Part shown: positions 1 to 64,000 of the stretch, piece after piece
How the letters are laid out: each line of letters begins with the position of its first letter
Position numbering within the stretch: position 1 is the stretch's first letter
Assembly: GCA_045593265.1 (NCBI GenBank)
Contig: JAZNWH010000129.1
Location: 4,646 to 68,645, forward strand
Direction: 5' to 3'
DNA from: Clostridia bacterium
Lineage (GTDB): Bacteria; Bacillota; Clostridia; RGIG6154
Length of the DNA: 64,000 bases
The notes under the pieces: model-generated
Databases searched by the model: none
What the model saw: the letters and a program-made list of their open reading frames with translations, nothing else
What the model was told of the DNA's origin: nothing
Program-made: the position numbers and the translations under genes

Positions 1-459
1 TCTTAACATATTCTTATTTTCATTTTCACAAGAAAGCCGTGCTGAAAACTCACCTGACGGAACAATAACATTGCCTTTGAAAGAAATTTCTTTCTCGTTT
101 CCGAGTTTATCAATAACCTTTGCTGTTTTCCCATCAAACTCAATATAATCTGTGCTTTTAAGTTCGCAGTTAAAGGTAACAACATTGTCCTCTATCGAAA
201 CTGATGGATTAATTATAGTTTCATATACACAAGGAACTGCAACAACATCAGTCATTTTCACACCCGATATATCGCCGGAAGTCTGTACCTCTGCTTTTAT
301 AAATTTATCGTGCTCAAAACTAAATCTGTAAATTGCGTAATTCCATTCTGTTTCGTCAAAAGGAAGGTCAAATCTCTCACCTTTATCACTTTCACAAAGA
401 ACAAAATCACGCCATCCTTCAAAATCAGTTTCTATTATAAAATACCTCCGTGATAAAGA
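1..459 (-). pseudogene. Open frame without a canonical start at its 5' end, running off the window edge; probable C-terminal fragment of a larger hypothetical protein
   Basis: Hand translation YFIIETDFEGWRDFVLCESDKGERFDLPF...NKNMLR is stop-free from 459 to 1, with an in-frame TAA at 460-462. Not in the ORF track. Confidence 0.5.
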
Positions 460-566
460 TTAACCATATCATTAAAAAAGATTAAACTAGCCCAATGTGC
501 TCCACCTGCAACTGCAACTAATGCAAGCGCAACATACATAAAAACTGTTAATACTTTTCCTTTCAC
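435..566 (-). CDS. Small hydrophobic peptide (43 aa) or N-terminal gene fragment
   Basis: GTG start after AGAAGGA RBS; MKGKVLTVFMYVALALVAVAGGAHWASLIFFNDMVNLYHGGIL*. Confidence 0.45.
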   Translation of the reverse strand: MKGKVLTVFMYVALALVAVAGGAHWASLIFFNDMVNLYHGGIL

Positions 567-636
567 TGTTTTTCCTTCTTTCTAAAAATTTCAACACTAA
601 TTTGAATTTTAAAATTCCTGAACGGTTTTATTCTAA

Positions 637-775
637 TTATTATACCATAATTCCAAAGGAATTTGGTATAATTGTGCATGTGCGTTTCCGAACATAGTGA
701 GGAAAATTTCGTACGCACTTATTAAATCCTCGTGGAGCGTATAATAAACACATTTGTGTGTTTATTATACCATAA
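637..775. repeat. REP-like palindromic hairpin cluster
   Basis: ATTATACCA(T)AATTCC-AAA-GGAATTTGGTATAAT, GTGCGT...ACGCAC and TATAATAAACACA...TGTGTTTATTATA inverted repeats. Confidence 0.55.
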
Positions 776-835
776 AGCATCTATACAGTCAATTAAAGAA
801 TCTGTGTCGCAAGGTCAGTTTTTGCGCATTTTAAG

Positions 836-871
836 CAAAAACAAGCACTCTCTTTAAAGAGAGCGCTTGTC
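836..871 (-). terminator. Intrinsic terminator of the sugar ABC operon
   Basis: ACAAGCACTCTC-ttaa-GAGAGCGCTTGT stem with an A-run on its left (U-tail on the minus strand). Confidence 0.6.
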
Positions 872-899
872 GATCAAAAAAACGCAACGCTATTTAAAA

Positions 900-1949
900 T
901 TATCCCTGATATACCAAATTCTTTTCAATCATTTCGTCAACATTTGTTGCATCCCACCATGCACCTGCAATGTCAACCTTTTCTGTAATTTCGTTACCTT
1001 CCAATGCAAATACTGCCTGTTCAACTGCCTGATAACCAATCTGGAATGAATCCTGTGCAACTGCACCAACGAGTTTCGGACCTGTTGTCTTCTTCATCCA
1101 TTCGATCTGCTTTGTACCTGCGTCATAACCTGCAAATTTGATTTCATCATATTTTGTACCTGCAGCACCGATAGCATCGTAAACCTGTTTAACAACGCCC
1201 TCGTTGGACATAAAGATTGCTGATGCACCTTTTTCTGCAAGTGCCTCAAGGGCTGCCTTGTAAGCATTGTCAGCATCACCAGGCTTAACTTCTTTTTCAA
1301 TTTTATATTTACCTTTTGTTGAAGCATCTGCATCTGCAAGTTCACTGAACTTATCAATGAAGCCTGCTGCTCTGTCGATACCCGTCTGTGTTTCGTCGTG
1401 CTGGATAACACCTACAACATATTCATCTGCTGCTGCAATATCTTCTTTGATTGCAGCATAGAAGTTTTCAGCAACTGTACCTGCCGCCAAATAGTTGCTT
1501 GTAGCAACATGGGCTACCAATGGGTTTTTACCTGCTGCATCAAGAGCTGCAACGTCGTTTGCCCAAATACCGCTATCAAACTGAACTACAGGAATATTGC
1601 TATCTTTAGCCTGAGTCAAAAGGTCAACAAAGCCTTCGCCGATTGTTGCCAAAACGATTGCTGATGCGTTGTTAGAAAGTGCTGTCTGAACCATTTCCAT
1701 CTGTGAAGGAAGGTCTTTGGCTGATTCGCTTGCAGGGCCTCTGAATGTGATTTTATAACCATATTTTTCGCCTGCTGCTTCTGCGCCTGCTTTAACCGAC
1801 TGCCAGAATGCGTGAGATTCACCTTTTGCAACTACCGCAATTGTTTTATCAGCTGCGCCTGCACCTGTTTCTGTACCAGTTCCTCCGCAACCTGCAAGTA
1901 CGATTGCGAGCATTGTTACCACTAAAATAATTGATAATATTTTTTTCAT
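900..1949 (-). CDS. Sugar ABC transporter substrate-binding lipoprotein (RbsB/periplasmic binding protein family)
   Basis: Lipobox LAGC; AKGESHAFWQSVKAGAE motif; operon with permease and ATPase. Confidence 0.9.
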   Translation of the reverse strand: MKKILSIILVVTMLAIVLAGCGGTGTETGAGAADKTIAVVAKGESHAFWQSVKAGAEAAGEKYGYKITFRGPASESAKDLPSQMEMVQTALSNNASAIVLATIGEGFVDLLTQAKDSNIPVVQFDSGIWANDVAALDAAGKNPLVAHVATSNYLAAGTVAENFYAAIKEDIAAADEYVVGVIQHDETQTGIDRAAGFIDKFSELADADASTKGKYKIEKEVKPGDADNAYKAALEALAEKGASAIFMSNEGVVKQVYDAIGAAGTKYDEIKFAGYDAGTKQIEWMKKTTGPKLVGAVAQDSFQIGYQAVEQAVFALEGNEITEKVDIAGAWWDATNVDEMIEKNLVYQG

Positions 1950-2025
1950 AAAACATCCTCCTTTTATTAATTATTTCCTTCTAACAATGATTTAATAAGT
2001 GGTTTGCGTGCGTTTTTATATTTTT

Positions 2026-3060
2026 TTAAGCCTGAGACTTTTCTTTTTTTAATTTCTTTTCTTTTTTTACCTTGTTTGCGTTTTTGTTCTTGATAACATC
2101 CATTAAAACTGCAACTACTACAATGATGCCTGTCAGAACATATGTAACATAGGTTGAGTTAACGTTAAGATTGAACTTAGCAAGTACAAAGTTAAGTCCG
2201 CTTCTGATAACAACAAGCATAATCGCGCCAATTACGGAGCCCGCAATAGAAGCTGTACCGCCGGCAGCAGATGTTCCGCCGATGTACACGCCCGCTATGG
2301 CGTCAAGTTCCATACCGTTACCTGTTGCTGCTGCAACTGTTGTAAATGATGCTGCCCAGAAAATTGCTGCAATACCTGTGGCAATACCCGCAATTGTGTA
2401 AGCGATAATTTTATACTTATCTGTGTCGATACCTGAAAGTCTTGTCGCTTCTTCGTTACTTCCGATTGAAAGAATGTATCTTCCGATCTTGCATTTGTAC
2501 ATAAGGTACATACAAATCAGAGCAAAAAGCAACACCCAGATTAGTCCTACAGGAACTCCATTAAAGTTAGAAAATAACTTATTGAACCACGTTCCGCCCG
2601 GGAAAAAGATGTTAGGTATTGAAACTATAATGGCGCTAAGACCTCTTCCGAACATCATTGTACCAAGTGTAGCAATAAATGCAGGAATTTTAAGTTTTGC
2701 AACCAAAAGACCATTAATATAACCAACAAAGGCGCCTATTGCAATCATAATTGGAATTGTATATACCAAAGGCATACCATTCATATAGAATTTACCTGCA
2801 ATAACTGCAGCTGCAATACAAGTGGTACCAATTGAAAGGTCAATCCCGCCTGTTGCAATTACAAAGGTAACACCAAGTCCCATAATGGCATATGGAGCCA
2901 ATGACTGCGCCATGCTTACTATATTGTATTTCCCTAAAAAGTTAGGGTTTAACGCCCAGAATATGAGTACGAGAAGTGCCAGTGCACCTATTATAATCAT
3001 ATTCTGCATACTTTTTTTAACTATTGAAGCAAATGTATTTGAATTTTTCATATATTTCAC
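2026..3060 (-). CDS. Sugar ABC transporter permease (RbsC-like)
   Basis: GGIDLSIG, IGSNEEATRLSGI, ELDAIAGVYIGGTS motifs. Confidence 0.92.
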   Translation of the reverse strand: MKYMKNSNTFASIVKKSMQNMIIIGALALLVLIFWALNPNFLGKYNIVSMAQSLAPYAIMGLGVTFVIATGGIDLSIGTTCIAAAVIAGKFYMNGMPLVYTIPIMIAIGAFVGYINGLLVAKLKIPAFIATLGTMMFGRGLSAIIVSIPNIFFPGGTWFNKLFSNFNGVPVGLIWVLLFALICMYLMYKCKIGRYILSIGSNEEATRLSGIDTDKYKIIAYTIAGIATGIAAIFWAASFTTVAAATGNGMELDAIAGVYIGGTSAAGGTASIAGSVIGAIMLVVIRSGLNFVLAKFNLNVNSTYVTYVLTGIIVVVAVLMDVIKNKNANKVKKEKKLKKEKSQA

Positions 3061-3084
3061 TATCTCCTCTCGTTTAGCAATTGC

Positions 3085-4581
3085 TTATTCTCTCATTGTA
3101 GCATAAGCCATGATTTTTTCCTGAGTTGCATCTTTAATGTCAATTTCGCCTGTTATACGCCCTTCACACATTACTACAACTCTGTCGCTTAATCTCTGGA
3201 TTTCCGCCAGTTCTGATGAAATCATAATGACTGACTTTCCTAAAGATGCAAGTTCTTCCATAAGAGTATACATTTCGCTCTTTGCTCCAATATCAATACC
3301 TCTTGTAGGTTCATCAAAGATAAATATATCGGAATTTTTAAGAAGCCATCTTGCAATAATAACTTTCTGCTGATTTCCACCCGAAAGATTTTTAAGCAAC
3401 TGCTTCATCGAAGGTGTTTTTGTTTTAAGTTTTGCATTTGCTTCTTCTGCGTCTGACTCTATAATACTGTCTTTAATCCAGCCCAGTTTGATATAATTAT
3501 CAAGCGATGCAAGAACCGAATTCTCTGCGACTGACTTATCAAGCATAAGACCGTATCTTTTCCTGTCTTCTGAAAGATAACAAATACCTTTTTTAACTGC
3601 ATCTGATGGTGTTTTTATTTTAATTTTTTCACCGTTTATAAAGATTTCTCCGCTATCAATAGGATCCGCTCCATATATCGCACGGGCAACCTCTGTTCTT
3701 CCTGCGCCCATAAGCCCTGAAAAACCGAGGATTTCGCCTTTTCTCAATTTGAAACTTACATCTTTTATTTCTTTGCCCTTGTTTAAGTTTCTGACTTCTA
3801 AAACAACCTCTGCATTTTCCGGAACGTTACTATGCTCTTTTTTATCGCCATAAATAACTCTTCCTACCATCATTTTAACGATTTCGTCTTTGGTTGTATC
3901 TTTTGTTATGAGCGTACCTACGTATTCACCATCGCGCATTACTGTTATTCGATCTGAAATTCTGTTGATTTCATCCATACGATGCGAGATGTATATCATT
4001 CCGATACCTTTTGCTTTAAGATCATTCATGATGTTGAACAATTCCTCAACTTCAACCTGAGTAAGCGCGGCTGTCGGTTCGTCAAGAATAAGTATTTTAC
4101 AGTCTCTTGAAATTGCCTTTGCAATTTCAACCATCTGCTGTTTTCCTACTGTAAGTGTACCAAGCACTGCAGAAGGGTCAATTTTTACACCTATTCTGTC
4201 AAAAAGTGCCCCGGCATCCTCTTCCATTTTCTTGTCGTCTATGTATACGCCGTTTATCATAGGCTCTCTGCCTATGTATATATTTTGTGCAACTGTCAGA
4301 TGATTCATCATGTTAAGCTCCTGATGAATAATGCTGATGCCTGCTTCCTGAGAATCCTTAATTGTATTGAAATTAACTTCCTGCCCGAACAGAAAAACTT
4401 CGCCGCCATCTCGCTTGTGAATTCCGCACAGAACCTTCATAAGTGTTGATTTCCCTGCTCCGTTTTCTCCCATAAGAGCATGAACTTCACCTTCTTTGAG
4501 TTCCATATTTACGGATTTCAAAGCATGGACTCCCGAAAATCTTTTGTCAATGTTTTTCATTTCAAGAATAATCTGATCCAT
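3085..4581 (-). CDS. Sugar ABC transporter ATP-binding protein with two NBDs (RbsA/MglA-like)
   Basis: GENGAGKST, LSGGNQQK, DEPTRGIDIGAK. Confidence 0.95.
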   Translation of the reverse strand: MDQIILEMKNIDKRFSGVHALKSVNMELKEGEVHALMGENGAGKSTLMKVLCGIHKRDGGEVFLFGQEVNFNTIKDSQEAGISIIHQELNMMNHLTVAQNIYIGREPMINGVYIDDKKMEEDAGALFDRIGVKIDPSAVLGTLTVGKQQMVEIAKAISRDCKILILDEPTAALTQVEVEELFNIMNDLKAKGIGMIYISHRMDEINRISDRITVMRDGEYVGTLITKDTTKDEIVKMMVGRVIYGDKKEHSNVPENAEVVLEVRNLNKGKEIKDVSFKLRKGEILGFSGLMGAGRTEVARAIYGADPIDSGEIFINGEKIKIKTPSDAVKKGICYLSEDRKRYGLMLDKSVAENSVLASLDNYIKLGWIKDSIIESDAEEANAKLKTKTPSMKQLLKNLSGGNQQKVIIARWLLKNSDIFIFDEPTRGIDIGAKSEMYTLMEELASLGKSVIMISSELAEIQRLSDRVVVMCEGRITGEIDIKDATQEKIMAYATMRE

Positions 4582-4642
4582 TTTCTTTCCCCGTTCCTTA
4601 TATATTTTTGTTTCCTTTAAATCTCCTTTCCTCTATGATTTC

Positions 4643-4671
4643 ATACTATCATATTGCAATATATTTGTCAA
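4643..4671 (-). promoter_or_regulatory. Sigma-A-type promoter of the sugar ABC operon with a palindrome in the spacer
   Basis: TTGACA-17 nt-TAGTAT with extended TG; ATATTGCAATAT palindrome at 4651-4662. Confidence 0.65.
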
Positions 4672-4766
4672 TCTTTTTTGTGTTTTTACCAAGAAATATG
4701 ACACGAAGTTTTTATTTTTGTAAAATATCACAACTTTTCTTTCAATGTTTTCAGTTAAAAAACAGC

Positions 4767-5300
4767 TTATAGCGTATCTTCTTTAGTTTTAAATCTCAAT
4801 ATAGAGATAAGAGCTGAAGCCATATTGAACACCTCTGCCAATATCCCGCCTATTGTGAAATTGAAGATATTATGTATCAACCAAGATGGAGAAAGCGTCG
4901 CAATCTGGAAATATCTTATTAGCTTTCCATTTTCTTTCCACATAAGCACGCTCATTATCAAAAGCGAGATATACGGCAGGGTTGTCAAAATAATCTGTAA
5001 TATATCATCTTTCACCAAAATCAATGAATAAATATATGCCGCCGTAAACATCAGTTCCACAGTCAACGGTTTCCATACTTTTCCGTCTTTTTTCATATAT
5101 AAAAGCCCTCTTATTAGAACGGTTAGGTTAAACAATGCAGCGCCATATGCACCGATCAGAAGAAAGTTGATAAAAAACATCATTCCCCCTATACCTTGTA
5201 CAAAAACAAGTTTTTTGCTGCTTTTGCATTGAAAGGATAAAACAAACATCAAAAGTCCGAATATACCGAATATCTGTCCTATAATTTCTTTAATTCCCAT
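4767..5300 (-). CDS. YgjV-family inner membrane protein
   Basis: Multi-TM; SFQCKS and SPSWLIHNIFNFTIGGIL pattern. Confidence 0.75.
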   Translation of the reverse strand: MGIKEIIGQIFGIFGLLMFVLSFQCKSSKKLVFVQGIGGMMFFINFLLIGAYGAALFNLTVLIRGLLYMKKDGKVWKPLTVELMFTAAYIYSLILVKDDILQIILTTLPYISLLIMSVLMWKENGKLIRYFQIATLSPSWLIHNIFNFTIGGILAEVFNMASALISILRFKTKEDTL

Positions 5301-5511
5301 TTTTACACCTCATTTTTATATTTATAATTTGGGGCCAGCAATGTTATGCTTTCTCCCTTTTAAACTTTGTATGACCACCCGCTATTTCTGTACAAATTTC
5401 AATATTCTCCGCTATACACGGGACATACGGTTTAGTTGCAGCCAATTTTTAAGTGAAGCTCGTGTCAAGCCAGAACTAAAAAATATTATATCAGCATATG
5501 ATTTAGGTATA

Positions 5512-6549
5512 TTAAATTCCCAAACTGATAGCACCGTATAAATGTTCTGCATAACTTTCAAATCCTTCATCATTCGGATGAAGTCTTAAGTCTGCATAAT
5601 ATTTTTCATCTTTAGGAACAAAATCAAATCCAGAAATCACAGTAATATTTTCAATGCCTTTTACACACTCTCTGATTGTCTTTTCAACATCTTCAAAAGC
5701 ACCAAATACTCTCTCTTCATTCATATCTTTTCTCCAAATTGGTGTAATTGCAAATATTTTAGACTCAGGGTAATTCTTTATTAAATTTTCATAGAAATCC
5801 TTGCATTTTTCTTTGAAAGTACACATCGCTATGCCGCTCCAATCATTCGTGCCATAAGCAACCGTTATATAATCCGGCACAAAGGCATCTTTTAACTTTG
5901 CAAGTTCAGGGAAAAAGCGTTCGCCTCCTATCGCTTTATTAAATTCTTCGGCACCAATTTTATCTGCAAACTTGGAAATATAGCGATTGGAAGGACGCAA
6001 TGCATCATACCCATGCGTTATTGAATCACCATATGCTAGCAATTTCTTTTTAGGCTTTACTCCCTTGACAAAAGCAGTATCGTCGATAGAAATCTCTTCG
6101 ATTAATGTTTTAACCGACCACGGAAGATGAACGCATACAGTTTTTTCACCTTCACCCAATTGAAACTTTTTTGAAAAATCACCCAAAGGAAATTCCATCT
6201 GTGTATAATTTTGTGGTAACTCAATATTAGAAAAATTATCAATATAACCTATAGGCTTTCCATCCACAAAAATATCAACTGAAAAATATTTTCGCGAAGA
6301 CGAAATCATTGTTTTTAACTTTAGGAATAAAGTTTTGCTATCCGTTTTAAATGAAAATTTAATTCCTGCTGTAGAAAAAGTCTTATTATAAAAGCCCTGA
6401 TTTGTTACTTTATACAACTCTTCCTGCTCCTGTGTAAACCGTTTCAATGAGATCATTCCATCTTCTTCCTTAACAAGAACTGCTCCCGTTGTAATTTGTT
6501 TAATTTGATTAAAACTTAATTTCATAATATCACCTTTTTCTTTCGACAT
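5512..6549 (-). CDS. SGNH/GDSL hydrolase family protein (start probably 6525)
   Basis: GDSITHG, YGTND, DLRLHPND motifs. Confidence 0.85.
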   Translation of the reverse strand: MSKEKGDIMKLSFNQIKQITTGAVLVKEEDGMISLKRFTQEQEELYKVTNQGFYNKTFSTAGIKFSFKTDSKTLFLKLKTMISSSRKYFSVDIFVDGKPIGYIDNFSNIELPQNYTQMEFPLGDFSKKFQLGEGEKTVCVHLPWSVKTLIEEISIDDTAFVKGVKPKKKLLAYGDSITHGYDALRPSNRYISKFADKIGAEEFNKAIGGERFFPELAKLKDAFVPDYITVAYGTNDWSGIAMCTFKEKCKDFYENLIKNYPESKIFAITPIWRKDMNEERVFGAFEDVEKTIRECVKGIENITVISGFDFVPKDEKYYADLRLHPNDEGFESYAEHLYGAISLGI

Positions 6550-6647
6550 TATTAGACATATTCATATTGCGAGGCATAAGGTTTGGATGCAGTCAATTTT
6601 CAATGCCAGTTCGTATCAAGTCAGGGACAAAAAAATATGTTTTTTCA

Positions 6648-6694
6648 AAGGCTTCCCCTTGAGGGGAAGCTGTCACGAAGTGACTGATGAGGTG
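6648..6694 (+). repeat. REP-like element, left copy
   Basis: GCTTCCCC-TTGA-GGGGAAGC hairpin + GTCAC-GAA-GTGAC hairpin + GATGAGGTG. Confidence 0.75.
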
Positions 6695-7216
6695 TTAATA
6701 TTCTAAATCAACATTTACACTATATTTATCATCAATAAGTATATAATGAACATTGTGTTTTTCTGCCAGTTCCAAAATCAAACTGTTTTCCTCAATAGCA
6801 CTTTCCATTGTGTAATCTTCATCGTTCAAACGATTTTCAATCACACGCGCGTACTTTGTTATATCTTTATAATGATTCTTGATATAGTTTTCGCTCATTA
6901 CAAGACAGTAATATTTGATATTTTTTAGATAGTCATTTTCAAAATCTTTTTCCCAATCAAAAGGAATATAACATCCCTCTACAATCAAATTTTGATTATT
7001 TTCTATAGCAGTTTTAATTATTTCACGGACAATAGGCCATAAATACTTTGTGAGTTCTACATCCTCACTCATAGGCGTAAGGTCAGTTTGTTTGCTACGA
7101 ATCAATCCCATTTTCAAATGGTCTATTGACAGATAAGGATATTTATATTTTTCAAGTAATTTCTGTGCCAAAACAGTTTTACCTGTATGTGATGCACCTG
7201 TAATTAATATTATCAT
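6695..7216 (-). CDS. P-loop kinase/AAA-family protein (2-phosphoglycerate kinase/adenylate kinase-like)
   Basis: ITGASHTGKT Walker A; LIVEG. Confidence 0.8.
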   Translation of the reverse strand: MIILITGASHTGKTVLAQKLLEKYKYPYLSIDHLKMGLIRSKQTDLTPMSEDVELTKYLWPIVREIIKTAIENNQNLIVEGCYIPFDWEKDFENDYLKNIKYYCLVMSENYIKNHYKDITKYARVIENRLNDEDYTMESAIEENSLILELAEKHNVHYILIDDKYSVNVDLEY

Positions 7217-7221
7217 TTCTT

Positions 7222-7272
7222 CACCTCATCCGTCAGCTATCGCTGACACCTTCCCCTCAAGGGGAAGGCTTT
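7222..7272 (-). repeat. REP-like element, right copy (inverted relative to the left copy)
   Basis: Reverse complement reads CCTTCCCCTTGAGGGGAAGGTGTCAGCGATAGCTGACGGATGAGGTG. Confidence 0.75.
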
Positions 7273-7359
7273 TTTGTCACTTGTATATCAAACTCTATGA
7301 TTTTGTCAAGTTAGGGACAAAATTTTTGTCAATAGGCAAACTAAAGTTTGCTCAATATT

Positions 7360-7674
7360 TTTACTTCGTAAAATCGATATGTTTTCCCTTCGGTCAAACT
7401 TGATATGATATGAATTCTCGTTGCGTCAGCAACATATCGAGCCGTCAGGCATATCGAGTGCGAAGCACATATCGAGAATTCGCAAGAATTCATATCGCTG
7501 CGGTGCTGTGCACCGCATATAAAGACTGTTTAATTTAGATGCCAGTCTATTTAAATGAATTGACAATCTTGTTGTCATAAATTGGCTTCGCCATGATTTC
7601 TTGCTTCGCTCCATGAATTGAATTACCTTTTTAATGCACGAAGTGCAATTCATTGAGTTTACTTTGCAAACTCA
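7360..7674. repeat. Arrays of short hairpins joined by conserved linkers (ATATCGA; ATGAATTG)
   Basis: Five consecutive hairpins at 7420-7517 separated by ATATCG(A); a second array at 7555-7655. Confidence 0.75.
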
Positions 7675-8465
7675 TTATATAATACTTTAGAAATCGTGTC
7701 AACAAAAAGAACCAAAGCCGAATTACCCGACTTTAGTTCTGAATTTTTTAAAGTTTCAAAATATTCTATTATTCCCTGATACAAAGCATCGGCAATTTTC
7801 AACTGATATTCTTTAGTTTTCAGTAACTGCGATTCTTCATAATTGGACAAAAAGCCACATTCGGCAATTACTCCCGGTATATTAAGATTCTCAAATAAAA
7901 GCTTTTTAGAATCAAGTTTCTTTGCAAATCTGTTATTGGAATTATCCACATTCTCTATAACGGATTTTTGCAAAGTTTCCGCCAACACTTTACTTTCAGG
8001 AAATGTTTCGTTATAAAACATTTGTGCTCCCTTATACTGAGACTGTGAAAAATAGTTAAGATGTATGCTGATTAACAAATCGGCATCTGAATTATTAGCA
8101 ATATTTCTTCTGTTTATTAAATCTGAACGTTTTTTATTTTTCACAGAATCATTGTCATTGCTATGTAAAGATACGTCTTTTTCACGGGTCATAATTACCT
8201 TTGCCCCTGATTTTCCAAGTGCATTCTCAAGGTATTTTGCGATAGACAGATTTATATTTTTTTCTACAGTACCATCCTTTGCTACTGCTCCCCCATCAAG
8301 TCCGCCATGTCCTGCATCAATAACTATAGTTTTACCGTTAAGAGGCAAGGTTGCACTGTAGGTTTCATTACAAATAAGGCTTGTGGATATAAAAATGGTA
8401 CAAAGCAACATAAACGCTGACAGTATATATACATAATTAAATTTGATATAAATAATAATCACCAT
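7659..8465 (-). CDS. N-acetylmuramoyl-L-alanine amidase (Amidase_3, CwlD-like)
   Basis: IDAGHGG, EKNINL, SIHLN, AECGFLSN; N-terminal TM segment. Confidence 0.85.
   Translation of the reverse strand: MVIIIYIKFNYVYILSAFMLLCTIFISTSLICNETYSATLPLNGKTIVIDAGHGGLDGGAVAKDGTVEKNINLSIAKYLENALGKSGAKVIMTREKDVSLHSNDNDSVKNKKRSDLINRRNIANNSDADLLISIHLNYFSQSQYKGAQMFYNETFPESKVLAETLQKSVIENVDNSNNRFAKKLDSKKLLFENLNIPGVIAECGFLSNYEESQLLKTKEYQLKIADALYQGIIEYFETLKNSELKSGNSALVLFVDTISKVLYNEFAK
7674..7702 (-). promoter_or_regulatory. Consensus sigma-A promoter within the 3' end of the amidase ORF
   Basis: TTGACA-17 nt-TATAAT. Confidence 0.65.
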
Positions 8466-8498
8466 TTAATTATATATTGCTTAAAAAGATAATATTAC

Positions 8499-9176
8499 TT
8501 ATTTATTAATCATCTTATTGATTTCCTGCATTTTTAAATCAGTCTGTGATATAACTTCCGCACACTTTTTTAATTCAGCAGCAACATAATCTGCATTTTT
8601 TATTTCGTGCTTATATTTCATACTGTGTTCAAGGCTTGCCCAGAAATCCATTGCAATAGTTCTTAATTGCACCTCAACTTTTATATTCTGTTTTCTTTTA
8701 GCAAAAAAGACAGGAACTTCAACAATCATATGATAACTTCTGTATCCGTTATCCTTAGGATTTTTTATATAATCCTTAACCTTAAGTAGTTTAATATCAT
8801 CCTGAGATACAAGCATTTGCGCTACTTCATATATATCCTCAACAAAGGAACATATTACTCTTATGCCTGCTACGTCATTTATATTTTCCAAAATAGACTC
8901 CATAGATAACTCGAGATTCTTTCTTTCAAGCTTTTGAAAAATGCTTTCAGGAGATTTAACTCTTGACTTTATCATTTCTATAGGATTTCGCTGAAATGTA
9001 ACTGACAAATCAGCGTTAAGAACCTCAAATTTAGTTCTCACTTCCTTGATAGCACAATTATACATCATCATATATTCTTTAAAATCGTTGAATTTTTCAA
9101 TAAAATTATCATCAATCTTTGGAAATTCCTTCGATTGAGGAAACACTTTTTCAAGTTCGTTATCCATAAATATCAC
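8499..9176 (-). CDS. Small alarmone synthetase / GTP pyrophosphokinase family (RelQ/RelP-like)
   Basis: SRVKS, DVAGIRVIC, KDNGYRSYH, EVQLRTIAMDFWASLEH. Confidence 0.9.
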   Translation of the reverse strand: MIFMDNELEKVFPQSKEFPKIDDNFIEKFNDFKEYMMMYNCAIKEVRTKFEVLNADLSVTFQRNPIEMIKSRVKSPESIFQKLERKNLELSMESILENINDVAGIRVICSFVEDIYEVAQMLVSQDDIKLLKVKDYIKNPKDNGYRSYHMIVEVPVFFAKRKQNIKVEVQLRTIAMDFWASLEHSMKYKHEIKNADYVAAELKKCAEVISQTDLKMQEINKMINK

Positions 9177-9208
9177 CTATATACGCTTCTTATTTCCCTT
9201 TATTGTTT

Positions 9209-10009
9209 TTACTTGCCAAGCTCTATATTTTTATTATAAGATGCGATAACTGCCGAATTTACACTTCCTCTGAATCCGTTTTCCTCTAAAGCAAGAACTC
9301 CTTCTATTGTGCTTCCACCAGGACTGCAAACCTTATCTTTAAGGTCCTCAGGATGACTTCCGCAAAGCACTGTTGCACCTGCTCCTTTAAGCATCTGAGC
9401 AGAATATTTCACAGCCTTGTCCCTTGGCAATCCACATGCAACAGCACCGTCAGCAAGTGCCTCTATAAACATATACGCAAAGGCAGGACCACAGCCTGTA
9501 ACAGCACAGGCAGCATCTATTAAACTTTCGTCAAGTCTGTCAATAAGACCTGCACATTTAAAAACAGCTTTGAATGCAACTTCCTGATTCTCACTTACAC
9601 ATTCGTTAATATCATACACAATAATGCCCTCATTGGTATTACAAGCCATATTAGGCATAATTCTTATGACAGGTATTCTCTTTCCAAACATTTCACATAT
9701 AGAATCAATCGTAATTCCTGCTGCCATAGAAACTATCACAAATTCATCCCTGCGACTGTTTATTTTTTCCTTAATCTCCGAAACCAAGGCTTTATACCCC
9801 TGAGGTTTTACTCCAATTACGATAATTTTTGAATCAAGTACTGTTTCGAGACTATCAAAAGAAACACCATATGTATTTTTGTAGTGTTCTGCTTTTTGTG
9901 TATCTTTATCGAACACACAGATGTCGTCAACAGATGTTGTTTCTGTAGCTGCTGAAATCAAGCAACCACCCATATTACCTGCACCTATAAAACCAATTTT
10001 ATATGACAT
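9209..10009 (-). CDS. proC: Pyrroline-5-carboxylate reductase
   Basis: GFIGAGNMG, RIMPN, VCSPGGSTIEG; follows proA. Confidence 0.95.
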   Translation of the reverse strand: MSYKIGFIGAGNMGGCLISAATETTSVDDICVFDKDTQKAEHYKNTYGVSFDSLETVLDSKIIVIGVKPQGYKALVSEIKEKINSRRDEFVIVSMAAGITIDSICEMFGKRIPVIRIMPNMACNTNEGIIVYDINECVSENQEVAFKAVFKCAGLIDRLDESLIDAACAVTGCGPAFAYMFIEALADGAVACGLPRDKAVKYSAQMLKGAGATVLCGSHPEDLKDKVCSPGGSTIEGVLALEENGFRGSVNSAVIASYNKNIELGK

Positions 10010-10023
10010 TTATAATCCGCTCC

Positions 10024-11268
10024 TTATCTTATCTGACCATTTCCGTTAATAACATATTTATATGTGTTAAGCTCACACAAACCCATAGGACCTCTTGCGT
10101 GCAATTTTTGAGTAGAAATTCCCATTTCACAACCCAGTCCGAATTCACCACCATCAGTAAAACGGGTAGATGCGTTAACATATACAGCTGCACTGTCTAT
10201 AAGCTTGGTAAACTTATCGGCATTATCTTTTGTATTAGTTATAATAGCTTCGCTATGGCCTGTTGAATGACAGTTAATATGCTTAATTGCTTCGTCAACA
10301 TTTTCCACAACTTTTACAGCTATAATATAATCAAGAAATTCTGTATTAAAATCCTCTTCTGTTGCCAAAACTCCATCTATGATGTTTTTTGACTTGTTGT
10401 CAAGTCTCATTTCAACAGGGTTTTCTCTGTTATCCTGTAATCTTTTTTGTATAAGAGGTAAAAACTTTTCTGCTATACTGCTGTGAACAAGTAAAACCTC
10501 CTGAGCATTACACACAGACGGTCTGCTGGTTTTTGCATTATCAATTATATTCAGCGCCATATCAAAATCGGCTGTATCATCAACATAGATATGGCAGATA
10601 CCTGTACCTGTTTCAATACAGGGAACAGTTGCGTTTTCAACACAAGCTTTTATCAAACCTTTACCACCACGGGGTATAAGTAAATCAACTATCCCTTTTG
10701 CATTCATAATTTCATAAGAGCTTTGTCTTGAACTGTCTTCAACTATATTAACTATATCAGGATTAACAGAACATTTTTCAATTGCTCTTTTCATTGAATT
10801 AACAATAGCTTTTGATGTATTAAAGGAATTTTGTCCACATCTTAAAGCACAAACATTTCCACTTTTTATTGCAAGAGCTGCAGCGTCAGATGTAACATTT
10901 GGTCTGCTCTCATAAATAATAGCAATAAGCCCAAAAGGAACAGACACTTTACTAATTTCAAGACCGTTATTTTGTGTATAGCTGTCAAGAACTCTTCCTA
11001 CAGGGTCATCAAGCTGTGAAACTTTAATTATTCCGTCGCACATATCGTTTATTCGTTTTTCATCAAGACGAAGACGGTCAATCATAACATCGCTTATAAT
11101 ACCTTTTGACGCATCAATGTCAATTTTATTCGCATCAAGAATTTCTCCGGAAGAATTTTTTATTTCTTCAGCCATAGAAACAAGTACCCTGTTCTTTTCA
11201 TAGGTAGTAAGCATATTAATTTCTTTATATGCATCTTTTGTTTTTTTCAAAATTTCAAGTGTTGTCAT
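10024..11268 (-). CDS. proA: Glutamate-5-semialdehyde dehydrogenase
   Basis: IYESRPNVT, RPSVCNA, NASTRFTDG, STQKLHARGP. Confidence 0.97.
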   Translation of the reverse strand: MTTLEILKKTKDAYKEINMLTTYEKNRVLVSMAEEIKNSSGEILDANKIDIDASKGIISDVMIDRLRLDEKRINDMCDGIIKVSQLDDPVGRVLDSYTQNNGLEISKVSVPFGLIAIIYESRPNVTSDAAALAIKSGNVCALRCGQNSFNTSKAIVNSMKRAIEKCSVNPDIVNIVEDSSRQSSYEIMNAKGIVDLLIPRGGKGLIKACVENATVPCIETGTGICHIYVDDTADFDMALNIIDNAKTSRPSVCNAQEVLLVHSSIAEKFLPLIQKRLQDNRENPVEMRLDNKSKNIIDGVLATEEDFNTEFLDYIIAVKVVENVDEAIKHINCHSTGHSEAIITNTKDNADKFTKLIDSAAVYVNASTRFTDGGEFGLGCEMGISTQKLHARGPMGLCELNTYKYVINGNGQIR

Positions 11269-11270
11269 AA

Positions 11271-12038
11271 TTATCCCCTGCTTTCAAACTTAGTACCTAC
11301 CACTTTACCTTCAACTATATCATATAATATTTCAGGATTATTACCATTGGCTATAATCATATCAACGCCTGATTCTGTGGCAATTTTTGCAGCATGTATT
11401 TTGGTAAGCATACCACCTGTTCCAAGAGACGAACCTTTACCACCTGCAAGATTTTCAATTTCATTTGTAATCTTTGTTACAACAGGAATTATTTCTGCAG
11501 ACTTATCTTTTCTTGGGTCAGCAGTATACAAACCATCTATATCGGACAATAATACAAGCAAATCTGCTTTTACGGAAACTGCAACAATAGCCGAAAGCGT
11601 ATCGTTATCGCCTATTTCGATTTCTTCTACAGAAACAGTATCATTTTCATTTATAACAGGTATTACCCCCAATTCAAGAAGACGGAACAAGGTATTTTCA
11701 AAATTATGTCTGCGTTTTTCATCATCTACATCAGGTGCAGTTATCAATATCTGACCTATATTATGATTGTACTCATTAAACAACTTATCATAAGTATACA
11801 TAAGCTCACACTGTCCTATAGCAGCTGCTGCCTGTTTGGTTTCTATATCCGTAGGTTTACCTTTTAACCCAAGCTTACCTACACCCATTCCTATAGCACC
11901 CGAAGATACTAAAATTATTTCATGTCCTGCATTTTTCAAATCGCTTATCACCTTACAAAGATGCTCAATATGTCTTATATTAAGATGTCCTGTAGAGTGA
12001 GCAAGTGTTGAAGTTCCTATTTTTATAACAATTTTCAT
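11271..12038 (-). CDS. proB: Glutamate 5-kinase (short form without PUA domain)
   Basis: VIKIGTS, VSSGAIG, INENDTV, GDNDTLSA, GTGGMLTK. Confidence 0.97.
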   Translation of the reverse strand: MKIVIKIGTSTLAHSTGHLNIRHIEHLCKVISDLKNAGHEIILVSSGAIGMGVGKLGLKGKPTDIETKQAAAAIGQCELMYTYDKLFNEYNHNIGQILITAPDVDDEKRRHNFENTLFRLLELGVIPVINENDTVSVEEIEIGDNDTLSAIVAVSVKADLLVLLSDIDGLYTADPRKDKSAEIIPVVTKITNEIENLAGGKGSSLGTGGMLTKIHAAKIATESGVDMIIANGNNPEILYDIVEGKVVGTKFESRG

Positions 12039-12050
12039 AGATAAACCACC

Positions 12051-12677
12051 TTAATTACAATTAATTCCCGTAAATTTTTCTCCCGTAATAAGTATTTTTG
12101 CACGTCCATCAGTTATTTCACAAAGCTTGTCTGTCAAAGACAAAGTATTTTCTTTTTTCAGGCTAATATGCACTGTAACATCTGCTTCAAAGGTTACATC
12201 ATCAATTACTGCATTCATTTCCTCTGCTGCCCTTTTTACTTTTTCAAGCTGACTGTAATCACAAACTACATCAATGCAGCTGCAAAGACACATAGTTACT
12301 ATCTGTGCGTTTTCCACAGCAAGTTTTACCGCCTGAGAATATGCACGCACAAGACCACCTGTTCCAAGGAGTGTTCCTCCAAAATAACGTGTTATTACTA
12401 CTGCTGTATCCACAAGTTCAAAGCCTTCAAGAACATTAAGCGATGGCATTGCAGACGTCCCTGATGGCTCTCCGTCATCGGAATAACGCTTTGTACCATC
12501 CTTTAAAATATATGCATAAACATTATGGCGGGCATCCCAATACTTAGAACGCATTTCGTTTATAAACAAAGACGCTTCCTCCTGAGTTTCAACATGGGAT
12601 ATTGTAGCAATAAATCTTGATTTTTTCTCTGTTACTTCCCCTGTTGCCCTGCAAAAAACTGTTTTATATTCTGCCAT
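12051..12677 (-). CDS. YigZ/IMPACT family protein
   Basis: EKKSRFIA, SDDGEPSGT, RYFGGTLLGTGGLVRAY. Confidence 0.92.
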   Translation of the reverse strand: MAEYKTVFCRATGEVTEKKSRFIATISHVETQEEASLFINEMRSKYWDARHNVYAYILKDGTKRYSDDGEPSGTSAMPSLNVLEGFELVDTAVVITRYFGGTLLGTGGLVRAYSQAVKLAVENAQIVTMCLCSCIDVVCDYSQLEKVKRAAEEMNAVIDDVTFEADVTVHISLKKENTLSLTDKLCEITDGRAKILITGEKFTGINCN

Positions 12678-12743
12678 TATTATCTCCTTAAAAAATTAGG
12701 ATGCGGCAGATAAATCTACCACATCCCATTGTATCATAAATAT

Positions 12744-12812
12744 CTAAATTTTGAAATAGTTTTTTAAAAATTTTCTTAAGAGTCCTTTAGGTTGAACAAT
12801 AACTATTTTCAT
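12744..12812 (-). CDS. spoVM: SpoVM-like amphipathic sporulation peptide (22 aa)
   Basis: MKIVIVQPKGLLRKFLKNYFKI*; GAAAGG RBS; lies after rpe-thiN as spoVM does in B. subtilis. Not in the ORF track. Confidence 0.7.
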   Translation of the reverse strand: MKIVIVQPKGLLRKFLKNYFKI

Positions 12813-12846
12813 AATATCTTACCTTTCTGCCCCAAAGAAGGACAAA

Positions 12847-12990
12847 TTACTTAAACATTGCTTTAAATCCTACTATTACTACTACAGAACACATTATAAA
12901 TAACAGCCATTGGGAAGGAATCAATATGTAAACTAAAATTCCTGCCGCAACGCCTACGAGTACACAGCACCACCATCTGCACCAAATCAT
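12847..12990 (-). CDS. Small two-TM membrane protein (47 aa) upstream of spoVM
   Basis: MIWCRWWCCVLVGVAAGILVYILIPSQWLLFIMCSVVVIVGFKAMFK*; AAGGG RBS. Not in the ORF track. Confidence 0.6.
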   Translation of the reverse strand: MIWCRWWCCVLVGVAAGILVYILIPSQWLLFIMCSVVVIVGFKAMFK

Positions 12991-13041
12991 AAAATCAAGC
13001 CCTTTCAATACATTATATTGAAAAGGCTTGTTTTGTGTGAT

Positions 13042-13632
13042 TTAATTATTTACAAATAAAAGAATTTTTCCTTTTGTTACAGTTATTATAGTTTCTTTGC
13101 CTACGGTTTCATTGCTCAGCGTTAAACTGCCCCCCCAGGAAATTTCCTTGTTTTCAAGTGGATACTTGGCACCTTTTATACTGATTATGGAAGTTTCTGA
13201 CGGAATTATACTGAACACTGTTCCTTTTTTCTCTTGTAGAATTATGGTTTCATTTACTGAAAAAATTTTTTCAGTACTTTCAAAAATACAAACCTTTTCA
13301 TCAAGTAACATAAGATTTGAAACACTATGATCCATTCTCCCACCAAGGGCACAGGTAAGAATAATTTTATCAAAACCTTTATCTTTAGCCGTATTTACAG
13401 CAAGCTCTCCATCTGAAAAATCCTTTTCAGAGGGAACTTTAAGAATTTCAACCCCATCAGGCACAGTACAGGAATCAAAATCTCCAACTACAAGATTTAC
13501 TTTAATTCCTGCCTTTTGGGCATATTTGTAACCTCCGTCAGCACATATAACAAAATCAGATGCCTCACAAAGTTTTTTTAAATATTCAAGGCTTGAACAT
13601 TCACCATTTAAAATAATTACTGCTTTTTTCAT
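13042..13632 (-). CDS. thiN: Thiamine diphosphokinase
   Basis: CADGG, VGDFDS, EKDFSD, GGRMDH; ATG overlaps the rpe stop. Confidence 0.92.
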   Translation of the reverse strand: MKKAVIILNGECSSLEYLKKLCEASDFVICADGGYKYAQKAGIKVNLVVGDFDSCTVPDGVEILKVPSEKDFSDGELAVNTAKDKGFDKIILTCALGGRMDHSVSNLMLLDEKVCIFESTEKIFSVNETIILQEKKGTVFSIIPSETSIISIKGAKYPLENKEISWGGSLTLSNETVGKETIITVTKGKILLFVNN

Positions 13633-14264
13633 GCCTGTAAAATCTGTTCTATTACACATTTAGGATCCTGGGCACAAAATACTGCACTGCCTGCAACAAT
13701 TACATTTGCACCAGAATCAAGTGCGAGCTTTACGTTTGACGGTTTTATACCACCGTCAACCTCTATATCAAGATCAGGAAATTTTTCATGGAGAACCTTT
13801 ACCTTATCAAGACACTCTTCAATCAAAGACTGACCACCAAATCCAGGATGAACAGTCATAACAAGAGCCATATCTATTTTATCTGCATATGGAATAAGCA
13901 GCTCTACATCTGTTTCGGGATTAATGGAAACACCAACTTTGACACCTAAAGAGCGTAGCATATTTATCATCTTATCCATATCTTTAACAGCTTCTAAATG
14001 TACTGTAATAATATCTGCTCCGCTTTTTGCAAAACTTTCAACATACTTTTCAGGATTTTCAATCATAAGATGAACATCGAAAACTGCCTTCGTGTAAGGT
14101 CTTAGGCTTTCAACAACGCATGGACCTATAGAAAGATTAGGTACAAAATGACCATCCATAACATCAATATGAATATATTCAGCTCCTGATTCAACAACAT
14201 TAATTACGTCAGTTTTCAAATCTGCAAAATTAGCAGAAAGAATTGATGGTGATACTATTCTCAT
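13629..14264 (-). CDS. rpe: Ribulose-phosphate 3-epimerase
   Basis: SPSILSANF, HIDVMDGHFVPN, MTVHPGFGGQ, VDGG. Confidence 0.97.
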   Translation of the reverse strand: MRIVSPSILSANFADLKTDVINVVESGAEYIHIDVMDGHFVPNLSIGPCVVESLRPYTKAVFDVHLMIENPEKYVESFAKSGADIITVHLEAVKDMDKMINMLRSLGVKVGVSINPETDVELLIPYADKIDMALVMTVHPGFGGQSLIEECLDKVKVLHEKFPDLDIEVDGGIKPSNVKLALDSGANVIVAGSAVFCAQDPKCVIEQILQA

Positions 14265-15157
14265 TACTTTTCCTTTCTTGGGTATGCCTTGTAAATACTG
14301 TTTAACTCCTCATACAAAGACAGATAACTCTCATATCGACTTGCAGAAATATTCCCCTGTGTTACCTGAGCATAAACCTCACAGTTTTTGTCCGATGTAT
14401 GAGTACATCCATAAAATTTACATTTATCTTCGTATTTTTTAAACTCCCTGAAATACATATGCAAATCTTCAGCCTCAATTTTAGTAAGGTCAACAACACT
14501 GAAGCCGGGTGTATCTGCAATATATCCGCCACATTTAAGTGGAAGAAGCTTTGTATGGGTAGTCGTGTGTCTGCCTCTTTTTATCTTTCCGACAGAGCCT
14601 GTTTCTCTTTCAAACTCATCGTCTATTGCATTTATTAAAGTTGACTTGCCAACTCCAGAACAACCGGCAAATGCTGATACTTTATTTTTAAGTATTTCCA
14701 GCAGTTGTGTACAATCACTTTCAGATGAAGTTGTAACAACCTTATAGCCTGCTTTTTCGTAAGTTTCCTTTATATCCTCATAATCAGCCAAATCAGTTTT
14801 ATTGATACATATTGAAACATCAAGACCGTGATATTCCAAAAATGCAAGAAGCTTATCTGTCTGCTTGAAATTAGGGTCAGGAGATGCGGCGGCAATTACC
14901 ACCACTATACTGTCTATATTTGCAACAGCCGGACGTATCAGTTCATTTTTTCTCGGCTCTATACCTGTTATGGCATAAACCTCCTGCTCTTTTTCAAGAG
15001 TAACTCTGTCGCCTATAAGAAGCCTTATTCCGTCCTTTTTTAAACGTCCTCTTGCTCTTGCCTCGTAAAGTTTGCCGTCTACCTCTACCGTATAAAAGCT
15101 TCCAAAGCCCTCAGTAAGAAGACCTGTTATATTACTCAAAATCAAGCACCCTTTCAC
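14264..15157 (-). CDS. rsgA: Ribosome small subunit-dependent GTPase A (RsgA/CpgA)
   Basis: NKTD, GCSGVGKSTL, GRHTT, DTPG, C-terminal CxxxxCxHxxxxxC. Confidence 0.95.
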   Translation of the reverse strand: MKGCLILSNITGLLTEGFGSFYTVEVDGKLYEARARGRLKKDGIRLLIGDRVTLEKEQEVYAITGIEPRKNELIRPAVANIDSIVVVIAAASPDPNFKQTDKLLAFLEYHGLDVSICINKTDLADYEDIKETYEKAGYKVVTTSSESDCTQLLEILKNKVSAFAGCSGVGKSTLINAIDDEFERETGSVGKIKRGRHTTTHTKLLPLKCGGYIADTPGFSVVDLTKIEAEDLHMYFREFKKYEDKCKFYGCTHTSDKNCEVYAQVTQGNISASRYESYLSLYEELNSIYKAYPRKEK

Positions 15158-17147
15158 CCTTTACGGTGCCGTCAACATATGTTACAACACGCTGTGAACC
15201 TGAACCTCTTACTACAACACTCACTGCTCCCTCTGAACAATTATGTGTTTTTTCATAAACGGTTTTTCCGTCAAGAGTAACCTTTACTACAGCTGTTTCC
15301 TTATCAGCCGGAAGATATACAGTTACCTCTCTTGCACTTAATTTTTCGCCTGTGGTACCTCCCTGATTTGAAGGTTGTTCTTCATTACCTTTACTTACAT
15401 AAATAATAACAGTTTTCTTAAGTTCAAGACTTGCACCTGCAGGCTCGCTTTGTTTTGTAACAATTCCTTCTGTTTCATCAGAAGAAACCTGTTTTACTGT
15501 TACCTTAAAGCCTGCTTCTTCAAGCATGCTTTTAGCAACAGCTTCAGACTTACCAACAACACCGGGAACTACAGCCTGTTCCTCTTTTTCTTCACTTATA
15601 CTTACTGTAAGTGTAACACTTTCAAAACCTGCAACTACACTATCGCCTACAGACGGACTTACAGAAGTTACAATTCCTTCCGGTATTGAACTGCTTTCTT
15701 TTTCTACAATTCTGTATTCGATATTCTGCTTGTCAAGAAGCTTCTTTGCTTCTTCAACATCAAGATTCAAAACATCAGGAACTTTAACTGTTTTAGCTGC
15801 CTTACTTATAGTAACACTCATTTTAAATGGTCTTGTAAGTGTAGTATCCATATCAGGAGACTGTCCTATAATAATACCTGCTTCTTTATAGTCAGATGAA
15901 AACTCTTCTGCCTCAAGAACAAATTCGATATCCTTGTATTTCTTCTGAATTTCATCAAAATGATATCCAACCAAGTCAGGTGCCGGCATTTCATTTGCAG
16001 GCTTTTTATTCCATGGAAGCATATCCTCAAATATAAAGTTAATAAATGCAAATCCTATAAGAGATACTATTATAATTGACGATACTATTGCTGCAATAAT
16101 GGCAGTTTTATCTTCTTTTGTCATTGGTTTTTTAGTTTTTGATTTCTTCGCTTTTGATTTCTTTGCCATATTTTCAATCTCCTCATTACCTTTTTCAGGA
16201 GAATTCTGATTATCAACCTCTTCTTTTGTTGCAGAAGCTGCTATATCTGCTTCATTTACCTTTATCTTTTTAGTTGCGAACTTATCATCTTCATCCACAT
16301 CATTATGCTTCACTGCCTTAGGTGCAGTTTCTGTCTGCTTTATCCAGTTAAGTTCAATTAAAAGTGTATTTGCAGTCTGAAATCTGTCAACAGCATCCTT
16401 TTGCATAGCCTTAAGAACAACAGCCTCAACAGAGTTTGGTATTGTAGGAACTATCTGCGTGGGTGCAACAGGTGTTTCCTGAATCTGTTTAAGTGCAACT
16501 GAAACAGAACTGTCGCTTTCAAACGGAAGCTTACCTGTAAGCATCTCATACATTACAACACCAAGTGAATATATATCACTTCTTTCATCTGTATAACTGC
16601 CCTTTGCCTGTTCGGGAGAACAATAATGAGCTGTTCCCAATGCTTCGGTATCTAATTTTGTTGTATGAGTAGTTACAGCTCTCGCTATTCCGAAATCCAT
16701 AACCTTAAGAACATCATCTTTAGTTACCATGATATTGTGAGGTTTAATATCACGATGAACTATTCCTTTACGGTGAGCATGCTGCAATGCTGAACAAATC
16801 TGGATTGCAAATTCAACAGCCTTATTCCAAACCAAGGCACCGCTGTCTTTAAGGTACTCTTTAAGAGTAATACCTTCAACATATTCCATAACGATATAAT
16901 GCAAATCGCCCTCTGTTCCCACATCAAATACAGATACAATGTTTGTATGCGAAAGACCTGCAACAGCCTGAGATTCTATATTAAATCTCTTTATGATTTC
17001 CTCATCATCTTTAAACTCTTCTTTTAAAACCTTAATTGCTACATTACGGTTAAGCAATGTACATTTTGCTTTATATACATTAGCCATTCCGCCTGTACCT
17101 ATCAGTTCCAATATCTCATATCTGTTTGAAAGTACGGTACCTATCAT
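15132..17147 (-). CDS. prkC: PASTA-domain Ser/Thr kinase (PrkC/Stk1)
   Basis: GTGGMA, HRDIKPHN, DFG; TM segment; VPDV/VPGV PASTA repeats. Confidence 0.95.
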   Translation of the reverse strand: MIGTVLSNRYEILELIGTGGMANVYKAKCTLLNRNVAIKVLKEEFKDDEEIIKRFNIESQAVAGLSHTNIVSVFDVGTEGDLHYIVMEYVEGITLKEYLKDSGALVWNKAVEFAIQICSALQHAHRKGIVHRDIKPHNIMVTKDDVLKVMDFGIARAVTTHTTKLDTEALGTAHYCSPEQAKGSYTDERSDIYSLGVVMYEMLTGKLPFESDSSVSVALKQIQETPVAPTQIVPTIPNSVEAVVLKAMQKDAVDRFQTANTLLIELNWIKQTETAPKAVKHNDVDEDDKFATKKIKVNEADIAASATKEEVDNQNSPEKGNEEIENMAKKSKAKKSKTKKPMTKEDKTAIIAAIVSSIIIVSLIGFAFINFIFEDMLPWNKKPANEMPAPDLVGYHFDEIQKKYKDIEFVLEAEEFSSDYKEAGIIIGQSPDMDTTLTRPFKMSVTISKAAKTVKVPDVLNLDVEEAKKLLDKQNIEYRIVEKESSSIPEGIVTSVSPSVGDSVVAGFESVTLTVSISEEKEEQAVVPGVVGKSEAVAKSMLEEAGFKVTVKQVSSDETEGIVTKQSEPAGASLELKKTVIIYVSKGNEEQPSNQGGTTGEKLSAREVTVYLPADKETAVVKVTLDGKTVYEKTHNCSEGAVSVVVRGSGSQRVVTYVDGTVKGERVLDFE

Positions 17148-17878
17148 AAAACGTCCTCCCCGTTTGTATCATTAGTAAATTTAACTGCTGCAACAGTTAT
17201 ATTATCGCTTCCGCCTCTGCTGTTTGCAAGTGCTACAAGCTTTTCAAGCGATTTTTGCAAATCATCGCCACTTATACCATCGATAATTTCATCCTCTTTT
17301 ACAAGATTGCTCATACCGTCGGAACAAAGGAAATAAATATCGTTATCTTTAATTTCTCTCTCAAATATATCAACAGAAACATCTCTCTCGCAACCAACAG
17401 CACGGAGAATTACGTTTTTATCCGTTCTTGTCTCTGCCTCTTCGGGAGTTATTTCCCCTCTGTCTACAAGTTGCTGAACTAAGGAATGGTCCTTTGTTAC
17501 TCTGTCAATTTTACCATTACTTATACAGTAACATCTGCTATCACCCACATTGGCAACAGTTACTGTTTTTTCGTCCCAGAGACAGGCAACAACAGTTGTT
17601 CCCATATCTCCTTCATAACTGTTTTTTACAGCATATTCAAAAATTTCCGTATTTGCTGCTTCCACCGCTGCCTTTAAAAGCTTTTTACTATCCTTGATTT
17701 TTGAATTTTCAAGCTTCTTCTTTATTGCGGAAACTGCCATAAGACTGGCAACATCACCCTTACTGTGTCCACCCATTCCGTCGGCAACAACAGCATATCC
17801 ACTGCCTACAATCAAGCTGTCCTCATTACGACTTCGTACTTTTCCTATATGACTGTAGCTTCCTGTTTTTACTATCAA
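17144..17878 (-). CDS. prpC: PP2C Ser/Thr phosphatase (PrpC/Stp1)
   Basis: RNED, VADGMGGH, MGTT, NVGDSR, CSDG, GGSDNIT. Confidence 0.93.
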   Translation of the reverse strand: MIVKTGSYSHIGKVRSRNEDSLIVGSGYAVVADGMGGHSKGDVASLMAVSAIKKKLENSKIKDSKKLLKAAVEAANTEIFEYAVKNSYEGDMGTTVVACLWDEKTVTVANVGDSRCYCISNGKIDRVTKDHSLVQQLVDRGEITPEEAETRTDKNVILRAVGCERDVSVDIFEREIKDNDIYFLCSDGMSNLVKEDEIIDGISGDDLQKSLEKLVALANSRGGSDNITVAAVKFTNDTNGEDVL

Positions 17879-17895
17879 GTGTCAAACACCCCACT

Positions 17896-18930
17896 TCATT
17901 TCGAATTTTCAGCATGTCTGCGACGAAGCTGTCCGCAGGCTGCATCAATGTCATTTCCAAGTTCGCGTCTGACGGTTGTTGTTACACCGCCTTGCTCAAG
18001 AACTGTTCTGAATATGTTTATACTTTCTGTATTACCCTTTTTAAATCCTGTATTTTCCACAGAATTCACAGGTATTATATTAACATGGCTAAGCCTTTTC
18101 TTCATAAGCGATAAAAGCTGCCGTGCTATTTCAACAGAATCGTTTACTCCACCTATCAAAGCATATTCATAGGTTATTCGTCTGTTGGTTTTTTCCACAT
18201 AATAATCGCATGCTTCAAAAAGTCTTTTTAAATTATATTTTTTATTTATCGGCATAAGAGTTGTTCTCAGTTCATCATTAGGTGCGTGAAGAGAAACAGA
18301 TAAAGTAACAGGAAGTCCTTCATCAGCAAGTCTTTCAATTTGTTCTGCTCTTCCACAGGTTGAAAGAGAAATATGTCTTGCACCGATATTCATACCTGCA
18401 TAATGATTTATATTCCTTATAAACTTTGTTACATTTTCGTAATTGTCAAGAGGTTCTCCTATCCCCATTAAAACTATATTGGTAATTGCAAAACCACTGT
18501 CCTTTGATGCAAAAATTACCTGGTCTGCTATTTCGCCTGCTGTTAAATCTCTTACCTTTCCACCTACAGTAGAAGCACAAAACTTACATCCCATATTACA
18601 CCCCACCTGAGTAGAAATGCAAATAGGATGACCATGCTTATATTCCATCAGAACTGACTCAACAGTTTCCCCGTCTTCGAGTTCAAAAAGATATTTAACA
18701 GTTCCATCCACTGAAACCTGTTTATCAAGAACCTTGAGTGTGGATATATGACAGGTATTTTCAAGATTTTCCCTTAATTCCTTGGAAAGATTAGTCATTT
18801 CTTCAAAACTTTCCACACCCTTGTAAAGCCATTCGAAAACCTGTCTTGCTCTGTATTTTTTCAAGCCTGTTGACAAAAAATATTCTTCTAATTCCTCAAA
18901 GGTTAAATCCTTTAATCTTACTTTATCCAT
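17896..18930 (-). CDS. rlmN: 23S rRNA m2A2503 methyltransferase (radical SAM)
   Basis: CISTQVGCNMGCKFC, MGIGEP, IDAACGQL. Confidence 0.97.
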   Translation of the reverse strand: MDKVRLKDLTFEELEEYFLSTGLKKYRARQVFEWLYKGVESFEEMTNLSKELRENLENTCHISTLKVLDKQVSVDGTVKYLFELEDGETVESVLMEYKHGHPICISTQVGCNMGCKFCASTVGGKVRDLTAGEIADQVIFASKDSGFAITNIVLMGIGEPLDNYENVTKFIRNINHYAGMNIGARHISLSTCGRAEQIERLADEGLPVTLSVSLHAPNDELRTTLMPINKKYNLKRLFEACDYYVEKTNRRITYEYALIGGVNDSVEIARQLLSLMKKRLSHVNIIPVNSVENTGFKKGNTESINIFRTVLEQGGVTTTVRRELGNDIDAACGQLRRRHAENSK

Positions 18931-20152
18931 TATTTACCTTTCTAAGCCTGCACATAAAAAAACCATCATTTAAATCATCGGGCATAACTGTAATAAAATC
19001 CGAGTCTAACACAACCTGTTTGTTTTCATTTAAAAGTCGTTTTACCACATTTTCATTTTCCGTTTTATTCAAAGTGCAGGTGCTATAAACTATGTAACCA
19101 CCGTCTTTAACATATTTAACGGCATTTTTAAGTATTTTAAACTGTAATGCTGCTAAGCTGTCAAAATCATGCTCCGACCATTTTATATCAGGCTTTTTTG
19201 CAATTATCCCAAGTCCTGAACAAGGGACATCTGCAAGAATTTTATCAAAAGTTCCTATCCCTTCATTAAAGACCGAAGCATCATTTTGTATCGGTTTTAT
19301 TATATTTACACCAAGCCTTGCAGCTGTATTTTCGATGAGCTTTACTCTATGCATATGCAAATCGCAGGAAATTATTTCCCCCTCATTTTCCATAAGCTCT
19401 GCCATAAGACAGCTTTTACCCCCCGGAGCAGCACATAAGTCGAGAACTCTTTCTCCTTTTACAGGATTAAGAAGCTTTGCCGCTTTAACGGATGCCGCTC
19501 CCTGCCAGGTAAACATTCCCAAGTCAAAATAACTGTCGAGAGTATCTCCTGCTTTTTTTATGCTGTAGCAATCATCATTTTTTTCATATTCTATATTTTT
19601 ATCAATTAAGATTTTTTCAAAGGTATTTGTATCTGTTTTTAAAGTATTTACCCTTGCACTTAACCCTTTATTGGTGTTAAGTGCTTCTAAAACATCTTCA
19701 AGCTTATCTTCCCCTATACTTCTTTTAAAAACTTCAATTATTTCCCTGGGAAAAGAATATTTCATTTCAAGAGTATCAGGAAAAACTATACTTTTTTCTG
19801 ATACTTTCCTCATAACTGCATTAACCATACCACTATAATTGTTTGCATACTTTTTTGCCAAATTTACAGTTTCACTGCAGGATGCAGAAACAGGAACCCT
19901 TGACATATACAAAAGCTGATAAACACCTACTCTTAAAATGTTCCTTACTCTCTGATTTTTCAGCTGGCAATATTGGTCAATAGCATAATCAATTCTCATT
20001 TTATAACGCATTACTCCGTAAACTATCTCGGTAGCAAACGCCTTTTCTGTCTTGCTTTCACACTTTAAATATTTCTTGAGAGCAAGATTTGCAAAAAGCT
20101 TGCTTTCAAAAATATTTTCAAGTATTATAAACGCATTTTCTCTTGAATTCAT
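18923..20152 (-). CDS. rsmB: 16S rRNA m5C967 methyltransferase
   Basis: NusB-like N-terminus; DLCAAPGGK, DVPCSG, YSTCT. Confidence 0.93.
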   Translation of the reverse strand: MNSRENAFIILENIFESKLFANLALKKYLKCESKTEKAFATEIVYGVMRYKMRIDYAIDQYCQLKNQRVRNILRVGVYQLLYMSRVPVSASCSETVNLAKKYANNYSGMVNAVMRKVSEKSIVFPDTLEMKYSFPREIIEVFKRSIGEDKLEDVLEALNTNKGLSARVNTLKTDTNTFEKILIDKNIEYEKNDDCYSIKKAGDTLDSYFDLGMFTWQGAASVKAAKLLNPVKGERVLDLCAAPGGKSCLMAELMENEGEIISCDLHMHRVKLIENTAARLGVNIIKPIQNDASVFNEGIGTFDKILADVPCSGLGIIAKKPDIKWSEHDFDSLAALQFKILKNAVKYVKDGGYIVYSTCTLNKTENENVVKRLLNENKQVVLDSDFITVMPDDLNDGFFMCRLRKVNNG

Positions 20153-20155
20153 AGA

Positions 20156-20848
20156 TTAATCTCTTCTGTTATTCGCAAGTGAAAGAAGTCTTAAAAGGTT
20201 ACCTATAGCTGTTGCCGCAGCTGCAACATAAGTAAGTGCCGCTGCTTTTAAAACCTTTGATGCACCTTTTGTTTCATCTTCATCTAGTATATAATTTGAT
20301 TCAAGTATTTTAATTGCTCTTCTGCTGGCATTAAATTCAACAGGAAGTGTTACAATCTGAAATGCAACTACTGCTGTAAAAAGAATTATACCTATTTCGA
20401 TTAAAATATTATTTGAAAAAACAATTCCAAGAAGAGCAAGTGGGAATGCCGCCTGAGAGCCGATATTAGCTACAGGAAGCACAAAATTTCTTAATTTGAT
20501 AGGTAAATATCCCACATTATGCTGTATTGCGTGCCCCGCTTCATGTGCTGCCACACCTATCGCAGCAACAGATGAGCTTGAATAAACAGAATCTGACAGA
20601 CGAAGAGTATTGCTTCTCGGGTCAAAATGGTCGGTTAAATTACCTGCCACTCTTTCAACTTTAACATTGTGTACCCCGTTTTTACGCAAAATATTTTCAG
20701 CTATAGCAGAGGCACTTTCGCCCCTTCTTGACATTACCTTTGAATATTTTCCAAAGGTTGAAGAAACCTTCATTTGTGCAAACATTGCGAGAATTATTGC
20801 AGGAAGCACAAATATTATATATGATGAATAGTATCCGCCGAAATACAT
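20156..20848 (-). CDS. Neutral zinc metallopeptidase (YugP-like)
   Basis: LTDHFDPR, AAHEAGHA, TLPVEFNASRRA. Confidence 0.9.
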   Translation of the reverse strand: MYFGGYYSSYIIFVLPAIILAMFAQMKVSSTFGKYSKVMSRRGESASAIAENILRKNGVHNVKVERVAGNLTDHFDPRSNTLRLSDSVYSSSSVAAIGVAAHEAGHAIQHNVGYLPIKLRNFVLPVANIGSQAAFPLALLGIVFSNNILIEIGIILFTAVVAFQIVTLPVEFNASRRAIKILESNYILDEDETKGASKVLKAAALTYVAAAATAIGNLLRLLSLANNRRD

Positions 20849-20869
20849 AAATTTCTTCCTTCCTAAAAT

Positions 20870-21805
20870 TTATTTTAATACTGTTCCTTTACTTATAGTA
20901 TTACCCTTAATATACTCATTTATTTCAAGTCGTTTTTTGCCCTCGGGCTGTAAAGATTTTACTGAAAGCATTACCCCATCACCACAGGCTATTTTAAAGC
21001 ATTTATCCACATCACACACCGTTCCTGGTGCATATTGAGTCTTTAAATCTGTTTCTGCTTCAAATATTTTAAGAATTTTTCCGTTGACTGTTGTTTTTGC
21101 ACCTGGTGAAGGGTTAAGTCCTCTTATTAAATTTCGTATACTTTCCGCATCTTTATTCCAGTCAATATAACTCATTTCCTTTGTTATAGGTGATGCGTAA
21201 GTCATTTCATCGTGGTTTTGAGGTGTTCTTGTTATTTTACCTTCAAAAATTAAATCAAGTGCTTCTGATAATGCCGAAGCACCACATACAGACGCTTTGT
21301 CAAATAAAGTTCCTGTTGTTTCGTCGTCAGCAATTTCTATTTCCTGTGTTAAAAGCATATCTCCTGTATCAAGACCATTATCCATCTGCATTATTGTAAC
21401 GCCTGTCTTTTTTTCTCCATTAATTATACACCACTGCAAAGGTGCTGCTCCTCTGTATTTTGGAAGAAGAGATGCGTGCACATTGATGCATCCGAATTTT
21501 GGATAATCTATAATATAAGGGGGAAGAATTCTTCCGTAAGCAATTACAATAATTATTTCAGGATTTTTTTCTTTGAGTACATCAAGAAAAGCTCCGTCTT
21601 TTAAGGTTTCAGGCTGAAATACATCAAAACCTCGTGTCAAAGCAAATTCCTTAACAGGAGGAGGTGCAAGTTCATAGCCTCTTCCCTTTTTTCTGTCAGG
21701 CTGTGTAACAACCCCCACTATTTCACAATCTTCTCTTTTTGAGAGCATATCAAGACAAGGAACAGCTATATCGGGAGTGCCCATAAACATTACTCTTTTT
21801 TTCAT
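20870..21805 (-). CDS. fmt: Methionyl-tRNA formyltransferase
   Basis: FMGTP, VTQPD, NVHASLLPKYRGAAP. Confidence 0.97.
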   Translation of the reverse strand: MKKRVMFMGTPDIAVPCLDMLSKREDCEIVGVVTQPDRKKGRGYELAPPPVKEFALTRGFDVFQPETLKDGAFLDVLKEKNPEIIIVIAYGRILPPYIIDYPKFGCINVHASLLPKYRGAAPLQWCIINGEKKTGVTIMQMDNGLDTGDMLLTQEIEIADDETTGTLFDKASVCGASALSEALDLIFEGKITRTPQNHDEMTYASPITKEMSYIDWNKDAESIRNLIRGLNPSPGAKTTVNGKILKIFEAETDLKTQYAPGTVCDVDKCFKIACGDGVMLSVKSLQPEGKKRLEINEYIKGNTISKGTVLK

Positions 21806-22260
21806 TCTGCCTCATAATCCTTAATAATTTTTTCATCAAACAAATGGCCATCAAGATGGTCATTTTCATGGCATACAGCTCTTGCTGCAAGCTTTGAAAC
21901 TACCTTTGTAAATTCGTTTCCGTTTCTGTCAAAAGCCTTAAATTTTACAATTGCAGGTCTTTCAACATAACCGAAAAAGTCAGGAATTGACAAGCAACCC
22001 TCTTGAGTTATTGATTTACCTTTAGTTTCAAGAATTTCAGGATTAACACATTCAATCAATCCTGTTTCTTCAGTATCTATTATGAATACTCTTTTTAAAA
22101 TTCCTACCTGAGGTGCAGCAAGACCTACACCGTTTGCAACCTTTAAGGTTTCCTGCATATCATCAAGAAGAACTGCCAGCTTTTCATCGAAAGCAGTTAC
22201 CTCTCTGCATTTTTTAGAGAGAACCTCGTCTCCCTTTTTTACTATATTTCTTACTGCCAT
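21802..22260 (-). CDS. def: Peptide deformylase
   Basis: GVGLAAPQVG, EGCLS, HENDHL; RBS before ATG at 22260. Confidence 0.96.
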   Translation of the reverse strand: MAVRNIVKKGDEVLSKKCREVTAFDEKLAVLLDDMQETLKVANGVGLAAPQVGILKRVFIIDTEETGLIECVNPEILETKGKSITQEGCLSIPDFFGYVERPAIVKFKAFDRNGNEFTKVVSKLAARAVCHENDHLDGHLFDEKIIKDYEAE

Positions 22261-22285
22261 TTTATTTCCTTTCTGTTGTTTTTTT

Positions 22286-24529
22286 CTACAACACACTGTT
22301 TGGGTTAATATCCAGCGTAATTGTTATATCTTCATCTGTTTTTTTGGCATTTAATACCGATTCTCTTAAAACAGATCTTACTTTCTCATCACTTTTACAT
22401 TTTAAAAGAAGTCGCCATCTGTATCTTCCACTGATTTTTGAAATAGGTGCAGGATTAGGTCCTGCAAAAGAAAAATATATATTTTCTGCCGAAAGCATCT
22501 CTTTTATCTTATCAAAAATCAAATAAATCATTTCACGGACATTTCTTACATTTTCCCCCGAAACAATTATATTTATAATATCGCTGAAAGGAGGATACTG
22601 AATTTTCTTTCTTACAGCTATTTCATTTTTATAAAATTCTCCGTAATCCTGATTTTTGGAGCAGGTTATTATTCTATGTTGAGGACTGTAGGTTTGCACT
22701 ACTGCTCTACCCTGTTTTTTACCTCTTCCCGCTCTTCCGCAAACCTGAGTTATCAGCTGAAATGTTTTTTCGCCTGCCTGATAATCGTCTGAATAAAGCA
22801 TCATATCAGCGGCAAGAACTCCTACCAGGGAAACATTGGGGAAATCAAGCCCTTTGGTTATCATCTGAGTTCCTACAAGAATATCAATCTTCTCATTTTC
22901 AAATTTTTCAAGTATTTTCTGATGGGACATTTTCCCTCTTGTGGTATCAACATCCATACGTATAGTGGTTGCCTGAGGGAAAAGATTTTTTATTTCTTCC
23001 TCCACTTTTTCTGTCCCTACACCAAACTGCTTTATAAATTTACTGTTACAGGAGGGACACGTAGTATAATTTTTTATTGTATAACCACAATAATGACAAA
23101 CTAAATTATTGTCATATTTATGGTAAGTGAGTGCTATGTTACAGTCAGGGCACTTTGCCGCATAACCACAGGCACGACAGGAAACAAAAGTAGCAAAACC
23201 TCGTCTGTTGAGAAAAAGAATGGTTTGCTCCTTATTTTTCAGGTTCTTTTCAATCTCATCCTGAAGACGAAAACTGAAAAAGGAACGGTTGCCCTTGCTT
23301 AATTCAAGACGCATATCCACCACATCAACCTCAGGCAGATTTACGCTGTTATATCTGTTTTTCATCTGCTTCAGCGTATATTCTCCGCTTAAAGCTTTAT
23401 AGGCACTGTTAACTGATGGAGTAGCAGAAGCAAGCATTAAAACTGCGTTATTTTTTCTGCATATAAATTCTGCCGCTTCACGGGCATCATAACGTGGACT
23501 CATATCTGATTTGTAGGATGATTCGTGCTCTTCATCAACCACAATGATACCGATATTATCAATAGGTGTAAATACAGCTGACCTTGCCCCTACAACCACA
23601 TCAATTTCATTTCTGTTTATTTTATCCCAGGCATCAAACCTCTCACCCATGGAAAGTCCACTATGAAAAATAGCCACTCTTTCACCGAAACGTGAAAGAA
23701 AACGCTGAGACATCTGTGGTGTAAGAGAAATTTCAGGCACAAGAATTATAGCTCTTTTACCCATATTTATTGCTTCTCTTACAGCTTGTAAGTACACCTC
23801 AGTTTTACCACTACCTGTAACACCACGAAGTAATATCCCCTCATAACGGTTATCTTTCATTGCCGAAACTGTATAGTCTATTACTTCCTTTTGTTCAGGT
23901 GTAGGCTTTAAATCTTCTCTCTTTTCGTATATTTTTTCTTTAAAAGGATTGCGTTCTACTGCTTCGGATTCGATTTTAAGAAACCCCTTTTTTTCAAGAG
24001 CTTTAAGTGTTGCTGAAGTAGTTTGTGCCATCTCAGCAAGATATACCACAGGTATCTTTTTTACCTGACTTAATATATCCATAACTCTCGCCTGAGCAGG
24101 TGCCTTCACTTCAAGAGCAGACATTTGAGAATCAAAGGTTTCTTCGTCGGCAGAAAAATACGCAAAATTAATTTTCTTGTTTCCAACCCCCTCGTAAACA
24201 CCGTTCTTTGAAGACATAGCCCCCGGTGGTAAAATAACACGCAGACAGTCATAATAGGTGCAGACATATTTTTCTCTGAGCCAGTTTAATAAAGCTATTC
24301 TCTTTTCATCAATAATCTTTCCCTTAACAGAATCTACAGTCTTTAATTTATCTGTATATTCTGCATCACCTGTTGCGATAACTACACCATCAGTAAGCTT
24401 ATTGCCTTTACCGAAAGGGACCTTAACATGGTCCCCGACACACGAACCGTTTGCAATATAATCAAAACATCGGTCTACCTGTCTTGATGGATTATTTATT
24501 ATTACTTTTACGCATTTACTAACGCTCAT
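22286..24529 (-). CDS. priA: Primosomal protein N'
   Basis: GVTGSGKTEVY, DEEH, four CxxC pairs, GTQMITKGLDF. Confidence 0.97.
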   Translation of the reverse strand: MSVSKCVKVIINNPSRQVDRCFDYIANGSCVGDHVKVPFGKGNKLTDGVVIATGDAEYTDKLKTVDSVKGKIIDEKRIALLNWLREKYVCTYYDCLRVILPPGAMSSKNGVYEGVGNKKINFAYFSADEETFDSQMSALEVKAPAQARVMDILSQVKKIPVVYLAEMAQTTSATLKALEKKGFLKIESEAVERNPFKEKIYEKREDLKPTPEQKEVIDYTVSAMKDNRYEGILLRGVTGSGKTEVYLQAVREAINMGKRAIILVPEISLTPQMSQRFLSRFGERVAIFHSGLSMGERFDAWDKINRNEIDVVVGARSAVFTPIDNIGIIVVDEEHESSYKSDMSPRYDAREAAEFICRKNNAVLMLASATPSVNSAYKALSGEYTLKQMKNRYNSVNLPEVDVVDMRLELSKGNRSFFSFRLQDEIEKNLKNKEQTILFLNRRGFATFVSCRACGYAAKCPDCNIALTYHKYDNNLVCHYCGYTIKNYTTCPSCNSKFIKQFGVGTEKVEEEIKNLFPQATTIRMDVDTTRGKMSHQKILEKFENEKIDILVGTQMITKGLDFPNVSLVGVLAADMMLYSDDYQAGEKTFQLITQVCGRAGRGKKQGRAVVQTYSPQHRIITCSKNQDYGEFYKNEIAVRKKIQYPPFSDIINIIVSGENVRNVREMIYLIFDKIKEMLSAENIYFSFAGPNPAPISKISGRYRWRLLLKCKSDEKVRSVLRESVLNAKKTDEDITITLDINPNSVL

Positions 24530-24536
24530 AATTTCC

Positions 24537-24740
24537 TTATTTTTCGTTAATTATATCAATTTTTCCCTCTGCAATTTCGTGAACTGCAATAGAAACAGGC
24601 TTATCGCATACATCCTTGTAATCTGTATAAATTTCTTCTGTTTCCTCTGAAAGCATTCTCGCTCTTTTTGCTACTGCAATAACAAGAGAATATCTGCTTG
24701 TTGTCTTTTCTGCTAATGATTGAACTGTTGGGTATAACAT
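24537..24740 (-). CDS. rpoZ: RNA polymerase omega subunit
   Basis: SRYSLVIAVAKRAR, KPVSIA. Confidence 0.93.
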   Translation of the reverse strand: MLYPTVQSLAEKTTSRYSLVIAVAKRARMLSEETEEIYTDYKDVCDKPVSIAVHEIAEGKIDIINEK

Positions 24741-24771
24741 ATTTTTCTTACCTTTCTTTAATTAATTTTAT

Positions 24772-25374
24772 TTAAAATTCCTGTTTGAAATTACATCTTT
24801 CAACTCTTGCTTTTTCTGCACTTATAATATTTTTAATATCTGCAGTTGCTTTTTCAACAGTGTCATTAACAACAAAATAATTGTACTTAATGCTCTGCTG
24901 AATTTCCATAATAGCTGTTTGGAGTCTTTCTTCAACAACCTCTTTTGACTCGGTTCCCCTGCCCTCAAGACGAGAACGAAGCTCATTTAATGACGGTGGA
25001 AGCACAAAAATAAATACTCCTTCAGGATACTTGCTTTTAACCTTTAACGCACCCTGCACCTCTATTTCAAGTATAACATTTTTACCATGTTTTAATGCTT
25101 CAAGAACAGGCTCTTTTGGTGTTCCGTAATAATTACCACAGAAACATGCCCATTCCATAAGCTCATCCTCGGCAATCATATCTTTAAACTTTTCTTCTGT
25201 ATAGAAATAATAGTTTTCTCCGTGAACTTCTCCATCTCTCGGAGCACGGGTTGTAGCAGAAACGGAAACTACAGTATCATCACTTTGTTCAAGCAGTGCT
25301 TTGCAAAGTGTTCCTTTTCCTACACCCGAAGGGCCTGAAATAACAAGCAATAAGCCTTTTTTATTTTCTACCAT
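24772..25374 (-). CDS. gmk: Guanylate kinase
   Basis: SGPSGVGKGT, TTRAPRDGE, YYGTP. Confidence 0.97.
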   Translation of the reverse strand: MVENKKGLLLVISGPSGVGKGTLCKALLEQSDDTVVSVSATTRAPRDGEVHGENYYFYTEEKFKDMIAEDELMEWACFCGNYYGTPKEPVLEALKHGKNVILEIEVQGALKVKSKYPEGVFIFVLPPSLNELRSRLEGRGTESKEVVEERLQTAIMEIQQSIKYNYFVVNDTVEKATADIKNIISAEKARVERCNFKQEF

Positions 25375-25619
25375 TACTCTGCTCCTTTCCCGTCAAGACG
25401 TTGTTTTATGGTTTCAGGCATAGTTGCTGACAAAATAACATGTCCGCTGTTAAAAATAATTACTGCTCGTGTTCTTCGTCCACAGGTGCCGTCAATTAAC
25501 TTAAACTGTTCTCTTGCATTTCTTACAAGTCTTTTTATAGGTGCAGATTCAGGTGTTACTATAGCAATAATTCTATCGGCAGAAACAATGTTTCCAAAGC
25601 CTATATTTATCAAATTCAT
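25374..25619 (-). CDS. remA: RemA / DUF370 extracellular matrix regulator family
   Basis: [33 protein letters not shown]. Confidence 0.9.
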
Positions 25620-25634
25620 ACCTCAATGCCACCT

Positions 25635-26510
25635 TTATTCCAGATTCTGTATCTGTTCTCTGATTTTTTCTATTTCGGTTTTTGTGTCAACTACCAGTCG
25701 GGTTATCTTAAGTTCATTGGATTTCGAGCCTATTGTATTAATTTCCCTGTTCATTTCCTGTATTATAAAATCAAGTTTCTTTCCTACGGGTCCATCCTCT
25801 GAAAGGATTGAATTAACTTCCTGTAGATGACTCTTAAGACGAACAATTTCTTCGTCTACACAAACCTTATCCGTATAAACAGCAACCTCAGCAACTATAC
25901 GGTTTTCTTCAACTTCATAATTTTCAAGTACTTCACTGATTTTCTGAAGCAAACGATTTCGGTATGCCTCAATATTTTCAGGAACAAGCTGTTCAATTTC
26001 TTTAACATTTTCGTTAATAAGGCTTGTTTTTTCAAGCAGGTCGCATTTTAACTTTTCGCCTTCTGTCGTTCTTGCAAGTGAGTGTGCTTTCATAGCCTCC
26101 CTTATAACAGGCTCTAAAACTACCCACACCTCTTCATCATCACGTTCTTCATGCTCAACAGTTACAACATCACTTGACATAAGTCTTGATGCTGAAATGT
26201 CAAACTTAATATCAGCTTCTTCGCAAAATTCACGAAAAGCGTTTATGTATGAATAAGCAAGGTCTTTATCAATAGTTACCTTTTTACCTGAACTTTCAGC
26301 AGTAACAACCGAAATAAACATGTCAATTTTACCACGGGAAGCATATTCTCCGATTACTTTTTTAATTCTGTCTTCCGCAAAATTCATAAATCTTGGAAGT
26401 CTTATATTCATATCCGCATATCTGTTATTAACAGACTTTACTTCAACACTGATTTCGCCTATATCGGTTACGCACTGTGCTTTACCGTAACCTGTCATAC
26501 TTTTAACCAA
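25635..26510 (-). CDS. yicC: YicC/YloC family endoribonuclease
   Basis: KSMTGYG, GKKLDFIIQEMNREINTIGSK, IREQIQNLE. Confidence 0.95.
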   Translation of the reverse strand: MVKSMTGYGKAQCVTDIGEISVEVKSVNNRYADMNIRLPRFMNFAEDRIKKVIGEYASRGKIDMFISVVTAESSGKKVTIDKDLAYSYINAFREFCEEADIKFDISASRLMSSDVVTVEHEERDDEEVWVVLEPVIREAMKAHSLARTTEGEKLKCDLLEKTSLINENVKEIEQLVPENIEAYRNRLLQKISEVLENYEVEENRIVAEVAVYTDKVCVDEEIVRLKSHLQEVNSILSEDGPVGKKLDFIIQEMNREINTIGSKSNELKITRLVVDTKTEIEKIREQIQNLE

Positions 26511-26576
26511 CGGTTACACCTCTTCTTTTTTATCATAATATATAAGTATACCATAAAACAACAAAAAAAACAACTT

Positions 26577-27839
26577 TTATTTGATAACATCATCACAAAT
26601 TGTTATTTCCTTTATAATTCCTCTCAAATCTGTATCGCTTTTAACTTTAACGGTTATATAATTAGGAGTAAGACCAACATATCGGCCATCATCGGTAAGC
26701 TGTTCAAAAAGAACAGGATATGTTTTTTCTTTATTCTTTTCCACAAACTCATTATGCATTTTCTGAGATAAAGTGTTAAGTTCTCTCGTTCTTTCTTCCT
26801 TAACTCTTTTTTCAAGCTGTCCATCCATCAACGCAGCTTTTGTGCCCTCTCTAGGAGAATAAGGAAATACGTGCATATGAGCAAAACCTATTGTTCCGGC
26901 AAACAAGACACTTTCTTTATGCTCAGCCTCTGTTTCACCCGGAAAACCGGCAATCACATCGGTTGTTATTGCCGCTTCGGGAAAATACTCTTTTATTTTA
27001 TCAATTTTTTCTTTGTATGTTGCAGTGTCGTAACGTCTGTTCATTCTTTTTAAAACACTGTCGCTTCCACTCTGCAAAGACAAATGAAAAGTCGGACATA
27101 TCTTTCCCGTCTGTTTTAAAACTGACAGGAATTCATCTGTTATTATTACAGGTTCCAATGAGCCTAACCGTATTCTTTCAATACCACTGACCCTAGACAC
27201 TTCGCATATAACATCTTTAAGGGTTAAATCGTTATATTTGTATGCAGCAGTTTGTATTCCTGTAATTACTATTTCCTTAAATCCATTTCCTGCAAGTCTC
27301 TTTGCCTCGCAAATAATTTCATCGAAAGGTCTGCTTCTTACGGGCCCTCTTACATATGGTATTATGCAATAAGAACAAAACCTGTCGCAACCATCTTCAA
27401 TTTTAATTAAAGCTCTGGTTTTTTCTTCATAGCTATTGAGCTTCATATCAGAGTATATGGCATTCTTTAAATCACTTACCCAGTAAATTTTTCTTTCATC
27501 TGCCAATTTCAATACCGCATCAGCTATCTTTTCCTTAGCATTATTGCCAAGAATTATATCAGCTTTGATTTCTTGAATTTCTTCTTTACTGAGCTTTTGT
27601 GCATAACATCCTGCAAGAACAGTAATTGATGAAGGATTTTGTTTCTTTGCTCTTGAAAGCATCTGGCGTGATTTTTTATCCCCCGTTGCGGTAACAGTAC
27701 AGGAATTAACCACATACACGTCTGCCTTTTCATCAAAACTGCAGATTGTAAAACCGTTTTTTTCAAATATTTCTTTCATTGCCTGGGTTTCATATTGATT
27801 AACACGACACCCAAGAGTATAAAATGCTGCTTTTTTCAT
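26577..27839 (-). CDS. mtaB: tRNA t6A37 methylthiotransferase
   Basis: TLGCRVNQYET, GCDRFCSYC, HVFPYSPREGT. Confidence 0.92.
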   Translation of the reverse strand: MKKAAFYTLGCRVNQYETQAMKEIFEKNGFTICSFDEKADVYVVNSCTVTATGDKKSRQMLSRAKKQNPSSITVLAGCYAQKLSKEEIQEIKADIILGNNAKEKIADAVLKLADERKIYWVSDLKNAIYSDMKLNSYEEKTRALIKIEDGCDRFCSYCIIPYVRGPVRSRPFDEIICEAKRLAGNGFKEIVITGIQTAAYKYNDLTLKDVICEVSRVSGIERIRLGSLEPVIITDEFLSVLKQTGKICPTFHLSLQSGSDSVLKRMNRRYDTATYKEKIDKIKEYFPEAAITTDVIAGFPGETEAEHKESVLFAGTIGFAHMHVFPYSPREGTKAALMDGQLEKRVKEERTRELNTLSQKMHNEFVEKNKEKTYPVLFEQLTDDGRYVGLTPNYITVKVKSDTDLRGIIKEITICDDVIK

Positions 27840-27878
27840 AATTTCACCTTAATTTTTATAGTTATTGTGAATTATTTG

Positions 27879-27907
27879 TTGACTTATTTTAAAAATAGTT
27901 GTATTAT
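27879..27907 (+). promoter_or_regulatory. Sigma-A-type promoter of the HPr-family gene
   Basis: TTGACT-17 nt-TATTAT. Confidence 0.55.
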
Positions 27908-27948
27908 ATATGTAGTATAAAAAATATATAATACGGAGGTAACTCACA

Positions 27949-28179
27949 ATGAAAACATTTAATATTATGCTTCATTCAATCAACGATGTTAAAAGCTTCG
28001 TTAATACTGTAAACAGATACGATTTTGATGTTGACCTTACATCAGGCAGATATGTTGTTGATGCAAAGTCAATTATGGGTATCTTCTCACTTGACTTATC
28101 AAAACCAATCAAGGTTGAGGTTTATTCAGACGATGCTGATACTTTCATCAGCGAAGTAAAAGATTTTATCATTGACTGA
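27949..28179 (+). CDS. HPr family phosphocarrier-like protein
   Basis: VDAKSIMGIFSL (Ser46 motif); GGAGG RBS. Confidence 0.9.
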   Translation: MKTFNIMLHSINDVKSFVNTVNRYDFDVDLTSGRYVVDAKSIMGIFSLDLSKPIKVEVYSDDADTFISEVKDFIID

Positions 28180-28188
28180 TTTATCTGG

Positions 28189-28215
28189 AAAAGAAACCTT
28201 AATGGTTTCTTTTTC
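28189..28215 (+). terminator. Intrinsic terminator after the HPr-family gene
   Basis: AAAAGAAACC-ttaat-GGTTTCTTTT. Confidence 0.65.
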
Positions 28216-28222
28216 TTTGTAC

Positions 28223-28635
28223 ATTATAACATGAGTGCAAGTCGCAATCGACTTGCTTCACACCGTTTCAATAAACACATCAGCTTTTGGGGTCAAAGAC
28301 CACAAAACACTTTGGTTGTGTTTATTATAACATAGGTGCAAGTCGCAATCGACTTGCTTCACACCGTTTCAATAAACACATCAGCTTTTGGGGTCAAAGG
28401 CCCCAAAATACCTTGGTTGTGTTTATTATAACATAGGTGCAAGTCGCAATCGACTTGCTTCACACCGTTTCAATAAACACATCAGCTTTTGGGGTCAAAG
28501 GTCCCAAAATACCTTGGTTGTGTTTATTATAACATAGGTGCAAGTCGCAATCGACTTGCTTCACACCGTTTCAATAAACACATCAGCTTTTGGGGTCAAA
28601 GGTCCCAAAACACCTTTACTGTGTTTATTATAACA
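28223..28635. repeat. Tandem array of four 101-bp hairpin-rich units
   Basis: Units start with ATTATAACA at 28223, 28324, 28425 and 28526, with a closing copy at 28627; units nearly identical. Confidence 0.95.
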
Positions 28636-28680
28636 CATATTTTGTGTTTTGTGTAGACTAAAATTTATGGAGGCACAAAT

Positions 28681-29256
28681 TTGATAGATTACCAGTTTAC
28701 TTTTCAGGAGCCTATGGAAATAAAGCTCATTATACTGTATATCGTATACCAGTCAAAAAGTGTTGCAAAACAGGATGCTGTGGAAAGGACTTTTCTTTGC
28801 GATTTTATCGCAGAGCATATCCGTGTCAATTACTTTGATATGCAAATACAGCTTTCTACCCTTTGCGAGGACGGTCATCTCCGTTCTTTTATGAGTAATC
28901 TCAAAGAGAAAATCATGATTACCGAAAAAGGCTCATACGCAATTGAAAGCTTTGCTACATCCATTCCGCGTTCTGTTCGCGATAAGGTTGACACTATAAT
29001 TTCAGGCAGTGTTCACGAATATAAAGAGGGGCAGACTGTGTCTGTTGATTATTGGAAAGAAAACGAAAATCAGCACACTGCAGTTCTGAATATTATGGAT
29101 AATGAAAAAAATGTTTTCAAGCTCCATGTTTCTCTTCCTGATTCAAAAGATGCACAAATTTTAAAATCCAAATTTAAAGAAAAGCCTGAATATTTTTATT
29201 CACAAATAATTGCAATGTGCTCGGAGGCTATAGACGAGGGTAAAAAAATACAGTAA
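28681..29256 (+). CDS. DUF4364-family winged-helix protein
   Basis: KLIILYI, NYFD..Q..L, ITEKG pattern; TTG start after GGAGG. Confidence 0.7.
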   Translation: MIDYQFTFQEPMEIKLIILYIVYQSKSVAKQDAVERTFLCDFIAEHIRVNYFDMQIQLSTLCEDGHLRSFMSNLKEKIMITEKGSYAIESFATSIPRSVRDKVDTIISGSVHEYKEGQTVSVDYWKENENQHTAVLNIMDNEKNVFKLHVSLPDSKDAQILKSKFKEKPEYFYSQIIAMCSEAIDEGKKIQ

Positions 29257-29343
29257 AAATGAATAATTTTGCATAAAAACTTGACAAAAATAATATTATG
29301 GATTAAAATGAGCTTACATATAAAAATACGGAGGTTTTTTAAA

Positions 29344-30102
29344 ATGAAAAAAATTTTATCTTTAATTCTTGCTGTTGCAATGATTTGCTTAGTTCTCACA
29401 TCTTGCGGCGGCGGTAACGACAATGTAATCACAATGGCTACAAATGCTGAATTCCCACCATATGAATATATGGAAAACAACGAAATCGTTGGTATTGATG
29501 CTGAAATCGGTAAAGCTATTGCTGAAAAACTCGGCTATGAACTTGTTATCGAAAATGTTGATTTTGATTCTCTTATTCCGGGCGTTCAGACAGGAAAATA
29601 TGATTTCGTTATGGCAGGTATGACTGTTACTGAAGACCGTCTTGAACAGGTTAACTTCAGCCAGACATATGCTAAAGGTGTTCAGTCAATCATCGTAAAA
29701 GAAGGTTCAGCTATTAAATCTGTTGATGACCTTTTTGCTGAAGGTGCTAACAACAAAATCGGTGTTCAGCTCGCTACAACAGGCGACCTTTACTGCACAT
29801 GGGATATCGAAGACGAAGGACTCGGTACTGTTGAAAGATACAACAAAGGTGCAGATGCTGTAATGGCTCTTACATCAGGTAAAATCGACTGTGTTGTTAT
29901 CGATAACGAACCTGCAAAGGTTTTCGTTAAAAACAACGAAGGTCTTAAAATTCTTGACACAGAATACATAGAAGAAGATTATGCTATTGCTGTATCAAAG
30001 GATAATGCCGAATTACTTGAAAAAATTGATGCTGCTTTAGGCGAACTTATCGCTGACGGAACAGTTCAGAAAATCATTGACAAGTATATCCCTGCTGAAT
30101 AA
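29344..30102 (+). CDS. Polar amino acid ABC transporter substrate-binding lipoprotein
   Basis: Lipobox LTSC; ATNAEFPPYEY; GGAGG RBS before 29344. Confidence 0.92.
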   Translation: MKKILSLILAVAMICLVLTSCGGGNDNVITMATNAEFPPYEYMENNEIVGIDAEIGKAIAEKLGYELVIENVDFDSLIPGVQTGKYDFVMAGMTVTEDRLEQVNFSQTYAKGVQSIIVKEGSAIKSVDDLFAEGANNKIGVQLATTGDLYCTWDIEDEGLGTVERYNKGADAVMALTSGKIDCVVIDNEPAKVFVKNNEGLKILDTEYIEEDYAIAVSKDNAELLEKIDAALGELIADGTVQKIIDKYIPAE

Positions 30103-30182
30103 TATATTAATAAAAAATCTTAAAGGGGATGTAAAAAATTCGTTTTTTACATCCTCTTTTAATGTGTAAAGGTGGTTAGTTT

Positions 30183-30911
30183 ATGCCTGAATGGATTTTA
30201 AAGCTTGCAAAAGACTTTAACACAGCATTCATTGAAGACAACAGATGGAAGTATTTGGTTGAAGGTGTGCAAAACACACTTATTCTTACTTTTTTCGCTC
30301 TCGTTTTAGGTGTTATATTAGGTGTTGTTATTGCTGCAGTACGAACAACCTATGACAAGCAATATGCAGTTATGCGAAAAGGAATAGGTAAGTTTTTCCT
30401 TGCTTTTTCAAATGCAATATGTAAGATTTATCTTACTGTAATAAGAGGAACACCTGCTATGGTGCAAATTCTTATTATCTTCTTTATAATTATGGCAAGT
30501 TCTGATAATAAGATGCTTTGCGGTATTATAGCTTTCGGTATAAATTCTGCTGCATATGTTGCAGAAATTATACGAAGCGGTATTATGAGTATTGATGTAG
30601 GACAAACTGAAGCAGGACGTTCCCTTGGCTTTAATTACATTCAGACAATGTGGTTTATTGTTCTGCCTCAGGCATTTAAAAATATACTCCCTGCCCTCGC
30701 AAACGAATTTATTGTATTACTTAAAGAAACAGCTATCGCAGGTTACGTTGGTGTAACAGACCTTACGAGAGGTGCAAACATAATAAGAGGTATTACATAT
30801 CAGAGTTTCTGGCCTCTTCTTGCTATCGCAGGAATTTATCTTGTGATGGTAATGTTCTTTACATGGGCAGTAGGTATTTTAGAAAGGAGATTGAGAAAAA
30901 GTGAAAGATAA
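30183..30911 (+). CDS. Amino acid ABC transporter permease
   Basis: [26 protein letters not shown]. Confidence 0.93.
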
Positions 30912-31644
30912 TTTTGTTATTGAAACTCACAATCTCTGTAAGTATTACAATGGTGGTGTAATCAAAGCTCTTGACGGAGTTGATACAAAAATTAAAAAAG
31001 GCGAAGTTGTTGTTGTAATAGGACCTTCAGGAAGCGGAAAGTCAACCTATTTGCGTTCTCTTAACCTTCTTGAAAATCCTACAGACGGAACAATTCTTTT
31101 TGAAGATACTGATATTACATCTCCTAAAGCGGACATCAATAAGCACAGACAAAAAATGGGAATGGTTTTTCAGCATTTTAATCTTTTCCCACACATGACT
31201 ATTCTTAAGAATATGACAATTGCTCCTATAAAGCTTTTGAAAATTTCCAAAAGCGACGCTGAAGAAAAAGCCCTGACTCTTTTAAAAAGGGTAGGTCTTG
31301 AAGACAGAGCAAATGCATATCCATCTCAGCTTTCAGGTGGTCAGAAGCAAAGAGTTGCTATTGTAAGAGCTTTAATGATGAATCCTGAAGTTATGCTTTT
31401 CGACGAACCAACATCTGCTCTTGACCCCGAAATGGTCGGAGAAGTTCTTGATGTTATGAAAAGCCTTGCAAAAGAAGGTATGACAATGGTTGTTGTTACT
31501 CACGAAATGGGATTTGCAAGAGAAGTTGCCGACAGAGTCATATTTATGTCAGAGGGTAAAATTTATGAAGAAGGAACTCCTGAAGAAATATTTACAAACC
31601 CTCAACAACTAAGAACACAGCAATTTTTGCACAGTGTACTTTAA
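30901..31644 (+). CDS. Amino acid ABC transporter ATP-binding protein (GlnQ-like)
   Basis: [27 protein letters not shown]. Confidence 0.95.
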
Positions 31645-31652
31645 AACAAATG

Positions 31653-31692
31653 AACAGGTGTTAAAAACTAACTGTTTTTAACACCTGTTTTT
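31653..31692. terminator. Terminator between convergent genes
   Basis: AACAGGTGTTAAAAAC...GTTTTTAACACCTGTT inverted repeat. Confidence 0.7.
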
Positions 31693-31695
31693 AAT

Positions 31696-31962
31696 TTAGG
31701 GATTACAAGTTTTACAGCTCCTGTATCCTGCATCTACCGCTTCTCCTATATTTTCAAACCAAATTTCATTATCACTTTTTATGTTTTTTGCCCACTTGCA
31801 ATCAGAATAATGATAAACATCTGAATTCATAGAACCTACATAAACTTCTTCTTTAAATACATTTGTTTCTTCCTGAATTATGTTTGTCTCTGTTGTCCCA
31901 CACGAACACAATACAAAGATTAATACCATTACATTTACAAAGCACAATAACCTTTTTATCAT
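31696..31962 (-). CDS. Small lipoprotein with an Ada-type Zn-binding-like C-terminal domain (88 aa)
   Basis: GGGAGG RBS; lipobox LCSC; YVGSMNSDVYH...C...EAVDAGYRSCKTCNP. Confidence 0.8.
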   Translation of the reverse strand: MIKRLLCFVNVMVLIFVLCSCGTTETNIIQEETNVFKEEVYVGSMNSDVYHYSDCKWAKNIKSDNEIWFENIGEAVDAGYRSCKTCNP

Positions 31963-31980
31963 AATAATCCTCCCTAAAAT

Positions 31981-32063
31981 AAAAAAGTGCGTAGTCAGCC
32001 CGAAAGCAAGACTACACACCAAAAAGCGTAGTCTCTTTCAAAATGTTACCACACACTTTTTTT
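31981..32063 (-). promoter_or_regulatory. Attenuator-like structured RNA, copy 1 (5' leader of the lipoprotein gene)
   Basis: GTGTGTAGTC/GACTACGCAC stem + U6; upstream AAAAGTGTGTGG can pair with the same 3' arm. Confidence 0.5.
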
Positions 32064-32247
32064 ACCATATGCTCTTAAACCACAAGGATATGTCGAAAGA
32101 AGAACTTACGCTTTTTAACAATAGCGTAGTCCTTGAGTTTAAGATTTATACATATAGGCATAAAAATACTATATATAAGCATATTAAATTTTTAGTAAAA
32201 AAAGTTGTGGTAGTAGTATTATATCACATTTTCTGAAAAAACACAAC

Positions 32248-32328
32248 AAAAAAGTGCGTAGCCACCTCGAAAGCAGGCCACGCACCAAAAAAGAACTGAC
32301 TCTGTTTCAAAAATTGCTACACACTTTT
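32248..32328 (-). promoter_or_regulatory. Attenuator-like structured RNA, copy 2
   Basis: GTGCGTGGCC/GGCTACGCAC stem + U6; homologous to copy 1 with compensatory changes. Confidence 0.5.
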
Positions 32329-32381
32329 AACATAACATCTTGACAAAATTCAGAGTATATAGAAACAGTAGTATGTTTTAT

Positions 32382-32621
32382 TTACATTTTTTTAATTTTT
32401 TCGATACATTTTTTGCAAATATATCTTCCCTCATATTTTGTAAGTTCTTTTCTTTCTTCGCAGAAAATACAAAATTCGACATCTTGTTTACGGAGTATTA
32501 TATCATCTCCGTCTACCAGAATTTCAAAAGCTTTGAATTCCATAGTTTTACGCAAGGTATTCGGTATCTGGAATCTTCCCAGATTATCCACTTCTTTTAT
32601 TATTTTAGTTGATTGTTTCAT
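32382..32621 (-). CDS. AbrB-family transition-state regulator-like protein
   Basis: EVDNLGRFQIP..LR, IILRK, CIFC...ICKKC. Confidence 0.8.
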   Translation of the reverse strand: MKQSTKIIKEVDNLGRFQIPNTLRKTMEFKAFEILVDGDDIILRKQDVEFCIFCEERKELTKYEGRYICKKCIEKIKKM

Positions 32622-32673
32622 TTTAATTCACCCCAAAGGTATTTTAACATTATTGTCATAAAATGTCAAATAT

Positions 32674-34074
32674 TTAAACCAATTCACCATTAAGAGACCA
32701 TGTTCTTACTTCGGAAATCTTTATATTTATAATTTCCCCTATCAAAGAGCTGTCTCCTTTAAAATTAACAATTTTATTCTCGGGAGTTCTTCCTTGCAGA
32801 GTTTCAGGGTCATTTTTTGAATAACCGTCAACAAAAATTTCAACAATCTTCCCTGCATAGGTTTCGTTTATTTCCCTGGAAATCTTGTTCTGAACTTCTA
32901 ACAGCTCATCAAAATTCTTTTGAATTTGTTCCTCACTTAGAACAAAATCCATAGTTGCTGCTTTTGTTCCCCGTCTTCTTGAGTATATGAAAGTAAACAT
33001 AGAATCGTATCTTACTTCTTTAACAAGAGATACTGTTTCCTTAAAGTCTTCCACGGTTTCTGTAGGAAAACCTACTATTATGTCGGTAGATAGTGCAATA
33101 TTGGGAATTTTAGCTCTTATTTTCTTTATCGTTTCAAGGTATTTTTCCCTTGTATATGAACGATTCATATCCTTAAGAACTTTATTACTGCCCGCCTGAA
33201 CAGGAAGATGAAGCTGAGGGCAAACTTTATTACACTCAGCCATTGCACAAATCAGCTCGTCTGAAATATCTTTAGGATGTGATGTTGCAAAACGTATTCT
33301 TTCAATCCCGTCAATTTCGTTAACAGCTCTTAAAAGCTGAGCAAAAGTTTTACCGTTTTCCAGGTCGTTACCGTAAGAGTTTACGTTTTGACCAAGTAAT
33401 GTAACCTCCTTATATCCGTCTTTTGCAAGATTTTCAATTTCAGAAATTACATCTTCAAATTTTCTGCTTCTTTCCCTGCCCCTTACATAGGGAACTACAC
33501 AGTAAGTACAAAAATTATTACAGCCATACATTATACTTACCCAAGCTTTATATTTATCATCGTGAAGAACAGGAATATCTTCTACGATATATCCGTCGCA
33601 ATTTTCCACATCCATAACAGCTTTTTTTCTTGCTTCCAATAAAAGCTGAGGGAATTTATAAAGTGCATGTGTACCGAATATCAATTCTACATGACGGAAT
33701 TTTGAAGCGAGAAGCTCTGCAACCTCTTTCTGTTGAACCATACATCCGCAAACACCTATAATAACATCCTTTTTCTTCGCCTTTAAAAATTTAAGTGCAC
33801 CCACATTGCCCTTTAATTTCATTTCAGCGTTTTCTCTTACTGCGCAGGTGTTGAAAATGATTACATCACATTCTTCTCTGTTCTCCCACAACTGATACCC
33901 CATTGCACTAAGCATACCCTTAAGTCTTTCAGAATCATTTTCATTCTGTTGACAACCATAAGTTATTACACAAGCTTTCGGCTGAACCTTTTTAGATTCA
34001 TTTATTTTTTTTAATGTTTCAATACATTCTTTCTGATATTCAAGTTCTTTCGCATCTACTGATGTATTTCTCAT
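32674..34074 (-). CDS. miaB: tRNA i6A37 methylthiotransferase
   Basis: TYGCQQN, NTCAVRENAE, GCNNFCTYCVVPYVRGRERSR, TRAM domain. Confidence 0.96.
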   Translation of the reverse strand: MRNTSVDAKELEYQKECIETLKKINESKKVQPKACVITYGCQQNENDSERLKGMLSAMGYQLWENREECDVIIFNTCAVRENAEMKLKGNVGALKFLKAKKKDVIIGVCGCMVQQKEVAELLASKFRHVELIFGTHALYKFPQLLLEARKKAVMDVENCDGYIVEDIPVLHDDKYKAWVSIMYGCNNFCTYCVVPYVRGRERSRKFEDVISEIENLAKDGYKEVTLLGQNVNSYGNDLENGKTFAQLLRAVNEIDGIERIRFATSHPKDISDELICAMAECNKVCPQLHLPVQAGSNKVLKDMNRSYTREKYLETIKKIRAKIPNIALSTDIIVGFPTETVEDFKETVSLVKEVRYDSMFTFIYSRRRGTKAATMDFVLSEEQIQKNFDELLEVQNKISREINETYAGKIVEIFVDGYSKNDPETLQGRTPENKIVNFKGDSSLIGEIINIKISEVRTWSLNGELV

Positions 34075-34086
34075 ATGCGTACTCCT

Positions 34087-35538
34087 TTAATTCTGTTCTA
34101 AAAGTGCATTCTTTTCATTCCACAATTTCTGTGAAAGGTCCACATAATAAGTATGTGGATTTTCAAATCTCTTTACTTCGTCCCATAGAGTTTCAAGCTG
34201 ATTTTGACAATAGGAACGAATTTCTTTGATTGAAGGATTATTATAAACACACTTTCCCTTATCAAAAATCTTAACAGGAAGCTTTTTCGCTGTAAAATTG
34301 GTAACTGTTTTCTTTTTCCAGGTATGTTCCGGATCAAAAATAACATAATCTTTTGAATCATCAATTACTTCATCAAAAAGTGTTACCACATCAGCGATAG
34401 CTTTATTTGTTTCCTTTGAAAAAAGTCTGTATACAGTTTTAAAACCGGGTGTCGTTATCTTTGATACATTTTCGCTCTTTTTAATTTTTGAAACAAACTT
34501 TCCCTCTTTTTCAATAGCAACAAGCTTATAGACCCCACCAAAAACAGGCTCCGATTTTGAAGTGATAAGTCTTTCTCCCACACCGAATAAATCTATTTTT
34601 GCACCCTGTCTCAGAGTATCCTTAATGATATATTCATCAAGAGAATTGGAAGCCATAATCGGACAATCGCTATAGCCTGCATTATCAAGAATTTCCCTTA
34701 CTTTTTTGGAAAGATAAGTAATGTCCCCACTATCAATTCTAACACCTGCAGGTCTGCATCCCTTAGGCTTCAAAACCTCGTCAAAAACTCGTACAGCATT
34801 AACTATTCCTGATTTTAATACATTATAGGTATCAATAAGAAATACACATTTTTCAGGATAAATCTCAGCATAGGCTTTAAAGGCTTCATATTCGGTATCA
34901 AATGACTGAATCCAACTATGAGCCATAGTGCCCACAACAGGTATATCAAACATTTGCTCGGCTATAGTACAGGCTGTTCCAAAACAACCACCAATATATG
35001 CACTTCTTGCACCCATTATTGCACCGTAGGCGCCTTGTGCTCTTCTTGAGCCAAACTCAAAAACCTTTCTTCCTTCTGCAGCTCTTACTATTCTGTTTGC
35101 CTTTGTAGTAATTAAACTTTGATGATTGACTATAAGAAGAATCATAGTCTCAATAAACTGCGCCTGAATTAACGGTCCCTTAACAGTGATAATAGGCTCA
35201 TTAGGGAAAATAGGAGTTCCTTCAGGAATTGCCCACACATCACATTCAAATTTAAAGCTTTCAAGATATGACAAAAATTCATCGGAAAACATATTTTTAT
35301 TTCTGAGATAGGCAATATCTTCCGTTGTAAACTTTATATTTTTTATATATTCGCAGAGTTGTTCCACTCCTGCCATAATGGCATATCCCCCGTTGTCAGG
35401 AACTCTACGGAAAAACATATCAAAGCATGCATTTTCATTAGCTTTTCCTTTAACAAAATAGCCATTTGACATAGTAAGCTCATAAAAGTCTGCAAGCAAG
35501 GTAAAATTAAGACCATTGGAAAGTTTTTCGATCATCAT
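34087..35538 (-). CDS. pncB: Nicotinate phosphoribosyltransferase
   Basis: DFYELTM, EFGSRRAQG, GTMAHS, GVRIDSGD, GGVYKL. Confidence 0.95.
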   Translation of the reverse strand: MMIEKLSNGLNFTLLADFYELTMSNGYFVKGKANENACFDMFFRRVPDNGGYAIMAGVEQLCEYIKNIKFTTEDIAYLRNKNMFSDEFLSYLESFKFECDVWAIPEGTPIFPNEPIITVKGPLIQAQFIETMILLIVNHQSLITTKANRIVRAAEGRKVFEFGSRRAQGAYGAIMGARSAYIGGCFGTACTIAEQMFDIPVVGTMAHSWIQSFDTEYEAFKAYAEIYPEKCVFLIDTYNVLKSGIVNAVRVFDEVLKPKGCRPAGVRIDSGDITYLSKKVREILDNAGYSDCPIMASNSLDEYIIKDTLRQGAKIDLFGVGERLITSKSEPVFGGVYKLVAIEKEGKFVSKIKKSENVSKITTPGFKTVYRLFSKETNKAIADVVTLFDEVIDDSKDYVIFDPEHTWKKKTVTNFTAKKLPVKIFDKGKCVYNNPSIKEIRSYCQNQLETLWDEVKRFENPHTYYVDLSQKLWNEKNALLEQN

Positions 35539-35591
35539 CTATCCGCCTTTACATCGAAAAAAGCGGCAAACGCCGCTTTAATTCTTTTTAT

Positions 35592-36011
35592 TTATTTGCT
35601 GTGTACATTTAATCCGTAATACACACATTCATACACATATATCAAGGTTCCCAAAACAGCACAACCTGCATACGGAACAAATGATCTGGTCAGAATTACA
35701 GGCATATTACCTGATGTCTGTGTGTAAAGGTTGCTTATAACAGGCCAGTAAAAATGAAGTACTGCAAAGCAAAATGTCAGCGACGCTGTAAGAACTATAT
35801 AATATACGTTCTTTTTATAGATTGAGAATGCAAGTCCTGCTACGCTGAGACCAACCAACCAAAGGAACATATTGTATTCATAAATAAGTTTTATACCTGT
35901 TATGTTCTGTGAAAATTTATAAATACCATAAATCAACACAAGACCTGCTATATAATACAGCGATGATAACAAAAATCTGTTAACAACTGCTTCGTTTTCT
36001 TTCTTACTCAT
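35592..36011 (-). CDS. Hypothetical membrane protein
   Basis: About 4 hydrophobic segments; AAAGGTG RBS. Confidence 0.7.
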   Translation of the reverse strand: MSKKENEAVVNRFLLSSLYYIAGLVLIYGIYKFSQNITGIKLIYEYNMFLWLVGLSVAGLAFSIYKKNVYYIVLTASLTFCFAVLHFYWPVISNLYTQTSGNMPVILTRSFVPYAGCAVLGTLIYVYECVYYGLNVHSK

Positions 36012-36031
36012 TAGTTTAACACCTTTCTGTA

Positions 36032-36787
36032 TCAGTTACTCATTTCACCTAATTCGTACATTGCTACGGAAAGAACAGCTATAGCTGCAGTTTCCATACG
36101 AAGTATTCTTTTCCCCAATGTAACTGTTTGTATACTGTTTTTCTTAAGTAAATCAACCTCAAGCTCCGAAAAGCCACCTTCCGGACCAATTATAAAGCCT
36201 GCACTTTTGACCTTTTTCCCATTGAAAACAGCTTTTATTCCTGTGTTCGTTTCGCTTTCATACGGAACAAAAGAAAGTTCACAATTTTTAAGCATTTCTA
36301 CTGCCTCTTCAAAAGTAACAGGGTCCGAAACGTAAGGTACTCTGCTTCTTTTACACTGTTTCGTTGCCTCAGATGCAATACGACGGAATCGTTGTGTTTT
36401 GGAATCCTCATCCTTTATTTTTACCACACATCGCTCCATTATTACAGGAACTACTGAAGAAATTCCAAGCTCCACTGCCTTTTGAATTACCAGCTCAAGC
36501 TTCGAACCTTTTGTAAGACCTATAAAAAGTGTTACATCCGTTTCAGGCTCTCCGGTAATGGCAAGCTCTTCTGTAATAAAAACTTCTATGCTTTTCTTGG
36601 CAACATTCTTAATTTCTGCCTTATAAACATGACCATTACCTGATGTAATTTCAATTATATCACCTTTTTCAAGGCGAAGCACCCTTGCAATATGAATTGC
36701 TTCATCACCTTCAACTGTGATTTTACAGCCTACAGAAACATCTGCATCATAATAACATCTGTGCATTAATTCACCACCCTGATGCAA
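36032..36787 (-). CDS. rsmE: 16S rRNA m3U1498 methyltransferase (start probably 36766)
   Basis: HIARVLR, QKAVELG, IGPEGGFS, LGKRILRMETA. Confidence 0.96.
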   Translation of the reverse strand: MHQGGELMHRCYYDADVSVGCKITVEGDEAIHIARVLRLEKGDIIEITSGNGHVYKAEIKNVAKKSIEVFITEELAITGEPETDVTLFIGLTKGSKLELVIQKAVELGISSVVPVIMERCVVKIKDEDSKTQRFRRIASEATKQCKRSRVPYVSDPVTFEEAVEMLKNCELSFVPYESETNTGIKAVFNGKKVKSAGFIIGPEGGFSELEVDLLKKNSIQTVTLGKRILRMETAAIAVLSVAMYELGEMSN

Positions 36788-36936
36788 GAAACAATCTTAC
36801 TTTATAATTTTACTATTTTCAAGCCTTTTTGTCAATACCTTTTAAAAAATATGTAAATTTTTAGAAATTCACTCTCGGCGTTTGTAAATTTTGTATATTT
36901 TTCTGTCATCAGGTCAAAAATATAACCGGTGATACA

Positions 36937-37410
36937 ATGAAAAATAAGTTACTGACCATAGGTTTAATTTTTGCAATAAGCCTTATCGTTATATTTACTT
37001 TTGCTTTGAAAAGAGTCAAATCTCAGGATGCAAAAATCGAAGCAACCTTATATTTTGAACATATCTATGAAAAATGCAACCATACGGAAAGCTATAAATC
37101 ACCTGAGATACTGTCATTTAACAGTATTGACGAGGTAGAGACCCTTTATTCCTCCTGGAAAATAAAAACTGCCGAAGAAGGCAGTATTTATCTTATTAAA
37201 TCATCTCCGTCTTATTGCCCTAATCATTTTAAGATTATATTGAAAGGAAATAAAATAACCGTAACACGTCTTAAAGATGAAAGCATATACGAGCAGTTTT
37301 ATATCTCAATGAAATATCTGACAGACGAAGATATTCAAAAACTAACTTCAGGTATTATTCTTCATTCACAACAGGAACTTACAAAATTCACCGAAGATTT
37401 CACAAGCTAA
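36937..37410 (+). CDS. Secreted protein with a BofC C-terminal-like domain
   Basis: N-terminal TM; Y..CNH...CPNHF...L..GI......EL....EDF.S pattern. Confidence 0.6.
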   Translation: MKNKLLTIGLIFAISLIVIFTFALKRVKSQDAKIEATLYFEHIYEKCNHTESYKSPEILSFNSIDEVETLYSSWKIKTAEEGSIYLIKSSPSYCPNHFKIILKGNKITVTRLKDESIYEQFYISMKYLTDEDIQKLTSGIILHSQQELTKFTEDFTS

Positions 37411-38003
37411 TTTGCTTTGAACACCTTACTGAGAGGCTTGTAAATAAATGCTGTTATAATTGAAACAACAACACATTTCAATGCATTAAATGGTGCTACA
37501 CAATAAATTACCATTTCCAGAAGACTGTCAATTGAGCTATGTATCGCTTTTCCCATATCTACAAATGCCTGCAAAGGCATTCCCAAGGCTTTTCCATATG
37601 CAGGAATTAACAGATATGCATTTACGAAAACACCTGCAATAACCATAATTACTGTTCCTGTAATCATTCCTATTATTGCCTGTTTCTTATTTTTTCTGTA
37701 TTTATAAATAAGTCCTGCAGGTAAAATCAAACATACACCTACAACGAAATTAGCAGCTTCACCTACACCGCCTGTAATAGTCCCGTTAATAAGAAGATTT
37801 AACACAACCTTAATAAATTCTATAACTACGCCTGCCAAAGGTCCCAGAGCAAAGGTTCCCACAAGAACAGGTACTTCACTAAAATCAATCTTATAAAAAG
37901 GAGGTGCAATGAAAGGAAGCGGGAATTCCACCAACATAAGAACAACCGATATCGCTGAAAGCATCGCGACCTTTACCATCCACTTTGTATTTATTTTTTG
38001 CAT
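37407..38003 (-). CDS. ribU: ECF transporter S component, riboflavin type
   Basis: AMLSAISVVLMLVEFPLPF, KIDFSEVP, GEAANF, PFNALK. Confidence 0.8.
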   Translation of the reverse strand: MQKINTKWMVKVAMLSAISVVLMLVEFPLPFIAPPFYKIDFSEVPVLVGTFALGPLAGVVIEFIKVVLNLLINGTITGGVGEAANFVVGVCLILPAGLIYKYRKNKKQAIIGMITGTVIMVIAGVFVNAYLLIPAYGKALGMPLQAFVDMGKAIHSSIDSLLEMVIYCVAPFNALKCVVVSIITAFIYKPLSKVFKAN

Positions 38004-38024
38004 TTAAATCATATCCTTTCAATC

Positions 38025-38058
38025 ATACAGTCAGTGGAGAATTTCACACCACTGTGAA
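38025..38058 (-). promoter_or_regulatory. Degenerate 5' part of an FMN (RFN) riboswitch
   Basis: TTCACAGTGGTGTGAAATTCTCCACTGACTGTAT aligns to the RFN 5' consensus; directly upstream of ribU. Confidence 0.5.
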
Positions 38059-38075
38059 AATTTAAATTTTCAGGA

Positions 38076-38543
38076 TTAATTTTCTGTAACATCCATTTTC
38101 AGGATTTTGCCCTGAAATGAAATATTACCTGCCTCAACAAAAACTTCCGAACCTACCCCAAAGCTTTTTTTGCCTTCAAAGAAAAAGCCTTCTGTCTTCT
38201 GTACTCCTGTAACCTTTGCTTTTATAGTTACATCAAATTTATTTTTATTTTCAACTATATCGTAGCTGCCATCCTCAGTTTGAAGTAAAACTCTTGCTTT
38301 TTCTACATTTTTTGAAACTATTGTGCCCATACTTGCACCTGTTTCATCATACAAGGCACCGCTTTCAGGTATTGAATTTGCAGTAATTCCTTTTATATCA
38401 CGAACTACAATTTCATATTCAGCCACATCACTGCCCACCGAAACAATACCACTGCTTGTTGTAAATTTAACAGCAAGAAATGCTACAAGACAAATTACAA
38501 ACAAAATCACAAATAAATCGAGGATATTAAATCTTTTTTTCAT
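38076..38543 (-). CDS. DUF4330-family protein
   Basis: RFNILDLFVIL N-terminal anchor; paralog of the adjacent gene. Confidence 0.7.
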   Translation of the reverse strand: MKKRFNILDLFVILFVICLVAFLAVKFTTSSGIVSVGSDVAEYEIVVRDIKGITANSIPESGALYDETGASMGTIVSKNVEKARVLLQTEDGSYDIVENKNKFDVTIKAKVTGVQKTEGFFFEGKKSFGVGSEVFVEAGNISFQGKILKMDVTEN

Positions 38544-38544
38544 T

Positions 38545-39012
38545 TTATTTCTCTCCTCCTATTACCACGGCAACCGCTTCTGTCGCAAAGTTCGCCCCTT
38601 TTATATACATCTTTTTACCTACATACAACTCGTAACCGTTAACAACAGTTCCTTCAGGTGAGGAATAACCCTTTCCTGTAACAGAAATCAAAACATCTTT
38701 TCTTTCAGGAACAGTAACAACTTTAAATGTGTTAGTAATCTCATCGTACACACTTTCGGTGGCATCATAAACAGCAACATCTGTTATTTCACCTATCTCA
38801 AAATTTTTGACAGAGTCGAAAAGCTTATCTCCCACCTGAATTTGCTCAGCAACAGTCTGTTCTGTTTTTAATACATTTACTTTATAGTATACATCATCTC
38901 CTGCAACCTGGGTTCCCGATGATAAAAATTTCCATGCTACAAAAACAGCACATATAACTACTGCAATTATAACTAAATCTATCAGATTAAATCGTTTCTT
39001 ACTTTCTGACAT
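38545..39012 (-). CDS. DUF4330-family protein
   Basis: RFNLIDLVII anchor; GGAGG RBS before 39012. Confidence 0.7.
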   Translation of the reverse strand: MSESKKRFNLIDLVIIAVVICAVFVAWKFLSSGTQVAGDDVYYKVNVLKTEQTVAEQIQVGDKLFDSVKNFEIGEITDVAVYDATESVYDEITNTFKVVTVPERKDVLISVTGKGYSSPEGTVVNGYELYVGKKMYIKGANFATEAVAVVIGGEK

Positions 39013-40126
39013 ATGTTTTTCCTCCGATCGTTTGTAAATAAATATTTTCAATATTCTGTGCATTTATTCTTGCAGTGTATTTTTCGTTATACAGCTTTAT
39101 TGCACCACTGGAAAGATTTTTATATAATTCTTTATCTTCAATGAGCTTAATCATTTTTTCTGCAAGCTGCACTGAATTTTTAGTTTCAAAAAGCATACCG
39201 TTTACACCTTCTTCAACAAGCTCCGGATTACCTCCGTAGCAAGATGCAATAATAGGTTTACCGAGGCTCATTCCCTCAAGAAGTGAAAGGCTTGTTGCCT
39301 CTGTCCCGTATGAAGCATTTACATTTACGTCAATAACATTCATAACACTTGTTACATCTTTAATATAACCTGTAAACAACACCTTTTCACCAAGAGACAG
39401 TTCATCAGCTCTTTTTTTCAGTTCATCAAGGTATGCACCTGTTCCACATATCATAAATTTGACATTCTGGTATTTTTTAAGGATTTCAGATGCTGCTTCA
39501 AGAAAATACATATGCCCCTTTATAGCTTCAACTCTTGCTATCATAGCAAAAACAAATTCATCCTTTATTCCGTAAAACTCTTTTGCCTGAAGCATTTGCT
39601 GGTCATCGTATTTTGGAAGTTGCTTTACACCGTTTTTGATTACTGTAATCTTTTTGTCTTTAACACCGATTTCGGTAAGATTATCTTTTGCAGCTTGTGC
39701 TACTGCAATAATTTTGTTTGAAGTCAGATTATTTACAGTTCCTGCTACAAGCTTTCCTATTCCTTTTGTAAGTGATTTTTTATTTGGAAACACACTGTGT
39801 CTTGTACTTACAACAGGGATAAAGCATAATTTAGCGGCTATTCTTGCTGCAAGACAAGCATGAGCATGTACCAAGTCAGGTTTTTGTTCCCTGAAAATTT
39901 TTATCAGGTTTTTCACAGCCTCTTTTGAAAATGATGTGTCCGTTATTCCTTCAGTTTCTATACATTCAGTTGCTGTTGACTGTATATAAGGAATTAACGC
40001 ACTGTCTTTGGGTAACACAACTTTTACATCAAATTTTTCTCTGTCATAATTTTCAAGAAAGGTTATTATACATCTGCCTGCTCCACCTATGTTGTGATCA
40101 CTCGTTATATTTAAAACCTTAATCAT
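38999..40126 (-). CDS. GT-B glycosyltransferase family 4
   Basis: IGGAG, ARVEAIKGH, EATSLSLLEGM. Confidence 0.9.
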   Translation of the reverse strand: MIKVLNITSDHNIGGAGRCIITFLENYDREKFDVKVVLPKDSALIPYIQSTATECIETEGITDTSFSKEAVKNLIKIFREQKPDLVHAHACLAARIAAKLCFIPVVSTRHSVFPNKKSLTKGIGKLVAGTVNNLTSNKIIAVAQAAKDNLTEIGVKDKKITVIKNGVKQLPKYDDQQMLQAKEFYGIKDEFVFAMIARVEAIKGHMYFLEAASEILKKYQNVKFMICGTGAYLDELKKRADELSLGEKVLFTGYIKDVTSVMNVIDVNVNASYGTEATSLSLLEGMSLGKPIIASCYGGNPELVEEGVNGMLFETKNSVQLAEKMIKLIEDKELYKNLSSGAIKLYNEKYTARINAQNIENIYLQTIGGKTYVRK

Positions 40127-41960
40127 CACATTTCTCCTTTCTGTACACGTTATATACACTTGCACCTATGGCAACAAAAATCCAGAAAAGTAAAAATACT
40201 CTGTAATTGTACCATACATTGTCAAACATTCCCTGAACAAGGAATCCTGTAACAGCACTGCCTGTTGCTGCTGCAATAACTTTCAGTTCCTTGTTTTGAG
40301 TATATTTAATAACGTGCAAAAGCTTATTGAAAAGAGTAAGTACAACAGTAACTAAAACAATTATACCTATTATACCTGTTTCTGCAAAAACCAGAAGATA
40401 CAAGTTATGCGGATGAGGTGCCGTTATCGCTGAGTAAGCATATCTTGGATACACAGCATTAAAAGCATCGCTGCCGACACCAATACCCGTTAACCAGAAA
40501 TCCTTAAGCATTTCAACAGTTCCGTTCCATATAAACACACGGTATGAGGTGGAACTGTCTGCAAGATTGCCTACACTTAATATTCTGCTTATAATAGATT
40601 CCGGCAGGAAAAATATTGATATAACACCTGCTATTGCAGCAATTCCCAAAAGTTTTTTGTTGACAAAAAACAAAAACACACAAACTGCAATAACAAGACC
40701 AATCCAACAGCCTCTTGAATAAGTAAATATCATTGATGCTCCCAATACTGCAAGGGCAACCACATACACTGCCTTTAATGAATATTTTTTGGATATAAAC
40801 ACCAATGCAAGACAAAACATAAATAAAAGTATTATATATTCCCCAAAAACATTTGGGTTATCGAAAAAAGAAACTACACGTCCTTTGATTTCCTCAAACA
40901 TCTCACTGTCAAGCCATGTATTCTCATTATCAAAGCCTGTTAACTTCTGATAAACTCCGTAGATACCTACAGGAATAGATGCAATACCCATTGACGAAAT
41001 AAACAATACCAACTTTTTAGTTGAGTCCACTACCTTACTTATAACAAAATAAGAAAGCATAAATGCAATATACACCAATGAAATTTTAAGACTTGAAGTT
41101 ACATTTACAGAAAATACAGTTCCAATTACGTACACTATACACATAAATATAACATACAAATTGAGGACTGACCCTTTTATTTTAAAGCTGTACTTACCTG
41201 TTATATATTTTACAATTATACACATAACAAGTGCTAAAGAGCCTGCTACCATAACCATAGTAGGTAAAAAAGGAAGCATGGCTGCAAAAAGAAGAGTTAC
41301 TGTATATGTAGAATAAAGTGCAACAACCCCGCAAATTACTAAAAACAATAAGGCAAGAACAGGCAAAAGACCTGTTAACACAGATATTACACCCACGATA
41401 ACACCTGAAAAAATATATACATGAGGATTGTAGCCAAAGCTTTCTTCATTTAACGGTTTAACTCCCGCAAGCCTGCATAAAAACGAGTTATTAACCATAT
41501 TCGCTATGTTTTTATTGTATAATATGCCAAATGCACTTAATAAACACAAAAATACATAAAAAGCCATAACAACGGCACCGGGGTAATCGACAACCGACCA
41601 AAATACTCCTATAACACCCCATGGCAATAAGAACAGAGAAAATGCCCTTAGAGAAATATTAAGAAAATTATTGCAGAAATCTTCAAAAAAACCTACAAAG
41701 CTTGAGTTATGAGTCATATTCTTTATAAAGCCAAAGGGCTTTAACACAACTCCAATAACCTTGAAAAGCCATCCTGTTACAGCATCATATTTATTGTCCG
41801 AGCTGTCATAAGCTGTAAAAAAATTTGTAATTATTCCTGTTTCCACACTTTTGGTATACCATACCGATATTTTTTCACATAATGCACCTATAAGACTGTT
41901 TTTATATAAGTTAATCATTAGAGATTTTAGTTTAATAAACACCGAATGCAACCTGTTCAA
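40119..41960 (-). CDS. O-antigen ligase/polymerase family membrane protein
   Basis: FDNPNVFGEY, TYSRGCW, SYRVFIW, HPHNLYL. Confidence 0.85.
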   Translation of the reverse strand: MNRLHSVFIKLKSLMINLYKNSLIGALCEKISVWYTKSVETGIITNFFTAYDSSDNKYDAVTGWLFKVIGVVLKPFGFIKNMTHNSSFVGFFEDFCNNFLNISLRAFSLFLLPWGVIGVFWSVVDYPGAVVMAFYVFLCLLSAFGILYNKNIANMVNNSFLCRLAGVKPLNEESFGYNPHVYIFSGVIVGVISVLTGLLPVLALLFLVICGVVALYSTYTVTLLFAAMLPFLPTMVMVAGSLALVMCIIVKYITGKYSFKIKGSVLNLYVIFMCIVYVIGTVFSVNVTSSLKISLVYIAFMLSYFVISKVVDSTKKLVLFISSMGIASIPVGIYGVYQKLTGFDNENTWLDSEMFEEIKGRVVSFFDNPNVFGEYIILLFMFCLALVFISKKYSLKAVYVVALAVLGASMIFTYSRGCWIGLVIAVCVFLFFVNKKLLGIAAIAGVISIFFLPESIISRILSVGNLADSSTSYRVFIWNGTVEMLKDFWLTGIGVGSDAFNAVYPRYAYSAITAPHPHNLYLLVFAETGIIGIIVLVTVVLTLFNKLLHVIKYTQNKELKVIAAATGSAVTGFLVQGMFDNVWYNYRVFLLFWIFVAIGASVYNVYRKEKCDD

Positions 41961-41961
41961 T

Positions 41962-43497
41962 CTATTTCCCCCTCTTTAGCATTTGAATTTCTTTTGTTTT
42001 TAATATAGCTAACATAATAACATAAATCACAACACACAAAATTCCGCAAACTCCCAAAGCTGTAAGTTTGAAAATTGTACCTTTTTCTGCAAAATTACTT
42101 AACAAACCGTATACTCCCCTTACAAATGCTAATGCAACTGCAGAAGAAAGTATACTTTTTATAAAGCATACAAGTATCGTTTTTAAACTGAAAAAAGAAT
42201 TTTCTTTTTTCATAAACAGCATCATTATAACTGCTCCTGTTGTTGCAGCAACAGATACAGACAAAGCTAGTCCACCTATTCCCATTAATTTACTTAAAAT
42301 AACACTTAGTGTAAAATTAACAACAATAGTTATAAAAGCAGTTTTCATTGGTATCTTTGACTTCTGCATCGCATAAAAGCTTTTATTAAGTATTTCCTGA
42401 ATACCATATCCAATCATACCCAAGCTATAGTAAAATAAAGCAGTTGAAGTAAGAAATGTAGAACTTTCGTCAAAGGCACCTCTTTGATATATTATTTCTA
42501 TAATCTGAACTCTGAACACTAAAAACATTACTACAACAGGTGCAAGAAACAAAATTGACGCTTTAACGGAATTGGCTGTTACTTCTGCACACTTTTCCCT
42601 ATCACCTGCTACATAAAGCCTTGAAAGTTCAGGCAAAATAAGATTTGTTACCGACGTTGTAAACACACCTGCTATGATAAGGTACAGCCTGTTTGCATAA
42701 TTAATTGCCGACACAGCAGCACCTTCGTTTAAGAAAGATGCCAAATAAGTATTTATCATTACATTAAGAGGCTGGACCCAGGAACTTATAAACACAGGTA
42801 ATGCCAGTTTATAAACCTTTTTCATTCCCTCATCTTTAAAGTCAATACTTATGTTAAATTTATACTGACGTTTTATTAACGGAACAATCAAAATAGCAAG
42901 CTGTAAAATCCAACCTATAAGCATTGCTGTTGCAAGTCCCATAACCCCGAATTTGTCATTAAACAAAAACAAATACAGTATAGCAACCAAATTGGAAACA
43001 ATACTCATTGCAGCAGGAATTTTAAACTCTCCGTATGATTGCAAAATACCTGCATAACAGTAAGCTACTGCAGTAAATATCATTGACGGAAATAAAATTT
43101 TAAGAAGCATTGACGCAAGATGGGCGGTATTTATATCATCCTTAATTCCTCTGGCTACTATCGAAATAAGTGATGATGAAAATACAACACCTAAAACCGA
43201 CACAACAAAAGATATAAGAAATACAGCTCCTATAAATTTGCCCGCAAAGCTATTTGCCTCCTTGTCTCCTTTAAGCTGTCTGTATTCATTAAAAACAGGA
43301 ACAAAGGCTGACATAATTGCCATCCCTAAAATAATATCAAAAAAATTGAGAGGAATCTGCGAAGCAGTCAGAAATGCAGTAGCCTGATACCCCGTTCCGT
43401 AGAATGAAGCAAAAACCATTTCACGGTATTGTCCCAACAGCTTTGATATAAGTATTATTATAAATATATTTCCTACTGTTTTTACAGGATTTTTCAT
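41962..43497 (-). CDS. murJ: Lipid II / polysaccharide flippase MurJ (MviN)
   Basis: SKLLGQYREM, AFVPVF, YQRGAF. Confidence 0.9.
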   Translation of the reverse strand: MKNPVKTVGNIFIIILISKLLGQYREMVFASFYGTGYQATAFLTASQIPLNFFDIILGMAIMSAFVPVFNEYRQLKGDKEANSFAGKFIGAVFLISFVVSVLGVVFSSSLISIVARGIKDDINTAHLASMLLKILFPSMIFTAVAYCYAGILQSYGEFKIPAAMSIVSNLVAILYLFLFNDKFGVMGLATAMLIGWILQLAILIVPLIKRQYKFNISIDFKDEGMKKVYKLALPVFISSWVQPLNVMINTYLASFLNEGAAVSAINYANRLYLIIAGVFTTSVTNLILPELSRLYVAGDREKCAEVTANSVKASILFLAPVVVMFLVFRVQIIEIIYQRGAFDESSTFLTSTALFYYSLGMIGYGIQEILNKSFYAMQKSKIPMKTAFITIVVNFTLSVILSKLMGIGGLALSVSVAATTGAVIMMLFMKKENSFFSLKTILVCFIKSILSSAVALAFVRGVYGLLSNFAEKGTIFKLTALGVCGILCVVIYVIMLAILKTKEIQMLKRGK

Positions 43498-43541
43498 AAA
43501 TTAAACCAAAACAAACAGACTTAGCTTGCTAAGTCTGTTTG

Positions 43542-43805
43542 TTATTCTCCGACGTAAAATTTGATTATTTCTTCCAGTAATTCATCTCTTTCAAGTCTTC
43601 TTACTGCACTTCTTGCATTCATATAGCTTGTTATATAGGTCGGATCTCCTGAAAGGAAATATCCCACAATCTGATTTACCGGATTATACCCTTTCTCCTT
43701 AAGTGCATTATAAACAAGATTCATAATTTCTCTTGCCTGCTCCTTCTGATCTCTGGGTAATTGAAATTTTGTTGTCTGATTCTCCATGCAAATCACTCCT
43801 TGCAA
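43542..43805 (-). CDS. ireB: IreB/ReoM family regulatory phosphoprotein
   Basis: [30 protein letters not shown]. Confidence 0.93.
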
Positions 43806-43875
43806 TAATATCTAATATAGTATAACATACTTTTATCAATCTTTCAAGCAAAGAAGTATTATTTTCACAATTTTA

Positions 43876-44295
43876 TTATCTCTTCTTTTTCTTTTTATTT
43901 ACTCCTGCTATTCCTCCAATCATCCCCAAAACAACAGATAACAACATTTTTATTACAAAATCAAGTCCGAAAGACGGTGCAGATACACTAATTACCGATA
44001 TAACCACCACTCCATAGTAACATAAAGTTGCAATCAAGCCATTAAACCAACCTTTTTTTCTTTGGCTGACCGATGCCAGAAAACCACAAACCACACAGGA
44101 GACATAATATAAAACATTAACGACCTTCTCTGCTGTTTCTGCACCCAGTGGTCCGTAAACCACCAAAGCAGACAATACAAGCATCCCGATAATAAGTACA
44201 AAATATGCCGTAACAACAGAAAAAATAACATTCCTTACCGAAATGTTATTTTTATCCTTTGTGTCATTTAATTGAAAATATTTTACAGTTGCCAT
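43876..44295 (-). CDS. TIGR04086/DUF3792-type membrane protein
   Basis: 4 TM; KKGWFNG and GMIGGIAGVN. Confidence 0.75.
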   Translation of the reverse strand: MATVKYFQLNDTKDKNNISVRNVIFSVVTAYFVLIIGMLVLSALVVYGPLGAETAEKVVNVLYYVSCVVCGFLASVSQRKKGWFNGLIATLCYYGVVVISVISVSAPSFGLDFVIKMLLSVVLGMIGGIAGVNKKKKKR

Positions 44296-44337
44296 ACATT
44301 CACCTCTTAAAAAAAGAGTATGCCGGCATTGTTTGTA

Positions 44338-44658
44338 TTATTCCTGATTTTCTTCTGTATCTTCAATAGCTTCTTCCTGAGCGCTTGCTGCATTTTCATC
44401 TGTCTTTTCAACGCTTCTTACTGCCCAGTCATCAATCTTAACCTTGTTATCGCCAACCATTGCAGTAATAACGCCGTTTTTGCTTGATACTACTTTTGCG
44501 TGAAAACCACCGATAGTAATAATCTTATCACCTTTTTTAAGTGAAGCAATCATATTCTTCTGTTCTTTGTCCTTCTTTTTCTGCGGTCTGATAAGAACAA
44601 AATAAAATACTGCAATAATTACAATAAAGTACAATATCATACCTGCTGAACCTTCCAT
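44338..44658 (-). CDS. yajC: Preprotein translocase subunit YajC
   Basis: FYFVLIRPQKK, LKKGDKIITIGG. Confidence 0.93.
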   Translation of the reverse strand: MEGSAGMILYFIVIIAVFYFVLIRPQKKKDKEQKNMIASLKKGDKIITIGGFHAKVVSSKNGVITAMVGDNKVKIDDWAVRSVEKTDENAASAQEEAIEDTEENQE

Positions 44659-44745
44659 AGCAAATTCTCCTTTTTCTTTTATATTTCCATATTTGTACGG
44701 ATAAACTTAATTATACATTAAATTCCTTTTTTATGCAAGTATATT

Positions 44746-45729
44746 TTATAAATTTTCACTCTGTTTTATTCGTCTTATATCGTTACCGTAAAATTCTACA
44801 GGAATATAGTCGCCGAAGAGTCTTGAGGTTATTCTTGATGAGTAGATTTTCTCTAATTCTTCAGGTCCTAAATTAGTATTTATTATTGTCTTCTTACCTG
44901 AATTAAGTCTTGTATTAACCAAATCAAACAAAACTTCTGCTGTATAAGAAGTAATAAATTCTGTACCCAAATCATCAATTACAAGCAAATCCACATCGTA
45001 GGCATTATCTGTATGAAATTTTATAAGTTCATCTTTTTCTCCGTCGAACTTAATTTTATCAAACATTGAAAAAATCTTATATGCCGACTGGTAAAAAACA
45101 CTTGCACCTTTATCCATTACTTTTTTTGCTATGCAACTTGAAAGAAAGGTTTTGCCAAGACCTGTACCACCGTAAAAAAGCAAATTCGGGCTTTCAGCAG
45201 AAAAGTTTTCTGCATATTCACAACACATCTTCTTTACTGAACTCATTATGCGTCTGGGAGACGGATTGCCTTCATCACTGTAATAGTTAAGATTAAAGGT
45301 ATCAAAAGATTGCTTGTCCATAACAAGAGGCAGATTTGAATTTTTATGTATTTCTTCAACTATTCTTTTTTCGAAACAAGAACACATTTTCCCATCTGAA
45401 AAGCCGTTATCATTACACAATGAGCAAATTACATCTTCCTCAAGATAGTCCTCAGAATAACCATTTTTCACAAGCAATTCTTTTTTATATACATTAAGCC
45501 TCTTGCTTTCTTCTCTGAATATTTTCAAATTTTCTTCAGGTGATGTTTTATTCGCCAAAGCACGGGTAAATTTAACTGCAAGCATAGAAATTTCTCTGTC
45601 TGTTTCTGCGATTTCAGGAATTCTTTCATAAATTTCCGAAATGCGTTCACTATGTCTTATTTTCTTTGTATTGGCTAAATTTTCATAATATTCTTTTACG
45701 GTTCTGTATACTTTATCAGGATATCTCAT
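44746..45729 (-). CDS. DnaC/DnaI-like replication helicase loader ATPase
   Basis: CSLCNDNG...CSC; GGTGLGKTFL; IDDLGTE. Confidence 0.88.
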   Translation of the reverse strand: MRYPDKVYRTVKEYYENLANTKKIRHSERISEIYERIPEIAETDREISMLAVKFTRALANKTSPEENLKIFREESKRLNVYKKELLVKNGYSEDYLEEDVICSLCNDNGFSDGKMCSCFEKRIVEEIHKNSNLPLVMDKQSFDTFNLNYYSDEGNPSPRRIMSSVKKMCCEYAENFSAESPNLLFYGGTGLGKTFLSSCIAKKVMDKGASVFYQSAYKIFSMFDKIKFDGEKDELIKFHTDNAYDVDLLVIDDLGTEFITSYTAEVLFDLVNTRLNSGKKTIINTNLGPEELEKIYSSRITSRLFGDYIPVEFYGNDIRRIKQSENL

Positions 45730-46652
45730 TTATTTTCACTCTCTTCATAATTTTTTCCCAAAAGTCTTTCCAATGATTTTTTCCTTATGTCGTCAAAATC
45801 AGTTGTACCTTGCTGAAAATTATTAAAACCTGTTTTCTTCACTATTGGCTTTATTTCTCCTGCAGCAGGGTCATTTAATATCTTGTCTGTATATGCAAAA
45901 GAAATTTTCCCTGTTTTTTCCACTGCAGTTTCGTAAGCCTTAAGAATTTCGTCATCAGTAAATTTTTCTGTCCATTTGGCAATATATTCCCGTTCTTTTT
46001 TGATAAGATTTCTGCCATAAATTCCCAGCATCATTTTTATATGTTCGCATTTTTCGTCTCTTAATTCCTGTTGCCGGATATACTCGTTTGCTTTTGAAAC
46101 AGTATCAATTTCTCTTTCTTTCCAGTCAACTGCACATTTTTCAAGATATCCCATTGAAGTCTTGCCCTTTCCTGCAAGATAGAACATAAGTATACTTATA
46201 ACATCAGCACCAAGTCCTGTCCAGTTGTAAACACTTAAAAGAGAATTAACCATTCCTTCGTTAAGACTTTTTCCGTACGCCTGTTCTGCAGATTCACAAA
46301 GCTCCTTAAAAATCTTATCGTCAACACAATTTAAATCGTCAACACAAAAAGAGCGTGAACAAACCGACTTTTCTTCTTTTGCACATACAGGTAAAAGAAG
46401 AATTTTATTTTTAGAAATTTTTATAATTCCCATCTGTTCTATTTTATTAAGGGCATCAAACACCAATGATATTTCCACCCCTGTCTTTGCAGCAATAATA
46501 TCAACATCTGTATCAGTATTATTATGGCACAACATAAAAACATAAAGACATACCTTAAGCTCTGTTTCACTCAGCAAACGCATATCGTTTCTGATAAAGC
46601 TTTCAGGTATTACGATGTTGCCGCTATAACCTTCTTTTATTGTGAAAAACAC
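45726..46652 (-). CDS. DnaD-domain protein
   Basis: Two DnaD-like repeats (YLEKCAVDW, SFAYTDKIL); operon with the DnaC-like gene. Confidence 0.8.
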   Translation of the reverse strand: MFFTIKEGYSGNIVIPESFIRNDMRLLSETELKVCLYVFMLCHNNTDTDVDIIAAKTGVEISLVFDALNKIEQMGIIKISKNKILLLPVCAKEEKSVCSRSFCVDDLNCVDDKIFKELCESAEQAYGKSLNEGMVNSLLSVYNWTGLGADVISILMFYLAGKGKTSMGYLEKCAVDWKEREIDTVSKANEYIRQQELRDEKCEHIKMMLGIYGRNLIKKEREYIAKWTEKFTDDEILKAYETAVEKTGKISFAYTDKILNDPAAGEIKPIVKKTGFNNFQQGTTDFDDIRKKSLERLLGKNYEESENK

Positions 46653-46712
46653 TATTTTGCCCCCTTTTTATAAAATTATAACACAAATATTCAAAAAAAT
46701 ACACCCTTTTTC

Positions 46713-46741
46713 TTGACATTTATTAAAAAAAAAGTTAAAAT
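46713..46741 (+). promoter_or_regulatory. Sigma-A-type promoter of rny
   Basis: TTGACA-17 nt-TAAAAT. Confidence 0.6.
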
Positions 46742-46786
46742 AGTTAGTGTATTTGTGTACTAAGTTCTTTTATGTGTATATAATTA

Positions 46787-48358
46787 ATGTTAAATATTTA
46801 CAGGGAGGTGTTGTTTATCCAGATATTAATTACAATTGCAATTGCTGTTGTTACTGCCATTGTTGCTTTTTTCGCAGGCAGTTTATATAGAAAAAAAGTT
46901 GCCGAAGCAAAAGTTGGCGGTGCAGAACAACAAGCAAAAAACATAGTTAACGATGCAATCAAAGCTGCTGAAAGCAAAAAGCGTGAAATTTTGCTTGAAG
47001 CAAAAGAAGAAACACATAATTTAAAATCTGAATTAGACAAGGAAATCAAAGAAAGACGCAGTGAAATTCAGCGTCAGGAACGCAGAAATCAGCAAAAAGA
47101 AGAATCTTTGGATAAAAAATCCGAAAGTCTTGACAAAAAAGATGAGTTACTTAACCAAAAGCTCAAAGAAGCTGATGAAATTAAAGAACAGGTAAACAAG
47201 ACACTGGCAGAAGAAATTGAAAAGCTTGAAAAAATTTCAGGGCTTTCCTCAGCAGAAGCTAAAGAATATCTTCTCAAAAATATGGAAAGCGAAATCAAGC
47301 ATGAAGCAGCTATTATGATTAAAGACATTGAAGCCAATGTCAAAGAAGAATCAGAAAAGCGCGCAAGAAATATTTTAAGCGCTGCTATTCAAAGATGTGC
47401 TGCAGACCATGTTGCAGAATCAACTGTATCTGTTGTTGCACTTCCAAGCGATGACATGAAGGGCAGAATTATCGGACGTGAGGGCAGAAACATCAGAACA
47501 CTTGAAACAATGACAGGCATTGACCTGATAATTGATGACACTCCTGAAGCTGTTGTTATTTCAGGCTTTGACCCAATAAGAAGAGAAGTGGCGAGAGTAG
47601 CTCTTGAAAAGTTAATCTCAGATGGCAGAATTCATCCTGCACGTATTGAAGAAACTGTAGAAAGAGCAAAAAGAGATGTTGACAGCACCATAAAAGAAGA
47701 GGGTGAAAAAGCAACCTTTGATACCGGTGTTCATGGTCTTCATCCTGATATCATTAAGCTCCTTGGTAAGCTTAAGTACAGAACAAGCTACGGACAGAAT
47801 GTTTTAAAACACTCCATTGAGGTATCACAGATTTCAGGACTTCTTGCAACTGAACTTGGTGTTGATACTGCAATGGCAAAAAGAGCAGGTCTTTTACACG
47901 ATATTGGTAAAGCTGTTGACCACGAAATTGAAGGTTCGCATATTGATATCGGCGTTGACATTTTAAGAAAATACAAAGAAAATCCACAAATCATCCACGC
48001 TGTACACGCCCATCACGGAGATGTGGAAGCTACAAGTGATTTAGCATTTATTGTACAGGCTGCTGACTCAATATCAGCTGCAAGACCCGGTGCAAGACGT
48101 GAAAACATTGAAACTTATATTAAACGTCTTGAAAAGCTTGAAGAAATTGCAAATGACTTTGACGGTGTTGAACACTCATTTGCTATTCAGGCAGGCCGTG
48201 AAATCAGAATTATGGTTAAACCTGATCAAATTGGTGATGACGATGTTATAATTCTTGCAAGAAATATTGTAAAAAGAATTGAAAGTGAACTTGAATATCC
48301 CGGTCAGATTAAGGTTAACGTAATAAGAGAAACACGTGCTATTGACTACGCAAAATAA
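46787..48358 (+). CDS. rny: Ribonuclease Y (true start probably about 46811-46817)
   Basis: TM, coiled coil, KH ([14 protein letters not shown]), HD (LLHDIGK). Confidence 0.97.
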
Positions 48359-48361
48359 TAG

Positions 48362-48391
48362 AAAAAAACGGTTGGTCATCCAACCGTTTTT
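48362..48391. terminator. Bidirectional terminator
   Basis: AAAAAACGGTTGG-tcat-CCAACCGTTTTTT. Confidence 0.75.
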
Positions 48392-49539
48392 TGATTTATT
48401 TCCGTTACTATATCTACTACCTTTGAAAGAATGTTTTCCATATCGTTAAGCCTATTTGCAATTTGTAAGAGTATTTGAGAGGTGTTATCATTTTCTATTG
48501 CTCTTTTGATACTTTTAATCTCCTCTGAAACACTTTTTGTTTCATTTTTGGTTACTCCTGCAAACTTTTCTATATTGTTATCATCTTCTGTATTATGTAA
48601 TTTTCTGCGATAATTGAGATAATCATTTTCTTTGCCAAACAACCTCTTATATTCGTTTCCTTTTTTAAATGCATAGGTGTAAATGTAGTTACTATCATTA
48701 AAATCAAAGTCCTTTTGACCTGATATTTTTACGAGCATATATTTTTCAAAACCATCACAATGAAGATAATTTACATTATCCCACCTCTCATCCTTAAATT
48801 TACTTGCCAGTAATTTACCATAATACTCAAACACACAAACGACACTTTCTTCGTTATTTAGAAGACAACACTGAACCGACTTTGACAAAGACGATGCAAC
48901 CACAGCTGAATCAACTATAACTTTATATGTATTTGAATTTTTGACACAACAGGCAATATGTTTATTATTTCCTTTATCCAGACACATACTTATATGGTAG
49001 ACCTTTTCTTCAAGTGTCATAATTCTTTCTCTGCTTTCCCATCTTTTGGACTTCCACACATATACTGCTGTTTGCAGTGTTTCTCCATTGGTATATGCTA
49101 TATGTATATTTCGTTTTTCATCTTTAACAATACAAAAATTTATTTCGTTTTCACTTTCGCATATAACATCGGGATTTGTTCTGCTACCAAATATTTGATG
49201 AACAAGCAGGTATTTTTCATTATGTTTTAAAACATAAAATCCACAAAGCCAATTGTTGTTGCTTATCAATGTTATATTGTGATTATAATTTTCATTTTTA
49301 GTTGATTCTAAAACACATTCTCTGTCCCATATTCCATTATATGCTGACACATAAAGATTTCCTTTGGTTTGTGTCATTACATACAACACACCATTTTCGC
49401 TTACAGCAACATCAAAATCATCCATATCACATTCACAGACTGTTTCACATATTTGCCTATCAGGTCTATAACACTTAAGAGCCCCATCGTCTGAAAAAAA
49501 TTCCCATATTCCATTGGTATCATAAACAAGTTTTTTCAT
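48376..49539 (-). CDS. Hypothetical protein (beta-rich repeats, C-terminal coiled coil), possibly sporulation-specific
   Basis: 387-aa ORF with GGAGG RBS; sigma-E-like promoter upstream. Confidence 0.7.
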   Translation of the reverse strand: MKKLVYDTNGIWEFFSDDGALKCYRPDRQICETVCECDMDDFDVAVSENGVLYVMTQTKGNLYVSAYNGIWDRECVLESTKNENYNHNITLISNNNWLCGFYVLKHNEKYLLVHQIFGSRTNPDVICESENEINFCIVKDEKRNIHIAYTNGETLQTAVYVWKSKRWESRERIMTLEEKVYHISMCLDKGNNKHIACCVKNSNTYKVIVDSAVVASSLSKSVQCCLLNNEESVVCVFEYYGKLLASKFKDERWDNVNYLHCDGFEKYMLVKISGQKDFDFNDSNYIYTYAFKKGNEYKRLFGKENDYLNYRRKLHNTEDDNNIEKFAGVTKNETKSVSEEIKSIKRAIENDNTSQILLQIANRLNDMENILSKVVDIVTEINQKTVG

Positions 49540-49559
49540 ACAAATTCCTCCAATAGTAT

Positions 49560-49588
49560 ACTTTATGAATTTAAATCTATTATTATAC
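49560..49588 (-). promoter_or_regulatory. Sigma-E-like promoter
   Basis: GTATAAT-14 nt-CATAAAGT on the minus strand. Confidence 0.45.
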
Positions 49589-49593
49589 TTTGT

Positions 49594-49620
49594 AACATTT
49601 TATAAAACTCAACATAGTAT
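49594..49620 (+). promoter_or_regulatory. Sigma-K-like promoter of the split gene
   Basis: AC (49595-49596)-16 nt-CATAGTAT. Confidence 0.45.
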
Positions 49621-49656
49621 GTATTGGGTGAAGCAATATTTCAAGGAGGTAAAAAT

Positions 49657-49871
49657 ATGAACAGAGAGGTTACTCCCGGTCCTATCACTAATGGAGGAAA
49701 CTGTATTAAGGAAGCAGTGTGTATACACACAGATAAAGTTTATGATTCCTGCAGAGATAAAGAGTGTCTTCAGGATTTAAGAGTTTATTTTACAGTTCCT
49801 GATCAGGCTATTATCGATGCCTCATCAAGTGTAAAAATCACAAACGCAGAAGTTTTATGGGTATACACAGA
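49657..49871 (+). CDS. 5' segment of the interrupted Cys-rich putative spore coat/exosporium gene
   Basis: AAGGAGGT RBS; MNREV...EAVCIHTDKVYDSCRDKEC...WVYT; joins in frame to 57171-57783. Confidence 0.85.
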
Positions 49872-49881
49872 GGTGTATCTT
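49863..49881 (+). other. attL recombination site
   Basis: ATACACAGA core (49863-49871) followed by the GGTGTATCTTT arm. Confidence 0.85.
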
Positions 49882-49899
49882 TTTACCAACTCTTTATCA

Positions 49900-49928
49900 T
49901 TGACAAAAACATTTTAGAGTGCTATAAT
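49900..49928 (+). promoter_or_regulatory. Perfect sigma-A promoter with extended -10 for the capD-cpsD-cpsB operon
   Basis: TTGACA-17 nt (ending TGc)-TATAAT. Confidence 0.8.
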
Positions 49929-49968
49929 TAAGGGTGAATATATAAAAAAATTAATATGCGGTGGTATT

Positions 49969-51846
49969 ATGAAAAATTTAAAACTGAACAAATATACTTT
50001 GCTATTTTCGTTCACAGATATTTTAACAATTGCTTGTGCTTTTTTTTGTGGTTTCTTACTATTAAATCCTTTGGGCGCTTTTTCGGAAAATGAACTATAC
50101 ACTCTATGTCAATATATACTTATAACAGCATTTGTCAACATGTTGTCATTGTTATTTTCGGGAACTTACAATAAAGTATGGACTAAAGCTACCATTGTTG
50201 ATTATTTCCAGACCGTTTTCTTAGTTTCTTTCAATTTTATATTTTCATATATAATCGCAATTATTGCAAATTCACATCATGTTTCGATCAAGCTTTACAT
50301 AGTTTCGGCTTTCCTTACCTGTATGCTTGTTTTTGTTTCCCGAACATCTGTAAGATTTTTATCATATTACCAGCATTATTTAATTTTAAAATCAAAACAC
50401 AATAAGCAAAAGAAAGTGCTGATAGTAGGAGCAGGCTCTGCAGCAAAAATGCTCCTTGAAGATATACTTCTTAACAATCCTCTTAGTTATAACATAGCCG
50501 GCTTTGTTGATGATAACACAGAAAAAGTGGGCAGTTATCTTATGGGATACCGTGTATTGGGTACAAGAGACGACATTCCTAAAATATGTGAAAAAGACAA
50601 TATTGATACAATAATAATTGCAATTCCTTCCGCTTCCAAAAAAGAGATATCAAGAATTTTAGAATACTGTTCAAAAACAGATTGCAATGTTAAAATGGTT
50701 CCTGGTATCGGGGAGCTTATAAGTGTCAATGATGTGGGAATTTTCAAGCAGACAAGAAACATTCAGTTTGACGACCTTCTTTCCCGCGAACCTGTATCTC
50801 TTAACAACAAAGAAATATCAAACATACTTAAAGATAACGTCGTTATGGTTACCGGCGGAGGCGGATCTATCGGAAGTGAGCTTTGCAAACAGATTGCAAA
50901 ATTTGCTCCCTCAAAACTTATAATTGTTGACATTTATGAAAACACAACTTATGACACACAAATTGAACTTAAAAAATCTTTTCCGAATCTTGAACTTGAA
51001 GTTATCATTGCATCCATAAAAGATGAGGAAAGAATGGAGAATATTTTTGATAAATACAGACCCGATATTGTTTACCATGCAGCAGCACACAAGCATGTAC
51101 CTCTGATGGAAGACAGTCCCGGCGAAGCTGTTGAAAATAATATTTTCGGTACATACATTGTTGCAAAATGTGCTGATAAATTTGAAGTTAAAAAATTCAT
51201 TATGGTTTCTACAGACAAAGCTGTTAACCCTACAAATGTTATGGGTGCAACAAAACGTTTCTGCGAGATGATTGTACAGTCAATGAATACTGTAAGTAAG
51301 ACAACCTATTCCTGTGTGCGTTTTGGCAATGTCCTCGGAAGCCACGGTTCAGTTATACCACTATTCAAAAAACAAATCGAACAAGGTGGCCCCGTTACTG
51401 TTACACATAAAGATATTACAAGATTTTTTATGACAATTCCTGAAGCAGCTCAGCTAATACTCCAGGCATCATCTTACGCTAAAAGTGGTGAAATTTTTGT
51501 TCTTGATATGGGTGAACCGGTTAAAATATATGACCTGGCAGTTAAATATATTAAGCTTTCCGGCTACAAACCCGGCATTGATATTGATATTGATATCGTG
51601 GGACTTCGTCCTGGAGAAAAGCTTTATGAAGAACTGTTAATGGATGAAGAAGGACTTACAAATACTTCTAACGAAAGTATCTTTATAGGAAAAACTACAG
51701 CAATTGACTTGAACGTTATCAAAACTCATCTTAAACATCTTTCAACAGTAGTTAACTCCAAAAACAATGATGAGATTATAAGTGCCCTTCATGATGCTGT
51801 TCCTACTTTTGTATCTGCGGATGACTACAATTGCATAAAATCATAA
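49969..51846 (+). CDS. Polysaccharide biosynthesis nucleotide-sugar dehydratase (CapD/PglF/EpsC family)
   Basis: 4 TM; VTGGGGSIGSEL, HAAAHKHVP, STDKAVNP, RFGNVLGS, GLRPGEKLYEEL. Confidence 0.93.
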   Translation: MKNLKLNKYTLLFSFTDILTIACAFFCGFLLLNPLGAFSENELYTLCQYILITAFVNMLSLLFSGTYNKVWTKATIVDYFQTVFLVSFNFIFSYIIAIIANSHHVSIKLYIVSAFLTCMLVFVSRTSVRFLSYYQHYLILKSKHNKQKKVLIVGAGSAAKMLLEDILLNNPLSYNIAGFVDDNTEKVGSYLMGYRVLGTRDDIPKICEKDNIDTIIIAIPSASKKEISRILEYCSKTDCNVKMVPGIGELISVNDVGIFKQTRNIQFDDLLSREPVSLNNKEISNILKDNVVMVTGGGGSIGSELCKQIAKFAPSKLIIVDIYENTTYDTQIELKKSFPNLELEVIIASIKDEERMENIFDKYRPDIVYHAAAHKHVPLMEDSPGEAVENNIFGTYIVAKCADKFEVKKFIMVSTDKAVNPTNVMGATKRFCEMIVQSMNTVSKTTYSCVRFGNVLGSHGSVIPLFKKQIEQGGPVTVTHKDITRFFMTIPEAAQLILQASSYAKSGEIFVLDMGEPVKIYDLAVKYIKLSGYKPGIDIDIDIVGLRPGEKLYEELLMDEEGLTNTSNESIFIGKTTAIDLNVIKTHLKHLSTVVNSKNNDEIISALHDAVPTFVSADDYNCIKS

Positions 51847-51896
51847 TCATTATATAGAAATTAAAATTCAATATATATTTTGAAAGGATTACTTAA

Positions 51897-52772
51897 ATGA
51901 AATTTTTACAAAAAAACAAAAACAAAGATAAAGCAAATGACAACAAGAATTACAAATATAATATTATTACAGACAATTCTCCTTTTTACATCAAGGAAGC
52001 CTATAAATCTTTGAGAACAAACATAATGTTCACTCTTGAAAACGAAACTTCAAAAGTAATTCTTATTACAAGCTCTATGGCCAAAGAAGGTAAATCAACT
52101 GTTTCAATCAACACTGCTATTACATTTGCCCAAACAGGCAGCAAAGTAATTCTTATTGATTGCGATTTAAGAAAACCTAAAATACACAGATATATGGATT
52201 TGCAAAATCAAAATGGTCTTTCTAATCTTCTAGGTGGATTTGCCAGCCTTGACGATGTAATCAGCCATACAAAATATGGATTTGACTGTATTACCTGTGG
52301 GCACATCCCACCAAACCCATCGGAATTACTTTCCTCAAATAAAATGGCAGACTTATTAGTTAAGCTTCGTGAGAAATATGATTACATCTTACTGGATACT
52401 CCTCCTGTGAATGTGGTTACCGATACCTGTGCAATCGGCAAGTTAGTAGATGGCGCGATTTTCGTTGTTAAGCACAACACCACAATGAATACAGACGTGG
52501 ATGCAGCTATTGCTGCACTTGAATTTTCAGAAACAAAAATACTTGGTTTTGTTTTCAACTCCTCTCCTACTGCAGGCGTTTTAGGATATCAAAAACGTGT
52601 TGGATACAGAAAATACTATTCATACAGAAAATATGGATATTCAAAAGGAAAATACGGATACTACAACAGCTACAAAAATTATGGTGGATACGGATATGGT
52701 TATTCTCCATCATCTTCAAAAACAGCGAATAACGAATCATCAAAAGATACAAATTCAGAAAATAAACAGTAA
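51897..52772 (+). CDS. BY-kinase, CpsD/CapB family tyrosine kinase
   Basis: EAYKSLRTN, EGKST, IDCDLRKP, LDTPP; C-terminal Tyr cluster. Confidence 0.93.
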   Translation: MKFLQKNKNKDKANDNKNYKYNIITDNSPFYIKEAYKSLRTNIMFTLENETSKVILITSSMAKEGKSTVSINTAITFAQTGSKVILIDCDLRKPKIHRYMDLQNQNGLSNLLGGFASLDDVISHTKYGFDCITCGHIPPNPSELLSSNKMADLLVKLREKYDYILLDTPPVNVVTDTCAIGKLVDGAIFVVKHNTTMNTDVDAAIAALEFSETKILGFVFNSSPTAGVLGYQKRVGYRKYYSYRKYGYSKGKYGYYNSYKNYGGYGYGYSPSSSKTANNESSKDTNSENKQ

Positions 52773-52844
52773 CCGAAACAACCACAACACTGAAGATGCC
52801 TTTAGTATTTGTGGCTTCGGCTGAGTTATCAGAAAGGTTAATTT

Positions 52845-53573
52845 ATGAATAATAATTTATGCATATGTGATTTTCATTCACATATACTCCCCTCTATTGA
52901 TGACGGTGCGAAAGATACATCTATGGCTGTAACTCTTCTGAAAGAAGAAATAGAACAAGGAGTAAAGCATCTTTGCCTTACTCCTCATTTTTATTCTAAT
53001 GAAAACGTTGAGTCATTCATAAAAAAACGCAACCTCTCGTTTCTTAAACTAAAAGAACAAATATATAAAGAAAACATCAAAAACGTACCTAATATGCATT
53101 TAGGGGCTGAAGTTGCTTTAAACTATACTACACCGGAAATACCTGATTTAAACAAGCTTTGTTTAGGCGATACGGAATTACTGCTTTTGGAAATGCCTGA
53201 CACATTTTGGGGAGATTGGATACCTGAGGTTTTGTACAGAATTTCAGCAGAAAAATCATTAACACCAATAATCGCCCATGCAGACAGATATATTGATAAT
53301 AAGAATTCCATAAAAATACTACAAAAACTGATAGATATGGATATTATTATGCAATTTAATTCGTACAATCTTACACATCCCAAGGTTGTCGGACTTATAA
53401 AGAAAATTCTTGCAAGAAATGTAAACACCCCATTGATTGGCAGTGATGCCCATAACACCAAATATCGTTCTGTTACAATCAAAAAAGTTAGTTCCCCACT
53501 GCATAAAATTCTATATGGTAAAAATTTCATAAATAATATAAATACATTTACAGAAAGTATTTTAATAAAATAA
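52845..53573 (+). CDS. PHP-type tyrosine phosphatase, CpsB/CapC family
   Basis: DFHSHILPSIDDGA, TPHF, IAHADRY, GSDAHN. Confidence 0.92.
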   Translation: MNNNLCICDFHSHILPSIDDGAKDTSMAVTLLKEEIEQGVKHLCLTPHFYSNENVESFIKKRNLSFLKLKEQIYKENIKNVPNMHLGAEVALNYTTPEIPDLNKLCLGDTELLLLEMPDTFWGDWIPEVLYRISAEKSLTPIIAHADRYIDNKNSIKILQKLIDMDIIMQFNSYNLTHPKVVGLIKKILARNVNTPLIGSDAHNTKYRSVTIKKVSSPLHKILYGKNFINNINTFTESILIK

Positions 53574-53600
53574 AACCTCTCATACGAGAGGTTTTATTTT
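53567..53600. terminator. Bidirectional terminator between the two convergent cargo units
   Basis: AAAATAAAACCTCTC-atac-GAGAGGTTTTATTTT. Confidence 0.8.
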
Positions 53601-54318
53601 ATGCTGTCGTTTTCTTTGGATTTTGTTCCTCATTTTCAAAAATCGGAAGCTCCGCAAGTACAGGATAATTAAATTTTTCTCTTAATGATACCGTATCTTT
53701 AATTCTGTCATCGAAAAGTTCTATCATAATCACAAGTGCAGCACCTATAACAAATCCTAACATAGACAAAACAGTTGCATTTCTTTTTGTATTTGGTGCT
53801 GATGTAGAACGTGGTATTTCAGGATGGTCTATAATCTTTACATTACCACCTGTAACAACTCTCGCAACCTCACTCTGGGCATTATTAAGTACAGTTTCAA
53901 CGATAATTGCCGCATGCTCAGGATTAGGATGTGTACAGCTTACAGAAATAATTTCTGTATCACCTTTTGCTGATACCGAAACAAAGGATGCCAACTGTCT
54001 GAAATTATAGTCAAGTCCTGTTTCTGCGCTAACACTCTTGAAAAATGTATTACTTGAAAGTATCTGTACATAATTCTTTACAAGCTCACGGGCATATATT
54101 ATATCTGAATACTCACCTTTCTTGGTCATATAATTACTGTTATCAGCAGTTATATATACGGACCCTCTTGCAGTATACACAGGTGTTACCATTAATTTTG
54201 TATACGCAACCGAACCTATAAAGAAAACTATTGTAAAAATAGCAACTACCCACCAACGATTTAATACCATTACTACTAAATCCCATACACTGATTTGTTC
54301 TCTGTTCAAAACTCTCAC
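53599..54318 (-). CDS. CpsC/CapA (Wzz-like) polysaccharide co-polymerase / BY-kinase activator
   Basis: Two TM; TPVYTA, DDRIKD..., PVLAELP. Confidence 0.88.
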   Translation of the reverse strand: MRVLNREQISVWDLVVMVLNRWWVVAIFTIVFFIGSVAYTKLMVTPVYTARGSVYITADNSNYMTKKGEYSDIIYARELVKNYVQILSSNTFFKSVSAETGLDYNFRQLASFVSVSAKGDTEIISVSCTHPNPEHAAIIVETVLNNAQSEVARVVTGGNVKIIDHPEIPRSTSAPNTKRNATVLSMLGFVIGAALVIMIELFDDRIKDTVSLREKFNYPVLAELPIFENEEQNPKKTTA

Positions 54319-54350
54319 CTCATTGTAAATGTTATCTAAAACTATAATTA

Positions 54351-55214
54351 TTAATCAAGAGACAATATATCTTTAACTGCGTATACCGCTTCTTTACTGA
54401 TAGTACATTTCATCAAATAAACTTTCGCAACATCAATCAGCTTTTTTAAATCATCAATAAAAATACTAACCATATGTTCCAATACAGGTTTATTAATTTC
54501 ATTATATAGCCTGAAAAATGCTGTAACACCATCAATCTGAGATATTTCCACACTGCTATGCTGTTCAATACAAATTATTCCTGCAAGTCTTGACTTTATA
54601 TTGTTATTTATAAAATGCTTGCCTGACCACGGTGTTCCGTAAACATATACTTCTCCATCTGTTATTCTCATAACAGGATTATCATCATTGATATAAACAA
54701 CATCCTCTAAGTGTTGTTTCCACAAAGATGTCTGTGTAGACTTTCCCGTTCCTGATGGTGCAGAAAACAAGATAGCATTTCCTTTATATGAAATAGCGGA
54801 GGCGTGAATAACATACGCATGATGCATCATCAACATATAATAAAAGGCCTGTCCAACTAATCCAAATAACTTTAAATCAATTGACGGCCCACCTATCAAA
54901 GATGTATCCTTAGCACAGATATCTGCACGATTAAAATCCTTATTCCATGTTATTTTCGCAAGGCACAAGTCGTAGCTTTGAGAATAAGTATATGCATATA
55001 CAGAACCATCAGCATTATCAATGTGCCATGAAAAACGCCCTGCACCTACAACATCTTCGTCAAAACGTTCAAGTTCAATTTCATCCTGCACTTTATAAGT
55101 AATAACCATATCTGCACCCGAAAACGGCATTTCATACTCTTTTAACTTTTCAGACAGAAAAGCATTAGAGTTGCCTGTTATTTCAAGCTTATATCCTGCA
55201 ATTAAATACTTCAC
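54351..55214 (-). CDS. HPr-kinase-like P-loop protein (RiPP/lasso-peptide kinase-like)
   Basis: IHASAI, SAPSGTGKST, INDD, YGTPWSGK. Confidence 0.75.
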   Translation of the reverse strand: MKYLIAGYKLEITGNSNAFLSEKLKEYEMPFSGADMVITYKVQDEIELERFDEDVVGAGRFSWHIDNADGSVYAYTYSQSYDLCLAKITWNKDFNRADICAKDTSLIGGPSIDLKLFGLVGQAFYYMLMMHHAYVIHASAISYKGNAILFSAPSGTGKSTQTSLWKQHLEDVVYINDDNPVMRITDGEVYVYGTPWSGKHFINNNIKSRLAGIICIEQHSSVEISQIDGVTAFFRLYNEINKPVLEHMVSIFIDDLKKLIDVAKVYLMKCTISKEAVYAVKDILSLD

Positions 55215-55216
55215 TT

Positions 55217-55399
55217 TTATGTATTTGTGTTGCTTGTTCCATAAGCTTCCAACAAACCAATTTCATTATCTGTAACAAGACCAGAATCGCTATATCCATC
55301 AGATTGCGAATCAGAAACAGAGTCCGGAACCAATGCAGTAACGGTTTCTTTAACCTGTAATTCAACTATATTCAAAATTGGCTTTTCATATTTAATCAT
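55217..55399 (-). CDS. Putative RiPP precursor peptide (60 aa)
   Basis: GGAGG RBS; leader KYEKPIL (YxxPxL); Ser/Asp-rich C-terminal half; lies between PqqD and the kinase. Confidence 0.65.
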   Translation of the reverse strand: MIKYEKPILNIVELQVKETVTALVPDSVSDSQSDGYSDSGLVTDNEIGLLEAYGTSNTNT

Positions 55400-55499
55400 A
55401 TACTAAACCTCCAATACCAACTTCATTCATTAATAACTAACATCCATACTTTGCATTTTCTTCTGACAAAGCACATAAAAACACTAATTTTACTCCTAT

Positions 55500-55528
55500 A
55501 TTATATACCAAATTCTCTTAAAAGTCAA
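55500..55528 (-). promoter_or_regulatory. Sigma-A promoter of the peptide-kinase unit
   Basis: TTGACT-17 nt-TATAAT. Confidence 0.7.
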
Positions 55529-55547
55529 TAGAATAAAATGTAAATCA

Positions 55548-55826
55548 TCAATTTTCCAATAAGTTTTGACTTGCAAGCTTAAAAACAAATTCATTGACAT
55601 CATTATCGGCACATTCAACATCAATTTCAAATGCTTCTGCAAATTTGCTTACCAATTCGCTATATTCTGTTCCTTCATCAAGTTGTTGCCATATCCATGC
55701 ACCTGTTTCATTTGTTGTAAGCATCTTTTTGAAGTCTACTATATTTTTCCCAGTTGGCACCACTATATAATCTCCTGCTATGTTCTTTAAAACAAAGCCG
55801 CTTTTGTGTTTAAGAAATTTTCTCAT
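55548..55826 (-). CDS. PqqD-family protein (stand-alone RiPP recognition element)
   Basis: FVLKNIAGDYIVVP, NETGAWIWQQL, DVNEFV..L...NLL. Confidence 0.88.
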   Translation of the reverse strand: MRKFLKHKSGFVLKNIAGDYIVVPTGKNIVDFKKMLTTNETGAWIWQQLDEGTEYSELVSKFAEAFEIDVECADNDVNEFVFKLASQNLLEN

Positions 55827-55861
55827 ATAATTATCTTCTTCCTTTAATTAGCTTTACGTTA

Positions 55862-55890
55862 ATTATATCATTTTTTTTTGAATTAATCAA
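55862..55890 (-). promoter_or_regulatory. Sigma-A promoter of the PqqD gene, with an A9 tract in the spacer
   Basis: TTGATT-17 nt (ending TGa)-TATAAT. Confidence 0.55.
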
Positions 55891-57019
55891 CATCTTTCCA
55901 AAATACCGTAATGTCTTTACTGCTTAAAACAATTCTTTTCACAAGATTTTGAATTACAAAAAAATCCAGGTATTTATTATCTTTTTCTAAGCGTAATTTC
56001 TTTAGTATAATTTGAATAATTTTATTTTCTGATACATTATTACGACAATCTACACATATAATCTTTTGGTTTTTTCTTATACATTTTCCACCACATTCAC
56101 ATTTCAGCAAACCACTTAAAGGATTCATCAACCCGTTTTTATCACTTCTATGACCATTTTTTATTTTTTCCTGAGTAAATGCATATATTTGTGGGTCGAT
56201 TATTCTCTTATGAGTATTTTTTACACATATCCATTCATTTTCAGGAACAGATATTCTTTTTTTGCTTTTATAGCTTAATTTATTTTTCCTGTTTTGAACC
56301 AGGTTTCCGCAGTAAACAGGATTTGTCAAAATATCCTTAACTGTTCCCCCTGTCCAGTTATAGCCTTGTTTTTTCTCTCTGTAATTCATAGGAGAAACAA
56401 TTTTTTCTTTATTTAATATCTGGGCAATTTTAGATGTTCCGAAACCAAAATTATATAACCAGAATATAATCCTTACTGTCTGTTCTGTTTTGGCATCCTT
56501 AATCAGTTGATTTTTATTTTCAGGGTTTTTCATATATCCATAAGGTGCAAAAGCAAACAAACACTCCCCTTTTCTCATCTTATCCTTGAACACCGCTCTT
56601 ATATTTTCTGACAAATCCTCAAGGTACCATTCGTTTATAAGTGAATTAATCTGTCTTGTTTTTTTGTTGTTTTTATCATATGAATCAGTATTGTCAACTA
56701 CAGATATAAACCGTATACCCAGCTCAAGAAATTTGTTGTTAATAAATTTATCTATTATACTGATATCTCTTGAAAATCTTGACATCGTTTTACATATTAC
56801 TGTATCAAAACATTTATTTTCTGCATCTTTAAGCATTCTGTTAAACTCAGGCCGTTCTGCATTTATTCCCGAATAATCCTCATCTACATATATATTGTAT
56901 ATATCGTAGCAGTTATCTATACAGTAATTTATCAACATACTTTTTTGATTTAAAATGCTTTCACTTTCATCGCCGGTTTCATCTTCTTTTGATATTCTGC
57001 AATATAATGCCGCTTTTAT
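55883..57019 (-). CDS. Large-serine-recombinase family protein (378 aa from an ATA start; SpoIVCA/TndX-like)
   Basis: Frame extends upstream of the called ORF to IKAALYCRISKED (catalytic Ser); also DEDYSG...RP, SRFSRD, APYGY, ILTNPVYCG and a Zn ribbon CECG/CVDC. Confidence 0.9.
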   Translation of the reverse strand: MKAALYCRISKEDETGDESESILNQKSMLINYCIDNCYDIYNIYVDEDYSGINAERPEFNRMLKDAENKCFDTVICKTMSRFSRDISIIDKFINNKFLELGIRFISVVDNTDSYDKNNKKTRQINSLINEWYLEDLSENIRAVFKDKMRKGECLFAFAPYGYMKNPENKNQLIKDAKTEQTVRIIFWLYNFGFGTSKIAQILNKEKIVSPMNYREKKQGYNWTGGTVKDILTNPVYCGNLVQNRKNKLSYKSKKRISVPENEWICVKNTHKRIIDPQIYAFTQEKIKNGHRSDKNGLMNPLSGLLKCECGGKCIRKNQKIICVDCRNNVSENKIIQIILKKLRLEKDNKYLDFFVIQNLVKRIVLSSKDITVFWKDVD

Positions 57020-57110
57020 CTTTATTCACTCCTTCATGATAATATTTTTCGATAAATTTTATTAGTTCTTCAATCTTTGCTTTGTTAAAATTTTTATGAA
57101 TTACTTTCAT
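56979..57110 (-). CDS. 43-aa ORF overlapping the recombinase start (candidate directionality factor or translational-coupling leader)
   Basis: GGTGG RBS; MKVIHKNFNKAKIEELIKFIEKYYHEGVNKDKSGIILQNIKRR*. Confidence 0.45.
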   Translation of the reverse strand: MKVIHKNFNKAKIEELIKFIEKYYHEGVNKDKSGIILQNIKRR

Positions 57111-57157
57111 TCAACCACCAATTAATTATATTGCTGATGCAAAGCGAAAAGAACAAC

Positions 57158-57174
57158 AAAGATACACAGATGTG
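57158..57174 (+). other. attR recombination site
   Basis: AAAGATACAC arm + AGA (core ATACACAGA at 57162-57170) followed by TGTG. Confidence 0.85.
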
Positions 57175-57783
57175 GAACCCGTTCAGTTCAATCAGGGCTA
57201 CTATACTGTTGATATAAGATTCTATTTCAGAGTTACTCTTGATGTATACGCTGAACTTGGCAGACCTAAGAGAGTCGAAGGCATTGCTATTTATGACAAA
57301 AAAATTGCACTTTTCGGTTCCGAAGGCAAGTCAAAGATATTCCAGTCATCTTTCAATGAAGGTGCACCTGATAAACAGATAAGAGAAAAAAGCAATGTTC
57401 CTAAAGCTGTAGTTGAAGTAGTAGATCCTATTGCACTCAGCGCAAGAATTGCAGATAAATGTTCTGATAATTTATGTTGCGGCAATTGCGAAGTATCTTC
57501 AATACCTGAATGTATTTTAAATTGCTTCGAAGGTGCAATTTGTCCTGCAGATACAGAAAAAAGAGTTTATGTTACTTTAGGATTATTTACAATAACAAAA
57601 CTCGAAAGAAATGTACAGCTTCTCATTCCTGTATATGATTTCTGTATTCCTACTGACGAATGTGTTTCATCTTCTCCTGCTAATCCTTGCGACTTGTTCG
57701 ATCAGATTCAGTTCCCGGTTGATGAATTCTTCCCACCTCAGAAGCACGATTTCTTCGGTAACAACAATTGTGATTGTCAGTAA
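57171..57783 (+). CDS. 3' segment of the interrupted Cys-rich putative spore coat/exosporium gene
   Basis: No convincing RBS; VEPVQFNQGYY...PCDLFDQIQFPVDEFFPPQK...CDCQ*; in frame with 49657-49871 after excision. Confidence 0.85.
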
Positions 57784-57786
57784 AAG

Positions 57787-57835
57787 TATAAAAGAACATC
57801 TCCAAAAGATTTCCTTTTGGAGATGTTCTTTTATA
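57787..57835. terminator. Bidirectional terminator
   Basis: TATAAAAGAACATCTCCAAAAG...CTTTTGGAGATGTTCTTTTATA. Confidence 0.8.
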
Positions 57836-57879
57836 AATAATTCAAATTAAACTTTGATTATCTTAATATAAAATTCAAA

Positions 57880-59217
57880 CTATTGTGTTATTTCAGGATT
57901 TTCTTCCATCATTCTTATTTTTAAGGTAACTTCCTTTCCATTACGCCATACAACTACTTCCATCATATCCCCGACTTTATGAGTGTCTCGGATTTTATTG
58001 ATTTCATCAACAGTAGCAACGCTTTTTCCATCGCATTTTATTATAACGTCTCCTGGTTGTACTCCCGCAAGATAAGCACCATATCCCTCATACACCTCAT
58101 TAACATAAAAACCTACCGGAAGGTCATAGTACTTGGAAAGCTTCTCTGTTATATTAGTTCCCGATACACCTATCATAAGTCTGCCGGTTACGTAGCCCTT
58201 ATTTATTAAATCGTCAACTACGAGCTTAACCTCGTTTGAAGGAATAGCAAAGCCAATACCTTCTACACCTGTTGCAGACATTTTTACAGAATTAATTCCA
58301 ATAACCTCTCCGTACGCATTAACAAGAGGACCACCCGAATTACCAGAGTTTATAGCGGCATCAGTTTGGAGAAGCGTTAGGGTTTTGTCAGCTATATTAA
58401 CAGTTCTGTTTACAGCACTTATAATTCCCTGTGTTACTGTTCCCATAAGTTCCGTTCCCAAAGGATTTCCTATTGCTATTACACGACTGCCAACATTTAC
58501 ATATGAAGAATCGCCGAAATTTGCATACACAAGGTCTTTTTCTTCAATCTTCAAAACTGCTAAATCACTTCGTGCATCATATCCTACAACTGTTGCCGGA
58601 TACTCTTTGCCTGTATTTAAAATTACTTTTAATTCTCTTGCATTTTCAATAACATGAAAGTTCGTTACAATATAACCCTCTTCATTTATTATAACACCTG
58701 AACCACTTGATTCCGATGCCATATTAAAAAAGCTGATTGCATTTGTTTTATTTATAATACCTACAACTGCAGGCCCTACCTTTGCAGCAACATCCTCTGT
58801 TGAAAGCTCTTCTCCATCGGGAATAAACTGCTCGGTCTGTGTATTCTGTTTCATCTGAGAAGCATTGCTTTGATGAAAGTAAGTTTTATTGCCCTGCTTT
58901 TTATCTGCAATAGAAAATCCTATCAAAGTACCTGCAACAAGACACACAACTAACCCAATTCCAACTCCTGCAACAGCCCACTTCCTGGAACGCTTTTTAT
59001 TTTTAGCAATGAGCACATCTTCGTCATCACTCAGAACTTCTTCAGCTTCATAAGAATAAGTATATTCCCCTTCGTTATTTACTGAATTGTCAGAAGTGTT
59101 GACTTCAAAATCATCTTCTGTATATTCAACAGCTTCATCCAAATTAAGTTCTTTTTCTGTTTCTTCAAATTTATTTTCGTCTGTCTGCTCGTCTCTTGTA
59201 TTTTCATCATTAAGCAT
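57880..59217 (-). CDS. htrA: HtrA/DegP family serine protease with a PDZ domain
   Basis: TNFHV, DLAVLK, QTDAAINSGNSGG; acidic N-terminus and a TM segment. Confidence 0.92.
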   Translation of the reverse strand: MLNDENTRDEQTDENKFEETEKELNLDEAVEYTEDDFEVNTSDNSVNNEGEYTYSYEAEEVLSDDEDVLIAKNKKRSRKWAVAGVGIGLVVCLVAGTLIGFSIADKKQGNKTYFHQSNASQMKQNTQTEQFIPDGEELSTEDVAAKVGPAVVGIINKTNAISFFNMASESSGSGVIINEEGYIVTNFHVIENARELKVILNTGKEYPATVVGYDARSDLAVLKIEEKDLVYANFGDSSYVNVGSRVIAIGNPLGTELMGTVTQGIISAVNRTVNIADKTLTLLQTDAAINSGNSGGPLVNAYGEVIGINSVKMSATGVEGIGFAIPSNEVKLVVDDLINKGYVTGRLMIGVSGTNITEKLSKYYDLPVGFYVNEVYEGYGAYLAGVQPGDVIIKCDGKSVATVDEINKIRDTHKVGDMMEVVVWRNGKEVTLKIRMMEENPEITQ

Positions 59218-59308
59218 TTTAGATCCTCCTGACTCCACTGCCTTTAGCATTTATTATGTCAATTAATATACACCATAGTTTTGTAATTTATGTGAAAAAA
59301 GTCAAAAC

Positions 59309-60001
59309 TCATTGAGAAACATTAAAACTATATCCTACTCCCCACACAGTATCTATACTCCAAGCCTGAGTTTTTAGATTAAACCTCTTCCTGAGCTTTT
59401 TAATATGTACATCTACAGTTCTGCTGTCGCCAAAATAATCATATCCCCATACTCTGTCAAGAAGCTGTTCACGGGTAAAAACTCTTCCTGCATTATTAGC
59501 AAGAAAATATAATAGTTCTATTTCCTTCTTTGGTAATTTATATTTCTCCCCGGCCACAATTATTTCATATGAGGAGATATTAATATATAAATCTGTATAC
59601 AGCACCTCATCCGGTGAGCTGTTTCTTACCTTTGCCACGCGTTTTAAAACTGCATTTATTCTTGCACAGGATTCTCTTATATCCCAGTCTTTATTTATAA
59701 ATTCATCTACACCTACACTGTAACATAATAATTTATATTCTATGTTATTATTGCGAGATATAATAATGAGAGGAATATCCGTTGTTTTTCTTATTTCAAT
59801 TATGAATTCATTACTTTGCTCTTTGAAAAAATCATCATCAACAACTATCAGAAAAGGAGTCTCTTTTTTCAATATTTCAAATGCTTTTTCACCTTGAGTA
59901 CAACAGACTATATCGTATCCGTATTTACGCAAATTTGCAGAAATATTATTAACATACATACCATCACTGCAGTAAACAAGAATTTTTATATTTAAAGCCA
60001 A
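59309..60001 (-). CDS. OmpR/PhoB family response regulator with a divergent receiver domain
   Basis: VFTREQLLDRVWG, RTVDVHIKKLR, TVWGVGY. Confidence 0.9.
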   Translation of the reverse strand: MALNIKILVYCSDGMYVNNISANLRKYGYDIVCCTQGEKAFEILKKETPFLIVVDDDFFKEQSNEFIIEIRKTTDIPLIIISRNNNIEYKLLCYSVGVDEFINKDWDIRESCARINAVLKRVAKVRNSSPDEVLYTDLYINISSYEIIVAGEKYKLPKKEIELLYFLANNAGRVFTREQLLDRVWGYDYFGDSRTVDVHIKKLRKRFNLKTQAWSIDTVWGVGYSFNVSQ

Positions 60002-60045
60002 GACAACCTCTCCTTACATCATTAGCAGCTTTAAAAAACTACCAA

Positions 60046-60858
60046 TTACTCAAATGCTTCCGGACACAAACCTGCTGAAATAAAATCATCATTTCTAACA
60101 GGCTTTTCGCCAAAGCCTGCACTTCTCATATATTTTTCGAAAGGATCTATTTCCATCGATATACATCCCACATCTTTTCCCATATCCTTAAGTATTTTAC
60201 CGTCAGGAGCAACAATCATTGAGCAACCGCCAAATTCGTCGGTATCCATAGAATAAGAGCTTCTCGCAACATACGCATTACACCTGAAAGCTGTTAATTT
60301 TGCCTGTGCACGTATAATATCTGTACGTTCACCTCTTTGATATCCGGGAATAAGTATAATATCAGGTTTTCCTTTTGCAATATATTCTATCTGTTCGTTA
60401 AAATAAACATCATAACAAGTCATAAATGCAAATTTTATACCGTCAAGTTCGCATAAACACCGACATTTTCCTGAAGAATCTCCTGCTTTTACCCCAAGCT
60501 TAACTTCTGAAGGCGGGAGATGCTGTTTATCATAAATAAATGCAACCTTACCATTTTTGTCAAATAAATATGTGCTGTTTTTAATTTCACCATTTCTTGT
60601 CTGTAATACATTTATAGAAACATATGCATTTTTATTTTTGGCAACATCAGAAGCTTTTTGCAGCATAACTTCGGCACGTTCCATAGCCTTAAGTTCGCTT
60701 TCTGCATCGGAAAGCCCCCCTGCATTTGAATATTCAGGAAGAACAATAAGTTCATTTTTATCAATTGTTTCAAGATTGCTAAGTAAAAATTCCGATATTT
60801 TCTCATCAGGATTTTCACCACTGTAGTATCTCGGTTGTGTTACTGTTATTTTCAGCAT
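60046..60858 (-). CDS. Carbon-nitrogen hydrolase (nitrilase) family protein
   Basis: LPEY, YDKQHL, TCYD catalytic triad. Confidence 0.88.
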   Translation of the reverse strand: MLKITVTQPRYYSGENPDEKISEFLLSNLETIDKNELIVLPEYSNAGGLSDAESELKAMERAEVMLQKASDVAKNKNAYVSINVLQTRNGEIKNSTYLFDKNGKVAFIYDKQHLPPSEVKLGVKAGDSSGKCRCLCELDGIKFAFMTCYDVYFNEQIEYIAKGKPDIILIPGYQRGERTDIIRAQAKLTAFRCNAYVARSSYSMDTDEFGGCSMIVAPDGKILKDMGKDVGCISMEIDPFEKYMRSAGFGEKPVRNDDFISAGLCPEAFE

Positions 60859-61694
60859 CAGATTTTCCCCTTTTCAATATAATTATTCAACACATAACGA
60901 ACAACATGTTCATCATTAGAACATATAATCTCATCAGCTATTTCCTTTAAAGAATCACAACTGTTCGATACAGCAAGTCCAAGTCCTGCCGCAACTGTAA
61001 TACTGCTGTCATTATCGCTGTCCCCTATACTTATTGTCTGTTCATAAGGTATATCCAGCATATCGGCAAGACTATATAAAGCATTGCCTTTTCCTGCATC
61101 ACCATTCATTATTTCAAGATTATATTTACTTGCTTCAACTGTTTTAAGACAGTTAGTATCTTCTATAAGCTTTTTACAACGAAGTTTGTCCTCGTAATTG
61201 TGGAAAAATACCGAAAACACTTCAATATTATCCGCTTCATAACTAATTTTCTTAAAATCATCTGCATAAACTGCAAAATTACGAATCACATCACGATGCG
61301 GCTCAATTACATTGTAATAATCAAAGGAAGCATCATCCTGAAGTTTTGAATCTACATAGCTTTGTCCGTTCTGACGAAACATAATGTGTGGTTCACAAGC
61401 ATTTAGAATATCAAGGACAACTTTACTCATTTCATTTGATATGCACCTAAGTATACGATTACCTGTCTGACGGTCAAGTACAACCGCTCCATTTGAATGT
61501 AATATATAACGAATAGATGAGATATTACTTATTTCCTCAGGAATTTCATTTAAAGTACGTCCTGTGCATGGTACAAATAAAACTCCCATCTCTCCAAGTT
61601 TATTTATAGCATCAATATTCTCCTTACTTACCTGAGAATCACTGTTAAGCAATGTTCCATCAAGGTCAGATGCAATAATTCTGTAGTTCTTCAT
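60858..61694 (-). CDS. Cof-type HAD-IIB hydrolase
   Basis: SDLDGTLL, TGR, KGNAL, GDSDND. Confidence 0.9.
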   Translation of the reverse strand: MKNYRIIASDLDGTLLNSDSQVSKENIDAINKLGEMGVLFVPCTGRTLNEIPEEISNISSIRYILHSNGAVVLDRQTGNRILRCISNEMSKVVLDILNACEPHIMFRQNGQSYVDSKLQDDASFDYYNVIEPHRDVIRNFAVYADDFKKISYEADNIEVFSVFFHNYEDKLRCKKLIEDTNCLKTVEASKYNLEIMNGDAGKGNALYSLADMLDIPYEQTISIGDSDNDSSITVAAGLGLAVSNSCDSLKEIADEIICSNDEHVVRYVLNNYIEKGKI

Positions 61695-61730
61695 TTTGTT
61701 TTCCTCCGATGTTTAAGTAATTTTTGAATA

Positions 61731-62915
61731 TCAATCCCTGAAATATAAATCTCTTGTATATACTTTATCCAACACATCAGATATTTCATCACTATATCTG
61801 TTTGCAATGATTACATCCGAAATTTCTTTAAAAACATTAATATCACGTATTACTCTGCTGTTGAAAAACTTCTCATCACGCATTGTGGGTTCATATACCA
61901 CAACTTCTACGCCTTTTGCTTTTATTCTTTTCATAACTCCCTGTATTGAACTTTGTCTGAAGTTATCTGAATTAGCTTTCATTGTAAGCCTGTAAACACC
62001 AACAATATCAGGTTTTTTGGCAAGAATCTGGTCGGCAATAAAATCTTTTCTGGTTGTATTTGAATCGACAATTGCGCTAATCAAATTCTGTGGAACATCA
62101 TTATAATTAGCTTTTAGTTGCTTTGTATCCTTTGGCAGACAGTACCCACCATATCCAAAAGACGGATTATTGTAAAAATCGCCTATTCTTGAGTCTAAAC
62201 ATACACCTTCAATAATAGATTTTGTATTAAGACCTTTTGTTTCTGCATAAGTATCAAGCTCGTTAAAATATGCTACCCTTAATGCAAGATACGTGTTTGC
62301 AAAAAGTTTAATGGCTTCTGCTTCCGTAAGGTCAGGATATAAAATTTTTGTGTCCTGATTAAGAGAAACTTCTTTAAGCATATTTGCAAAAGTTTCTGCA
62401 GCCTTTTCCAGTCTGGCGTTTCCGTTAGGAACCCCTACAATAATTCGGCTCGGATGAAGATTATCATATAGTGCATGTCCTTCCCTTAAAAACTCAGGAC
62501 TGAAAAGTATATTATCACACTTCATCTTTTTTCGAATCATCTCTGTATAACCAACAGGAACTGTAGACTTAATTATCATTATCGCATCAGGGTTAATACG
62601 TATTACCTGTTCAATTACACTTTCCAAAGCAGAAGTATCAAAATAATTTTTGTTCGGATCATAATTTGTCGGCACAGCAATAACTACATATTCTGCTTTT
62701 TTATATGCTTTTTCTGCGTCAGTAGTAGCTGTTAAATTCAGTTTTTCAGAAGCAAGGTATTCTTCTATATCCTTGTCTACAATTGTAGATTTTTTACTGT
62801 TTATCAACTCCACCTTTTCAGGAATAATATCAACAGCTGTTACTGTATGCTTCTGAGAAAGCAAAACAGCTATCGACAATCCAACATAACCTGTACCCGC
62901 TACTGCAATTTCCAT
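61731..62915 (-). CDS. ugd: UDP-glucose 6-dehydrogenase
   Basis: [31 protein letters not shown]. Confidence 0.96.
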
Positions 62916-63211
62916 AAGAACACTCCTTTTAAATCTAAATTAATAATGCGTATTTACAACACATATTATTCTAAAATCTGTTCTCACAAAAAATAGAATT
63001 CAGTATCGTAAATTATATTTGAACGCGTAAAGTCCCTATGGTGTGTCCTATGGCAACTACGCTTATTATAATTATATATTTATTCTGCAAAATTTGCAAG
63101 TAAAAAACTATCCTTTTTTATGAATATATCGTAAATTTCTACTCAAAACAAATTGACACATACAAAATTTCTCAAAATAAAATCTTGTATGTGCCAATTA
63201 TATCATTATAA

Positions 63212-63823
63212 TTAGTGTTTAATTACATATATTGTGTAGATTACACTTATTAGTGCATAAGGTATAAGCAAAAGAAGACAAATCAAAGTGTAAATTGAGG
63301 GCAGGAATATACTTATGATAAATAACACACCCATAATTACAGTCATAAATCCTATAAATCTGTTAACTTTTCTTGCTTTATGAGTTTCCATATCATAATC
63401 TTTGATATAGTCAAATTTTGGAAGATAATTACCTATAACCATTAATATTATTCCTACAATTATCCCTGCAACTTTTCTTATTTCAAAGTCGAACCCTAAA
63501 TTATAACAAAATGTTGCAATCTGTAAAATTATCGTAATAACAGGAATTATCCATTTAGTAATCATTTCAAACTTTTTACGTTCTCCATGCTTATATGAAT
63601 TAATGTCATTGATAAAACAGCAAAAGCATTGCAAAGCTATCATCAACAATGGCAACCCAAATACTGCAAAACCTTTAGTTGCAAAATTATCAGGTTTATT
63701 GTTAATATCAAAATGTATTGCCATACTTTGTGGCAATTTATCCCACAATATTAGTCCAGGTAAAATCGGCAAAAGACAAACCAGACTTGTTATAATTAAT
63801 GTTTTCCATTTTATAAATTTCAT
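63212..63823 (-). CDS. SdpI/DUF1648-family membrane protein
   Basis: WDKLPQSMAIHFD...PDNF, IGNYLPK. Confidence 0.8.
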   Translation of the reverse strand: MKFIKWKTLIITSLVCLLPILPGLILWDKLPQSMAIHFDINNKPDNFATKGFAVFGLPLLMIALQCFCCFINDINSYKHGERKKFEMITKWIIPVITIILQIATFCYNLGFDFEIRKVAGIIVGIILMVIGNYLPKFDYIKDYDMETHKARKVNRFIGFMTVIMGVLFIISIFLPSIYTLICLLLLIPYALISVIYTIYVIKH

Positions 63824-64000
63824 ATTTTTTTACCTCCCAAACCATATATCCATGTTAAAACTTCCTCAAAAACTGATGCATTAAGTTCATAATAAATATA
63901 ATTTTTATATTTTTGTTCTGTAATTAAATCTGCCGATTTAAGCTTAGTAAGATGATATGAAACCGTCGCACCTGTCAAATTGAATTGTTCTGCAATCTCT
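63820..64000 (-). CDS. ArsR/SdpR-family transcriptional regulator (5' part outside the window)
   Basis: EIAEQFNLTGATVSYHLTKLK...YIYYELNASVFEE; ATGA overlap with the sdpI-like gene. Not in the ORF track. Confidence 0.85.
   Translation of the reverse strand, partial: EIAEQFNLTGATVSYHLTKLKSADLITEQKYKNYIYYELNASVFEEVLTWIYGLGGKKI

What the first reader, a model, noticed from the sequence alone, without database searches (positions are those of the whole stretch)
49657..57783. Skin-like programmed DNA rearrangement: a 7.3-kb element splits a Cys-rich putative spore-surface gene and can be excised precisely
Seen in sequence: the ORF at 49657 (strong RBS) drifts into junk after ...WVYT, and the ORF at 57172 has no RBS. 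Both junctions carry ATACACAGA (49863-49871 and 57162-57170). Joining them gives GTA TAC ACA GAT GTG GAA CCC, an in-frame 828-nt gene of 275 aa with 16 Cys, followed by a strong terminator. A serine recombinase sits beside the right junction. Established: skin (sigK), SPbeta (spsM) and similar elements in spoVFB, spoVR and gerE are excised by serine recombinases in the mother cell to rebuild sporulation genes. Inference: this is such an element in a target I do not recognise as a described one. The CIxTxKVYDxC and PCxLF...FPxDEFFPPQK motifs recall CsxA/CdeC-type exosporium proteins from memory only.
Basis: partly seen in the sequence, partly recalled or inferred. Interest (0 to 1): 0.95.

Follow-up and report, generated by a model that had tools for sequence, protein, structure and literature searches.

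The report
Excisable element splitting a spore-surface gene
A 7.3-kb non-viral DNA element with its own small recombinase interrupts a gene for a cysteine-rich spore-surface protein (CsxA family), and comparison with related gut bacteria indicates it is a conserved, working DNA switch that rebuilds the gene, probably during spore formation.

Summary
The ORF starting at 49657 and the ORF at 57172-57783 are the two halves of one gene. Joining them at the shared ATACACAGA gives an open 828-nt, 275-aa, 16-Cys gene that is colinear with intact 265-300-aa homologues, several of which carry the Pfam label PF27077 (CsxA).

The 7,299-bp insert carries capsule-type genes, no phage genes, and a serine recombinase beside the right junction.

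A sister species (G013) has the same element at the same codon. Synonymous sites are saturated between the two species, yet both gene halves (dN/dS 0.03-0.05) and the recombinase (0.07) are under purifying selection. A sigma-K-type promoter precedes the gene in 14 of 14 family loci examined. The genome has Spo0A and SpoIVA.

Programmed excision is therefore well supported but not observed.

New points:
- The recombinase lacks the coiled-coil motif and has no canonical start codon.
- An overlapping 43-aa ORF is predicted to bind the recombinase.
- The same gene is split at this site or a second one in at least five other Clostridia families, at the second site by elements with 282-aa recombinases, including all 11 species sampled of one genus.

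No paper linking CsxA to a recombinase was found.

The parts
49595..49620 (+). sigma-K-type promoter of csxA (ACA-N16-CATAGTAT)
   Evidence: The loose motif AC-N15-18-CATAnnnT is present upstream of the gene in 14 of 14 family loci examined. Resampled controls give a mean of 1.44 and a maximum of 6. The consensus itself is recalled, not taken from a call.
49643..49649 (+). ribosome-binding site AAGGAGG of csxA
   Evidence: Read. It lies 7 nt before the ATG at 49657.
49657..49871 (+). csxA 5' segment (71 codons plus two bases, up to and including the core)
   Evidence: It aligns with residues 1-71 of intact homologues. dN/dS is 0.026 against G013.
49863..49871 (.). attL core ATACACAGA; the likely crossover dinucleotide is GA at 49870-49871
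   Evidence: GA is the centre of the attP palindrome and is conserved in all four half-sites of the window and G013.
49872..57170 (.). intervening element, 7,299 bp (its boundaries can slide within the 9-bp core)
   Evidence: It is syntenic to a 7,310-bp element in G013 at 68-78% nucleotide identity. There are no phage genes except the integrase. GC content equals that of the flanks.
49900..49928 (+). consensus sigma-A promoter (TTGACA-17-TATAAT with TG) driving the cargo operon
   Evidence: It matches 12 of 12 consensus positions. Both hexamers are conserved in G013.
49969..51846 (+). cargo: CapD-like polysaccharide biosynthesis protein (625 aa)
   Evidence: Pfam Polysacc_synt_2, E 2e-121.
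51897..52772 (+). cargo: P-loop ATPase of the capsule tyrosine-kinase type (291 aa)
   Evidence: Pfam ParA and AAA_31 matches. The kinase reading rests on context and recall.
52845..53573 (+). cargo: CpsB/CapC phosphatase (242 aa)
   Evidence: Pfam CpsB_CapC, E 4e-33.
53599..54318 (-). cargo: Wzz chain-length determinant (239 aa)
   Evidence: Pfam Wzz and GNVR.
54351..55214 (-). cargo: HprK-related-kinase-like protein (287 aa)
   Evidence: Weak NCBIfam match TIGR04352, E 1e-4, below the cut-off.
55548..55826 (-). cargo: PqqD-family protein (92 aa)
   Evidence: Pfam PqqD, E 6.5e-16.
55883..57025 (-). serine recombinase, 380 codons counted from ATA 57025; catalytic Ser codon at 56992-56990; no canonical start; coiled-coil absent
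   Evidence: Pfam Resolvase and Recombinase. The alignment with 521-aa relatives shows about 110 residues missing. The AF2 model is most similar to SPbeta, Bxb1 and PhiC31 integrases. dN/dS is 0.07.
57029..57034 (-). AAGGAG Shine-Dalgarno sequence, 9 nt before ATA 57019-57017, inside orf43; it is followed by an in-frame TGA at 57028-57026
   Evidence: It is conserved in G013, where the TGA is CGA.
56979..57110 (-). orf43: 43-aa ORF overlapping the recombinase start; candidate accessory or directionality factor
   Evidence: The length is the same and identity is 65% in G013. Predicted to bind the recombinase: score 0.83 against best control 0.02.
57162..57170 (.). attR core ATACACAGA
57171..57783 (+). 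csxA 3' segment (in frame after the core; 203 codons and the stop)
   Evidence: It aligns with residues 72-275 of intact homologues. dN/dS is 0.053. It has no ribosome-binding site of its own.
57788..57834 (.). bidirectional intrinsic terminator after csxA
   Evidence: 20-bp stem.

Best explanation
This is a domesticated, non-phage gene-intervening element of the skin / SPbeta / gin kind. It is inserted in the csxA-family gene for a cysteine-rich outer spore layer protein.

In growing cells and in the forespore the gene is split. During this state the element's capsule-type genes run from their own sigma-A promoter.

In the sporulating mother cell (inferred), the element's short serine recombinase acts, probably together with the overlapping 43-aa protein. 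It pairs attL with attR and exchanges strands at the central GA of ATACACAGA. This releases a 7.3-kb circle carrying a palindromic attP. It leaves an intact 828-nt csxA, which the sigma-K-type promoter then expresses. The germ line keeps the element because only the terminal mother cell rearranges.

Shown in silico:
- the exact in-frame restoration;
- the att-site layout;
- the age of the element;
- selection on all its parts.

Inferred:
- that recombination happens;
- when and where it happens;
- how the recombinase is translated.
For: 1. Intact homologues span the break. In the family scan, 13 of 18 genomes hold one uninterrupted gene, and only G000 and its genus-mate G013 are split, both at YT|DVEP.

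2. The G013 locus is colinear through the flanks and the whole element at 68-87% nucleotide identity. Its joined gene is also open: 822 nt, 273 aa, 16 Cys.

3. Between the two species dS is about 0.9 to saturated. Even so, dN/dS is 0.026 and 0.053 for the two halves, 0.07 for the recombinase and 0.13-0.22 for those cargo genes where dS could be estimated. A gene killed by an insertion would have decayed over that distance.

4. The att sites have the serine-integrase layout. attP is a 10-bp perfect palindrome around AGAG. attB has imperfect inverted arms. The central GA is conserved in all four half-sites of both species, although neighbouring core bases differ.

5. A sigma-K-type promoter lies upstream in 14 of 14 loci, against a control mean of 1.44.

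6. Sporulation genes are present in G000: Spo0A at 322 bits (above cut-off), SigE at 369 bits and SpoIVA at E 1e-221. Among the 30 families tallied, the 15 csxA-positive ones all have SpoIVA. The 5 families without SpoIVA (21 genomes) have no csxA.

7. The 3' half has no ribosome-binding site or promoter of its own.

8. The complex model supports binding of orf43 to the recombinase: score 0.83, best of 3 controls 0.02. That mark was reached by 58 of 80 solved complexes and by 2 of 110 mismatched pairs. Partner pLDDT is at least 76 and the runs share at least 83% of contacts. GirX, the directionality factor of the gin element, is 42 aa (passages of PMC5595907).

9. Independent metagenome contigs bridge attL (run X1) and attR (runs X1 and X7, two studies), so the insertion is not an assembly artefact.

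10. The same gene is split in other families. Every site-2 element examined has a recombinase of its own: 5 of 5 fetched loci. The one further site-1 case, G405, has a 511-aa recombinase beside its 5' half.
Against: - No excised form was seen.
- The recombinase frame has no ATG, GTG or TTG before the catalytic serine. An in-frame TGA sits where G013 has CGA. Translation would therefore need an ATA start or a frameshift, or the enzyme is dead in this strain.
- I found no sigma-E or sigma-K pattern upstream of orf43 and the recombinase, so sporulation control of excision is unsupported.
- The recombinase lacks the coiled-coil. An engineered coiled-coil deletion of PhiC31 integrase is inactive, and the same deletion of LI integrase is only weakly active (passages of PMC10754689).
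- CsxA membership is indirect, because the local Pfam copy lacks PF27077.
- All the genomes are metagenome-assembled.
Confidence: 0.72

Rival explanations
1. The element is active in the lineage but frozen in this particular strain. A C-to-T change made the TGA at 57028-57026 and removed the only usable start, so csxA can no longer be rebuilt here.
For: G013 has ATG ... CGA in the same frame, giving an open 386-aa ORF. The window has ATG AAG GAG TGA.
Against: The G013 ATG has no Shine-Dalgarno sequence. AAGGAG followed 9 nt later by ATA-AAA-GCG is conserved in both species. Three further relatives (P0122-P0124, 57-79% identical) were called from the internal Met, as the window's ORF is. This suggests they also lack an upstream canonical start, but their DNA was not seen. 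The N-terminal 29 residues are 27/29 identical to G013. The rest of the ORF is intact.
Confidence: 0.12
2. This is a reversible or population-level switch not tied to the mother cell. The coiled-coil-less recombinase, having lost directionality control, excises and re-inserts the element in growing cells. That would give phase variation of the spore surface and/or of the capsule module.
For: Deleting the coiled-coil removes the difference between attP x attB and attL x attR reactions in LI integrase (PMC10754689 passages). No sporulation promoter was found before the recombinase. The yin element of C. botulinum is seen excised at all time points (PMC10747680 passages).
Against: Excision in dividing cells would lose a non-replicating circle. 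The element has instead been kept at the same codon since the two species split. In one genus 11 of 11 species keep their site-2 element.
Confidence: 0.1
3. This is a dead insertion, and csxA is a pseudogene in this genus.
For: The gene is interrupted in both known species of the genus and no second copy exists in G000.
Against: dN/dS is 0.03-0.05 on both halves at saturated dS. The join is in frame in both species even though the cores differ. The recombinase is conserved.
Confidence: 0.03
4. The two fragments work as separate polypeptides, with no DNA rearrangement.
For: Both fragments are open reading frames.
Against: The 3' fragment has no ribosome-binding site or promoter, and its only start is a GTG created by the junction. 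This reading would leave the conserved recombinase and the palindromic att sites unexplained.
Confidence: 0.03

Closest known systems
gin element in gerE of Bacillus cereus ATCC 10987 (GirC recombinase plus 42-aa GirX)
   Same: It is a non-phage element splitting a mother-cell sporulation gene. It has a 9-bp overlap at both ends, a serine recombinase and a very small accessory protein needed for excision (abstract and passages of PMC5595907).
   Different: gin is 28.6 kb, carries three recombinases, and GirC is a full-size enzyme of about 58 kDa. Here the element is 7.3 kb with one 380-aa recombinase lacking the coiled-coil. The target is a structural spore-surface gene, and the cargo is capsule-type genes under a sigma-A promoter.
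skin elements in sigK (B. subtilis SpoIVCA; C. difficile CD1231 plus CD1234)
   Same: Serine-recombinase excision in the mother cell rebuilds a late sporulation gene, and the forespore keeps the element (abstract of PMC5025042).
   Different: skin elements are prophage-like and their target is a regulator. Their recombinases are full-length large serine recombinases with a separate directionality factor. In this same genome sigK also looks interrupted.
SPbeta in spsM (SprA/SprB)
   Same: The target is a spore-envelope maturation gene. attL x attR recombination is done by a serine integrase and directed by a small factor (abstracts of PMC4191935 and PMC5499854). SPbeta integrase structures are the best fold matches to the model.
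   Different: SPbeta is an active 134-kb phage (size recalled). SprA is about 535 aa with a coiled-coil.
yin element in yabG of Clostridium botulinum
   Same: It is a clostridial intervening element with a Resolvase/Recombinase/Zn-ribbon recombinase and a putative small directionality factor found by complex modelling (passages of PMC10747680).
   Different: yin is prophage-like and strain-specific. The element here is fixed across species and is non-phage.
fdxN element of Anabaena (XisF)
   Same: It is a developmental excision by a serine recombinase in a terminal cell type. The NCBIfam XisF model matches at E 1e-27.
   Different: The score of 97 is far below the 375-bit cut-off, so this is only a family-level likeness. 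The fdxN element belongs to a different phylum and a different developmental programme.

Membership tests
Sporulation gene-intervening element (skin/SPbeta/vfbin/gin/yin kind) | Interrupts the coding region of a gene expressed in the sporulating mother cell | tested here: met
   The interruption is certain. Mother-cell expression is inferred from a sigma-K-type promoter in 14 of 14 loci and from the CsxA label.
Sporulation gene-intervening element (skin/SPbeta/vfbin/gin/yin kind) | Encodes its own site-specific (serine) recombinase | tested here: met
   Pfam Resolvase E 6.5e-23 and Recombinase E 4e-20. The fold matches large serine recombinases.
Sporulation gene-intervening element (skin/SPbeta/vfbin/gin/yin kind) | Short direct repeat at both ends with inverted-repeat arms; excision restores the reading frame exactly | tested here: met
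   There is a 9-bp core and a palindromic attP. The joined ORF is open in the window and in G013.
Sporulation gene-intervening element (skin/SPbeta/vfbin/gin/yin kind) | Excision occurs during sporulation | not testable with these tools
   Only low-depth assembled contigs were available. No sporulation promoter was recognised before the recombinase.
Sporulation gene-intervening element (skin/SPbeta/vfbin/gin/yin kind) | Small accessory or directionality factor | tested here: inconclusive
   orf43 is conserved in G013 and the complex model passes: 0.83 against 0.02. No functional test was done and orf43 matches no family.
Large serine recombinase | N-terminal resolvase catalytic domain with the serine nucleophile | tested here: met
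   The motif ALYCRISKEDE aligns with AIYCRLSxED of relatives and Pfam matches. The start codon is non-canonical.
Large serine recombinase | Recombinase domain followed by a zinc beta-ribbon domain | tested here: inconclusive
   The Recombinase domain is found. Pfam Zn_ribbon_recom is not matched, although the cysteines align with those of relatives, with a shortened loop.
Large serine recombinase | Coiled-coil motif inserted in the zinc-ribbon domain (controls directionality) | tested here: not met
   About 110 residues present in the 511-521-aa relatives between Zn_ribbon (313-370) and DUF4368 (479-521) are absent. The model has only two 11-residue helices there.
CsxA (Pfam PF27077) | Match to the family model | not testable with these tools
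   The local Pfam copy has no such model: no hits for the halves or for intact homologues. Indirect support comes from homologues at 52-62% identity to the 3' half, which carry precomputed PF27077.1, and from the Atlas, which names PF27077 CsxA.
CsxA (Pfam PF27077) | Cysteine-rich protein of spore formers | tested here: met
   The joined protein has 16 Cys in 275 aa. csxA is found only in families that also have SpoIVA, among the 30 tallied. C. sporogenes CsxA is reported to have 24 Cys (passage of the 2026 bioRxiv preprint).
Prophage | Phage structural, packaging or lysis genes | tested here: not met
   Of the 9 element proteins, 4 matched PHROGs families: the integrase, plus sugar-epimerase, ParA-like and unknown-function families that match the capsule genes. 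None is a structural, packaging or lysis family.

The most novel reading that the evidence does not exclude
csxA may be a major, so far undescribed hotspot for domesticated DNA-rearrangement elements in gut Clostridia.

- At least two insertion sites share a similar core (ATACACAGA and ACACAGA). Each is served by its own recombinase lineage.
- The recombinases have been whittled down. One lineage is 380 aa without the coiled-coil, plus a 43-aa partner. The other is 282 aa without any zinc-ribbon domain.
- The smallest elements are 1.35 kb, and they are fixed in whole genera.

If this holds, assembly of the outermost spore layer would be gated by DNA excision in a large share of gut spore formers. 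The mini-recombinases would be natural, possibly factor-independent excisionases.
Probability: 0.5. Interest if true: 0.88.

Novelty: new variant of a known kind. Interest (0 to 1): 0.8.

Why it matters
Gene-intervening elements are known in about half a dozen sporulation genes (sigK, spsM, spoVFB, spoVR, gerE, yabG), mostly as single-species curiosities. This finding differs in four ways.

- The target is a structural exosporium-type gene.
- The phenomenon is conserved across species. It recurs in at least six families of Clostridia, in up to half of the species sampled in one family and in every sampled species of one genus. That makes it a testable general rule about how gut spore formers build their surface.
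- The recombinases are natural truncations of large serine integrases that lack the parts thought to set directionality. That bears on the current structural models of directionality control. It may also offer very small site-specific excision tools.
- The cargo is vegetatively expressed capsule genes inside a spore-surface gene, which shows a host module living inside a developmental switch.

Tried and rejected
**Excised form in public data.** One run search gave only Logan contigs. Four runs were laid at depth about 3-6. No contig joined 49871 to 57171, and none showed the attP junction. At this depth, and with contigs that drop rare variants, this says nothing either way.

**Closer relatives with DNA.**
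- A genome-contig scan with the recombinase gave 33 loci at 32-43% identity only.
- A metagenome-contig scan with the 3' half gave nothing.
- The second allowed metagenome scan, with alignment A5, gave only relatives at 42-49% identity, mostly full-length.
- None of these loci was used further. The DNA of P0122-P0124 could therefore not be read, and the claim that they lack a canonical start rests on their gene calls alone.

**Promoters before orf43 and the recombinase.** No sigma-70-like site was found there. No match to recalled sigma-E or sigma-K patterns was found in either species.

**Other readings of orf43.**
- Relic or copy of the DUF4368 C-terminal module of full-length relatives: an eyeballed likeness is not supported (BLASTP E 0.24; no Pfam hit at E up to 10).
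- N-terminal extension joined by a +1 frameshift at GAT-AAA-A: cannot be excluded. I rank it below an ATA start, because a strong AAGGAG lies 9 nt before ATA in both species and the complex model treats orf43 as a separate bound chain.

**Other dead ends.**
- Pfam and NCBIfam on the two halves and on intact homologues gave no family.
- A PDB sequence search with P0007 gave none.
- G008's fragments (3 in-frame TGA) have no nearby recombinase in the DNA fetched and were left aside.
- The element's GC content does not differ from the flanks, so composition gives no sign of foreign origin.

**Tools and files I could not use.**
- Supplementary files of papers are closed. Fig. S6 of PMC7333573 (the CsxA homologue tree) and the tables of Abe et al. 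might list split csxA genes, and I could not see them.

**Claim of "not in print".** It rests on three searches:
- (CsxA + recombinase): 0 papers;
- (intervening element + sporulation + exosporium): 3 papers, none on csxA by title or abstract;
-.

Full report
**1.

The plus-strand ORF that starts at ATG 49657, behind AAGGAGG, reads 71 residues ending ...AEVLWVYT and then runs into a 15-residue unrelated tail. The ORF 57172-57783 begins MEPVQFNQ with a GTG and has no ribosome-binding site. ATACACAGA lies at 49863-49871 and at 57162-57170.

Joining the halves at that core inside a script gives 828 nt, 275 aa, 16 Cys and no stop. The junction reads VYTDVEPV. A terminator with a 20-bp stem follows at 57788-57834.

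The 9-mer itself occurs five times in the window, against 0.5 expected by chance. The repeat is meaningful because of where it lies, not because it is unique.

**2. The two ORFs are halves of one gene**

A search with the 3' half found 1022 proteins at E <= 0.001 among 1112 candidates.
- The three closest (P0001-P0003; 98, 77 and 79% identical) are 201-203 aa, so they are also 3' halves.
- From P0004 downward, most of the 120 listed are 265-301 aa.

In the alignment, the intact proteins run straight through the break, for example P0007 ..AEIIRVYTDVEPVPFNQGYY... The joined product is colinear with them: 69% identity to P0007 over 266 residues with one gap.

Neither half, nor the intact homologues, matches anything in the local Pfam or NCBIfam copies. 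Many homologues do carry a precomputed PF27077.1, and the protein Atlas names that family CsxA. CsxA is the cysteine-rich protein that forms the basal layer of the Clostridium sporogenes exosporium (abstract and passages of PMC7333573).

Membership of the window's gene in that family is therefore indirect but reasonable.

**3. The insert**

Between the cores lie 7,299 bp. The content, in order, is:
- a perfect sigma-A promoter, TTGACA-17-TATAAT with TG, at 49900-49928;
- a CapD-like gene, a P-loop ATPase of the capsule-kinase type and a CpsB phosphatase, all on the plus strand;
- a Wzz protein, an HprK-related-kinase-like protein, a 60-aa ORF and a PqqD protein, all on the minus strand;
- a serine recombinase and an overlapping 43-aa ORF at the right end.

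PHROGs finds the integrase, plus non-structural families matching the capsule genes, and no phage structural, packaging or lysis family among the nine proteins. GC content is the same inside and outside the element, 0.30-0.38. The flanking genes are housekeeping genes: RNase Y, DnaB/DnaI-like, MurJ, HtrA and a response regulator.

**4. The element is old and everything in it is under selection**

In the 18 genomes of the family (which is also the whole order), the results were as follows:

| Outcome | Genomes |
|---|---|
| One uninterrupted copy | 13 |
| Copy with three in-frame TGA | G008 |
| Fragment at a contig end | G011 |
| No match | G002 |
| Split | G000 and its only genus-mate, G013 |

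In G013 the two parts lie 7.3 kb apart. The locus is colinear with the window through both flanks and the whole element at 68-87% nucleotide identity. Its joined gene is open: 822 nt, 273 aa, 16 Cys.

Codon-level comparison of the two species gave these values:

| Gene or part | dN/dS |
|---|---|
| csxA 5' half | 0.026 |
| csxA 3' half | 0.053 |
| Recombinase | 0.07 |
| Cargo genes with measurable dS | 0.13-0.22 |
| HtrA (flank) | 0.075 |

Synonymous divergence (dS) ranges from about 0.9 to saturated throughout. For two cargo genes (CapD-like and the kinase) and for the upstream flank gene, dS was too saturated to give a ratio.

A gene inactivated before the two species split would not keep 96% and 89% amino-acid identity at that distance. 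This is the strongest argument that the gene is still used, which requires that it be rebuilt.

**5. The att sites**

The circle junction that excision would create, AAAGATACAC-AGAG-GTGTATCTTT, is a perfect 10-bp palindrome. The rebuilt chromosomal site has imperfect inverted arms, GGTATACACA-GA-TGTGGAACCC.

In G013 the cores differ from the window and from each other at single bases: GTACACGGATGTG on the left and GCACACAGATGTG on the right. The central GA, the ACAC before it and the GTG after it are kept in all four half-sites, and both joins stay in frame.

A central dinucleotide between inverted arms is the standard layout of serine-integrase sites. That statement is established knowledge; see also the abstracts listed.

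Unoccupied sites in the intact family genes read, for example, gtatttacaGATgtcgaaccggtt.

**6. The recombinase**

Its frame reads ...ATG AAG GAG TGA ATA AAG ATA AAA GCG GCA TTA TAT TGC AGA ATA TCA.... This translates as IKIKAALYCRISKEDE. The serine nucleophile is present, but no ATG, GTG or TTG comes after the TGA and before it. The listed 351-aa ORF starts at an internal Met, downstream of the catalytic serine.

G013 has CGA in place of the TGA and an ATG two codons further upstream, but no Shine-Dalgarno sequence before that ATG. Both species keep AAGGAG followed 9 nt later by ATA-AAA-GCG.

The closest database relatives with complete C-termini (P0122 at 79%, P0123 at 72%, P0124 at 57%) were also called from the internal Met. 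This hints that a non-canonical start is a feature of the clade, but I could not read their DNA.

I rank the possibilities in this order: an ATA start, then a recent knock-out in this strain, then a +1 frameshift out of orf43.

Compared with its 511-521-aa relatives (45-50% identical), the enzyme lacks a loop in the cysteine cluster. It also lacks about 110 residues between the zinc ribbon (313-370 in P0129) and DUF4368 (479-521), which is the coiled-coil region. Pfam finds only the Resolvase and Recombinase domains.

An AlphaFold2 model (mean pLDDT 76) shows two 11-residue helices where the coiled-coil would be. It matches SPbeta, Bxb1, PhiC31 and LI integrase structures at Foldseek E 1e-19 to 1e-9.

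In engineered enzymes, deleting the coiled-coil abolishes the difference between the integrative and the excisive reaction in LI integrase, at low activity. The same deletion inactivates PhiC31 integrase (passages of PMC10754689). A natural coiled-coil-less enzyme kept under selection is therefore of mechanistic interest. It may excise without the usual autoinhibition, but that is inference.

**7. orf43**

The 43-aa ORF at 57110-56979 overlaps the first 15 or so codons of the recombinase. It has its own GGTGG ribosome-binding site, and in G013 it has the same length with 65% identity. Synonymous divergence is lower there (0.5), as expected for two overlapping frames.

A complex prediction supports binding but does not show it:
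- Score 0.83, against 0.02 for the best of three controls.
- That mark was reached by 58 of 80 solved complexes and by 2 of 110 mismatched pairs. These counts hold only roughly, because my own alignment was used.
- Partner pLDDT is at least 76, and the runs share at least 83% of contacts.
- The contacts are with recombinase residues 182-207, 277-280 and 331-380, which includes the last beta-strand.

The directionality factor GirX of the gin element is 42 aa with no known motif (passages of PMC5595907). I read orf43 as the accessory factor of this system, with moderate confidence.

**8. Sporulation context**

A motif fitting the sigma-K consensus as I recall it (AC, 16-17 nt, CATAnnnTA) lies at 49595-49620. 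The loose pattern is present upstream of the gene in 14 of the 14 loci that could be examined. These are the window, G013 and 12 intact orthologues. One further locus, L009, was dropped because my anchor expression did not find the gene.

Markov-resampled controls gave a mean of 1.44 and a maximum of 6 of 14. A stricter pattern, defined after looking at the data, is present in 13 of 14 loci against 0.018 in controls. The loci are relatives, so these counts overstate independence. Even so, the surrounding non-coding DNA has diverged freely.

G000 encodes Spo0A (322 bits, cut-off 200), SigE (369.5 bits, cut-off 348.6) and SpoIVA (E 1e-221).

In a sample of 399 scored genomes of the class, 195 have a csxA-like match and 302 have SpoIVA. 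Among the 30 families whose tallies were printed, all 15 with csxA have SpoIVA. The five families without SpoIVA (21 genomes) have no csxA.

I found no sporulation-type promoter in front of orf43 and the recombinase. The timing and the cell type of excision therefore remain inferred.

**9. The same gene is split elsewhere**

This goes beyond the finding I was given.

*Site 1 in another family.* G405 carries a split at the same YT|DVEP codons. There the recombinase is 511 aa, full length, 48% identical to the window's, and lies beside the 5' half.

*Site 2.* Much more common is a second site near residue 155, within NLPKAVVEV|VDPI.

| Family | Genomes sampled | With a match | Intact | Site-2 5' part | Other |
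|---|---|---|---|---|---|
| f36 | 61 | 58 | 25 | 30 | one 3' part only; G405 (site 1); one decayed copy |
| f46 | 41 | 38 | 22 | 12 | two 3' part or pieces only; two split elsewhere |

- In f36, a 3' part was found for 28 of the 30 genomes with a 5' part. In 16 of them both parts lie on the same contig, 4.4-16 kb apart.
- In f46, all 11 species of genus g120 are split. In seven of them both parts lie on one contig, only 1.35-2.34 kb apart.
- Single cases occur in families f12, f37 and f38.

*Recombinases at site 2.* All five site-2 loci that I fetched (G298, G052, G428, G117, G181) carry a 282-aa recombinase beside the 3' half. These enzymes are 51-59% identical to one another and about 30% identical to the window's. 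For the two scanned (G298, G181), Pfam finds Resolvase and Recombinase domains only, and the Recombinase match reaches nearly to the C-terminus, so there is no zinc-ribbon domain at all.

*Two examples.*
- In G181 the whole element is a GAF-domain gene plus the recombinase.
- In G298 the core is ACACAGA, close to the window's ATACACAGA. The joined gene is open at 286 aa with 23 Cys. Its cargo is two large S-layer-homology proteins.

So csxA is a recurrent target, with at least two sites and two recombinase lineages, and in places the element is fixed across a genus.

**10. Literature**

- No paper in the library holds both CsxA and recombinase.
- Three papers hold intervening element, sporulation and exosporium. 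They concern yabG, sigK and spsM.
- Non-phage intervening elements are known, namely gin.
- The 2026 preprint on CsxA structure does not contain the word "interrupted" or "sigK".
- Supplements were closed, so lists of homologues could not be checked.

**11. Verdict**

The kind of system is known.

What is new:
- the target, csxA;
- the capsule-gene cargo under a vegetative promoter;
- the truncated recombinases with a tiny predicted partner;
- the breadth of the phenomenon.

What is missing:
- any direct sight of excision;
- the control of the recombinase;
- its translation start.

Noticed in passing
L154 (G000:C68) 1444-1839, then 1839-2447: The genome's sigK appears to be interrupted too. 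Only an N-terminal half was found (131-aa ORF ending ..ATYASRCIDN|SILT*; 150 bits over model residues 5-119). It is followed directly by an XRE-type gene and then the contig end. The full-length sigma factor on C28 is SigE (369 bits). No C-terminal sigK half was found in the assembly.
   Followed up: partly
L026, L027, L028, L144, L145 (G052, G298, G181, G428, G117): There is a second insertion site in csxA, near residue 155. The elements there are 1.35-16 kb and carry 282-aa serine recombinases without a zinc-ribbon domain. This holds for 30 of 58 csxA-bearing genomes sampled in family f36 and for all 11 of genus g120.
   Followed up: partly
L142 2472-3206 and L143 3372-5259 (G405): In another family csxA is split at the same YT|DVEP codons as the window. 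There the recombinase is full-length (511 aa, 48% identical) and lies next to the 5' half in the same orientation. This may be the undomesticated form.
   Followed up: partly
L027 11360-11420: In the G298 element the recombinase ORF runs across the attR core, and its stop codon lies in csxA sequence. Its last residues would therefore change on excision.
   Followed up: no
window 52169-52191: A third copy of ATACACAGA lies inside the element. It has a 19-of-23 match to the element-side arm of attR (AAGAA.A.C..AA.ATACACAGAT). It falls in a conserved motif of the kinase-type ATPase gene. It may be chance or a pseudo-site.
   Followed up: no
window 54351-55826 (-): An HprK-related-kinase-like gene, a 60-aa ORF and a PqqD-family gene lie together. 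This arrangement recalls peptide-modification cassettes (from recall). I could not identify a counterpart of the 60-aa ORF in G013 (the nearest 60-aa ORF there aligns poorly).
   Followed up: no
L015/L024 (G008:C31:298-1071): One family member has a csxA copy with three in-frame TGA codons and a separate short N-terminal fragment on another contig. No recombinase lies in the DNA fetched. It may be a pseudogene or a recoding case.
   Followed up: partly
G309, G475, G450, G481: Some genomes show csxA in three pieces (breaks near residues 90-98 and 155) or broken near residue 238. This suggests further insertion sites or double insertions.
   Followed up: no
window 48376-49539 (-): The 387-aa gene upstream of csxA has no family match. 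It is the fastest-evolving gene of the neighbourhood, at 46% identity to G013.
   Followed up: no

Follow-up and report, generated by a model that had tools for sequence, protein, structure and literature searches.

Gin, in gerE of Bacillus cereus ATCC 10987, is a non-phage element residing in a late mother-cell gene; it spans 28.6 kb, contains three recombinase genes and operates with GirC and GirX, the latter being a required directionality factor. Its att sites are described (PMC5595907) as sharing a 9-bp core with the predicted central dinucleotide at the core 3' end, in the middle of an inverted repeat, and the same source places cleavage by serine recombinases at the central dinucleotide of a dyad. 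According to PMC5025042, in the skin elements of sigK (SpoIVCA in B. subtilis; CD1231 together with CD1234 in C. difficile) an edge-encoded serine recombinase rejoins a split sporulation gene. Skin elements are prophage-like, and the C. difficile skin is controlled through a directionality factor that depends on sigma-E and is believed to target the coiled-coil motifs. SPbeta is an active 134-kb phage. It lies in spsM, a spore-surface polysaccharide gene that it splits, is served by SprA together with the directionality factor SprB, which it needs, and is reported to be removed in the mother cell (PMC4191935, PMC5499854). Among transposon enzymes, TnpX of Tn4451, described with a 2-bp target (PMC3158075), and TndX of Tn5397, reported always to use a central GA (PMC4430133), are long proteins that integrate as well as excise, at many sites.

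The locus described here lies in a 64,000-nucleotide stretch (the window) of the genome of an uncultured gut bacterium, where an element of 7,299 bp (49872-57170) is inserted in a CsxA-family gene. The 5' part of this gene (49657..49871, forward strand) starts with an ATG at 49657 after AAGGAGG and ends with the GA of the left junction, which it includes; the 3' part (57169..57783) lies on the same strand. The in silico join of both halves gives a stop-free frame of 275 codons with 16 cysteines. Its junction peptide W-V-Y-T-D-V-E-P is the same as in uninterrupted orthologues of related genera, and intact orthologues carry WV(Y/Q/T)(T/S)DVEP at this position, with the junction in identical register. 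The element boundaries, for which the sequence-only reading had claimed independent support, are thus borne out by the rejoined frame and by its match to the uninterrupted orthologues, and exact excision at the central GA would rebuild the gene. The element is probably of the skin/gin kind, a gene-intervening insertion without phage character, and would be a further instance of a strategy known from sporulation.

As judged from its sequence, the interrupted gene is a putative cysteine-rich spore-envelope gene, predicted to be sporulation-specific and expressed in the mother cell. A predicted sigma-K-type promoter precedes it on the forward strand (49593..49621), with TAACA at 49593-49597, ACATAGTATG at 49612-49621 and a gap of 16 nt from the AC of TAACA to CATA; the consensus used for comparison was that given for B. 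subtilis (KCACM / GCATANNNTA; PMC3416734). The CATAnnnT element is found upstream in all 11 orthologues listed, 10 of which also show a -35 of the CAC/AAC type. Precomputed annotation assigns PF27077.1 to homologues at 58-71% identity; the family name of PF27077 is CsxA, a protein reported to make the exosporium basal lattice (PMC7333573). Our search of a local copy of Pfam gave no match for either gene half or for an intact orthologue, and an NCBIfam search returned nothing for the split gene. SpoIVA is present in the source genome. A long hairpin with a terminator-like score (57788..57834, reverse strand) separates the end of the split gene from a convergent HtrA-like protease gene. The idea that the two halves act as separate proteins was rejected on two grounds: the GTG at 57172 lacks a Shine-Dalgarno sequence, and both the att dyads and the recombinase show conservation.

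The att sites flank the element in the same orientation: attL (49856..49885, forward strand) consists of the chromosomal arm B, the central GA at 49870-49871 and the element arm P', and attR (57155..57184, forward strand) of the element arm P, the central GA at 57169-57170 and the chromosomal arm B'. Each is unique in the assembly with up to 3 mismatches allowed. The dyad geometry proposed earlier from the letters alone was reproduced throughout: G and A occupy positions 49870 and 49871 at the left junction and 57169 and 57170 at the right; the circle junction has two perfect 10-bp inverted arms, AAAGATACAC (57158-57167) and GTGTATCTTT (49873-49882), which are exact reverse complements symmetric about GA; and the rebuilt chromosomal site, with arms at 49860-49869 and 57171-57180, forms a weaker dyad with CACA/TGTG innermost. 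Both rebuilt sites are likewise centered on the same GA. In a symmetry scan of 34 axes per rebuilt site, with 14 pairs scored, the best axis of the circle junction falls between G and A with 11/14 pairs (runner-up 8), and that of the chromosomal site is the same with 8/14 (runner-up 7); the best axis lies on GA in all four rebuilt sites of two genomes, the source genome and a same-genus relative. Among 400,000 random chimeric junctions drawn from the window as a null set, at least 11/14 pairs at a fixed axis occurred in 51 (1.3e-4) and a run of at least 10 in 9 (2e-5), the corresponding numbers being 363 and 53 when 8 registers were allowed. The dyad score of the circle junction (attP) therefore has p ~1e-4 among random junctions from the window. 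The chromosomal dyad is weak on its own, since a score of 8/14 arises in 7,552 random junctions (1.9%). The half-sites also covary: position -7, at equal distance from GA in P, P' and B, is A in all three in the source genome and G in all three in the relative.

The enzyme predicted to act on these sites, an unusual serine recombinase of short length, is encoded near the right end of the element (55883..57019, reverse strand) and would comprise ~378 amino acids if it starts at ATA 57019-57017, with a catalytic domain (PF00239, E = 6e-17), a recombinase domain following a long helix (PF07508, E = 3.5e-20) and a putative short zinc-ribbon domain. R58, D67, S82, R83, R86 and D87 are invariant in the alignment with its relatives. 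In sequence searches of solved structures the TnpX and TP901-1 catalytic domains came out on top, TnpX being the best match (2mhc, E = 5e-15). A fold search with the predicted model pointed to large serine integrases, SprA structures first, with matches to the SPbeta, phiC31, Bxb1 and Listeria innocua integrases at E values down to 8e-17; NCBIfam matches to CcrB and XisF were below threshold. In the zinc-ribbon region C309, C311, C315, C324 and C327 are invariant in the short clade, and the model predicts short strands at pLDDT 80-89; the region has no PF13408 match and is 14 residues shorter than in the 521-aa relatives. DUF4368, described as typical of the TndX-like clade (PMC10083194), is present in these nearest full-length relatives (47-51% identity); no match to it (PF14287) was found in the recombinase or in P0121-P0125. 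The coiled-coil motif is missing as well: ~115 aligned residues of P0127 and P0129 have no counterpart in any short-clade sequence reaching the region, where the predicted model has just two ~11-residue helices. The coiled coil of the Listeria innocua integrase is reported to be needed for efficient intermolecular attP x attB recombination, and the enzyme with the coiled coil deleted to perform the intramolecular reaction between attL and attR (PMC5499577). By analogy, a directionality factor may be unnecessary here, and no candidate for one was recognized in the element. The proposal that the rebuilt sites make a ready attP/attB pair is doubtful as regards use as a tool, because the recombinase lacks the motif that the Listeria innocua enzyme needs for efficient intermolecular attP x attB recombination.

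The remainder of the element is mostly capsule-type cargo. A sigma-70 promoter with 12/12 hexamer matches (TTGACA, 17 nt, TATAAT, with TG before the second hexamer; 49900..49928, forward strand) sits just inside the left end, with the same hexamers, spacing and place in the relative, and reads into genes for a CapD-type polysaccharide biosynthesis protein (49969..51846; PF02719, E = 2e-121), a P-loop ATPase (51897..52772; PF10609, PF13614) that the tyrosine-rich tail seen in its translation suggests to be CpsD-like, and a CpsB/CapC-type phosphatase (52845..53573; PF19567, E = 4e-33), all on the forward strand. On the reverse strand are a Wzz chain-length determinant protein (53599..54318; PF02706, PF13807), a protein without a Pfam match whose match to an HprK-related kinase is weak (54351..55214; TIGR04352, E = 1e-4, far under the cut-off), and a PqqD-family protein (55548..55826; PF05402, E = 6.5e-16). 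Two short reverse-strand frames had no family match: a 60-aa frame from the open reading frame list, between the kinase-like and PqqD genes (55217..55399; 47% amino acid identity in the relative, dN/dS 0.16), and a 43-aa upstream frame overlapping the recombinase start in another frame (56979..57110; 65%, dN/dS 0.42).

In the same-genus relative this gene is interrupted by an orthologous, syntenic element with a nucleotide identity of 68-78%; dS between the two genomes is saturated or at least 0.7, like that of the flanking genes, and on this comparison the insertion is older than the split of the two species. The gene halves have dN/dS values of 0.03-0.05 (0.026 for the 5' part, 0.053 for the 3' part) and the recombinase has 0.058; among the cargo genes the range is 0.13-0.22 in the five with estimable dS, two being unmeasurable. 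Strong purifying selection on the halves, despite an insertion predating the species split, indicates that the gene must be rejoined. Among the 120 homologue clusters listed, 13 are 3' halves beginning at the same junction; CsxA-family genes are split at the same codon in other lineages, and the site is used repeatedly by different elements. We searched for orthologous elements by scanning genome contigs with the recombinase and metagenome contigs with the short-clade alignment. The former gave 33 loci, the best ~43% identical, and the latter at least 80, those listed being 42-49% identical; there was no orthologue in the genome contigs or among the metagenome loci listed, and the att pairs for this element family therefore come from the source genome and its relative only.

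Strand exchange could, while excising the element as described, take place at a shared dinucleotide other than GA. In the source genome alone sequence identity does not pinpoint GA, because attL and attR have 9 identical bases in common (ATACACAGA); requiring identity in register in both genomes leaves six dinucleotides, at offsets -5, -4, -3, 0, +3 and +4. At the five alternatives (AC, CA and AC at -5 to -3, GT and TG at +3 and +4) attL and attR agree in each of the two genomes, and exchange at any of them restores an identical protein. They are, however, displaced by 3-5 bp from the best axis in each of the four rebuilt sites, GA at offset 0 being the sole candidate of the six on it, and both the central cut position described for serine recombinases (PMC5595907) and the central GA reported for the related TndX (PMC4430133) argue against them, so that we consider exchange at one of these five very unlikely. 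It is the symmetry axis combined with the comparison with the relative that singles out GA, a non-palindromic dinucleotide directly repeated at the two ends, the arrangement needed for deletion. Cleavage at GA, as the sequence-only reading had it, is thus what the sites predict; its symmetry argument stands, and identity by itself would have left the five other dinucleotides. Quite unlikely, too, is an ordinary integrative mobile element moving in growing cells, with excision not tied to sporulation. Its recombinase does stem from a clade described as one of multi-targeting transposon recombinases (PMC10083194), a consensus vegetative promoter precedes the cargo, and inspection by eye upstream of the recombinase in both genomes gave no convincing match to a sigma-E or sigma-K promoter. 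Against this stand the same element, gene order and site in two species at the divergence of the flanking genes, the absence of transfer genes from the element in family searches and of a second copy or second site from the genome, and the enzyme's lack of a coiled coil, which should make it integrate poorly (as suggested by PMC5499577). Moreover, the three listed clusters that match the 3' half at 77% identity or more are all split forms; those listed from other clades, at 68% or less, are without exception either longer or split by other elements.

The start of the recombinase raises the question of whether the element in the source genome is a frozen relic, with the recombinase no longer made and the gene staying split. 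No ATG, GTG or TTG precedes the catalytic serine (in a Y-C-R-I-S motif upstream of Met30) in this frame of the source genome; just upstream, an in-frame ATG-AAG-GAG-TGA (57026..57037, reverse strand), overlapped by a GAAGGAG Shine-Dalgarno sequence, has TGA (57028-57026) where the relative has CGA, at codon 4 of the frame seen there. Automated gene calls in four of five close database clusters place the start at Met30, which leaves out the catalytic serine. A search of the assembly that tolerated up to 3 mismatches recovered neither the attB nor the attP junction, and no excised form was seen. Contigs of four of the 23 public runs listed likewise gave nothing callable: a single contig, at depth 2.5 and with 22 letters on its shorter side, weakly bridges 49795 and 57208 and may derive from a relative whose gene is intact; run X5 contributes two more contigs, matching from 57168 onward, which are also too weak to call and may be from relatives. 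On the other hand, the 29 codons before Met30 differ between the two species at 7 synonymous and 2 non-synonymous positions, ATA 57019-57017 aligns with Met1 of the 521-aa relatives and lies 9 nt after GAAGGAG in both genomes, and the gene halves and att sites are all intact. Initiation probably occurs at ATA behind a strong Shine-Dalgarno sequence, and we regard the relic as unlikely; the recombinase could be poorly made or recently disabled in the source genome, a recent loss in this genome alone being possible. Another genetic code, with TGA read as a residue, was considered and rejected: this is a SpoIVA-bearing member of the Clostridia, and its open reading frames close normally under table 11.

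For excision from a sporulation gene by the element's own recombinase, the reading we prefer, we propose the following mechanism. The CsxA-family product would be a cysteine-rich lattice protein of the spore envelope, made late in the mother cell. The recombinase, an enzyme presumably derived from the TnpX/TndX-like clade by loss of the coiled-coil motif, would bind the four half-sites, which have an inner ACAC/CCAC block in common, cut both strands at the GA of attL and attR and swap the ends, thereby restoring the 275-codon gene in frame and releasing a circle closed at the perfect 10-bp dyad. This intramolecular attL x attR deletion would probably need no directionality factor, and reintegration would be poor; its timing would be set by when and how much recombinase is made, with the conserved non-AUG start (probably ATA) keeping the level low. 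We infer that excision is restricted to the sporulating mother cell.

A spore-surface lattice gene would thereby join the list of sporulation genes rebuilt by DNA excision; the literature searched contained no paper with both "CsxA" and "recombinase". The recombinase would be a natural counterpart of the laboratory coiled-coil deletion built for studying directionality and, with its defined attL/attR pair, a compact deletion enzyme that may work without a factor. The system allows testing whether loss of the coiled coil turns a mobile integrase into a one-way host switch. More tentatively, and with less than even confidence, we suggest that a natural large serine recombinase, having lost its coiled coil, now serves development without a directionality factor and in effect only excises, at a level kept low by the conserved ATA start, and that, across gut Clostridia, several unrelated recombinase elements have repeatedly landed in the same CsxA-family codon. 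If true, this would place the spore surface lattice under DNA-rearrangement control in many uncultured species.

Compared with the described systems, the locus differs from skin and SPbeta in not being prophage-like, from C. difficile skin in lacking the coiled-coil motif, and from SPbeta in that no directionality factor was recognized. TnpX, its best match among solved structures, and TndX are long, multi-site enzymes, whereas the ~378-aa recombinase, without DUF4368 or the coiled coil, has one conserved site. Relative to gin, the element is smaller (7.3 kb), has one coiled-coil-less recombinase and no recognized directionality factor, carries capsule-type cargo and occupies another target gene. 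It shares with skin the edge-encoded serine recombinase that would rejoin a split sporulation gene, with SPbeta a putative spore-surface gene as its target, with TndX the central GA of the predicted site, and with gin both its non-phage character in a late mother-cell gene and the same att-site geometry.

At the left end of the element (49872–57170, 7,299 bp), the chromosomal arm runs to 49869 and is followed by GA at 49870–49871 and the element arm GTGTATCTTT at 49873–49882; at the right end, the element arm AAAGATACAC (57158–57167) precedes GA at 57169–57170, and the chromosomal arm resumes from 57171. The sequence-only reading had placed both junctions at exactly these positions and had described the element arms as a perfect inverted repeat, which they are (perfect reverse complements at equal distance from GA). 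Its further proposal, that the rebuilt circle junction (attP) and the rebuilt chromosomal site (attB) are centred on this same GA, was borne out by an axis scan (34 axes for each rebuilt site) in the genome of the window (G000) and again in its same-genus relative G001. In G000, the top axis of the circle junction fell on the G/A boundary with 11 of 14 pairs (runner-up 8), and that of the chromosomal site likewise on the G/A boundary with 8 of 14 (runner-up 7). Among 400,000 random chimeric junctions taken from the window, 11/14 pairs at a fixed axis were reached by 51 and a 10-pair run by 9 (363 and 53, respectively, with eight registers allowed), while 8/14 pairs were found in 1.9%. By these counts the circle-junction dyad is far beyond chance, whereas the chromosomal dyad by itself is not. 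The GA is non-palindromic and identically oriented at both ends, so recombination between them would produce a deletion, not an inversion.

The genome collection contains one other species of this genus, G001, in which the gene is interrupted at the identical position by an element of 7,310 bp with identical gene order, 68–78% DNA identity to that of G000, and ends that differ from it in sequence. The rebuilt circle junction of G001 reaches 9/14 pairs and its chromosomal site 7/14, the top axis lying again on the same GA. The dinucleotides shared by attL and attR (the left and right element ends) occupy offsets −7 to 0, +3 and +4 from the central GA in G000 and offsets −5 to −3 and 0 to +4 in G001; six are permitted in both genomes, and GA at offset 0 alone lies on the symmetry axis, its neighbours being ruled out by a mismatch at −1 (G001) and at +2 (G000). 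At position −7, both element arms (P, P') and the chromosomal arm B carry A in G000 but G in G001, a covariation that would be expected if a recombinase dimer read symmetric positions around a GA centre.

The ORFs flanking the element are the two halves of one gene which, joined at GA, comprise 275 codons with no stop; the rejoined junction reads W-V-Y-T-D-V-E-P, and GA supplies positions 1 and 2 of the conserved Asp codon. Of 41 related genomes, 26 contain homologues of the 3' half, which outside the genus sit in open frames of about 276–357 aa, bar two shorter cases (one frame hits a contig start, the other is a weaker second match in one genome). The orthologues inspected are uninterrupted over the site, as WVYTDVEP, WVQTDVEP or WVTSDVEP, which together with the open joined frame upholds the proposed element boundaries. 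Neither the split gene nor an intact orthologue matched the local Pfam and NCBIfam libraries. The intact orthologue retrieved 3,656 homologues, the names shown among the best 120 being all "hypothetical", and some homologues at 58–71% identity carry a newer family, PF27077, labelled CsxA in the Atlas. CsxA builds the basal lattice of the exosporium (PMC7333573). The rejoined protein contains 16 cysteines. Divergent from the split gene is a 387-aa protein without a family match (48376–49539, minus strand); the orthologues at two loci in relatives (L005 and L010) have similar divergent neighbours, and a conserved ORF divergent from csxA is mentioned in a portion of PMC7333573.

A CATAnnnT motif lies upstream of the split gene and of 11/11 orthologues printed, with a CAC/AAC-type −35 visible ∼16 nt ahead of it in 10 of the 11. 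These putative promoter elements fit the sigma-K consensus as quoted in an excerpt of PMC3416734 (KCACM / GCATANNNTA). SpoIVA is encoded in G000 and in 37 of 41 relatives; the gene is absent from all four SpoIVA-less relatives, although three of the four are incomplete genomes, and relatives cannot be counted as independent samples. Synonymous divergence between G000 and G001 within the element is high or saturated, like that of the flanking genes, and the insertion therefore predates the two species. Over the same comparison, dN/dS is 0.026 for the 5' half of the split gene, 0.053 for the 3' half, 0.058 for the recombinase and 0.13–0.22 for the five cargo genes with estimable dS (for capD and the kinase it is not measurable, dS being saturated). 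A permanently broken gene would not maintain such constraint on its two halves, which indicates that the gene is still rejoined.

The same site appears to have been used repeatedly. With the 3' half as query, 13 of the best 120 clusters were 201–236-aa ORFs starting at this junction, with unrelated residues ahead of T-D-V-E-P; three belong to the same clade (77–98% identity) and 10 come from lineages only 51–61% identical. Two further cases seen in DNA, in another genome (G332) and at locus L162, show different element arms at the same ACA-GA, the T|D codon boundary again being the point of the split. The G332 locus (L160:9462–10200) holds a 3' half that lacks a 5' partner within 7.6 kb; L162:2487–3203 is split likewise, and its relative L163:4240–5088 is intact, the site reading TTTACA-GA. 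The arms before GA in G332 and L162 (…GCCTTTACA and …GCTTTACA) are unlike that of the window. In G052, from another family (L158:10308–19998 with L161), an element of about 9.2 kb interrupts the gene some 80 codons downstream of the window's site. It contains a 1,983-aa ORF and encodes a serine recombinase of 283 aa with its stop codon inside the 3' gene piece; GGCACA is common to both ends of the element. Six more matches share the partial pattern of G052 (query from residue 72–81).

ORF calling starts the element's recombinase (55883–57019, minus strand) at an internal Met, a version missing the first 24 resolvase-profile positions, and gene callers pick this Met in 4/5 close database clusters too. 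The catalytic Y-C-R-I-S motif is encoded upstream in the same frame, and in G000 no in-frame ATG, GTG or TTG precedes it; three codons further upstream an ATG is followed by TGA. G001 has CGA in place of this TGA, its frame being open from its ATG, and it is possible that the frame was recently damaged in G000. Both genomes, however, retain GAAGGAG, 9 nt and then ATA-AAA-GCG-GCA, the ATA lines up with Met1 in the closest full-length relatives, and the 29 codons ahead of the internal Met show seven synonymous and two non-synonymous differences. On these grounds the recombinase is considered to have a conserved non-canonical start, probably ATA. A 43-aa ORF (56979–57110, minus strand) that starts 60 bp inside attR extends, in a different frame, over the start of the recombinase gene and is kept in G001 with a length differing by three bases; a role as a small factor, or as a leader that couples translation, is possible.

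Pfam assigned only resolvase and recombinase domains to the recombinase. The nearest relatives outside its short, coiled-coil-less clade are mostly about 521 aa (47–52% identical), and many bear the zinc-ribbon family and DUF4368, a marker of the TndX-like clade according to a section of PMC10083194. In the alignment with these relatives, the short clade is without 14 residues within the zinc ribbon and about 115 residues from the ribbon to the last beta-hairpin. The AlphaFold model (mean pLDDT 66.8; 80–89 across the C-terminal 110 residues) shows in this C-terminal region short strands and two ∼11-residue helices with no long helical hairpin. Large serine integrases ranked first in a fold search, and the best sequence match among solved structures was the TnpX catalytic domain. 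With its coiled coil deleted, the Listeria innocua integrase recombines attP with attB as well as attL with attR intramolecularly, but integrates poorly between molecules (PMC5499577). A naturally coiled-coil-less enzyme would suit a resident element whose sole task is self-deletion and, by this analogy, would work without a directionality factor; none was recognised in the element. No excised junction was present in the assembly, and assembled contigs of public runs yielded one weak bridging contig; excision and when it happens, where the DNA is cleaved, the lack of need for a factor and the choice of start codon are all inferred.

The element lacks phage and transfer genes, and as cargo it carries a CapD-type enzyme, a CpsD-like ATPase whose tail is rich in tyrosine, a CpsB phosphatase, a Wzz protein, a protein with weak similarity to HprK, an Asp- and Ser-rich ORF of 60 aa and a PqqD protein. 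A perfect sigma-70 promoter, conserved in G001, lies 30 bp inside attL. The long Tyr/Gly/Ser-rich end of the CpsD-like ATPase (52650–52772) is as expected for a capsule tyrosine kinase, and no glycosyltransferase genes lie beside the capsule-regulator genes on the element. The last three cargo genes form a cassette (54351–55826, minus strand) that has been maintained in G001 by purifying selection and may be a small modified-peptide system.

Overall, the observation made from the sequence and its interpretation are supported, and the geometry has counterparts in known systems. The central dinucleotide used by TndX is always GA (PMC4430133), the target of TnpX is 2 bp (PMC3158075), and gin of B. 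cereus shows the same geometry as the window's element, the 3' end of its 9-bp shared core carrying the predicted central dinucleotide (PMC5595907). The system belongs to the skin/gin class; what is new is the unreported target gene and the unusual coiled-coil-less recombinase.

Follow-up and report, generated by a model that had tools for sequence, protein, structure and literature searches.

What is a block of surface-polysaccharide genes doing inside a gene of the spore surface? In the genome studied here (G000, the 95% complete MAG of an uncultured gut Clostridium), a CsxA-type exosporium gene, csxA, is cut into two parts, 49657-49871 and 57171-57783, with a 9-bp repeat at the split. Both parts lie in the 64,000-nucleotide stretch of DNA that was analyzed as a whole (hereafter, the window), and the features concerned are collected in Table 1. 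The initial annotation took the intervening DNA for an excisable element and proposed that its excision is a switch, removing capsule control genes from the mother cell while the spore-surface gene is built.

Table 1. Features of the split csxA locus (positions in the window)
Feature	Position	Strand	Basis
Divergent partner of csxA, 387-aa ORF	48376..49539	-	no Pfam family
Mother-cell-type (sigma-K/E-like) promoter motif of csxA	49595..49621	+	AC-N16-CATAgtaTG
csxA 5' segment, 72 codons	49657..49871	+	aligns to residues 1-72 of intact homologues
attL core ATACACAGA	49863..49871		9 bp; crossover dinucleotide GA at 49870-49871
Intervening element, 7,299 bp	49872..57170		between two repeat cores
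Consensus sigma-A-type promoter of capD-cpsD-cpsB	49900..49928	+	TTGACA-17-TATAAT, TG before -10, 12/12
CapD-like membrane nucleotide-sugar 4,6-dehydratase	49969..51846	+	PF02719, 405 bits; N-terminal membrane/CoA_binding_3 part
CpsD BY-kinase	51897..52772	+	TIGR01007, 181.5 bits vs cut-off 108
CpsB PHP-type phosphatase	52845..53573	+	PF19567, 115 bits; HxH..DDG start
Bidirectional terminator between cpsB and cpsC	53565..53602		17-pair stem, then T run
CpsC, Wzz-type kinase modulator	53599..54318	-	Wzz 48 bits and GNVR
HprK-related/ScmC-like 287-aa protein	54351..55214	-	weak: TIGR04352 E 1e-4, TIGR04249 E 0.0035
60-aa ORF, possible precursor peptide	55217..55399	-	ORF list; conserved in G013
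PqqD-family (peptide-chaperone type) protein	55548..55826	-	PF05402, 58.9 bits; lasso-type PqqD models E 2e-7
Short large-serine-type recombinase, about 378 aa	55883..57019	-	Resolvase and Recombinase domains; probable ATA start
43-aa ORF overlapping recombinase start, candidate directionality factor	56979..57110	-	conserved in G013
attR core ATACACAGA	57162..57170		9 bp
csxA 3' segment, 206 codons	57163..57783	+	aligns to residues about 70-275 of intact homologues
Terminator after csxA	57788..57834		20-pair stem

The evidence supports the interrupted gene being a spore-surface gene of the CsxA family with a conserved mother-cell-type promoter. In alignments to intact homologues of 275-285 aa, one half directly follows the other, and the junction falls inside a conserved W-V-x-x-D-V-E-P stretch, where the GA begins a nearly invariant Asp codon. 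The homologues carry the precomputed label PF27077, a family named CsxA in the Atlas. CsxA is described as an exosporium basal-layer protein of Clostridium sporogenes, in which csxA likewise has a conserved divergent ORF (PMC7333573). A homologue of the 387-aa divergent partner adjoins csxA in 8 of the 9 family loci examined, and the genome encodes SpoIVA (736 bits). The promoter of csxA, called sigma-K-like in the initial annotation, is labeled here by the sigma-K/E consensus strings; the AC-N16-CATAgtaTG pattern by itself is loose (65 matches per window), but the ACA...CATAttATGT block is conserved in 10 genomes of 6 genera.

A second species (G013) has the element at the same position with the same gene set, and GA is the sole dyad-centre dinucleotide common to attL and attR in both species. 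Read in reverse complement, the arm at 57158-57167 matches 49873-49882 exactly, so that the two arms, once the ends of the element are joined, flank a 4-nt centre as a perfect 10-bp dyad centred on GA. The G013 ends form a 7-of-8 dyad that has this GA at its centre too. GC content shows no break between element and flanks, and Pfam, NCBIfam and PHROGs profiles found no replication genes and, but for the integrase, no phage or conjugation genes. These profiles bear out the CapD-like, CpsD, CpsB and CpsC cargo already named, but the element runs to 57170 rather than 54318, and its HprK-like gene, 60-aa ORF, PqqD, serine recombinase and 43-aa ORF were missing from the earlier list.

Between the two species the csxA 5' segment is 94% identical in amino acid sequence (dN/dS 0.033) and the 3' segment 88% identical (dN/dS 0.056), values that were measured at a saturated dS of about 1 and are comparable to that of rny (0.060). 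Both halves are under strong purifying selection and, taken with a split common to two species, this makes it likely that csxA is rejoined by excision. Neither rejoined csxA nor another excision product was seen in Logan contigs (depth 1-15). One element-spanning joint occurs there, in a single contig of depth 2.5 that links 49795 to 57208 and has 22 letters on its shorter side; we rejected it as an excision product, as it is off the cores and sits where the csxA halves resemble each other.

The recombinase has no ATG, GTG or TTG start ahead of the catalytic serine, whose segment is present once 29 upstream codons are included. Its probable start, ATA, falls at the position of the initiating Met in 521-aa relatives, and in both G000 and G013 it follows AAGGAG at a distance of 9 nt. 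In G000 a TGA stands 5 codons upstream of this ATA, so that the enzyme would be dead if the ATA were unused. The enzyme lacks the coiled-coil/DUF4368 part of these 521-aa relatives, some 125 residues, and known large serine integrases need the coiled-coil segment for site pairing and directionality. The start, the missing coiled coil and the lack of an excision product in Logan would all fit a frozen relic, in which the recombinase is inactive, csxA is never rejoined and its halves decay or serve as separate products. We nevertheless consider this improbable: the recombinase itself is conserved (pN 0.22 against pS 0.75 between G000 and G013), as are the ATA with its Shine-Dalgarno sequence and the dyad att sites with their GA centre, the dN/dS of 0.03-0.06 at saturated dS speaks against decay, and the csxA C-half lacks its own ribosome-binding site.

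The 43-aa ORF has a 67% identical counterpart in G013, also of 43 aa, and a set of 1.84 billion representatives contains 3 clusters of proteins of this kind, 43-44 aa long. The predicted complex of this protein with the recombinase scores 0.78 (0.77-0.83 across runs) against 0.00 for the best control; 58 of 80 solved complexes attain that mark, as compared with 2 of 110 mismatched pairs. At least 98% of the contacts agree between runs and the pLDDT of the 43-aa partner is at least 76. The model thus supports binding of the 43-aa protein to the recombinase. Upstream of the 43-aa ORF there is no sigma-E/K-like motif in G000 or G013, and sporulation-specific control of recombination is therefore purely inferred.

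The promoter of the capD-cpsD-cpsB operon begins 28 nt past the repeat core at 49863-49871, exactly as initially annotated. The 64-kb window has 2 perfect TTGACA-17-TATAAT sites where 0.03 would be expected, and none of 100 shuffles had as many; G013 keeps both hexamers with a different spacer. CpsD shows Walker-type motifs, and its C terminus bears a run of over 15 Tyr. On the opposite strand, CpsC scores 108.7 with TIGR01006 (below the cut-off of 296), the HprK-like protein has homologues in G013 (59%) and in a sister genus, G003 (39-47%), and the 60-aa ORF, which matched no NCBIfam or PHROGs family, is 47% identical to its G013 counterpart with a partial match in G003. This minus-strand operon has promoter-like sites at 55890-55862 and 55528-55500 and ends at the same terminator, 53565-53602, as the plus-strand operon. 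All cargo genes are conserved between G000 and G013 (pN 0.14-0.32, pS 0.62-0.78).

Counted over the assembled contigs, the genome holds one CpsB, one Wzz/CpsC and one BY-kinase above cut-off, all within the element; the long CapD-type is also single copy (a 344-aa PseB-like copy is on contig C80), and the three initiating transferases are all on contigs other than that of the element. The cargo is not redundant in G000. Loss of the sole BY-kinase/phosphatase/modulator set from a growing cell would be costly, which would stabilize the split arrangement and makes plausible the earlier suggestion that useful cargo aids retention. The same point bears on phase variation, in which excision in growing cells would yield lineages without capsule control and with csxA intact. 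Given how serine recombinases act, this one could be active outside sporulation, and no sporulation promoter was found for it. However, the element has no replication genes, so that its loss would be irreversible and would take single-copy genes with it. Moreover, among the best 120 listed matches to the C-half from 5.8 billion proteins, the 3 above 70% identity are split forms of 201-203 aa (77-98%), against at most 68% for forms of at least 275 aa. We regard phase variation as very unlikely.

We consider it reasonably probable that the locus holds a domesticated, non-phage sporulation intervening element of the gin/skin kind that encloses native surface-polysaccharide genes. In the mother cell, the short serine recombinase, probably assisted by the 43-aa protein encoded just upstream, would cut at the GA of both ATACACAGA cores, releasing the 7.3-kb segment as a circle and rejoining csxA in frame behind its conserved mother-cell promoter, while the forespore would retain the element. 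The sole-copy native genes would stabilize the element and not be switched by it. That the mother-cell chromosome loses them is most likely incidental; both operons would stay complete on the excised circle.

The origin of the cargo is indicated by relatives. In G003 and G016, from sister genera, cpsD and cpsB are directly downstream of intact csxA, joined in G003 by cpsC, the hprK-like gene, the peptide and pqqD; cpsD has this position in G015 and G017 as well. After the csxA terminator of G003, a TTGACT-17-TATAAT promoter with TG precedes cpsD, and G016 has a similar site before cpsD; both are homologous to the promoter in the element. CpsB is present in 14 of the 15 family genomes sampled. 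As judged from this gene order, the cargo is a block of native chromosomal genes and neither an import nor a special acquisition.

These results weaken the capsule-off reading, by which excision is selected for removing the only CpsBCD/CapD control module from the chromosome and so shutting down surface-polysaccharide synthesis as the exosporium gene is built. The module is single copy, its consensus promoter lies just inside attL and is conserved in G013, the initiating transferases outside leave the element with the control part, and another Clostridia family has a different csxA-splitting insert with vegetative surface genes, namely two SLH proteins. Yet both operons, with promoters and terminator, are wholly inside the element; excision parts no gene from its promoter or terminator, and the circle should therefore stay expressible. 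Proteins already made would persist, nothing indicates degradation of the circle, and in G003, G015, G016 and G017 the cps genes and promoter are harmless beside intact csxA, where no removal is needed. Such a switch is thus quite unlikely.

The adjacency of csxA and cpsD in three genera of the family could instead reflect a functional link, with the CpsBCD/CapD block acting together with CsxA at the spore surface, perhaps on a glycan of the exosporium or spore, instead of being a vegetative capsule module. In a genome of another family (G298) cpsC-cpsD is directly upstream of csxA, and C. sporogenes csxA loci are described as containing glycosyltransferase genes (PMC7333573). Our survey took in 40 intact csxA loci, each from a different genome and all from other families, with about 8 kb on either side or as much as the contig allowed: a CapD homologue adjoins csxA at one (L117), but none has CpsB or CpsC, and one has a weak CpsD-like match (30%, E 3e-10). 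The cps promoter is of sigma-A consensus rather than mother-cell type, and csxA and cpsD are set apart by a terminator in G003. On balance we find this link unlikely.

The domesticated-element reading can be set against known systems. All three parts of the Firmicute capsule-locus CpsB/CpsC/CpsD tyrosine-phosphoregulatory system are present with their signatures, along with a CapD-type dehydratase. Unlike in those loci, they do not head a biosynthetic locus (the initiating transferases being elsewhere), and cpsC is on the opposite strand, co-transcribed with the PqqD/peptide/HprK-like set. The NCBIfam XisF model is among the best for the recombinase (97 bits, far below its cut-off of 375). XisF belongs to the fdxN element of cyanobacterial heterocysts, in which a serine recombinase carries out developmental excision in a terminal cell type and the content is mixed and non-phage; phylum, cell type and target gene all differ from the csxA element. 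C. sporogenes CsxA and the host CsxA are both cysteine-rich and of about 275 aa, with PF27077 relatives and a divergent ORF (PMC7333573; bioRxiv 10.64898/2026.09.03.749163), but csxA is interrupted only in G000 of the two. No paper in the literature searched names both CsxA and a recombinase, and the CsxA preprint (bioRxiv 10.64898/2026.09.03.749163) does not mention a split gene, an interrupted gene or a recombinase.

A close parallel is the gin element in gerE of Bacillus cereus ATCC 10987, with GirC and GirX (PMC5595907). As gin is described there, both elements are non-phage, lie inside a mother-cell sporulation gene (gerE or csxA) and have a 9-bp common core, with the cut (a predicted one in csxA) at a dinucleotide that centres an inverted repeat; gin has a serine recombinase and the 6.5-kDa GirX, and the csxA element a 43-aa ORF predicted to bind its recombinase. 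GirC is 58 kDa, whereas the csxA-element recombinase is about 44 kDa and has no coiled-coil segment, and gin is described as a mobile-element composite that has three recombinase genes (PMC5595907), in contrast to the native host operons here. The contrast initially drawn with prophage-like skin elements thus holds for the absence of phage genes, but gin is a published non-phage precedent. In skin, within sigK (SpoIVCA of B. subtilis; CD1231 with the RDF CD1234 in C. difficile; PMC5025042), and in SPbeta, within the spore-polysaccharide gene spsM (SprA/SprB; PMC4191935, PMC5499854), a large serine recombinase is described as excising the element in the mother cell, where the sporulation gene is rejoined, while the germ line keeps the element, as we propose for csxA. 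Skin and SPbeta are prophages or their remnants, whereas the csxA element, without phage genes, carries the cell's only BY-kinase system.

The contig that carries the window (C129) belongs to a 2.26-Mb assembly of an uncultured Clostridia bacterium (139 contigs, 95% complete; here G000), and when the two pieces of its csxA gene are aligned to seven intact homologues of 275-285 aa they abut, in frame, with an overlap of two residues, Y-T, that corresponds to the duplicated core. This core, ATACACAGA, is found at both ends of the element (attL and attR), and its two positions put the inserted DNA at 7,299 bp. Read in reverse complement, ten bases inside attR (57158-57167) are identical to ten inside attL (49873-49882), so that the ends of the element, once joined, would form a perfect 10-bp dyad with a 4-nt centre and the middle dinucleotide GA, which is the geometry expected of a serine-recombinase site. 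Both the dyad and the GA are kept in G013, the sole congener of this genome. The split site reads W-V-x-x-D-V-E-P in intact relatives, with the GA forming the start of the nearly invariant Asp codon. The window holds five copies of the 9-mer core, where the genome would predict about 1.1; the three copies besides attL and attR were set aside because their flanks are unlike att sites.

Features of the interrupted csxA locus and the element within it (window coordinates)
Feature	Position	Strand	Remarks
387-aa ORF	48376-49539		divergent from csxA; homologue adjoins csxA in 8 of 9 family loci examined
AC-N16-CATAgtaTG	49595-49621		the window's version of the conserved block upstream of csxA
csxA N-half	49657-49871	+	72 codons
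Core, attL	49863-49871		9 bp
TTGACA-17-TATAAT	49900-49928		TG before the -10
CapD-like gene	49969-51846		PF02719, 405 bits
CpsD gene	51897-52772		TIGR01007, 181.5 bits (cut-off 108); P-loop motifs; more than 15 Tyr in C-terminal tail
CpsB gene	52845-53573		PF19567, 115 bits, over Pfam cut-off; HxH..DDG start
Bidirectional terminator	53565-53602		closes both operons
CpsC gene	53599-54318	-	Wzz, 48 bits, over Pfam cut-off; also GNVR
Promoter-like site, minus-strand operon	55528-55500	-	
Promoter-like site, minus-strand operon	55890-55862	-	
Serine recombinase	55883-57019	-	Resolvase and Recombinase domains; about 140 nt from attR
Core, attR	57162-57170		9 bp
csxA C-half	57163-57783	+	206 codons

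Neither half of the gene matches a Pfam or NCBIfam family, nor do four intact homologues match Pfam, in a copy of that database that holds no PF27077 model. A precomputed PF27077 label is attached to homologues about 52-62% identical to the C-half, and the protein atlas name for this label, carried by 12% of one cluster, is CsxA; no relative of solved structure was found. Upstream of the csxA start codon lies a block, ACA-N16-CATAttATGT, that is kept in 10 genomes of six genera, and its version in the window fits the consensus of the mother-cell sigma-K/E type. Since the pattern by itself is loose (65 matches per window), the promoter reading rests on this conservation, and we infer that csxA would be expressed in the mother cell during sporulation. 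SpoIVA is present in G000, and csxA-type genes occur in 181 of 399 sampled Clostridia genomes, all or none by family. CsxA is described as a cysteine-rich protein of the Clostridium sporogenes exosporium that builds the basal lattice, and its gene there has a conserved, divergently transcribed neighbour (PMC7333573).

The comparison of G000 with G013 suggests that the split gene is still used. Between the two genomes dN/dS is 0.033 for the N-half (dS 0.92) and 0.056 for the C-half (dS 1.14), with rny at 0.060; the cargo genes give pN 0.14-0.32 and pS 0.62-0.78, and the recombinase pN 0.22 and pS 0.75. Among the best 120 listed database matches to the C-half, three exceed 70% identity, and their length, 201-203 aa in every case, indicates that these closest forms are also split; full-length forms reach at most 68%. 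The low dN/dS of both halves, together with the lack of any full-length form above 68% among the matches listed, argues that the split is old and fixed in the genus and that the gene is maintained. Such a pattern is what marks a gene whose pieces are put back together on demand, and it is the strongest support for rejoining, albeit indirect. A search of genome contigs with the C-half returned the G013 record only. In the GTDB family, which here equals the whole order, 16 of the 18 species genomes have a csxA-type gene, and among these 16 it is split only in G000 and G013 (open frames of 227 and 213 aa), with frames of 280-311 aa in 13 and of 246 aa in G008. Twenty-three sequencing runs were listed, all as Logan contigs and with no RNA among them, and the four that were mapped (from four studies, with fragmentary cover at a depth of about 1-15) contained no joint at the cores; one element-spanning joint, from 49795 to 57208 (side 22, one contig), lies away from the att sites.

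The recombinase is unusual in both its start and its domain content. Its longest ATG-started ORF is 351 aa and is without the catalytic-serine segment (the profile is matched from position 25); that segment is supplied by 29 codons upstream, and the enzyme has it only when translated from 57019 or from further upstream. In G000 and G013 alike, the codon at the position of the initial Met in 521-aa relatives is ATA, 9 nt beyond an AAGGAG; we take it as the likely start, from which expression would be low. In three relatives (P0123-P0125) gene callers placed the start at an internal Met, and G013 has an ATG five codons further up, while in G000 a codon between reads TGA. The overlap of a 43-aa ORF with the recombinase (56979-57025, minus strand) spans 41 nt, or 47 nt counting the stop codon of the small ORF, in different frames, and an A-run (AAA-A) kept in G013 would offer another way than the ATA of entering the recombinase frame, namely a +1 shift out of the small ORF. 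The protein matches PF07508 with 72.6 bits and keeps four Cys, with a zinc ribbon about 12 residues shorter than that of relatives and no PF13408 match, and the coiled-coil segment is absent, about 125 alignment columns of the 521-aa relatives being missing in G000, G013 and P0123-P0125. The nearest long relatives, at most 52% identical, carry PF13408 and PF14287. A metagenome scan with the recombinase kept 80 loci, the best at 48% identity, none of which had csxA or cps genes nearby. The G000 genome has 14 matches to the Recombinase domain PF07508 in 2.26 Mb, many serine-recombinase elements for its size.

The 43-aa ORF that overlaps the recombinase start has the same length in G013 (67% identity) and is conserved in five sequences; among 1.84 billion representatives, its relatives of 43-44 aa form three clusters. 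When the recombinase and this ORF were predicted as a complex, the score was 0.78 (runs 0.77-0.83), against 0.00 for the best of three controls; this mark is reached by 58 of 80 solved complexes and by 2 of 110 mismatched pairs, a calibration that is rough, as the alignments were built for this analysis. At least 98% of contacts are shared between the runs, which give the partner a pLDDT of at least 76 and place the contacts on the last strand (370-379) and the helices 339-363 of the recombinase. The model supports binding of the 43-aa protein to the recombinase and, by analogy with GirX of gin, makes it a candidate directionality factor. No sigma-E/K-like pattern was found upstream of the ORF in G000 or G013. 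We also considered it as a split-off piece of longer recombinases, for which hhalign gave no support (E 0.07, probability 0.8).

The initial annotation listed the cargo as a CapD-like dehydratase, CpsD, CpsB and CpsC; all four are right, but the list was incomplete, with five more genes on the minus strand: an HprK-related/ScmC-like gene (weak matches), a 60-aa ORF, a PqqD-family gene, the serine recombinase and the 43-aa ORF. All parts of a CpsBCD system are present, namely a BY-kinase with a tyrosine cluster, the PHP-type phosphatase CpsB and the membrane modulator CpsC, although CpsB and CpsC do not reach the NCBIfam equivalog cut-offs. The reported lack of phage genes also holds: PHROGs searches with eight proteins gave a single match of phage function, that of the recombinase to integrase, with Pfam and NCBIfam in agreement, and CapD and CpsC fell into sugar-epimerase and unknown families. 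There is no break in GC content at the element. The perfect vegetative promoter described just inside attL is real and rare (two in the window, 0.03 expected), its only counterpart in the window lying at 7674-7702 on the minus strand. The PqqD-family gene, the 60-aa ORF and the HprK-related/ScmC-like gene (54351-55826, minus strand) are apparently co-transcribed with cpsC and form a RiPP-like set without a recognisable maturation enzyme; in G003, a genome of another genus of the family, such a PqqD/peptide/HprK-like set lies beside csxA, together with an S24-peptidase-like gene, a 327-aa ORF and an SLH gene.

The main result comes from comparing the cargo across related genomes, as had been proposed. 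The element of G013 sits at the same codon and holds exactly the same gene set, whereas in sister genera the same genes lie beside an intact csxA. In G003 the intact gene is followed by a terminator, a TTGACT-17-TATAAT promoter with TG, cpsD and cpsB, and on the opposite strand are cpsC, the SLH gene, the genes for the HprK-like protein and the peptide, a further two ORFs and pqqD, the block being bounded by a topoisomerase IV gene; no recombinase was found at this csxA locus. G016 has csxA, a similar promoter, cpsD and cpsB, and in G015 and G017 cpsD lies at most 160 nt downstream of csxA, while the two genes are 95 kb apart in G005 and 41 kb apart in G006. CpsB is found in 14 of the 15 family genomes sampled. 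Because the same genes and promoter adjoin intact csxA in sister genera, the cargo appears to be the family's native block, already a neighbour of csxA, promoter included. In one genus this block now sits between att sites with a recombinase, an arrangement that needs a swap of two adjacent segments, which may have come about through excision followed by re-insertion 620 bp further upstream, say, or through duplication with loss. The identity of CpsD, at 45-54% for family members and other families alike, does not separate the two and so cannot prove vertical descent.

Outside the family the linkage of csxA and cps genes is not general. A survey of intact csxA in other families (40 loci, one per genome, over about 8 kb to either side or less at contig ends) gave no CpsB or CpsC, one weak CpsD-like match and one CapD homologue, and in 27 other genomes, compared by eye, CpsB is on another contig or more than 400 kb from csxA. 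The exception, found by chance, is G298 of another family, with cpsC-cpsD directly upstream of csxA.

Redundancy of the cargo, which would have spoken against a role for its excision, is not what G000 contains. CpsB, Wzz/CpsC and a BY-kinase above cut-off are each encoded once; four other matches to the BY-kinase model are MinD/ParA-like, and the CapD-type genes are one long gene and one short, PseB-like gene. The three initiating sugar transferases are on other contigs, so that what lies in the element is control of the system, not synthesis. The initial annotation had read excision in the mother cell as a possible means of turning the capsule off, which we now consider highly improbable: the module would leave the chromosome, but no gene would be parted from its promoter or terminator, since both operons are complete inside the element and an excised circle would carry both intact, proteins already made would remain, and sister genera keep the operon beside an intact csxA. 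Its other suggestion, that useful cargo favours retention of the element, is the better-supported role, as loss of single-copy genes would be costly to growing cells. A third possibility is that the cps module serves the spore surface itself; its recurrent adjacency to csxA, in G298 too, and the one CapD neighbour in the 40-locus survey lend this some support, whereas the sigma-A promoter on the cps operon, the terminator after csxA in G003 and the absence of CpsB and CpsC from all the surveyed loci of other families argue against it. The observations of the initial annotation are in sum confirmed, and its interpretation is supported in part. The most far-reaching reading would be a two-way developmental edit of the DNA, in which one recombination assembles the exosporium lattice gene and takes the sole tyrosine-kinase polysaccharide control module off the mother-cell chromosome, performed by a coiled-coil-less mini serine recombinase and a 43-aa partner that the lineage recruited to bracket its own native genes, and thus a host-owned programmed rearrangement, not a tolerated parasite; taken whole, we regard this as unlikely.

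A second split position in csxA, at about residue 153-166, occurs in other Clostridia families (loci L017, at G298:C10, 406-10785, L018, L019 and L020). In L017 the insert measures about 9.4 kb. It encodes SLH surface proteins of 2176 and 605 aa, as well as a mini serine recombinase of 282 aa that has Resolvase and Recombinase domains only and whose ORF abuts the C-terminal csxA piece; a recombinase gene stands directly before that piece in four of five loci fetched, the fifth contig being too short. Among 40 surveyed intact loci, three have a serine-recombinase-like gene within about 3 kb of csxA (L117, at G068:C8, 6471-12990, L135 and L137), and csxA of L117 directly adjoins a gene for a CapD homologue (49% identical). 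Elsewhere in G000, on contig C68 (18244-18591), a sigK-like sigma factor is represented by its N-terminal half (150 bits to TIGR02846, positions 5-119). Its reading frame ends within the conserved R-C-I-(E/D)-N segment, and an XRE/HTH-like ORF comes next. Probably sigK is interrupted here in the manner of skin; no C-terminal half was found in the assembly, which is 95% complete.

The sporulation intervening elements known to us are prophages or their remnants, or else composites of mobile elements, and what they carry is mostly regarded as baggage. In csxA, the DNA between the two halves is made up of single-copy genes of the host itself, for the control of surface polysaccharide, together with a stripped-down recombinase. 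The split is kept under strong selection across species, which suggests how a programmed rearrangement of DNA may get fixed, namely when the excisable segment comes to hold genes that are indispensable to the growing cell. The exosporium gene csxA joins the list of targets, and in different Clostridia families different inserts have hit it at two positions. Builders of recombinase tools may also take an interest in a serine recombinase this small, with a partner and defined short sites. In the literature searched, no paper joins 'CsxA' with 'recombinase', and the accessible part of a 2026 CsxA preprint does not mention an interruption of the gene. The in-frame split, the short core within inverted repeats and the recombinase near one end are features common to the skin, SPbeta and gin class. 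As far as the available text of the reports describes them, gin of B. cereus gerE, a non-phage element with a 9-bp core, a serine recombinase and a 6.5-kDa factor (PMC5595907), is the closest relative in kind, while skin and SPbeta work in the same way but are phage-derived (PMC4191935, PMC5025042, PMC5499854). The csxA element is unlike the prophage-like skin elements, as had been noted, in that it has no phage gene besides the integrase-family recombinase, and it differs from gin, skin and SPbeta in its target, in the native single-copy host genes inside it and in its short, coiled-coil-less recombinase with a probably non-canonical start.
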